From: Fonticula alba ATCC 38817
Taxonomy: Eukaryota; Protista; Nucleariida
Assembly: GCA_000388065.2 (NCBI GenBank)
Contig: KB932217.1
Length of the DNA: 26,365 nt
Direction: 5' to 3' (one strand)
How positions within the stretch are numbered: position 1 is the first letter of the stretch; every line of letters starts with the position of its first letter. A model generated the notes under the pieces. It did not search any database. It worked only from the letters and a program-made list of their open reading frames with translations, and was not told the origin of the DNA. A program made the position numbers and the translations under genes. Below are positions 1 to 26,365 of this stretch, in pieces.

Positions 1-170
1 AGACAAGCAGACAAGCAGACAAGCAGACAAGTAGACAAGCAGACAGGCAGACAGACAGACAAGCACACAGCATGACAAGCAAACAAGCAGAAAGCACACA
101 GCATGACAAGCACACAGCATGACAAGCAAACAAGCAAAAAGCACACAACATGACAAGCAGATACAATAGA
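1..170. repeat. Degenerate tandem repeat: AGACAAGC 8-mers grading into CACACAGCATGACAAGC-type units, downstream of the ABC-F gene
   Basis: Read directly: agacaagc x3, agacaagt, agacaagc, agacaggc, then recurring 'gcacacagcatgacaagc' units. Truncated by the window edge. Confidence 0.9.
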
Positions 171-419
171 ATAGACTCGTTGTTGGCACACTCGTGCTTC
201 GTCCCTCTCGCCTCGGCTTCGCCCCGCCCGTCCAATTCGCGCCCGAGAGAAGCAGGAGGACACGGAGGACAGGAGGGGGGAAGGGGAGGGAGAAAGGGAT
301 AAAGAAAGAGGCGGATAGACCGAGGCGGGTCCTTGCACAAGAGAGCCGCAAGACACACAGGCACGCGTAAACCCAACACCAAGGGGCCAGCCGCCCCCAC
401 CGGAAAGGCTCCGCCTCGA

Positions 420-3400
420 CTAGTGCTGGCGCACAAGATACTCCTTGGCCTCCATCTCGTCCAGCAGCTCGTCCACATAATCCTGGAAGTCGCCCTTGTA
501 CGGCTGCACACGCACCACGCAATCGACCAGGGGGGGGGGGGGGGGGGGGGGTCAGTCCCATGGCCCGCGACCGCCCGCCACAACGTGAGGGGAGAGGGGC
601 GGAAAAAGGAAAGAAAGAGGGAAGAAGCAAAAGAAGGAAGGAGGCAAAAGCAACATACCGACACCGTGCAGTCATCCTTGCACACCCAGATCTCATTGCA
701 CACCTGCTCAATGAGGCTGACATTGTGGGTGACCACCACCACGCCGCCCTCGAATTCGTTCAGCGCCCGGACCAGGGCATCCACCGTCTCCAAGTCCAGG
801 TGGTTGGTCGGCTCATCCAGCAGCAGAATGTGCGCCTGGGTCAGCTGGATCTCCACCATGCACACGCGGGACTTCTGCCCACCGGACAGGGTGCGCATGC
901 GGTGCTCATGCACATTCCCCGGCAGGCCAATGGTCCCCAGGTACTTGCGAGCATCCTGATAGGGCACATTGAACTTGTCCATCAGATGCTGCACCGCGCT
1001 CTTGTTCAAATCCAACTGATCCACCGAGTGCTGCGAGTACACCGCAATCCGGAGCTTGGGGTTGTGCTGGACCTCCCCCTCGTCCGGGATCAAATCCCGC
1101 GTGATGAGCTTCAGCAGGGTGGACTTGCCCGTGCCATTGGCACCGACAATGGCAATGCGACTGCTGGTGTCCATGCCGAAGGACACCCCGCGGAAGAGCG
1201 TCCGCCGGCCGGGATACCCGAAGGACACCCCGTCCACCTTCAGCAGCACCTGGTTGGCCAGCTCCGGCGCCGGGGTGAACCCCAGCCGCACGAAATACTC
1301 GTCCACCGGCTGCAAAAGCTGCTCCTCCTGGTTGTCATCCCCATCGTCGTGGGACTTCTTGCTGCCGCCGCGGTCCTTGCGCGTGCTCAGGACCTTGGTC
1401 CGCTCCGCCCGCCGGGCCTTGCTGTCCGTGGTCTTGGACTTGCTCAAGTCCATGGTCAGCTTGCCGGACCGCTTGAGGGCCTTGATGCGCTTCTGCTGCT
1501 TCTCATACGCATCCCGGTCCTGGTCCAGCTTCAGGTTGAACTGCCGCTCGAAGTTGCTGTAGTCGCCCCGATAGTGGAAGAGCTTCTGCTGCCAGATGTG
1601 CAGGATGTCCGAGCAGACGCTCGTCAGGAAGTCCCGGTCGTGGGACACCACCACCAGCGTGTTGCGCCAATTTTGCAGGTAGCTCTCCAGCCAGATGACC
1701 GCATGCAAGTCCAGATGGTTGGTCGGCTCATCGAGCAGCAGCAGCCGCGGCTTCCGGAACAGGGCGCACGCCAGGGCAATGCGCATGCGCCAGCCACCGG
1801 AGAACTCCCGCGTGGCCATCTGCTTCATGTTCTCATCGAACTGCAGACCACTGAGAATGGCGGATGCGCTGTGTGCGTGTGTGCGTGCGTGTGTGCGTGC
1901 GTGTGGGCGTGTGTGCGTAAACGTGTGTGCGTGTGTGCGTGTGTGCGTAAACGTGTGTGCGTGTGTGCGTGTGTGCGTAAACGTGTGTGCGTGTGTGCGT
2001 GTGTGCGTGTGTCATGGGTGAGTGTGGGGCCTGTTTTGTGCATGTGCCAGAAAAAGGATGCCCCCCCTGCCCCACCCACAGCCGACCAGGCAGCACGTAC
2101 CGCGGCAGCGCGCTGTCCGCCTCGATGAAGATCAGACGCTCATACACCTTGTTCAGGCGCTCGGTCTCCTCCATGGTCGGCTCGTCGATGGCCAGCAGGC
2201 GATCACGCTCGGCCAGCAGGCGCGTGCGCATCTCGTCACTGTTGATGACGGTCTGCAGGGCCGACACATCGTTGGCCGGGGCCTCCTGCTGCACGATGTG
2301 AATGTCGATGTGCCGCGGCACCCGGAACTGCCCATCCCGCGCCACAATGTGATTCAGCAGCGTCGACTTGCCGGTGCCATTGTACCCGACCAGGCCGTAC
2401 CGCCGGCCGTGGCTCAGGTTCAGGTTCGAGTCCTTGAACAGCGTCTTGCCGCCCATATGAATGGAGAAGTTGTGCACATTGATGTTGTCATCGGTCGGCA
2501 TGCTGACATCGTCATACTCATCCTCGCCGAGGAGGTCCTCCTGCTTGCGCTCCTGTGCACCGGCCAGGGGAGGGGGGAGGGGGGGGGGGGNNNNNNNNNN
2601 NNNNNNNNNNNNNNNNNNNNNNNNNNNNNNNNNNNNNNNNNNNNNNNNNNNNNNNNNNNNNNNNNNNNNNNNNNNNNNNNNNNNNNNNNNNNNNNNNNNN
2701 NNNNNNNNNNNNNNNNNNNNNNNNNNNNNNNNNNNNNNNNNNNNNNNNNNNNNNNNNNNNNNNNNNNNNNNNNNNNNNNNNNNNNNNNNNNNNNNNNNNN
2801 NNNNNNNNNNNNNNNNNNNNNNNNNNNNNNNNNNNNNNNNNNNNNNNNNNNNNNNNNNNNNNNNNNNNNNNNNNNNNNNNNNNNNNNNNNNNNNNNNNNN
2901 NNNNNNNNNNNNNNNNNNNNNNNNNNNNNNNNNNNNNNNNNNNNNNNNNNNNNNNNNNNNNNNNNNNNNNNNNNNNNNNNNNNNNNNNNNNNNNNNNNNN
3001 NNNNNNNNNNNNNNNNNNNNNNNNNNNNNNNNNNNNNNNNNNNNNNNNNNNNNNNNNNNNNNNNNNNNNNNNNNNNNNNNNNNNNNNNNNNNNNNNNNNN
3101 NNNNNNNNNNNNNNNNNNNNNNNNNNNNNNNNNNNNNNNNNNNNNNNNNNNNNNNNNNNNNNNNNNNNNNNNNNNNNNNNNNNNNNNNNNNNNNNNNNNN
3201 NNNNNNNNNNNNNNNNNNNNNNNNNNNNNNNNNNNNNNNNNNNNNNNNNNNNNNNNNNNNNNNNNNNNNNNNNNNNNNNNNNNNNNNNNNNNNNNNNNNN
3301 NNNNNNNNNNNNNNNNNNNNNNNNNNNNNNNNNNNNNNNNNNNNNNNNNNNNNNNNNNNNNNNNNNNNNNNNNNNNNNNNNNNNNNNNNNNNNNNNNNNN

Positions 3401-3751
3401 NNNNNNNNNNNNNNNNNNNNNNNNNNNNNNNNNNNNNNNNNNNNNNNNNNNNNNNNNNNNNNNNNNNNNNNNNNNNNNNNNNNNNNNNNNNNNNNNNNNN
3501 NNNNNNNNNNNNNNNNNNNNNNNNNNNNNNNNNNNNNNNNGCTCCGGCGAGGCATCCGCAAAGGAGGGAACATCATCATCATCCGAGTCATCGAAGCGGT
3601 TCTTCTTGCCGCCCTTCTTGCCGGCGGCCTTCTTGGCCTTGGCGGAGGTCGGCGGGGCCACCTCCACGGCGGCGGCGTCCGCGAACGAGGGCACGTCGTC
3701 GTCCGAGTCCGAGTCGTACCGGGAGGCCTTACGGCCACCGCGCTTCTTCAT
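420..3751 (-). CDS. ABC-F family ATPase (ABCF1/GCN20-like translation factor; subfamily unresolved)
   Basis: Exons (minus): 3751->3541 (runs into the gap; MKKRGGRKASRYDSDSDDD...), 2552->2101, 1868->659, 503->420 (TAG). Two NBDs and no TM segments: GYNGTGKST / FSGGW / LLLLDEPTNHLD and GANGTGKST / LSGGQKSRV / ILLLDEPTNHLD. Intron phases close (CG|C = Arg; TCG|CCG). Exon(s) inside gap 2591-3540 are unseen. Confidence 0.93.
1911..2000. repeat. Three perfect 30-bp tandem copies inside ABC-F intron 1869-2100
   Basis: gtgtgcgtaaacgtgtgtgcgtgtgtgcgt at 1911-1940, 1941-1970 and 1971-2000, embedded in (GT/GC)n microsatellite. Confidence 0.92.
2591..3540. other. Assembly gap (950 N) inside the ABC-F gene
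   Basis: N run preceded by a poly-G tract. Confidence 0.99.
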
Positions 3752-6175
3752 GGTGTGCAACTGCGAGGAGGAGCGAGAGGGGGCGTGTGTGTGAGAGAGA
3801 GAGAGAGACGAGGAGTCAGGATCAGAGAGGGAGGAAAGAGAGGGAGGGAGATCGGCGGGAAAGGGCACGCAATGACACAAGGGCATACATGGGTGGGGTG
3901 GGGCGGGAGTGAGGGAGGGGAGGAAGGGGGGTGGTGGGGTAGGGGGGAGAGAGAGAGAGAGAGAGAGGGAAGAGAGAGAGCAGCCGGGGGAGGGGGGTGC
4001 TCTTGCGGTGAAGTGTGCAGGTCGCACCAGGTCGTGAGGGGGGGATTGCGTCATGTGAAATAGCCCGTCCACCGGCCGGGGGGCGGAGGCGCCGGCGGTT
4101 CGGCCCCCGACCCCCCGCACAATCAGCGGTCGACCGCGTGCGGGAGCCCAAGGAGCCACACACGCGCGCGCTCGCGGGGCTCGCCTCTCCCGCCCCGAGC
4201 TGACTAGCACCCGCAGAGAGAAAGCGAGAAGCGCCTCCTGCACAGGGCGCGGGGCGAGAGAAGACCACCGCGAACGACAGACCAGCGCGCAGAGGATGCC
4301 CCCATTGCGCGCGCGACAGCGGCCACAGCAGCCACAGCGGCCCGGGTTAGGGACGCCCGCGGCGGGCTTCCCCACGCGGCTTGGCGCGCATGCCAACCCA
4401 GCCTCCCCCGGCCAGCCGGAGCCACCGCCAGGGGGGGGGGGGGGGGCAGACACACACACACGGCCACACATACGCACAGGCGTCTATGCCTGTGGTTGGT
4501 GCGCCCCGGGCGATGGCTAGACCCTGCTTCGGCGGCACTTGAGACCCCTCGCGTGCGGTGGGACCCGTGGAACGCCATTCCAGGTGCCGACGCAGAAGGC
4601 ACCCCGGGCATGCCGCGTGCACGCCCCCGGATACACGCGCGCGCGCGCGCGCGCGCCAGGATGCCCTCCGTCCCTGCCCCATCGGCCTCGGGGGTGCGCG
4701 CAGCCCGATCGCGCGCGCGCGCGCGCGCACACGCCCGTTGGACGAAACAAGACCGCTGAGGCGGGGACGGCGGCGGGGACGGCGGCGGCGGGCCGTCGGA
4801 TCGATCCAGCCGATCGGTCGAACATGGCATGCTCACACGGCCCACGGCGGGGGGGGCACAACCTGAGACCAGCCCACAACTCCCCGCAGGCGGGCGCGGC
4901 CCAGCTCCGAAGGTGCCTGTCCTGACTGGCGTCGGGGGGGATGTGGGGTGTGGCACCCCGGGCCGCCGGGCCGCGGGAGGGGCTCCCCACGCCCAAGCAG
5001 CGAGGAGCAAGCGGCAGCCGGACTCACACGGACCCCGAGCCAAGCCCATGGCCGGTCCCTCACGCGCCGTGACAATACCCGCCCCAGGAGGGGCCCTTCT
5101 TGTCCCGGACCACGAGATATCGAGGGAGACCCTTCTCTGTGGCCAGCGCCGTGGCCGTGGCTGCTGGCCGGCGGGCCGCTCGAGGGCGCACACACTCCGG
5201 CTTGCCAGCGGGTCACCGGCCGGCGCCATCGCAAGATGCCCGGGTGAGGGGGGGGGGGGGGACACACCGTCACGGGGCCACCTTCGGCGGTTCGCCAGAC
5301 GACCTGGAAGATCTTGGCCGCCGGCCCAGCCAGGCACCCTGGGCCGGAGCCGGCGAGAGTGTCCGCCGGCGTGGAGACAAGCCCAATCCCGCTGGCGGGG
5401 GGGATGGGAATCCCGGCCAGGCTGGAGGTGGGAGCAGGCCCCCCGCACCTCCAAGGTGCTATGTGTGGCATGCCGCCCCGTCGCCTCCACCAGGGCAAAT
5501 GCATCGCCATGGAGGCACTCTGCGGCCCTCGGGGCGACATCTCGTCCATTCGAGGACCAGCCTATGGCCGAGCAGAGGTTGCTTCAAGATGGACATCCGC
5601 TTGCCGAGGAGAGATGGGCACTGGCGGGTGCCTGTTGGACGGCGTGGTCGGCACAAGCTACCCCCCCCCCCCCCCCAGCCACTCTCGCAGGGCAAAGCTG
5701 GTGCCGGATGCGGAGCAGGACAGCCCAGGCCACAGAGGGCAAGCTTCCTTTCAAAAAGGAAAGGAAGAGAGTAGGAGCGTGTGTGTGTGTATGAGAGAGC
5801 GAGAGACACTTCGTGCTGCTGGGCCACGAATCGGCGGCGCGGACAGATCTCCCGCCAGACTTCCAGCACTCGGAAAAAATGCACCGCACCCGAGCGCCCG
5901 GACGCGGTGTGGCGACGCGCACGGCCAGTGGGACGGCCACGCCCCCTGCCCCTGGAGAAGGCCACTGCCGGGCCATTTCCGTCGGCCCATCTCTTTGGAC
6001 GGCAAGCTTCCTTCTTTCGAGCTCTCGCACATGTGTATTATGGTGTTGGCCCCCGCGTGCACGGGATATACGCGGGAGGGAGAAGATCGGAAAAAAAAAA
6101 GAAAAAGAAAAAGGTCGGGCCCTCGTAAAAGGGGGCCCAAACGCCTGCGTGCTTCTCTGTGTCGTGCGCGCGGCT

Positions 6176-8498
6176 TTAGAAGCCCGCGGCCTGGAGAGCC
6201 TGGCGCAGGGCCGCGATCTTCTTGTGAACGTCGGCAATCTGCCCGGCCACCAGGTCCACGTCCAGAGTGAAGACCTTGACCTTCTTGTCGGTGGCGCGGC
6301 GATCGAAGGCCCGGATGGCCTGGAGCAGGGCCCCGGCATCCTTCAGCAGGTCGGCCTCGGTGGAGAAGCGCTCGTAGAGCTCCTTGTTCCGGCGCATGGT
6401 GGTCAGCAGGTCATCCACCTCGGCATGCTTGACATTGGCAATGGGCGACGGGGCGGCCGGGTCCTCGCGGTGGGAGACCACCAACGAAGAGAAGGCCGAC
6501 AGCATCTGGGAGTACTCGCTGGCGGCGATGTCCTTGGGACTGGACTCCACCAGGGCGCCCTGGCGCCAGCGGAAGAGCCCGGCCGCCGCGGGGGACAGGT
6601 TGGCCAGGTCGTCGGGGCCGTCCTCGGCCCCGGCCGGCTTCTCCGGCAGCAGCGACAGGAGCTTGTTCTTGGAGGGATTCAGCGTGCCGCTGGTGATGGA
6701 AGTGCGAGCCTTGCGCACGGCATCCGCGCCGGCATTCACCTGGCGCAGGGTCTCATCCAGCGCCTCCATGTGGCTGAGGAGCCCGCCCTCCAGGGGGGCC
6801 GTGGCCTCCGGGCTGGCGGCCAACACCGCCGGGAAGAGCTGGCGGTCCAGCTGACGCACGCGCGCCAGCACCTCGGCCACCAGGTCCGCCGCATCGGCCG
6901 CCACCTCGTTGGGGATCCACACCGGGGCGATGATATCCACCAGGCCAGCGGGCAGGAAGCCGGCCATGAAGTCGGTGGCAAAGTTCTTGAGGTCACCCGG
7001 GTGGATCTGGGTGGGGAAGGGAGGGGGGATCCGGGAGATAGGTGTGAACGGCGAGAGGGAGGAAAGATGGGCAGGGGGGGCGGAGGGGGAGGAGGGGGCG
7101 GAGAGAGTAGAGAAGACAGAGAAGACAGGAAAGGCAAAAAAACAGAGAAGACAGAAAAGGCAAAAAAACAGAGAAGACAGAAAAGGCAAAAAAAAAACAG
7201 AGAAGACAGAAAAGGCAAAAAAAAAACAGAGAAGACAGGAAAGGCAAAAAAACAGAAAAGCAGAGAAGACAGAAAAGCAGAGAAGACAGAAAAGCAGAAA
7301 AATAGAGAAGACGGAAAGGACGGAAGGAACAGAGCAAGGTCAGCAAGCGCGGCCCATGGCAACGGCACACACGCATCCGGGCAGAGAAGAGACACCCAGG
7401 CACAGCGCGCACCTTCTTGTCGGCGAAGTTGACGCCCACATCAGCCAGGGGGAAAAGCCCCGGGGCCGAGGCCTCCAGGCTGGCCCGCAGGGCGGCCGTC
7501 TGCTCCGGGAAGTGAGCCAGCACCGGGGCCACCACATGCTGCACAAAGGCCAGCAGGACATTGCGCGTGGTGTTGCCCTCCTCGCAGAAGATGGCACGCA
7601 CGGCCTTCTGCGTGGCCGAGCGCCCGCCATCCAGGAAGGGAGTGGTCCGGGCCGCCGCGCCGAACAGCTGCCCCGAGGACAGGTCCGACACAAAGCGCGA
7701 GGTCAGGTGCGCGCTCGGGATGGCCAGCGTCCCGGTCGACGAGCCGGCCAGGTTCGACAGCTGGGTCACCTTGTAGTCGGACAGATGCCGGCGGCCGAAC
7801 TGGAAGATGGAGATCTGCTCCAGCCCGCCCACCTGCACATCGGCCCCGAGGAAGAGCCCGTTCAGCCCGCGGAAGAGGGGGCTCAGATCGCGCGACAAGA
7901 CCGACGCCGCGGCCGGATCGAACCCCAGGCTCATGGACATGGCCTCGCGCTCGGTCACCATGTTGGTCAGCCGGTAGAAGTCCATCATGTAGGAGGGGTT
8001 CTCCAGGAGCTCCTGCCCGTGGTGGAAGCGCACAGCCGCGGCGTCCAGGCCGAGGTGCCCCAGCAGGGTGGAGATGATGGACTGCGGCAGGGGGCGAGGG
8101 ACGCGAAGGGGGGGGGGGGGGGGAGGTGCCGTCGCCAAGGTCAGGGCACAGCCACCGGGCAGGGGGAGAACGGGCAAGCGAGGAGCCGGGGAAAAGGCGC
8201 CCACAGCCGAGCAGGGCAACAGGCAGAAGGCAGGGGGGAGGAGACACGCACCTGGTAGGCCAGCGACCGCGCGCGGATCTTGTCCAGGGACGCAGGGTTG
8301 TTCATGAAGGCGTGGAGCTCATCCAGGTGGACGATCACCTGCGCGCCGGCCTTCAGCAGCAGGGCCATCGTCACCACCGGGAACAGCAGGTCCATGCTGG
8401 GCTTCGGCAGGGGCGACAGGGAGAAGAGGACCTTCAGCTCGGTGACGGGCTTCTTGGGCAGGGTGCCCAGGAGCTTGTAGTCGCAGTTGAGCCACGAC
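6176..8498 (-). CDS. Tyrosyl-tRNA synthetase-like protein, predicted catalytically inactive, with C-terminal helical/coiled-coil extension (5' end missing)
   Basis: Exons (minus): 8498->8252, 8081->7413, 7006->6176 (TAA); more than 580 aa with no internal stop. Aligns by eye to TyrRS: LLKAGAQVIVHLDELHAF, DVQVGGLEQISIF, FCEEGNTTRNVLLAFVQHVVAP, IHPGDLKN. HIGH reads SMDL and KMSAS reads QLFGA. The phase-2 acceptor at 8499-8500 implies an upstream exon, probably in gap 8533-8977. Confidence 0.85.
7100..7320. repeat. Purine-rich minisatellite (about 27-30 bp unit AGAGAAGACAG(A/G)AAAGGCAAAAAAAC) in intron 7007-7412
   Basis: About 5 near-identical units with variable A-run length, followed by shorter AGAGAAGACAGAAAAGC units. 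Confidence 0.88.
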
Positions 8499-8532
8499 CT
8501 GAGCGCGCGCGCGTGTGTGTGTGTGGGGGGGG

Positions 8533-8977
8533 NNNNNNNNNNNNNNNNNNNNNNNNNNNNNNNNNNNNNNNNNNNNNNNNNNNNNNNNNNNNNNNNNNNN
8601 NNNNNNNNNNNNNNNNNNNNNNNNNNNNNNNNNNNNNNNNNNNNNNNNNNNNNNNNNNNNNNNNNNNNNNNNNNNNNNNNNNNNNNNNNNNNNNNNNNNN
8701 NNNNNNNNNNNNNNNNNNNNNNNNNNNNNNNNNNNNNNNNNNNNNNNNNNNNNNNNNNNNNNNNNNNNNNNNNNNNNNNNNNNNNNNNNNNNNNNNNNNN
8801 NNNNNNNNNNNNNNNNNNNNNNNNNNNNNNNNNNNNNNNNNNNNNNNNNNNNNNNNNNNNNNNNNNNNNNNNNNNNNNNNNNNNNNNNNNNNNNNNNNNN
8901 NNNNNNNNNNNNNNNNNNNNNNNNNNNNNNNNNNNNNNNNNNNNNNNNNNNNNNNNNNNNNNNNNNNNNNNNNNNNN
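8533..8977. other. Assembly gap (445 N), likely containing the first exon of the TyrRS-like gene
   Basis: N run preceded by poly-G; the adjacent exon begins with a phase-2 acceptor. Confidence 0.95.
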
Positions 8978-9502
8978 GTGGGTGTGGCTCCGGCCGGGGC
9001 GCCAGGCCGGGCCGGGCCTCGCCACACGGGGCCGCGGCCCTGCTCATGCCGCTGCCGCTGCCGCTCGCCCTTCCAGGTGGCATGCCCCCCCGCGCGCAGG
9101 GCGGGGAATCGGTCGTGCGCACCGCACGGGGAACGCCGCGGCCGAAGTCGGCGGATTTCCTGCGCCCGAGGGTTGGCATCTCGGCCGACGGACGACCTGG
9201 TCCGCACCTGCGCATGCCTGCCCCGGTGCGCGGAGGTGGCGTGTCCCCGCCCCCCCCTTGCCGGTGGTTCTCCGGCCACCGCCCCCGGCAGCCCGGGCCC
9301 CCGCCACCGCGGGAACGTCTGCGCGGGCCTGCCCCCCCCCCCCCTCGCCCCGGCCCCGCCAGGCCGGCGAGGTGGCCCTTGGCCCCATGCCGTGCGGGCG
9401 CAAATGTGCCCAGAATGCCCCCCCGCCCCCCGGGTGGGAGAGAAAAGGCCGCCCCCGGGCGTCCCTGGCGCGCGCGCTGGGCCCTCATCGTCCCCGACGC
9501 CC
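8978..9502. promoter_or_regulatory. Probable bidirectional promoter region between the divergent TyrRS-like and TyrRS genes
   Basis: Position only: GC-rich sequence with no recognisable ORF between two divergent 5' ends. No core-promoter motif identified; flanked by gaps. Confidence 0.4.
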
Positions 9503-9781
9503 NNNNNNNNNNNNNNNNNNNNNNNNNNNNNNNNNNNNNNNNNNNNNNNNNNNNNNNNNNNNNNNNNNNNNNNNNNNNNNNNNNNNNNNNNNNNNNNNNN
9601 NNNNNNNNNNNNNNNNNNNNNNNNNNNNNNNNNNNNNNNNNNNNNNNNNNNNNNNNNNNNNNNNNNNNNNNNNNNNNNNNNNNNNNNNNNNNNNNNNNNN
9701 NNNNNNNNNNNNNNNNNNNNNNNNNNNNNNNNNNNNNNNNNNNNNNNNNNNNNNNNNNNNNNNNNNNNNNNNNNNNNNNNN
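9503..9781. other. Assembly gap (279 N)
   Basis: N run ending 19 nt before the TyrRS ATG. Confidence 0.99.
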
Positions 9782-9800
9782 CCGGCGCCACAGCGCCAGC

Positions 9801-10961
9801 ATGGACTCGATCGAGCTGATCACCAAGAACTTGCAGGAGCACCTGTCCATCAACATCCTGGCCGACGCGCTGAACCGCCAGGATGACGCGGCCCGAATCT
9901 ACTGGGGCACTGCGCCGACCGGCAAGCCGCACATCGGCTACTTCGTGCCGCTGGTGAAGATCGCCGAGTTCCTGAAGGCCGGCTGCCAGATGACCATCCT
10001 CTTTGCCGACCTGCACGCCTTCCTGGACCACAACAAGTCCACCCTGGACGTGCTGGAGCACCGCTCCTACTACTACGAGGTGCGTGCGCCGCCTCGGGGC
10101 CCATGTCGGCGCGCACATGCACACAGATGTCACACGCACACATGCGCACACGCACACACGCACGCACACACACACGCGCGCGCCATGGCACCCTGCACCG
10201 CCGTCTCCCGACCACCTCGACTCACCCCCGCCCGTCCGCAACACACACCTGCGCGCGCGCGTCATAACACCCCGCCCCCGCCGTGCCCCCTCGGCCCACG
10301 ACACACACACACGCAGCGCGTCATCACCCAGGCCCTCGTGTCCATCGGCGTCCCCATCGACCAGCTCACCTTCTCGCGCGGCATGAGCTACCAGCTGAAG
10401 TCCGACTACTCGAAGGACGTGCTGCAGCTGTGCAAGCTGGTGTCGCTGGTGGATGCCAAGCGCGCCGGTGCCGAGGTCGTCAAGCAGGTGGACTCGCCCC
10501 TGCTGTCGGGCATGGTGTACCCCCTGCTGCAGGCCCTCGACGAGCAGTACCTCCTGGTGGACGCGCAATTTGGCGGCGTGGACCAGCGCAAGATCTTCAC
10601 CTTCGCCTACATGTTCCTCCCGCGCCTGGGCTACCGCCGCCGGGCGCACCTGCTCAACCCCATGGTCCCCGGGCTGCAGGGGGCCAAGATGTCCGCCTCG
10701 CAGGCCGACTCCAAGATTGACCTGCTGGACTCGCGCGAGACCATCTTCTCCAAGATCGCCACGGCCCAGTGCTCCCCCGGCGAGATCGAGGGCAACCCGC
10801 TGCTCTGCTTCGCGCAGTATGTCCTCTTCCCGGCGCGCGCCCTGAACCCGGCCGGCGGCCCGGTGACCCTGGCCCCGGCGGCCGGCGGCGCCCCGCGCGC
10901 CTTCGACACCTTCGACCAGCTGCGCGACGCCTTCCAGGCCGGCGAGGTACGCCCGCCCGCC

Positions 10962-10992
<31 letters not shown>

Positions 10993-12378
10993 GCCTCGGC
11001 ACCGGTCCGGGCCATGCCGCCCCCTTCCTCTTGCTGCTCCCCCCATGTGCTGCGCTCGGACGTTGCAAGGCACTGACTTTCCGGCGGCGGATGGGGATCT
11101 CCCCCCTCTTCCCCCTCCCTCCTCCTCCCCTGCCCCGGCCCACCATAGGTCACCCCCGACGACCTGCGCGCCCTGGTGTCGACCGGCATCTCGGACCTGA
11201 TCGATCCCATCCGCGAGCAGTTCACCGGCGACGCGCGCTGGGCCGAGTCCGAGGCCAAGGGCTACCCCACGGCCGAGGCCACCGGGGCCGCCCCCTGCGA
11301 CGACCTGCTCGACGAGCTGGCCGCCATGGACTCGGGCAAGATGACGGCGGAGCTGGTGGCCGCCGTGGCCGAGTGGAAGGCCGGGCGCACGGCCTCCTCG
11401 GATCTCGGGCCCCTGCGCCGGGCCGTGGCCCCGGCCCTGGCCCATGAGTATGCCCACCGTCTGGCCACGGCCTCCGGCGACCGGCTGGCCGCCTTCCGCG
11501 CCCGGCTGGCCGATCAGGCCCAGCTCCGGGCCCTGGTCCAGAGCGTGGCCAGCTATGTGGCCGAGCAGCCGGCCGCCGCCGGGGCGGCCGAGGTGGATGC
11601 CACCGCCGCCGGGCCGCTCGGGCTCGGGTCCGTGGCGGCCCTGCTGACGCAGCTCCTGTCGCGCCTGCAGCCGGTGGACACTGCCGCCGCCGCCGCCGGT
11701 GGGGAGGATGGCGCTGCCGGCCTCTCGGCCGTGGCCGCCGTGCAGGGGCCCCTGGCCCAGTCGGTGGCCGACATCGGCGCCAAGGCGCCCAACTGCGACT
11801 TCGTCGACATCGGCCGGACCCTGCTGGCCGACATGGCCAGCCTGGCCGGCCTGGTGGAGCGCATTTCCGCCAACCTCACCGACGCCGACCAGGTGGCCCC
11901 CCTGCTGCTGACCCTGTGCGTGCAGCTGAAGACCCTGAGCACCAACCTGAACAGCATGCGCCCGGCGTGCGATCAGTCGCTGTCGAAGTCGCGCGCGCGC
12001 GACTTCAAGGCCAAGCTCGACCAGCTGGCCGCCCTGGCGCAGGAGCTCCTGCCCGGGTGCACCCTGCTGGCTGGGCTGCTGCAGTGTGTGGCCGCGTGGC
12101 TCGGGGCCGCCCGGCGCCTCGGCACCGAGGGCACCCTGGCCGAGGTGGCCGGCCAGCAGCCGGTGCCGGCCTTCCTGGCCGCCGTGAATGCCGACCTGCT
12201 GGCCTTCCTGGACGGCTCGTCGCAGCTGATCCTCACCTTCCCGGCGGAGCTGCTGGCCCAGATCTTCGACGTGGCCAGCGACCTGAACACCGATGTCAGC
12301 GCCTTCATCGACACGCTGGACGCGCCGTTTGTCGGCTTCCTCAGCGCCGCCATGGCTGCCCTGGAGGCGGCTGCCTAA
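9801..12378 (+). CDS. YARS1: Cytosolic tyrosyl-tRNA synthetase (yeast/animal type) with about 360-aa C-terminal helical extension
   Basis: Exons 9801-10079, 10317-10946, 11149-12378 (712 aa). ITKNLQE, IYWGTAPTGKPHIGYF (HIGH), ADLHAFLD, YPLLQALDEQYL, QFGGVDQRKIF, HLLNPMVPGLQGAKMSAS (KMSKS) and KGYP follow yeast Tys1 closely. Confidence 0.97.
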
Positions 12379-12396
12379 GCAGCGCGCGCGGGGGGG

Positions 12397-12433
12397 GCGG
12401 TGTGTATGTTGTTGTTGGTTGTTGGTTGTTGTT
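12397..12433. repeat. (GTT/GGTT)n microsatellite just 3' of the TyrRS stop
   Basis: gtatgttgttgttggttgttggttgttgtta read directly. Confidence 0.75.
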
Positions 12434-13042
12434 ACGTGCACGGGCCTGGGCCTCTCCCTCCCTCTCCCTCTCCTTTCTCGCGGCCGATGCGGTGTGTGCG
12501 TGTGTCGATGTCACCACGCGCCTCCGCCGTCGGTGCGCGTCCCTCCCGCCGAGCGGGGCCCGGCCCTCCAGCGTGCGTGCGCACACACGAGCAGGGGTCT
12601 CCAGTCGGAATGACGGGCCCTCGGAAGAGAGAGGGGGAGAGGGATGCACAGACACGCTGCGCCGATACAAATATACATAGCTACACATGCACACATGTAC
12701 TGCGCGCCAGCAACCAGCCCCTGGTGGTAGGGGACGGGGGGCTGGTCGAGCGAGCTCTCTGCCTCTCTCTCTCTCGGTCCTGGCGGAGGGTGTCGGGCAA
12801 AAAATCGGGCGCGGTTGGACCGCGGCTCGATCACGACCTGACCACGCTCGGGGGAGGGGAAGTGCCCCGGGGGGTGGGGGGGGGTGGGCGGGCCAAGAGG
12901 GCGGGGCGGGGATCTCATGCACCCGGCCGAGGGCCGTATATCCCCGAGTGGCGCCCCGCAGCCGGGCCAAGGGGGGGGGGGGTGTTTCAGATCGCGCCCC
13001 GGCCATCCTCGCCCCGCCCCTTGCCCATCTTCTCGCCCATCC

Positions 13043-13108
13043 CTCTCCCATCCTCTGGCCCCTCCCTCTTCCTCTCCCATCCTCTGGCCCCTCCCTCTTC
13101 CTCTCCCA
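13043..13108. repeat. 29-bp pyrimidine-rich direct repeat (2.3 copies) upstream of the WLM gene ATG
   Basis: ctctcccatcctctggcccctccctcttc at 13043-13071 and 13072-13100, plus a partial third copy. Confidence 0.85.
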
Positions 13109-13160
13109 CCCCGCTATCCCCCCCCCCCTGCTGGACAGCGCACACCACCCCTGGCGCGCC

Positions 13161-14640
13161 ATGCGCATCCCGCCGGGGCTCCTGCCCGGCATGGCCGACG
13201 GCCGGTACAACAATGCCCACCTAAAGACGGTTCTCAGTGGCCGGCCACAGAGCTGCGTCGTCCGGCGTGTCGAGGGGCAGTCCAGTCGCCCGGCGGCGGA
13301 TTACGCCCTGGGCCTGCTGCAGCGCCTGGTCGAGGACACGAAGCGCGTGTTGGAATTGCGCGGCTGGCATGTGGGCCTGCTGAAGGAGTTCTACCCGAAG
13401 AACCCGCAGCTCCTGGTGCGTGCGACTCCCCAGAACAGCGGAGGGGCCGAAATACCGACCGCCCCGGTCTTGTCTCTTCGTGTGGCTCCCCCTCGATCGG
13501 TGGGGTACTGGTGATCACTCTCTGACGTGCGGCCTGACCTCGCTCTGTGCTCCGCCATTTTCTCCTCTGCTGCTGGCGAACTCCACTCAGGGGATGAACG
13601 TCAACTACGGTCAGACGATCCTCATTCGCCTGCGGCTCCCCGGCCGGGACAGTGCCTTCCTGGACTACGAGGACATCCTGGAGACCATGCTCCACGAGGT
13701 GCGCACCCTGGTGTCCCCCACCGCCCGCCCGACCACAGGGAGGGCGGGCGGAGCAATCCCGCCTCCTGCCTCCCATGAGGGGCTCCTCCTTCTCGGGCGT
13801 GCTTCCCTGCGTCTGGGCCCCTCTTTCTCACACACACACACACACACACATACACGGACACGCCTTTGGCCCTCTGGTCGCCTGCGCGCGCATGCGCTCA
13901 CTGCACCGCCATCACCACCATCACATCATCGCACGCACATGCAGCTCGCACACAATGACATCGGCAAGCATGACGAAAGCTTCTTCGCTCTGTTGGAGGA
14001 GCTGCGCTTCGAGTGTGCCGCCGCCCGCGGGACGCTCGGCTTCTCGGTGGTCGCTCCGCGCGGCCGCGACCCCGGCACCCTGACGCCGGTGAGTCGACTG
14101 CTGTCGGGCAGCGGCGCGGCCGGCGGGCCTGGCGCCGCACATGCTGACGCGCCGGCGGCCGGCCCGGCCCGCGGGGTGCGTCTTGGTGCCACATCCAAGG
14201 CACGCCCGACGCCTGGGGGTCTGTCGGCCCGGCAGATGGCCGCGGCCGCCGCGCTACGGCGCTTTGCCGCGACCACCGGGTCGGCGCCCTCCGGCCGCCG
14301 GCTGGGCGGCCCTGCCAGCGAGGCGCATGCACGCTCGCCGGCCATGGCCGCGGCCGCGGCCGCGGCCCGTGCCCGCTATGGCCCACCGATCGGCGTGCCG
14401 GCCCCGGCCGAGGCGGAATGCTGCTCGGCCGACCGCCAGGCCGAGGCCCTGGGCGGCATCAGCCTGCCGGATCTATGCGCCCTCATTGACCTGACGCAGG
14501 AGGAGGCCGACGACCAGCCGGCCGGGCGAGACCCCCCCAGGCAGCCGGACTGCCGGGTCGAAATGGCCGCGGACCCTGTGCCGGTGGGCCTGGTCGTGTG
14601 TCTACTCTCTGACGAGGAGGATTCCCGGTCGTCGCGCTGA
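13161..14640 (+). CDS. WSS1: Wss1-like WLM-domain zinc metalloprotease (DNA-protein crosslink repair family)
   Basis: Exons 13161-13415, 13591-13698, 13945-14640 (352 aa; alternative start ATG 13191). RGWHVGLLKEFYPKNPQLL|GMNVNYGQTILIRLR and MLHE|LAHNDIGKHDESFF (HExxH plus third His). The tail has a VIM-like motif RQMAAAAALRR and SIM-like motifs LIDLT and VVCLLSDEED. Confidence 0.9.
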
Positions 14641-14736
14641 GGTGCAGCGTCCCCGTGGCGTGTGTCATGAAAAGCTGAAAAGAAAAATATAGCCAAAAAA
14701 GTAACCAACCCTCCCGCCTCCCGTGTGTTTGTCTTG

Positions 14737-14844
14737 GCGCCTGTCTCTGCGCCTGTTTCTGCGCCTGTCTCTGCGCCTGTCTCTGCGCTTGTTCCTGCGC
14801 TTGTTCCTGCGCTTGTTCCTGCGCTTGTCTCGGCGCTTGTCTCT
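14737..14844. repeat. 12-bp tandem array, 9 copies, consensus GCGC(C/T)TGT(C/T)(T/C)CT
   Basis: Units at a 12-bp period from 14737: four GCGCCTGT(C/T)TCT, three GCGCTTGTTCCT, two GCGCTTGTCTC(G/T). No spacers. Confidence 0.95.
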
Positions 14845-15544
14845 GTCTCCGTTTTTGGATCTGTTCTTCTTTTTCGCAGGGGAGTCTCTCGCATACACGC
14901 ACACTCGATGCACGTCACGCGCCAGCGGAGATTGGCAATGAGGAAGAGGCGAGCACATTAAGAGGGGGGGGGGGGGGACAAACCACAGTGTTGTTGAAGG
15001 GTTTTCGAGTGTATTATGATGTGTTTGGAGGGGCCTCCGCGCACTCCCTCCATCGAAGCGAGGAACTGGTCTGTCTCGTGGGGTAGGGTAGGGGGAGAGG
15101 GTGGGGAGGGAGTGGTGCTTCTCACGCAGCAACACGCGAACGTGTAGACACACAGGAGAGTGCACACGCGCGCGCGCGCAGGAGGGGGCTCGAGGAGAGT
15201 GGGACACCTGGCGTCATGTGCACATGGCGCGTGGTGGGAGGCAGTGATGGCCATGGCCAAGGGTCATGTGCCCCCGATGCCTGGGCCCCATCGGTGCGTG
15301 CCCTCTCGCCCTCGAGCCTAAGTCGGGGGGAGGGGGGTCCGCGGGAGGAGGAGCCGCATCACCCTGCCATCTTCTCCTCCTGGCCCTCTCTTCGGGGAAA
15401 AGGGAGCGCCCTGGCATGGGCGAGGGGGGGGGGGGGGGCAGGGCGGGGGAGCTATCAAGGAGGAGGAGGAAGAAGAGGAGGAGGGGAGAGAGAGGCACAC
15501 CAGGAAGGAGGCGCAGCTCTCTAGAAAAGGCATGTGCCATGCTC

Positions 15545-17640
15545 TCAGGTGGACGCGGGGACGGTGGACGCCTCGGCCTCGGCACGGAAGGCCGAAGCAG
15601 CGGCCTCGGCAGCCGCGTCGTCGGCCTCGGCGGCCGCGGTGGCCGGCTCCTTGTCCTTCTTGGAGGACTTCTTGGAGGACTTGCCCTGCTTGGACAGCTC
15701 CTCGCGCTCGAGCTTGGCCTGGTCCAGCTCGCGCTTGATCTGGTCCTCGAAGGCGCGGACGTCCTCCTTGCTCATGCCGAGCCAGCGGTCCATGTAGCAG
15801 AAGATCTTGCGGTTGAACTGGAGAAGCATGTTGCGCTGGAACTGCGTGTGTGTGTGGGGGGGGGGGGGGGCATGTGTGCGTCCGCGCGCCCGCGCATCCG
15901 AAGGTGTATGGCCGGCATGATGATGGGACAGGCACAGCCAGCGACATTGCCCCCGGAGGGGAGGGGGGGGGAGGGGGACGAGAGGCCCGGCAAGAGGCAT
16001 GGGAGGTGGGTGAACCGAAGCGCGTCAGCACATGACCGGCACAGGGGGGGGGGGGGTCAACCGAGGCGCGCTTGTGCACACATGCACACGCGTGTGAGGC
16101 GCACGCACGTTGATCATGTAGTTCTGAACCTTGGTCTCCAGGCCGAAGACGTTGAACTTCATCTCGACCAGCTTGTAGGCGGTGACGACCTCCGCATCAT
16201 CGGCCAGGGTCTCCAGCCAGTCGGGCTTCAGGGGGGAAATGTTGGCACGCTCGCAGCCGACGAGCGAGGGATCGGACGCGGCATCATACGACTGCTTGTC
16301 CAGAAGGGGAGGGGACACGTCAGAACCGGCACACACACACACGAGGGTACCCGACCGATGGCGGGGACCGGCCACCGGGATGCACAGGCCCATGGGGATG
16401 CCCCCCGGGAGGAGGGCGGTCACATGGCGGCGAGGGGGAGAGAAAGAAAGGCCCACGCATGGCACGACGCACGTCGGGCTCGACCTTGTCGGTGACGATG
16501 TTGATGTAGTCGACAACGCGGTTCTTCAGCCGGCTGCCACTCAGGTTGTGGGCCTGCAACCGGTGTCCACACGATCGCGGCCCGGCAGCCGGGACGCCGC
16601 AAGGGGAAACAGCCACGGGAAGGCACAAGTGTCAGATGAGCAGGGACCGGGTGCATGTGGGCGGAGGAGGGGGGCAGGAGATGCGCCACGCGGCCATCCG
16701 CCCGCGGGACGCACATTCTCCTGATGGCCCTTGTCGGCCGCGTGGATGGTGGTGATGGTAAGCTCGAAGCGATCCCCGAGGAAGGGGTTCTTCAGGACTG
16801 GACACACGTGTTAGCCATGGCTCGCAAGGAGGGGGAGGGGGGGAGGGGGAGAGAAAACATGGGACATCCCTCCGACACGGTGGCCGGGGGCGTGGCAATG
16901 GAAACGCACCGGTCTTGGTGTAGGGGAAGCCGTTCCAGGCGTCCTCAATCAGGATGAGCGAGCTGGCCGGAGCCAGGACCTGGACATACTTGGGCACACG
17001 ACTGCGCATGCGCACAGCCGGGGCAGGACCGGGCCCCGGGCACGAGGAGGGCATGACAGTTAGTCACGGACTAGACGCGCGCGCGCGCGCGATCGGGAAG
17101 AAGAGGCGGCGCGCGGCCGGCCGGGGGGCCGCGGCGAAGGGAGACACGCACGTGCCGAGGTGGTAGATCTTCTGGGTGTACTGGCCCTTGCCGAGGACGG
17201 GATCGTCATAGGGCTCGTTCTTCAGGATCTCGACACCGGCATCGCCGGAGGTCTCCTCCTTGGACATCTCGGCCACGCAGAAGAGCTGCGCGATGTCATA
17301 CTGCAGGCAGGCCGGCGGCCGGCGAACGGGATGCGGCAGGGGGAGGGCGCCGTTAATGATCACTCCTCCCGGGTGGCATGCGGGTGGTGTGGATGTGTGT
17401 GCGGGGAGGTGATGGCAGGCCGCATGCGGGGTGCTTCCTGGCGGGTGCGCGTGCATGTGGAAAATACGCACGTTGTCAAGGGAAATGGGCACCGGGATGC
17501 GGCTGACAGGGGACCAGGCGCAGGAGGGACGACGAGCACGGGTCAGCCAAGGGGAGGGGTGAGGGTGAAAGGGGGGGCCGAGCAGGGGGGCCGAGCAGGG
17601 TGTCCAGCGCGAGTACGCACAACTCACGAATCATCACCAT
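15545..17640 (-). CDS. Phosphatidylinositol transfer protein (START-like PITP alpha/beta/RdgB family), single domain with basic/Ala-rich tail
   Basis: Eight exons (minus): 17640->17621, 17502->17472, 17300->17152, 17001->16910, 16797->16715, 16553->16473, 16291->16109, 15841->15545; 936 nt = 311 aa. Motifs MVMIREFRIPVPIS, GVEILKNEPY, GQYTQKIYHLG, IEDAWNGFPYTKT, AYKLVEMKF, FNRKIFCYMDRW. Confidence 0.95.
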
Positions 17641-18529
17641 GGTTGCGATGGGGCGATGGAAGGCGGGCGGGGGCGCGGGGAATGGGGGGGGGGAGGAGGC
17701 GCGCGGAGGGGGGGGGGGTGGGGCGAGGATCGGGAGGGGAAGATCGGGGGCGTTGCGCGATCCCGCCGGGGCGGCGAACCCCCCCTCGACGGCCCCCAAA
17801 AAAAGTCCCCCCCTTGTCACGAGCCGGGCTGCCCGCAAGCACAAAGGCCCGCGGCTGCTGGCAGACACTCGCCCACGCCGGCATCGTTGCCAGCGGGCGC
17901 GAGCGGGACAAAGAAAGGCAGCGGGCGGGGGGGGGGGAGAGAGGCAACGCAAGAAAGGGAGACAGCGAGCAAAAGCGCGAGACGGGACGCGAGGGAACGT
18001 CGGTGGACGCACAGGCACAGGGGGGGGGACGAGGCCGGAGGCCGCGCCCGCAAGGAGTGGCACCTTGCATGGGTAATCGTCGGGGAAACGACACCGGCCC
18101 GTAGCCCCGGCCCGCGCCGGCAAACTAGCGTAAGCTGCCGGGCATGTCTCGCAACGCACAGCCACGGCGCCAAGGGGGGGGGGGCGGAGTGCGCGTGCGT
18201 GTGCGCGTAAGCCCGCGCCCAGACTAGATGGGGGAGGGGCACCACGCGCCCGGGCCCCCGGTCGGGCCGAGAAAAGACCGAGCGGTCACACACAGGGGCG
18301 CCCCCGCCGCCGCCCGGCCTCGCACCCCGTCCAGGAGGGCGGCACCGGCACACGCACGGGAACCTCACGGCAGCGAACGAGCGCCGGGCCCCTTGGTGGG
18401 TGCGCAAGGGGAAGAAAAAAAAAAAACAATAACACCAGGCGGCCCAGGTGTGGGGCGGCGCGCGGTCCCCCAGAGGGGAGCCCGAAGAACACGGCCGAAT
18501 TCGGGTCATGCTTCTTCCGGGCGAGGGCG

Positions 18530-18540
18530 CGCGGGGCGCG

Positions 18541-18580
<40 letters not shown>

Positions 18581-18630
18581 GCCGGGGGGGGCCCCCGCCG
18601 GGGGGGGGGGGGGGGGGGGGGGGGGGCATG
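18530..18630. repeat. Long poly-G tracts (G-quadruplex-prone; may be low-quality sequence)
   Basis: Runs of about 36 and about 27 G separated by short GC islands. Confidence 0.7.
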
Positions 18631-20625
18631 CGCCCGGCCGGCGCGGACAGCCCACGCCGGGGCCGCAGCGGCGGAGAAGGATCCAGCAGGTGGCCGCGGT
18701 CAGGTTCGCCCCCCGCCCCCTCGCTGCGCGTGTGACGCGCCTCCGCTGAGAGATCGTCCCGGCTCTCGACCGGGCTCCGGCGTCGGCCGCCCCGGCGGCA
18801 CACGGGTGCGCGTACGGCCCGGTCCGGCCCTCGCGCCCGCCAAGACGCCGCGAGATGCAGCGGCGGGGGCGGGGCGTCTCCCGAATTCAAACTCCGCCAA
18901 TTCCAAGCCGCGCCTGAGACGCTCCCGCGCAGGCAGGCGGCCAGGGCGGCCGGCCGGCCGGCGGCGGGGTTGACGAGAGGAAAAAAAGGAAGCGAAAAGG
19001 CCCGGCGGTGGTCAGGGGGCCCAAGAAAAAGAGACATTATAAAGCCGATAAATATTGGCCCTCGCACCGAGTTTTCGCATGCCCAGGGAGAGGAGGGGCC
19101 TCTGTGGCCGCACGCTCGCGCACATGCTGATATCCATATGCGGCTTCCCTTCCCGCCGTCTCGGCCCCGGGGCCCCGCCCGGAGCGGGCAAGTCCGGCGA
19201 CTGGGGGCGGAATTTTTTGGACCCCCGGTCGCCCGATGCCCGGCCGCGCCGCCGACAAGGGGACGGGCGCCTGCGGCGGCGCAAGTGGAATGCATTCTCT
19301 TTCCCGGTTGTCTCCCCCCCCCCCCCCGGCCCCAGCGCTTGGAGCCCGGCCCCCGCCCCCCGCCCCCCTTCTCCACACCCGAGGGCGGGCGGCAGAAGGC
19401 GGGGCACCGTTGGGCCACCTCCACCACGCGTCCCGGCGGGCGGCGGCTCCAAGGCCGGGCGCGGCTCCGGAGAAAAGGCCCGCATTAATTGCCGTCATAT
19501 TGCCTGCTGCGTTCCTGGCGGCCCAACCGGACCGGGGGCCCGGCGAGCGCGTGCGCGCGGCTCCGGGGCGCCACCGCGCCCACGCGAGGGCCGCGCTGGG
19601 CCGGGCCGTCAGGCCGTCGGGTGCCGCGCGCGCACGCACGCCCCCGGGGGGGGGGGGGACAACGCGCGCTGGCGGCCGGCGCCGGACGACATCGCGCGCC
19701 CCCGGGCCTTGCGCATGCTCGCTCGCGCCCCCTACCGGGGGGGGGGGATGGATGGGCCCGGCCTTTTTCCCGGGGCCGCCTCCCTCCCCCGCCCCACCAC
19801 ACACATGCACACCCAGACACACGTAGGATGTGCCCCCCGGGGGCCGGCGGGTTGGATGCACGGCGGCCTGCACATTGGCGCGTGCGGCGTTGTCGCAGGG
19901 TCGTCGCGAGGCCGTGCAGAGAGCCGGGCGCGCCCCACACGCGGCCGCGCACGCCATGGGGCTCTCAACACGTAGGCCCCCCCGGGGCGGGGGCGGGGGC
20001 GGGGGCGGGGGCGGGGACTTACCAGGAATCGTGACACCGCGTCGGCACCCGCGAGGGATGCCCGCGCTGCCCTGCCCCCGAAGACCGGGCAGCTGGTGGC
20101 CGGCCGTGTGCGTGCTCGGGGCCCGGGGACGCCCGGCCCGGCCCGGCCCGGCCCGGCCCCCCATTCTCCGCCCCAGGCCCTTGCTGCCGAGCCCTGTGCC
20201 GGCCGGCGCGATCCAAGCGCACATGCAGCCCCGCGTCGCCGACCGCACTTCCACGGGCCGGCTGGCTCACGGCGAGGGGGGCGAAGGATGCCAGAACCGG
20301 CGCGTGGGTTGACACAACAGTTGGTAGTTCCGTTGCCGCGGCGTCCGTGCAGCAGAGCACGGCGGCCGCCGCGCCGGTCGGCGTGTCCGGGCACCGCCCC
20401 ACAACTCGCGGCAGCCAACGCGCCGCGAATGGCCTTTCGAAGGCACGCGCGCGCGCCACATGACACGCCCATACCAACGGATCGCACTGTTGTGTGCCGC
20501 GCCCCCTGTTCCGTGCGGCTCCCTGGCCGCCAGCCACCCCTCGGGCTCCGTGCTGGCGGGGATCCCCCCCCCCCGGCCGCGGGAGGGAGAGCAGCCCCGC
20601 ACCGACGACGGTCCCCGCCGTGGCA

Positions 20626-20782
20626 GATGCCCCCCGCCCCCCCCCCCCCCCCCCGGCCCCCGTGGGGGGGGGGCCCCCCCCCCCCCCCCCCGGCGGGGGA
20701 GACACCCCCCCCCCCCCCACCCGCCCCCCCCCCCGGCGACAGCAGGGAGGCCCAGCACGGGGGCCCCCCCCCCCCCCCCGGG
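20626..20782. repeat. Clustered poly-C tracts (G-quadruplex-prone on the minus strand; may be low-quality sequence)
   Basis: At least five C runs of 10 nt or more with interspersed G islands. Confidence 0.7.
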
Positions 20783-21010
20783 CCGGAGCTCTCTCTCTAC
20801 TCCCTGGCGCAGAGAGTCTAGGAGGGTGTATTGATGGGGGGTGAGAAAAAAAAAAGAAGAAGGAAGGCACGTCCCGAGAGGCGCAGCCCGCTGTGTCGCG
20901 CGTGCGAGTCCGGCGGCGTGCCCCCGTCTCTCCGGGCCCGGGTGTTTCGGCCGCGCTGCCATATGCCAAGCGCGCTGGACGACCGAGGAGCAGGTCCCAG
21001 AGAGAAGGGC

Positions 21011-21935
21011 CTACACCAGGGCAGGCCCAGCCTCCAGGGCATGCCCCGCGCTGCGCTCCGCCTCGGCCAGTTCCTGCTCCACGCGGTCCAGGTTCTTCTG
21101 TGCATCGATCATCTCTACACGCGAGGGCAGGGCGGGGAGGGAGTGGGCGGAACGGAGGTCAGACATCACCAGCATAAAGAGGCAGGCATCACCCGGAGAA
21201 GGGAGAGGAAAGGCAAGGAAAGCGGTGTGTGTGTGTGGGGGGGGGGGGGGGAGGAGCCTCACCCCCTTCCCGGCTTCCTGGGATGGCCATATACGCACCG
21301 AGTAGCGCGAGCTCGGCCACCTTGATCTCGCGCTGGCGCGACCGATAGCGCCCAATATACAGCCCGAGGAAGATGATGAGGATGACCCTGCGGAAGGTCA
21401 TCGGATTGCGCAAATGTTCCCGGTAGATCTCCACCACCTCCTCCTTGGAGTTGGTGACAAACATCTGCCGCATCCACCGGGGCATGCGCACCACCGAGTG
21501 CGAGGGAAGCAGGATCCCATCCGGCCGGAAGTCCGGCAGGTGGGAGGGGTCGGTCTTGGACGCGGCGGCCAGCTTCTCCGCGTCCACCGGCGACACGAAC
21601 GCCGACGGGGGGATCGGCTTCATCATGCTCGGGGTGATCTCGGCCGGCCGCGGCTCCAGCCGGATGCCGGCCACCCGCGGCGGGTACATGTGCAGGGCCG
21701 CCGCACGCCGGGTCATGCTATCCGGCGGCGGGGCGGTGGGTGCCGCCGTCGCCCCGGGGGTGGTCGCAGCCTCGGCCTCCGGGCCGGCGGCAGCCTCGCC
21801 AACCGCCGCCGCCGTCGCCGTCGCGGGCGGCACGTCAGACGTGGTGGCGGTGGCGAACAGGCGGAGGGGGGCCACCGCGATCCGGCCACCCGCCAGGGGG
21901 AGCCGGCCAGGCAGGAGGGCGCTCCGGGCAAGCAT
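21011..21935 (-). CDS. Hypothetical protein with N-terminal mitochondrial-type presequence, single TM helix and C-terminal coiled coil
   Basis: Exons (minus) 21935->21299 and 21114->21011 (G|AG = Glu; GTGCGT...TAG intron); 246 aa. Starts MLARSALLPGRLPLAGGRIAVAPLRLF-ATA (Arg-rich, no acidic residue before D34). TM-like VILIIFLGLYIG; tail AQKNLDRVEQELAEAER. No family recognised. Confidence 0.75.
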
Positions 21936-22433
21936 GCTTCAGAGAGGCGAGGGGGGGAAGGGCAAGAAAGAGGCGAAAAGATCCGACGGCGTGCTGGAGT
22001 AAGAGTAGGAGGGGGCGGGGGGGGGGGGGGGGAGAGGGGAGGACGGGCACGGAGTGCCGTGGCCTGGCGGCCAGGCGGCGCCGCGGTGGGCGGACTTGTG
22101 GACACCTCGATCGGCCGGCCACCGGGAACATGTGCGCCCGGGTGTCCGTGCCGCGGCGGCCACCCCGTCCCTGGCAAGAGGCCCTGTGCCAGCACGTTGG
22201 GGAGGGGGGGGGGGCGGGTCTGGGGTCCTCCCCCTGGGACCCAGTTGCCAACGGATGCCGGTCGGCTGCCGGTCGGCTGCCGGCGCGTCCCGGGCCGATC
22301 GGCCCGAAAGTCACCCTGGCGCCGGCCCCCCTCCCCGTGGCCGGGCCGATCTTCAGCACCCTCCCCCTCTCTCTCCCCCTCCCCGCCGCTCCTTCTATCT
22401 CCCTCCCCCCCCCTCCTTCGAGAACAAGGCGCC
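21936..22433. promoter_or_regulatory. Probable bidirectional promoter (about 500 bp) between the presequence gene and ATG10
   Basis: Divergent ATGs at 21935 (-) and 22434 (+); each is preceded on its own sense strand by a C/T-rich tract, as seen before other ATGs in the window. Confidence 0.5.
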
Positions 22434-23721
22434 ATGACCAGTCGCGCCATCGGACAGGTGGGCTTCGTGCGCGGGGCCTCCACGGTGGCCCTCGCGCCGC
22501 TGGTGGCGAGCCAGCCTCCCCCGCCGGCGGCCGATGCCCTGGCCGGGCAGCTGGAGCGCCTGGCACTGGGGCAGCCCGGCGCCGCGGCCGCCAGCCTCCT
22601 CGGCCCGTGGATGGCCTGCACGGCCGACGAGGGCCCCAGCGAGCGGTGGCTCGTTCGCCGCGAGCTCGTCGAGCGCCCGCGTCCCTCGGCCCCCCCGGCC
22701 TCGGGCGCACCCCATGCTGGCAAGATCCCGGCGGTGGACCTGGCCAGCGAGGACAGCGAGGCCAGCGACGACGAGGACCCGGCCGAGGCCCGGCGCCCTG
22801 CCGGCCCCCCCGGCCCGGCCTCCCACCGGCGGTACATCCTCTGGGAATATCACTGCCTGTATGACCCGCTCTGGCAGGTGCCGGTGGTTTACTTCCGGGC
22901 CCTGGACCCGGGCCCGGGGGTCCGCCCGCCGGCCGGCAGCACCTTACGCTGTCTGTGCGCCCTGGAGGCCCGGCGCCTGGCCGGGGTGTCAATCGAGGGG
23001 ATCCTGGCCGGCCAGCCAGCACCGCAGGCCGCCGGGTCGTGCGGCTGGCCCGGGCCCTGCGCCAAGGTGTCCCCGGGGGCCGGGCTACTGGGCGGGCACC
23101 TGGCTTGCGCCTGTGTCCGGGAGTGGCCCTGGCCCGGGGAGCTCCCCTTCGATCTGGGCTTGCGTCTGGACGCCGCACGGCTTGGCTTCGACCCCGCCGA
23201 GCTGACCCCCCTGCATGGGGATATGTATGGGCTGCTGGCCGAGCGCCGGGCCCCGGTGACTGCCGGCAGCCCGGCCAGCCTGGTGTCCGGCCAGCCAACC
23301 CTGTCGGTGGAGGTGCGCACGCCGCCTTCGTGTTTTTTTTCCCGCACGCGCGCGCGCGCCCCCTCGCAACATGTGCCTCGCTCTGTGTTGCTGGTTGTGG
23401 TGCCTGCCTCGGCCTCAGGTCGCCTGACTTCGCCTCATTGATCAACTCCGCCTCGCCCCCCCCCGTCACCGTGCGCCCCCGTCTCACCTCGCCCATATAT
23501 AGACGCACCCGTACCTACGGCGCCCGTACTTCATGGTCCACCCCTGCCAAACTGGCCGGCAGATGGCCGACCTGCTGGACGACGCGACTGCCGGGCCCGA
23601 GCGCTACATGTCGGCCTTCCTGGCCGTGGCCGCGGCCGGCCTCGGCGGCCAGGCATGCATCTGCCAGTTGACGCTGCATGCCAGCCTTGGAGCTCCGACC
23701 GAGCCCCCTGCGTCTCAATAA
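22434..23721 (+). CDS. ATG10: Atg10-like autophagy E2 enzyme
   Basis: Exons 22434-23312 and 23503-23721 (365 aa). WEYHCLYDPLWQVPVVYFR, then VE|THPYLRRPYFMVHPCQT with the catalytic HPC. These motifs fit Atg10 better than Atg3. Confidence 0.88.
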
Positions 23722-23722
23722 A
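23717..23722 (+). other. AATAAA hexamer overlapping the ATG10 stop codon (possible polyadenylation signal)
   Basis: CAA-TAA-A: the TAA stop (23719-23721) lies within AATAAA. Function is inferred only. Confidence 0.3.
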
Positions 23723-23856
23723 GGTGAAGAAACATCAGCCCCGGCGCCATGGCCAAAGGCAGAGGGGCAGAGATGCCATGTGCACATGTATTGTTTTCGT
23801 GTGTCCTCCGACACCCCCGGCCGCCACCTCTCGGAGGGCGGGGGGGAGACGGCGCG

Positions 23857-25951
<2,095 letters not shown>

Positions 25952-26365
25952 GGTGGAAGCGTGGGCTGGGAGGGAGGGGGAAGGGAGGGGGAAGAGCCGA
26001 AAAGGGAGGAGGGAGAGGCGGGGTGGGTTGTCCCGCAGGCTCTTCCCGGCGAGTGCCCTGGTCGCCGCCCGATGATACCGAGCCGGGCGGACTCTAGCGC
26101 ACCCACAAACGCAGATCGCCCCCCCCCCCCCTCGCCTCCCTTCGCCCGGTGTCCGGGGGGGGGGGGGGAAGTGCCTGCGGGACGATCGGCGACATGAAGA
26201 GGAACACGTGAGAGGAATGCAGTGGCATCTGGGCCCGCACATCACCGGAACCGCGTGCGCGTGCGGCGGTCCCGCCGCGCGCCCGGACCCGCCGCACCCC
26301 CTGGCGGAGCTGGGGCCCATGCGTCGAGATGCCGGCCGGGGGGAGGGAGAGATCTCCCCCTCCCC

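What the first reader, a model, noticed from the sequence alone, without database searches (positions are those of the whole stretch)
6176..12378. Head-to-head pair of an active TyrRS and a catalytically dead TyrRS paralogue: candidate two-gene heterodimeric synthetase
Seen in sequence: the minus-strand gene aligns with the plus-strand TyrRS through the catalytic and anticodon domains (21 of 61 identities in my hand alignment of the shared first block), yet the catalytic elements are replaced. IYWG becomes VLFS (Tyr-pocket Tyr lost), PHIGY becomes PSMDL, YPLLQALD becomes SPLFRGLN (Y/Q/D amino-acid-binding residues lost) and KMSAS becomes QLFGA. It keeps more than 580 open codons, intact splice sites and GC3-rich codons, so it does not look like a decaying pseudogene. 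Established: TyrRS is an obligate dimer in which tRNA spans both subunits, and trypanosomatid TyrRS is a single-chain pseudo-dimer with one dead active site. Inference: the same asymmetry may be encoded here by two divergently transcribed genes forming an active/inactive heterodimer, or the dead copy is a regulatory or scaffold pseudo-enzyme.
Basis: partly seen in the sequence, partly recalled or inferred. Interest (0 to 1): 0.9.

Follow-up and report, generated by a model that had tools for sequence, protein, structure and literature searches.

The report
Split active/dead tyrosyl-tRNA synthetase gene pair
In the slime mould Fonticula alba a normal tyrosyl-tRNA synthetase gene sits head to head with an equally expressed, catalytically dead copy that keeps the tRNA anticodon-binding motifs the active copy has lost, which looks like a two-gene version of the lopsided "pseudo-dimer" enzyme so far known only as one fused protein.

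Summary
The window is Fonticula alba. The plus gene is H696_06033, a 712-aa canonical cytosolic TyrRS. The minus gene is H696_06032, annotated "hypothetical". It is a TyrRS homologue in sequence and predicted fold, but HIGH, KMSKS and the tyrosine-pocket residues are all replaced.

cDNA contigs from two samples show both genes spliced exactly as modelled, at similar depth.

The gaps do not interrupt any visible exon. They do hide the dead gene's start codon and the active gene's 5' leader, and no read bridges them, so the head-to-head arrangement rests on the scaffold alone.

New here: ten double-length TyrRS found in the searches (named ones from flatworms and nematodes) show reciprocal loss. 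The active unit loses the anticodon-contact motifs FCExGN, RPEK(F/Y)GG and HPGDLK, and the dead unit keeps them. The Fonticula pair shows the same split across two genes, though the dead copy's RPEK loop is itself weak. An AU test does not reject a lineage-specific duplication. No relative of the dead copy exists in public data.

Best reading (about 0.5): an active/inactive heterodimer produced by subfunctionalisation. Physical association is untested. Some fungal single-gene TyrRS carry similarly eroded motifs with no known partner.

The scan also noted this locus separately as s1-065864.

The parts
8252..8497 (-). Dead paralogue (H696_06032), first visible exon. It covers the N-terminal helix, the VLFS stretch (ex-YWG) and PSMDL (ex-HIGH). 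Base 8498 would complete a codon from sequence lost in the gap.
7413..8081 (-). Dead paralogue exon B. It covers the CP1 helix, SPLFRGLN (ex-YPxLQALD), QLFGA (ex-KMSKS), a retained FCEEGN (7572-7589) and a weak RPEK loop, LRASLEAS (7467-7490).
6176..7006 (-). Dead paralogue exon C. HPGDLK is retained at 6986-7003. A helical C-terminal extension of about 255 aa follows (6179-6940), with no detectable relatives. Stop codon TAA at 6176-6178.
7007..7412 (-). Intron 2 of the dead paralogue. It carries a 26-29-nt CT-rich tandem array at 7109-7325.
8082..8251 (-). Intron 1 of the dead paralogue, spliced out in the cDNA contigs.
8533..8977 (.). Assembly gap 1. It hides the 5' end and start codon of the dead paralogue.
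8978..9502 (.). GC-rich island between the two gaps, presumed shared promoter region. RNA depth here is only 0-6, so it belongs to neither mRNA.
9503..9781 (.). Assembly gap 2. It hides the 41-nt 5' leader of the active TyrRS mRNA.
9801..10079 (+). Active TyrRS (H696_06033) exon 1. ATG at 9801, IYWG at 9897-9908, PHIGY at 9927-9941.
10317..10946 (+). Active TyrRS exon 2. YPLLQALD at 10518-10541 and KMSAS at 10686-10700 are intact. The anticodon-contact motifs are altered: QCSPGE at 10767-10784 and APAAGGA at 10872-10892.
11149..12378 (+). Active TyrRS exon 3. TPDDLR (in place of HPGDLK) at 11152-11169, then the end of the core, then an Ala-rich helical C-terminal extension of about 367 aa (11275-12375) in place of the EMAP II domain found in animals and chytrids. 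Stop codon at 12376-12378.

Best explanation
The two genes are products of a duplication of the cytosolic TyrRS gene in the Fonticula lineage, followed by complementary degeneration.
- H696_06033 keeps the complete active site but has lost most side chains that clamp anticodon base G34.
- H696_06032 has lost ATP and tyrosine binding and the KMSKS loop, but keeps the TyrRS fold, the CP1 helix and the anticodon-contact motifs FCEEGN and HPGDLK.

TyrRS is an obligate dimer that binds each tRNA across both subunits. The most likely working form is therefore an active/dead heterodimer with one active site (plus gene) and one good anticodon site (minus gene). That would be the unfused equivalent of the single-chain pseudo-dimer of trypanosomatids, nematodes and flatworms.

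Shown: homology, loss of the catalytic motifs, splicing, expression, predicted fold, and the reciprocal motif pattern.
Inferred: heterodimerisation, division of labour, and co-regulation from a shared divergent promoter.
For: 1. The catalytic motifs are all replaced in the minus gene and intact in the plus gene. The plus gene matches yeast TyrRS at E 1e-112.
2. cDNA contigs from two samples carry both mRNAs correctly spliced. Contig depth is 84 vs 88 in one sample and 148 vs 127 in the other.
3. The AF2 model of the dead copy has a core pLDDT of mostly 84-95. Foldseek's top hits are human and yeast TyrRS, TM 0.66-0.69.
4. At columns conserved in at least 80% of canonical TyrRS, the dead copy keeps 10/12 in the anticodon domain but 28/83 in the catalytic domain. 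Its retained columns overlap those retained by the dead units of fused enzymes (Fisher p 0.004).
5. In the ten different double-length TyrRS recovered, the active unit has lost F244 and R279 and in most cases the rest of the RPEK(F/Y)GG loop and HPGDLK, while the dead unit keeps them. Fonticula active reads Q-A-G-T-D and Fonticula dead F-R-E-H-D at columns 244/279/283/305/308.
6. These columns correspond to MjTyrRS F261, H283 and D286, which sandwich and hydrogen-bond G34 (PMC10135938).
7. On anticodon-domain columns alone, the active copy's nearest rows are active units of pseudo-dimers. On catalytic columns alone, they are canonical enzymes.
8. A clade of the two Fonticula copies is not rejected (AU p 0.70), and its likelihood is higher than that of the free search.
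9. [quoted passage not shown]
Against: - No test of physical association was possible, because no multimer prediction is offered.
- The active copy still has D308, P306, L309 and C245, and it keeps 10/12 of the most conserved anticodon-domain columns.
- Its anticodon-domain branch is no more stretched, relative to the median, than its catalytic branch: 2.2x against 2.6x.
- Deleting the RPEKFGG loop did not abolish MjTyrRS activity (PMC10135938).
- Orbiliomycete TyrRS, a Fusarium paralogue and two unnamed proteins show the same motif loss with no known partner.
- The dead copy's own RPEK loop is degenerate (LRASLEAS, no aromatic residue at the aligned position).
- Its dimer-axis segment reads LSRDLSP where canonical enzymes have LSGLLYP.
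- Contig depth is a poor measure of expression.
- Gene adjacency is unverified across two gaps.
Confidence: 0.5

Rival explanations
1. The dead paralogue is a maintained pseudo-enzyme with a job of its own, and the active TyrRS works as an ordinary homodimer. Possible roles are a tRNA-Tyr or RNA anticodon-binding factor, a regulator, or a scaffold acting through its 255-aa helical tail.
For: - The anticodon-domain motifs and the fold are retained.
- It has a long private C-terminal extension unrelated to that of the active gene.
- The active copy keeps D308 and most conserved anticodon-domain columns.
- Fungal single-gene TyrRS with similarly eroded motifs appear to manage alone.
Against: - This does not explain why the active copy lost exactly the residues that active units of fused pseudo-dimers lose.
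- It does not explain the near-equal transcript depth in two samples.
- It does not explain retention of the CP1 helix shared with dead units of fused enzymes.
Confidence: 0.3
2. The paralogue is a functionless duplicate that is still transcribed and has not yet been disrupted.
For: - It has no relatives in 15 billion proteins.
- Its branch is extremely long, 4.76 substitutions per site.
- Long open frames are common in this GC-rich genome, even on antisense strands.
Against: - Despite that divergence, 581 codons across three exons stay open and in phase, with GC3 of 0.93.
- Splicing is exact.
- Conservation is strongly uneven: 10/12 anticodon-domain columns against 28/83 catalytic columns. 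Neutral decay would not produce that.
- Expression equals that of an essential gene.
Confidence: 0.1
3. The head-to-head arrangement is a scaffolding artefact and the two genes are not neighbours. This concerns the arrangement only and is compatible with any of the functional readings.
For: - Two gaps (445 and 279 N) and a 525-bp island separate the genes.
- No cDNA contig or read bridged them.
- Only one assembly holds these proteins.
Against: - Both mRNA 5' ends point into the gaps, as expected for a divergent pair.
- Nothing contradicts the scaffold.
Confidence: 0.1

Closest known systems
Double-length pseudo-dimeric TyrRS of trypanosomatids (L. major 3P0J; T. brucei).
   Same: - One TyrRS unit has a full active site but damaged anticodon-contact motifs.
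- The other unit lacks HIGH/KMSKS and the tyrosine pocket but keeps FCExGN and HPGDLK.
- Both derive from the eukaryotic cytosolic enzyme.
   Different: - Here the two units are separate, divergently oriented genes, each with its own unrelated C-terminal extension.
- Association is not enforced by a linker and has not been shown.
- The dead unit is more diverged than any fused one: 108 bits against the canonical HMM, where fused dead units score 80-298 but with better catalytic remnants.
- The dead unit's own RPEK loop is weak.
Canonical homodimeric cytosolic TyrRS (yeast TYS1 2DLC, human YARS1 1N3L)
   Same: The plus gene is an orthologue (E 1e-112 and 1e-106). All catalytic residues are present, and the SPPDLK-like variant of HPGDLK also occurs in Dikarya.
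   Different: The plus gene lacks F244, R279/E281/K282, the loop aromatic residue and H305 all together, and it has no EMAP II domain. Yeast keeps FCSPGN and RPEKFGG.
Two-gene heteromeric synthetases and dead aaRS paralogues (bacterial GlyRS and PheRS alpha2beta2; ThrRS-L, LeuRS2, as reviewed in PMC9437257)
   Same: The aaRS function, or a derivative of it, is spread over two gene products, or a duplicate has lost aminoacylation activity.
   Different: In GlyRS and PheRS the subunits are not paralogous halves of a former homodimer. No heterodimeric class Ic (TyrRS/TrpRS) enzyme turned up in my literature searches.

Membership tests
Class Ic tyrosyl-tRNA synthetase, archaeal/eukaryotic type (PF00579), tested on the minus-strand paralogue | Sequence and fold homology to the TyrRS Rossmann, CP1 and helical anticodon domains | tested here: met
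   PF00579 at 22.4 bits, cutoff 21.1. Human TyrRS E 1e-22. AF2 model with Foldseek TM 0.66-0.69 to 7rou and 2dlc.
Class Ic tyrosyl-tRNA synthetase, archaeal/eukaryotic type (PF00579), tested on the minus-strand paralogue | HIGH signature (ATP binding) | tested here: not met
   PHIGY is replaced by PSMDL at 8387-8401.
Class Ic tyrosyl-tRNA synthetase, archaeal/eukaryotic type (PF00579), tested on the minus-strand paralogue | KMSKS loop | tested here: not met
   KMSAS is replaced by QLFGA at 7656-7670. There is a 15-aa insertion upstream, and pLDDT is low over residues 150-200.
Class Ic tyrosyl-tRNA synthetase, archaeal/eukaryotic type (PF00579), tested on the minus-strand paralogue | Tyrosine-pocket residues (human Y39, Y166, Q170, D173) | tested here: not met
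   Y->L, Y->S, Q->R and D->N.
Class Ic tyrosyl-tRNA synthetase, archaeal/eukaryotic type (PF00579), tested on the minus-strand paralogue | Anticodon G34 contacts (Mj F261, H283, D286; FC(E/P) motif) | tested here: inconclusive
   F244, C245, R279, H305, D308 and K310 are kept. The loop aromatic residue is absent at the aligned position, where the loop reads LRASLEAS.
Class Ic tyrosyl-tRNA synthetase, tested on the plus-strand gene | HIGH, KMSKS and the tyrosine pocket; orthology to cytosolic TyrRS | tested here: met
   PF00579 at 62.6 and 98.8 bits. Yeast TyrRS E 1e-112. It keeps 96-98% of conserved catalytic columns.
Asymmetric TyrRS pseudo-dimer (Leishmania type) | Two TyrRS-like units, one catalytically dead | tested here: met
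Asymmetric TyrRS pseudo-dimer (Leishmania type) | Both units in one polypeptide | tested here: not met
   There are two separate mRNAs on opposite strands and two annotated proteins.
Asymmetric TyrRS pseudo-dimer (Leishmania type) | The active unit has a damaged anticodon-recognition site | tested here: inconclusive
   F244Q, R279A, E281A, K282A, Y283G, H305T and K310R match the pattern of fused active units. However, D308 is kept and no binding data exist.
Asymmetric TyrRS pseudo-dimer (Leishmania type) | The units associate through the canonical dimer interface, and both are needed for activity | not testable with these tools
   No multimer prediction or coordinates were available. The only indirect support is that the CP1 helix Y-x-x-D-x-Y-R-L..VT..EA is retained.

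The most novel reading that the evidence does not exclude
Fonticula alba charges tRNA-Tyr with an obligate heterodimer encoded by two paralogous genes. That would be the first heteromeric class Ic synthetase. It would also be a living example of a homodimer turned into an obligate heterodimer by duplication, degeneration and complementation, and possibly the unfused evolutionary stage that preceded the fused double-length TyrRS seen in other eukaryotes.
Probability: 0.4. Interest if true: 0.8.

Novelty: new variant of a known kind. Interest (0 to 1): 0.66.

Why it matters
Asymmetric TyrRS pseudo-dimers are known only as fused chains, so it is unclear whether asymmetry or fusion came first. An unfused pair would address three points.
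- It would show that reciprocal loss (active site in one copy, anticodon site in the other) can arise and persist between separate genes.
- It would give a clean system for testing half-of-sites reactivity and cross-subunit tRNA binding by mixing subunits.
- It would add a case to the theory of how paralogous heteromers become entrenched.

Two practical results also follow. H696_06032 can be renamed from "hypothetical protein" to a TyrRS-like pseudo-enzyme. And the FCExGN / RPEK(F/Y)GG / HPGDLK signature distinguishes active from dead units across animal and protist double-length TyrRS.

Tried and rejected
- Relatives of the dead copy. The word-based search and the exhaustive phmmer search over 1.84 billion representatives found nothing closer than about 30% identity, so dN/dS and synteny could not be done.
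- C-terminal extensions. There is no similarity between the two, no Pfam hit above threshold, no homologues, and no informative ESM Atlas match by features or structure.
- HPGDLK -> TPDDLR as proof of erosion. I rejected this as a stand-alone argument, because yeast and other Dikarya homodimers carry SPPDLK.
- Mean identity and branch-length ratios. The anticodon-to-catalytic identity ratio of the active copy (0.52) lies in the overlap between canonical enzymes (0.62 +/- 0.07) and pseudo-dimer active units (0.47-0.58), so it does not decide. The same applies to the branch lengths.
- Placing the dead copy on the tree. It remains unresolved because of its long branch.
- A partner gene next to an Orbiliomycete TyrRS with eroded motifs. 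None lies within 10 kb.
- Organisms of the unnamed double-length proteins. Only run accessions were returned.
- P0007 as a close Fonticula relative. It is a truncated double-length TyrRS.
- AFDB cluster search with the model. It returned only ordinary TyrRS entries.

Full report
**Identity and gene models**

The window comes from Fonticula alba. The minus-strand gene is H696_06032, annotated "hypothetical protein", 547 aa (protein P0001). The plus-strand gene is H696_06033, 712 aa, named Tyrosine--tRNA ligase by UniRef (protein P0002).

Reading the DNA gives these models:
- Minus gene: exons 8497..8252, 8081..7413 and 7006..6176, which is 581 visible codons.
- Plus gene: exons 9801..10079, 10317..10946 and 11149..12378.

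The annotated minus model starts at an internal Met (MDLLF) only because the sequence upstream runs into a gap.

**Gap test**

The gaps at 8533-8977 and 9503-9781 lie between the two genes, not inside any visible exon.

I laid Logan contigs from two runs of two samples (X1 and X3) on 6150-12149.
- One contig per run covers 6150-7006 | 7413-8081 | 8252-8496. Another covers 9794-10077 | 10315-10941 | 11147-12149 and beyond.
- The skipped stretches have GT..AG ends on the coding strand. The runs therefore contain cDNA, and both gene models are confirmed, including the frame across every junction.
- The minus contig continues 54 nt (X1) or 83 nt (X3) beyond 8496. The tool skipped the repeat at 8497-8532, so I cannot tell whether the mRNA is colinear there or spliced at 8498.
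- Depth on the island 8978-9502 is only 0-6. The missing 5' end, and the start codon, must therefore lie in gap 1.
- The plus mRNA has a 41-nt leader that does not match 9782-9793.
- Nothing bridges the gaps, so the head-to-head arrangement rests on the scaffold alone.

**The observation**

- BLASTP between the two genes gives 21/62 identities (E 5e-13) for the first block and 23% identity (E 2e-9) for the second.
- Pfam PF00579 scores 62.6 and 98.8 bits on the plus exons, and 22.4 bits (cutoff 21.1) on minus exon B.
- Against PDB sequences, the dead copy matches human cytosolic TyrRS at E 1e-22 over residues 51-310. The active copy matches yeast TyrRS at E 1e-112.
- GC3 is 0.93 in the dead gene and 0.955 in the active gene, against intron GC of 0.51-0.74.
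- Contig depth is 84 vs 88 (X1) and 148 vs 127 (X3) for dead vs active. The tool warns that this is a rough measure.

**Fold**

I ran AlphaFold2 on P0001 with a 50-sequence alignment (A1).
- The core, residues 1-290, has pLDDT of mostly 84-95.
- There is a weak stretch at 150-200, which holds a 15-aa insertion and the former KMSKS loop.
- The C-terminal tail is helical with low to medium confidence.
- Foldseek's best PDB matches are human and yeast TyrRS, with TM by target of 0.66-0.69. AFDB clusters return only TyrRS.

**Relatives**

The exhaustive phmmer search found no protein closer than about 30% identity; only the query itself scored below E 1e-30.

The best hits are ordinary TyrRS and, notably, double-length TyrRS matched in their degenerate unit. 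The neighbouring active gene ranks only at 52.8 bits.

The named double-length proteins come from Macrostomum, Taenia, Heterobilharzia, Mesorhabditis and Heligmosomoides. A lone dead-unit protein comes from the crab Petrolisthes.

**The key comparison**

I aligned every TyrRS unit to an HMM whose columns follow P0002 residues 1-345.

In all ten different double-length proteins:
- The unit that keeps YWG, HIGH, YPxLQALD and KMSxS has lost F244 and R279, and in most cases the rest of the anticodon-domain motifs FCE(P/E)GN, RPEK(F/Y)GG and HPGDLK.
- The catalytically dead unit keeps all three motifs.
- Two proteins have the dead unit first.

These motifs hold the residues equivalent to M. jannaschii F261, H283 and D286, which sandwich and hydrogen-bond anticodon base G34. 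The loop in M. jannaschii is 254-TIKRPEKFGGDL-265 (PMC10135938).

The Fonticula pair shows the same split across two genes:
- Active: QCSPGE / APAAGGA / TPDDLR.
- Dead: FCEEGN / LRASLEAS / HPGDLK.

At columns 244/279/283/305/308 the active copy reads Q-A-G-T-D and the dead copy F-R-E-H-D.

**How strong is it?**

Support:
- At columns conserved in at least 80-90% of canonical enzymes, the active copy keeps 96-98% of catalytic columns. The dead copy keeps 31-34% of catalytic columns but 10/12 anticodon-domain columns.
- The dead copy's retained columns overlap those retained by fused dead units (Fisher p 0.004 over all columns).
- It keeps the CP1 helix pattern Y..D.YRL..VT..EA, which is shared with those units. 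That CP1 forms the class Ic dimer interface is my own background knowledge.
- Of 188 single-unit active TyrRS, 13 lack F244, R279, the loop aromatic residue and H305 together. Four of these are fragments of double-length genes. The others are five Orbiliomycetes, a Fusarium avenaceum paralogue, two unnamed proteins and Fonticula.
- In the full-length tree the active copy falls inside a well-supported (SH-aLRT 98) group made up only of pseudo-dimer active units. With catalytic columns alone its nearest rows are canonical enzymes. With anticodon-domain columns alone they are pseudo-dimer active units. This points to convergence in that domain, although support is weak.

Cautions:
- The active copy keeps D308, P306, L309 and C245.
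- Yeast, an ordinary homodimer, also has SPPDLK.
- Loop deletion does not kill MjTyrRS (PMC10135938).
- The active copy's anticodon-domain branch is not disproportionately long.
- An Arthrobotrys TyrRS with eroded motifs has no TyrRS-like neighbour within 10 kb.

**Origin**

The dead copy sits on a branch of 4.76 substitutions per site and cannot be placed. Constraining the two Fonticula copies to one clade is not rejected (AU p 0.70), and that tree has a likelihood 14 units better than the free quick search. A duplication within the Fonticula lineage is therefore plausible. Shared GC-driven composition may contribute to this result.

The closest canonical sequence by catalytic domain is P0195 (57% identity, unknown organism, GC3 0.76). 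It keeps F244, R279, H305 and D308 and has an EMAP II domain.

**C-terminal extensions**

Both proteins carry long helical tails, about 255 aa on the dead copy and about 367 aa on the active copy. They are unrelated to each other and to anything in Pfam, the protein databases or the ESM Atlas. Their role is unknown. A role in pairing would be pure speculation.

**Verdict**

The paralogue is an expressed, selectively shaped pseudo-enzyme, not a decaying pseudogene.

The heterodimer reading is the best single explanation, at about 0.5, for two reasons. It alone accounts for the reciprocal motif pattern that every fused pseudo-dimer shares. It also fits the near-equal transcript depth of the two genes and the assembled divergent arrangement, which is itself unverified.

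The reading remains inferential. Association, loss of anticodon binding by the active subunit, and gene adjacency are all untested.

I found no description of a two-gene TyrRS heterodimer in the literature searches. That search is limited to open-access text.

Noticed in passing
window 6595: All RNA contigs (X1, X3 and X5) read C where the genome has A. On the minus strand this turns codon TCC (Ser443 of the visible ORF) into GCC (Ala), in the dead gene's C-terminal extension. It is either an assembly error or a strain difference.
   Followed up: partly
P0003, P0004, P0005, P0006, P0010, P0025, P0029, P0044, P0052, P0054, P0277 (proteins): Double-length TyrRS are widespread. Named examples come from flatworms and nematodes, and others are unnamed. 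All show the same reciprocal loss: the active unit loses F244, R279 and mostly the rest of FCExGN, RPEK(F/Y)GG and HPGDLK, and the dead unit keeps them. In P0010 and P0277 the dead unit comes first.
   Followed up: partly
P0215, P0258, P0218, P0264, P0209 (Orbiliomycetes); P0097 (Fusarium avenaceum); L001: These are single-unit, catalytically intact fungal TyrRS whose anticodon-contact motifs are eroded much like those of pseudo-dimer active units. No TyrRS-like gene lies within 10 kb of the Arthrobotrys flagrans gene. Whether an unlinked dead partner exists is unknown.
   Followed up: partly
window 7109-7325: A CT-rich tandem array with a 26-29-nt period and about 6-8 copies sits inside intron 2 of the dead gene. 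CA/GC microsatellites occur in the introns of the active gene (10110-10179 and 10966-10992).
   Followed up: no
window 9782-9793: The active gene's cDNA stops matching the genome at 9794, just after a cacag acceptor-like site, and carries 41 other letters upstream. Either there is a 5'-UTR intron or the gap edge is misassembled.
   Followed up: no
window 6301-6564 and 6497-6833: Short contigs identical or nearly identical to exon C occur in a 2022 gut metatranscriptome (X6) and in a 2024 run labelled as another organism (X5). This probably reflects F. alba presence or carry-over in those samples.
   Followed up: no
window 11275-12375 and 6179-6940: Both TyrRS-like proteins carry long, mutually unrelated, helical, Ala-rich C-terminal extensions with no detectable relatives. 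The EMAP II domain present in animal and chytrid TyrRS is absent.
   Followed up: partly
window 2591-3540: A third assembly gap (950 N) lies elsewhere in the window.
   Followed up: no

What the first reader, a model, noticed from the sequence alone, without database searches (positions are those of the whole stretch)
6980..11175. Reciprocal degeneration: the dead copy keeps the anticodon motif HPxDLK while the active copy has eroded it
Seen in sequence: the paralogue reads IHPGDLKN (7006->6983), nearly the human-type VHPGDLKN. The active enzyme reads VTPDDLRA (from 11149), and its loop corresponding to yeast/human R(P/D)EK(F/W)GG reads APAAGG, lacking the aromatic residue. Established: in archaeal/eukaryotic TyrRS the His and Asp of HPxDLK and the aromatic residue of that loop contact anticodon G34. 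Inference: catalysis and anticodon reading may be partitioned between the two genes, as between the halves of the Leishmania enzyme. Caveats: yeast Tys1 also lacks the His (SPPDLK), and I see no clear aromatic loop in the paralogue either.
Basis: partly seen in the sequence, partly recalled or inferred. Interest (0 to 1): 0.7.

Follow-up and report, generated by a model that had tools for sequence, protein, structure and literature searches.

The report
Working enzyme beside its dead twin
In the amoeba Fonticula alba, the enzyme that loads tyrosine onto its tRNA sits next to a dead copy of itself that still keeps the tRNA-reading motif the working copy has partly lost, so the two may work as a pair, though this is unproven.

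Summary
The window is Fonticula alba. It carries an active cytosolic TyrRS (H696_06033, + strand, three exons) and a divergent TyrRS-like paralogue (H696_06032, - strand), head to head, with both introns at the same codon positions. IHPGDLKN (7006-6983), VTPDDLRA (from 11149) and APAAGG (10872-10889) are all there. Neither assembly gap touches a motif-bearing exon, but the paralogue's first exon is missing and the adjacency rests on scaffolding.

The paralogue is catalytically dead (HIGH, KMSKS and the tyrosine pocket are gone) yet still coding (GC3 0.91-0.98). HPGDLKN is its best-conserved block.

- For: in 112 fused double-length TyrRSs the catalytic half nearly always loses the anticodon-contact residues and the other half keeps them.
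- Against: the paralogue's anticodon domain is the more degraded overall, and its G34-stacking hairpin is predicted to be remodelled. The active enzyme keeps the hairpin scaffold and the base-specific Asp. No orthologue of the paralogue was found.

The scan noted this same stretch before (s1-065356). Verdict: a probable split-gene variant of the known asymmetric TyrRS pseudo-dimer, unproven.

The parts
9801..10079 (+). Active TyrRS (H696_06033), exon 1: start codon and HIGH signature (HIGY at 9930-9941)
   Evidence: Translation. Pfam PF00579 E 5e-17. Donor GTGCGT. The exon model equals database protein P0002.
10317..10946 (+). Active TyrRS, exon 2: tyrosine pocket, KMSAS (10686-10700), AQCSPGE (Q244 at 10767-10769, opposite yeast Phe254) and the APAAGG loop (10872-10889, opposite yeast PEKF296GG)
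   Evidence: AF2 puts the loop between strands 276-278 and 287-289, with pLDDT about 90.
11149..12378 (+). Active TyrRS, exon 3: VTPDDLRA (11149-11172; T305 P306 D307 D308), the terminal helices with LIDPIREQF, then an orphan helical extension of about 370 residues. Stop codon at 12376-12378.
   Evidence: The extension has no homologue.
8252..8497 (-). Paralogue (H696_06032), first visible exon. It is preceded by an AG acceptor (8500-8499), so an upstream exon is missing. The degenerate HIGH region is SMDL (8398-8387). The database model starts at the internal Met (8395-8393).
7413..8081 (-). Paralogue, exon 2: dead tyrosine pocket, QLFGA in place of KMSKS (7670-7656), FCEEGN (7589-7572, opposite yeast F254-C255..G258-N259) and LRASLEAS (7490-7467) where the G34-stacking hairpin loop should be
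   Evidence: (PF00579, 22.4 bits against a cutoff of 21.1)
6176..7006 (-). Paralogue, exon 3: IHPGDLKN (7006-6983; H273 P274 G275 D276), then an orphan helical extension of about 250 residues. Stop codon at 6178-6176.
7007..7412 (-). Paralogue, intron 2, at the same codon position as intron 2 of the active gene (10947-11148). It holds a 26-nt tandem repeat (7116-7317).
8082..8251 (-). Paralogue, intron 1, at the same codon position as intron 1 of the active gene (10080-10316)
8498..9800 (.). Divergent intergenic or 5' region shared by the two genes. It consists of two assembly gaps (8533-8977, 9503-9781) around a 525-nt island. The paralogue's first exon must lie here or be unassembled.

Best explanation
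An ancestral intron-bearing cytosolic TyrRS gene duplicated into a head-to-head pair.

One copy, H696_06033, remains the working enzyme. The other, H696_06032, has lost every catalytic signature but is still kept as a protein. It has a TyrRS fold, a recognisable dimerisation and CP1 region, and two well-preserved anticodon-contact elements (FC..GN and HPGDLK).

The most likely mechanism, which is inferred and not shown, is an asymmetric heterodimer formed through the ordinary TyrRS dimer interface. One tRNA-Tyr lies across it. Its acceptor end sits in the active subunit and its anticodon loop sits on the dead subunit's C-terminal domain. This would be a two-gene version of the fused Leishmania-type pseudo-dimer.

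The partition is incomplete. The active subunit has lost the residues that stack on or pack against the anticodon bases (yeast F254, F296, Pro320, and the M. jannaschii His). It keeps an intact hairpin scaffold and the base-specific Asp, so it can probably still work as a homodimer with weaker anticodon reading.
For: Shown:
- Identity of the two genes and of the organism.
- Same intron positions in both genes.
- Paralogue dead at HIGH, KMSKS and the tyrosine pocket.
- Paralogue coding: GC3 0.91-0.98 in exons against 0.53-0.77 in introns, and the frame is kept over about 310 aligned codons at 25% identity.
- TyrRS fold, with pLDDT 85-95 for the Rossmann/CP1 part and 84-94 for the C-domain. Foldseek TM by target is 0.68 to human and yeast TyrRS.
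- HPGDLKN is the paralogue's best-conserved window and FCEEGN is among the next best.
- Active enzyme: Q244, A282, T305 and D307 at the yeast F254, F296, S318 and P320 positions.

Comparative:
- In 112 fused double-length TyrRSs the catalytic half has F at yeast-254 in 0, His in 0, and no loop in 107.
- The other half has F in 108, His in 110, Asp in 110 and the loop in 111.
- The C-domain score is higher in the non-catalytic half in 105 of 112.
- The paralogue's CP1 match to consensus (0.36) equals that of halves known to pair (0.32).
- Triple loss of the contact residues is rare in single-domain proteins (6/58). At least two of the six are fungal sequences that look like extra copies.
- The active enzyme groups with catalytic halves only when C-domain columns are included.

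Established:
- tRNA-Tyr binds across the two subunits, and the contact residues are known (PMC1934993).
- An active aaRS pairs with a dead paralogue in SLIMP-SerRS2 (PMC9437257).
Against: - There is no physical or expression evidence.
- The paralogue's C-domain is the most degraded of all copies compared: 42 bits, the 2nd percentile of every class.
- The paralogue lacks the aromatic/Asn-GG loop that 111 of 112 anticodon-reading halves keep. AF2 predicts a helix there. It also lacks the LLDPIRExF helix.
- The active enzyme's C-domain scores 86 bits (21st percentile of singles). It has no deletion, a confident hairpin, and keeps GG, Pro306 and Asp308.
- The anticodon is the weaker identity element for yeast and M. 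jannaschii TyrRS, so erosion may need no compensation.
- No orthologue of the paralogue appeared among 1.84 billion representatives, so its conservation cannot be tested.
- Adjacency rests on a scaffold with two gaps.
Confidence: 0.42

Rival explanations
1. There is no division of labour. The active enzyme works alone as an ordinary homodimer. It reads tRNA-Tyr mainly through C1-G72 and A73, plus the retained Asp308 contact to G34. The paralogue is a free-standing pseudoenzyme with another role, such as tRNA binding, buffering or regulation, or something carried by its helical extension. On this view HPGDLK and FC..GN are kept for tRNA binding or folding rather than for aminoacylation.
For: - The active C-domain is intact in scaffold and keeps Asp308, GG and Pro306.
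- The anticodon is the minor identity element.
- Yeast also lacks the His.
- 6 of 58 single-domain TyrRS-family proteins share the triple loss, and about nine keep HPxDLK-type motifs without the loop.
- The paralogue's C-domain is badly degraded and its hairpin remodelled.
- The two genes carry unrelated long extensions.
- GC pressure favours Ala, Gly and Pro at weakly constrained surface sites such as APAAGG.
Against: - It does not explain why the active enzyme's losses fall on the same positions that catalytic halves of fused enzymes lose.
- It does not explain why the paralogue keeps the positions that the reading halves keep.
- It does not explain why the dimerisation region stays as conserved as in halves known to pair.
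Confidence: 0.4
2. The paralogue is a decaying pseudogene or a mis-annotated relic, and the HPGDLKN match is a leftover.
For: - It has no known orthologue.
- It sits on a very long branch of 4.6 changes per column.
- Its start codon and first exon are not in the assembly.
- Long open frames are common in this GC-rich genome.
Against: - Exon GC3 is 0.91-0.98 with GC2 0.35-0.46, against flat composition in the introns.
- All splice sites are canonical and at the parental positions.
- There is no frameshift or stop over 581 codons despite about 75% residue replacement.
- The AF2 fold is confident.
- Conservation is concentrated in functional blocks.
Confidence: 0.06
3. The two genes are not really neighbours. 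The head-to-head arrangement is a scaffolding artefact across the two gaps, so shared regulation cannot be inferred.
For: Two N gaps separate the genes, with only a 525-nt island between them. No reads could be laid.
Against: The public record gives them consecutive locus tags on one 355-kb scaffold. This rival does not affect the motif observations or the paralogy.
Confidence: 0.1

Closest known systems
Double-length TyrRS pseudo-dimer of trypanosomatids (Leishmania major, PDB 3P0H/3P0J; T. brucei)
   Same: Both have two diverged TyrRS modules, one catalytic and one dead. The dead one keeps the anticodon-reading motif and the catalytic one has an impaired anticodon site. The tRNA spans both modules (PMC8319005; PMC5370408).
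   Different: In Fonticula the modules are two separate, divergently transcribed genes, each with its own long orphan extension. The catalytic module's anticodon domain has substitutions, not the six-residue deletion seen in Leishmania. The dead module has lost the stacking hairpin loop. Association of the two proteins is not shown.
Fused double-length TyrRSs of nematodes, crustaceans, mites and flatworms (for example C. elegans P0099, Tetranychus P0007, Penaeus P0023)
   Same: They show the same residue-level signature. The catalytic half lacks yeast-F254, the His and the loop. The other half keeps F254, HPxDLK and the loop. Catalytic halves of mites read L(S/T)PDDLK, close to Fonticula's VTPDDLR.
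   Different: They are single polypeptides. Their reading halves keep the R..x(aromatic/N)GG loop in 111 of 112 and score about 103 bits on the C-domain, against 42 for the Fonticula paralogue.
SLIMP-SerRS2 heterodimer of insect mitochondria
   Same: It is a two-gene system. A catalytically dead aaRS paralogue that still binds tRNA forms a heterodimer with the active enzyme (PMC9437257).
   Different: It is a class II SerRS, it is conserved across insects, and it has added non-translational roles. It does not partition the anticodon site.
Canonical eukaryotic cytosolic TyrRS (yeast Tys1, 2DLC; human YARS1, 1N3L)
   Same: The active Fonticula enzyme is an ordinary member in its catalytic core (E about 1e-64 to human). 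Like yeast, it lacks the His.
   Different: It lacks yeast F254, F296 and P320 equivalents. It carries a helical extension of about 370 residues instead of nothing (yeast) or an EMAPII-like domain (animals).

Membership tests
Archaeal/eukaryotic-type TyrRS (class Ic, Pfam PF00579): active gene H696_06033 | HIGH and KMSKS signatures | tested here: met
   HIGY (residues 44-47) and KMSAS (217-221) are present.
Archaeal/eukaryotic-type TyrRS (class Ic, Pfam PF00579): active gene H696_06033 | Tyrosine-pocket residues (Y34, Y161, Q165, D168, Q177) and family-level sequence match | tested here: met
   All are at the family's near-invariant columns. Pfam E values are 5e-17 and 4.6e-28. PDB human TyrRS matches at E 5e-64.
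Archaeal/eukaryotic-type TyrRS (class Ic, Pfam PF00579): active gene H696_06033 | Full set of anticodon-contact residues (yeast F254, P257, F296, P319, P320, D321) | tested here: not met
   The six positions read Q244, P247, A282, P306, D307, D308. Three of six are kept.
Archaeal/eukaryotic-type TyrRS: paralogue H696_06032 | TyrRS fold and family-level sequence match | tested here: met
   Foldseek TM by target is 0.68, E 8e-11, to human and yeast TyrRS. PF00579 scores 22.4 bits against a cutoff of 21.1 on exon 2. PDB yeast matches at E 1.6e-13.
Archaeal/eukaryotic-type TyrRS: paralogue H696_06032 | HIGH, KMSKS and the tyrosine pocket | tested here: not met
   The paralogue has SMDL, QLFGA, and S115/R119/N122 in their place. 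It is TyrRS-like, not a TyrRS.
Asymmetric TyrRS pseudo-dimer (Leishmania type) | Two TyrRS modules in one polypeptide | tested here: not met
   These are two genes on opposite strands.
Asymmetric TyrRS pseudo-dimer (Leishmania type) | One module is catalytic with an impaired anticodon site | tested here: inconclusive
   The stacking and packing residues are lost, but the scaffold, GG and Asp are kept. The C-domain scores 86 bits, within the range of catalytic halves (median 78) and in the low range of singles.
Asymmetric TyrRS pseudo-dimer (Leishmania type) | The other module is dead but keeps the anticodon site | tested here: inconclusive
   The module is dead. FC..GN and HPGDLK are kept, but the hairpin loop is lost and the C-domain scores only 42 bits.
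Asymmetric TyrRS pseudo-dimer (Leishmania type) | The two modules pack as a TyrRS dimer | not testable with these tools
   Only single-chain prediction is on offer. CP1 conservation is compatible with pairing.
Two-gene aaRS / dead-paralogue heterodimer (SLIMP type) | Separate genes, with the paralogue catalytically dead | tested here: met
Two-gene aaRS / dead-paralogue heterodimer (SLIMP type) | Paralogue conserved in related species | tested here: inconclusive
   The exhaustive search found only the protein itself below 1e-30. Nucleariid sampling in the library is unknown.
Two-gene aaRS / dead-paralogue heterodimer (SLIMP type) | Physical heterodimer | not testable with these tools
   No tool for this.

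The most novel reading that the evidence does not exclude
Fonticula alba makes its cytosolic Tyr-tRNA with an obligate two-gene heterodimer: a catalytic subunit that no longer grips the anticodon and a dead subunit that does. This would be the unfused counterpart, possibly an evolutionary intermediate, of the double-length TyrRS pseudo-dimers that arose repeatedly in trypanosomatids and animals. It would show that the halves of a homodimeric synthetase can specialise without gene fusion.
Probability: 0.2. Interest if true: 0.75.

Novelty: new variant of a known kind. Interest (0 to 1): 0.55.

Why it matters
TyrRS is a textbook homodimer that binds each tRNA across both subunits. Asymmetric fused pseudo-dimers are known in trypanosomatids. 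A separate-gene version has not been described in the literature I could search, and H696_06032 is annotated only as hypothetical.

If the two Fonticula proteins pair, they would show how a symmetric enzyme becomes asymmetric by duplication and complementary loss, with or without fusion. They would also add a class I example to the few active-enzyme-plus-dead-paralogue synthetase pairs, such as SLIMP.

The comparative by-product may matter independently. More than a hundred fused TyrRSs from nematodes, crustaceans, mites and flatworms show a nearly perfect residue-level split between a catalytic half and an anticodon-reading half.

Tried and rejected
Expression, the paralogue's true 5' exon and continuity across the gaps were therefore not tested, and read laying was not used.
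- Origin of the paralogue by phylogeny: its branch is 4.6 changes per column and its placement is unresolved. A Fonticula-specific duplication rests on adjacency and shared intron positions only.
- Homology between the two C-terminal extensions: none.
- Homologues of either extension: none by word-indexed search or by Atlas features or structure, where all TM scores are under 0.5. Pfam gave only sub-threshold noise.
- Word-indexed search with the paralogue's exon 2 found only the protein itself.
- The bacterial promoter and terminator scan of the intergenic region is irrelevant to a eukaryote and found nothing.
- There is no tRNA gene in the window.
- A literature search for a description of nematode, mite or crustacean double-length TyrRS gave nothing usable. 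The Larson 2011 paper itself is not held.
Full-length proteins were taken from the database (P0001, P0002). The 34 extra N-terminal codons of the paralogue were used only as an exon reference.
- I considered and rejected the idea that the window is a green alga, my first impression from GC content and CA repeats. One search identifies Fonticula alba.

Full report
WHAT IS THERE

The window is Fonticula alba, a cellular slime-mould relative of fungi. Exon 2 of the minus-strand gene retrieves only NCBI H696_06032, a 'hypothetical protein' of 547 aa (P0001), at 100% identity. The last exon of the plus-strand gene retrieves H696_06033, a tyrosine--tRNA ligase of 712 aa (P0002).

My exon models, read from the sequence:
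- Active gene, + strand: 9801-10079, 10317-10946 and 11149-12375, with the stop at 12376-12378. These give 93+210+409 = 712 aa, identical to P0002.
- Paralogue, - strand: 8497-8252, 8081-7413 and 7006-6179, with the stop at 6178-6176.

Both introns sit at the same codon positions in the two genes: after ...YYE / ...AYQ, and immediately before VTPDDLR / IHPGDLK. All four donors read GTRCGY.

The database model of the paralogue starts at an internal Met. Thirty-four further in-frame codons upstream align with the TyrRS N-terminus. They are preceded by an AG acceptor at 8500-8499, so at least one 5' exon is missing.

THE GAPS

The gaps at 8533-8977 and 9503-9781 lie in the divergent region between the two genes. 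No frame of either gene model crosses a gap, so the motifs do not depend on them.

Two things do depend on the gaps: the paralogue's start, and the claim that the genes are neighbours about 1.3 kb apart.

THE OBSERVATION

IHPGDLKN (7006-6983), VTPDDLRA (11149-11172) and APAAGG (10872-10889) are exactly as described.

Alignment to yeast TyrRS (2DLC; chain index equals residue number, checked against the paper's numbering) places them as follows:
- APAAGG lies opposite P-E-K-F296-G-G.
- T305-P306-D307-D308 lie opposite S318-P319-P320-D321.

The yeast complex paper (PMC1934993) describes the contacts:
- G34 stacks on Phe296 and contacts Pro320 on its other face. In M. jannaschii, His283 stacks there instead.
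- G34 is read base-specifically by Asp321.
- Psi35 and A36 sit in a patch of Phe254, Pro257, Pro319 and Pro320, with Cys255 giving a main-chain bond.

The active Fonticula enzyme therefore has Q244 for Phe254, A282 for Phe296, D307 for Pro320 and T305 at the His position. It keeps Cys245, Pro247, Pro306 and Asp308.

The paralogue keeps F213-C214 (FCEEGN) and H273-P274-G275-D276. It has E216 for Pro257, and LRASLEAS where the R-x-E-x-aromatic-G-G loop should be.

IS THE PARALOGUE DEAD AND REAL?

It is dead:
- HIGY is SMDL.
- The Tyr-binding Y34 is Leu.
- Y161, Q165 and D168 are S, R and N.
- KMSAS is QLFGA.

It is real:
- Exon GC3 is 0.91-0.98 with GC2 0.35-0.46, like the active gene. The introns show no such periodicity.
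- The frame is unbroken across 581 codons at 25% identity to its neighbour.
- AF2 gives pLDDT 85-95 for the Rossmann/CP1 part and 84-94 for the C-terminal domain.
- Foldseek's best matches are human and yeast TyrRS, with TM by target 0.68.
- Against a family consensus the paralogue is 26% identical overall. Its best 8-residue window is HPGDLKNF (7/8), and FCEEGN is among the next best.

The retention of the anticodon motif is therefore more than chance.

COMPARATIVE TEST OF THE IDEA

A search with the active enzyme returned many double-length TyrRSs from nematodes, crustaceans, mites, a flatworm and unnamed assemblies. I split 112 of them into halves and called the half with the higher catalytic-domain score 'catalytic'. 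The split is almost perfect.

| Feature | Catalytic half (of 112) | Other half (of 112) |
|---|---|---|
| Phe at yeast-254 | 0 | 108 (plus 3 Tyr) |
| His of HPxDLK | 0 | 110 |
| Asp321 | 42 | 110 |
| R..x(aromatic/Asn)GG loop | absent in 107 | present in 111 |

The C-domain profile score is higher in the non-catalytic half in 105 of 112. This extends the principle already published for Leishmania and T. brucei (PMC8319005; PMC5370408).

The Fonticula pair follows the signature at most contact positions. The active enzyme's VTPDDLR resembles the L(S/T)PDDLK of mite catalytic halves.

Among 58 single-domain TyrRS-family representatives, Phe or Tyr at yeast-254 is present in 49. The triple loss (no Phe/Tyr-254, no loop, no His) occurs in 6. 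At least two of these six are fungal sequences that look like extra copies, from Fusarium and the Teloschistaceae.

In a tree, the active enzyme groups with catalytic halves only when C-domain columns are included. That fits convergent relaxation, but support is weak.

WHAT SPEAKS AGAINST A CLEAN PARTITION

- On a C-domain profile the active enzyme scores 86 bits. This is the 21st percentile of singles and the 71st of catalytic halves.
- The paralogue scores only 42 bits, the 2nd percentile of every class. Reading halves of fused enzymes have a median of 103.
- The paralogue lacks the loop that 111 of 112 reading halves keep. AF2 predicts a helix (240-253) where the hairpin should be. It also lacks the LLDPIRExF helix.
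- The active enzyme has no deletion. Strands 276-278 and 287-289 flank the APAAGGAP loop at pLDDT about 90. It keeps GG and the base-specific Asp.
- The anticodon is the weaker identity element for yeast and M. jannaschii TyrRS.
- An exhaustive profile-free search of 1.84 billion representatives found no orthologue of the paralogue, so its conservation over time cannot be measured.
- Nothing shows that the two proteins touch.

MECHANISM AND ODDS

TyrRS binds one tRNA across the dimer: the acceptor stem on one subunit and the anticodon on the other. An A-P heterodimer would therefore be productive with the acceptor end in A and the anticodon on P. The paralogue's CP1/dimerisation region is as conserved as in halves known to pair (0.36 against 0.32).

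My estimates:
- About 0.42 that the paralogue pairs with the active enzyme and contributes anticodon-arm binding, with the partition incomplete.
- About 0.40 that the active enzyme works alone and the paralogue has another role, tRNA-related or otherwise.
- About 0.06 that the paralogue is a decaying relic.
- Separately, about 0.1 that the adjacency is a scaffolding artefact. This does not exclude the readings above.

COMPARISON WITH WHAT IS KNOWN

The closest systems are:
- the fused trypanosomatid pseudo-dimer, which shares the logic but is one polypeptide;
- the fused animal double-length enzymes, which share the residue signature;
- the insect SLIMP-SerRS2 pair, which is a two-gene heterodimer of an active enzyme and a dead paralogue, but of class II (PMC9437257).

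The Fonticula pair fails the 'one polypeptide' criterion of the pseudo-dimer family. It meets 'one dead module'. It is inconclusive on the two anticodon criteria. If real, it would be a new variant of a known kind. I found no paper on Fonticula synthetases that mentions it.

LIMITS

Full-length proteins came from the database.
- The reads tools could not be used.
- Both long C-terminal extensions are orphans and their role is unknown.

Noticed in passing
Related proteins P0003-P0121, not in the window: More than 110 double-length TyrRSs, with two or in one case three TyrRS modules in a single polypeptide, occur in nematodes (including C. elegans), crustaceans, mites, a flatworm and unnamed assemblies. 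The catalytic module is N-terminal in some lineages and C-terminal in others. All show a near-perfect split between a catalytic half and an anticodon-reading half. I found no description of these outside trypanosomatids and plants in the searchable library.
   Followed up: partly
window 8395-8497 (- strand): The public model of H696_06032 starts at an internal Met. Thirty-four in-frame codons upstream align with the TyrRS N-terminus and follow an AG acceptor. The protein is therefore annotated N-terminally truncated, and its first exon is in or beyond the gap at 8533-8977.
   Followed up: partly
window 11269-12375 (+) and 6179-6886 (-): Both genes carry long, Ala-rich, mostly helical C-terminal extensions of about 370 and 240 residues. 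They are unrelated to each other and have no detectable homologue or fold match. They stand where animals have an EMAPII-like domain.
   Followed up: partly
window 10080, 10947, 8251, 7412 (intron donors): All four donors of the two genes read GTRCGY (GTGCGT, GTACGC, GTGCGT, GTGCGC).
   Followed up: no
window 7116-7317: A 26-29-nt purine-rich tandem repeat (7.6 copies, 87% matches) fills intron 2 of the paralogue. The other introns carry (CA)n-like tracts.
   Followed up: no
P0205, P0209: Fusarium avenaceum and several Teloschistaceae lichen fungi have a TyrRS-family protein with intact HIGH and KMSKS that reads (V/L)TPQ(L/M)(L/I)K, so it has no Asp and no loop. These look like extra TyrRS copies that may not read the anticodon.
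   Followed up: no
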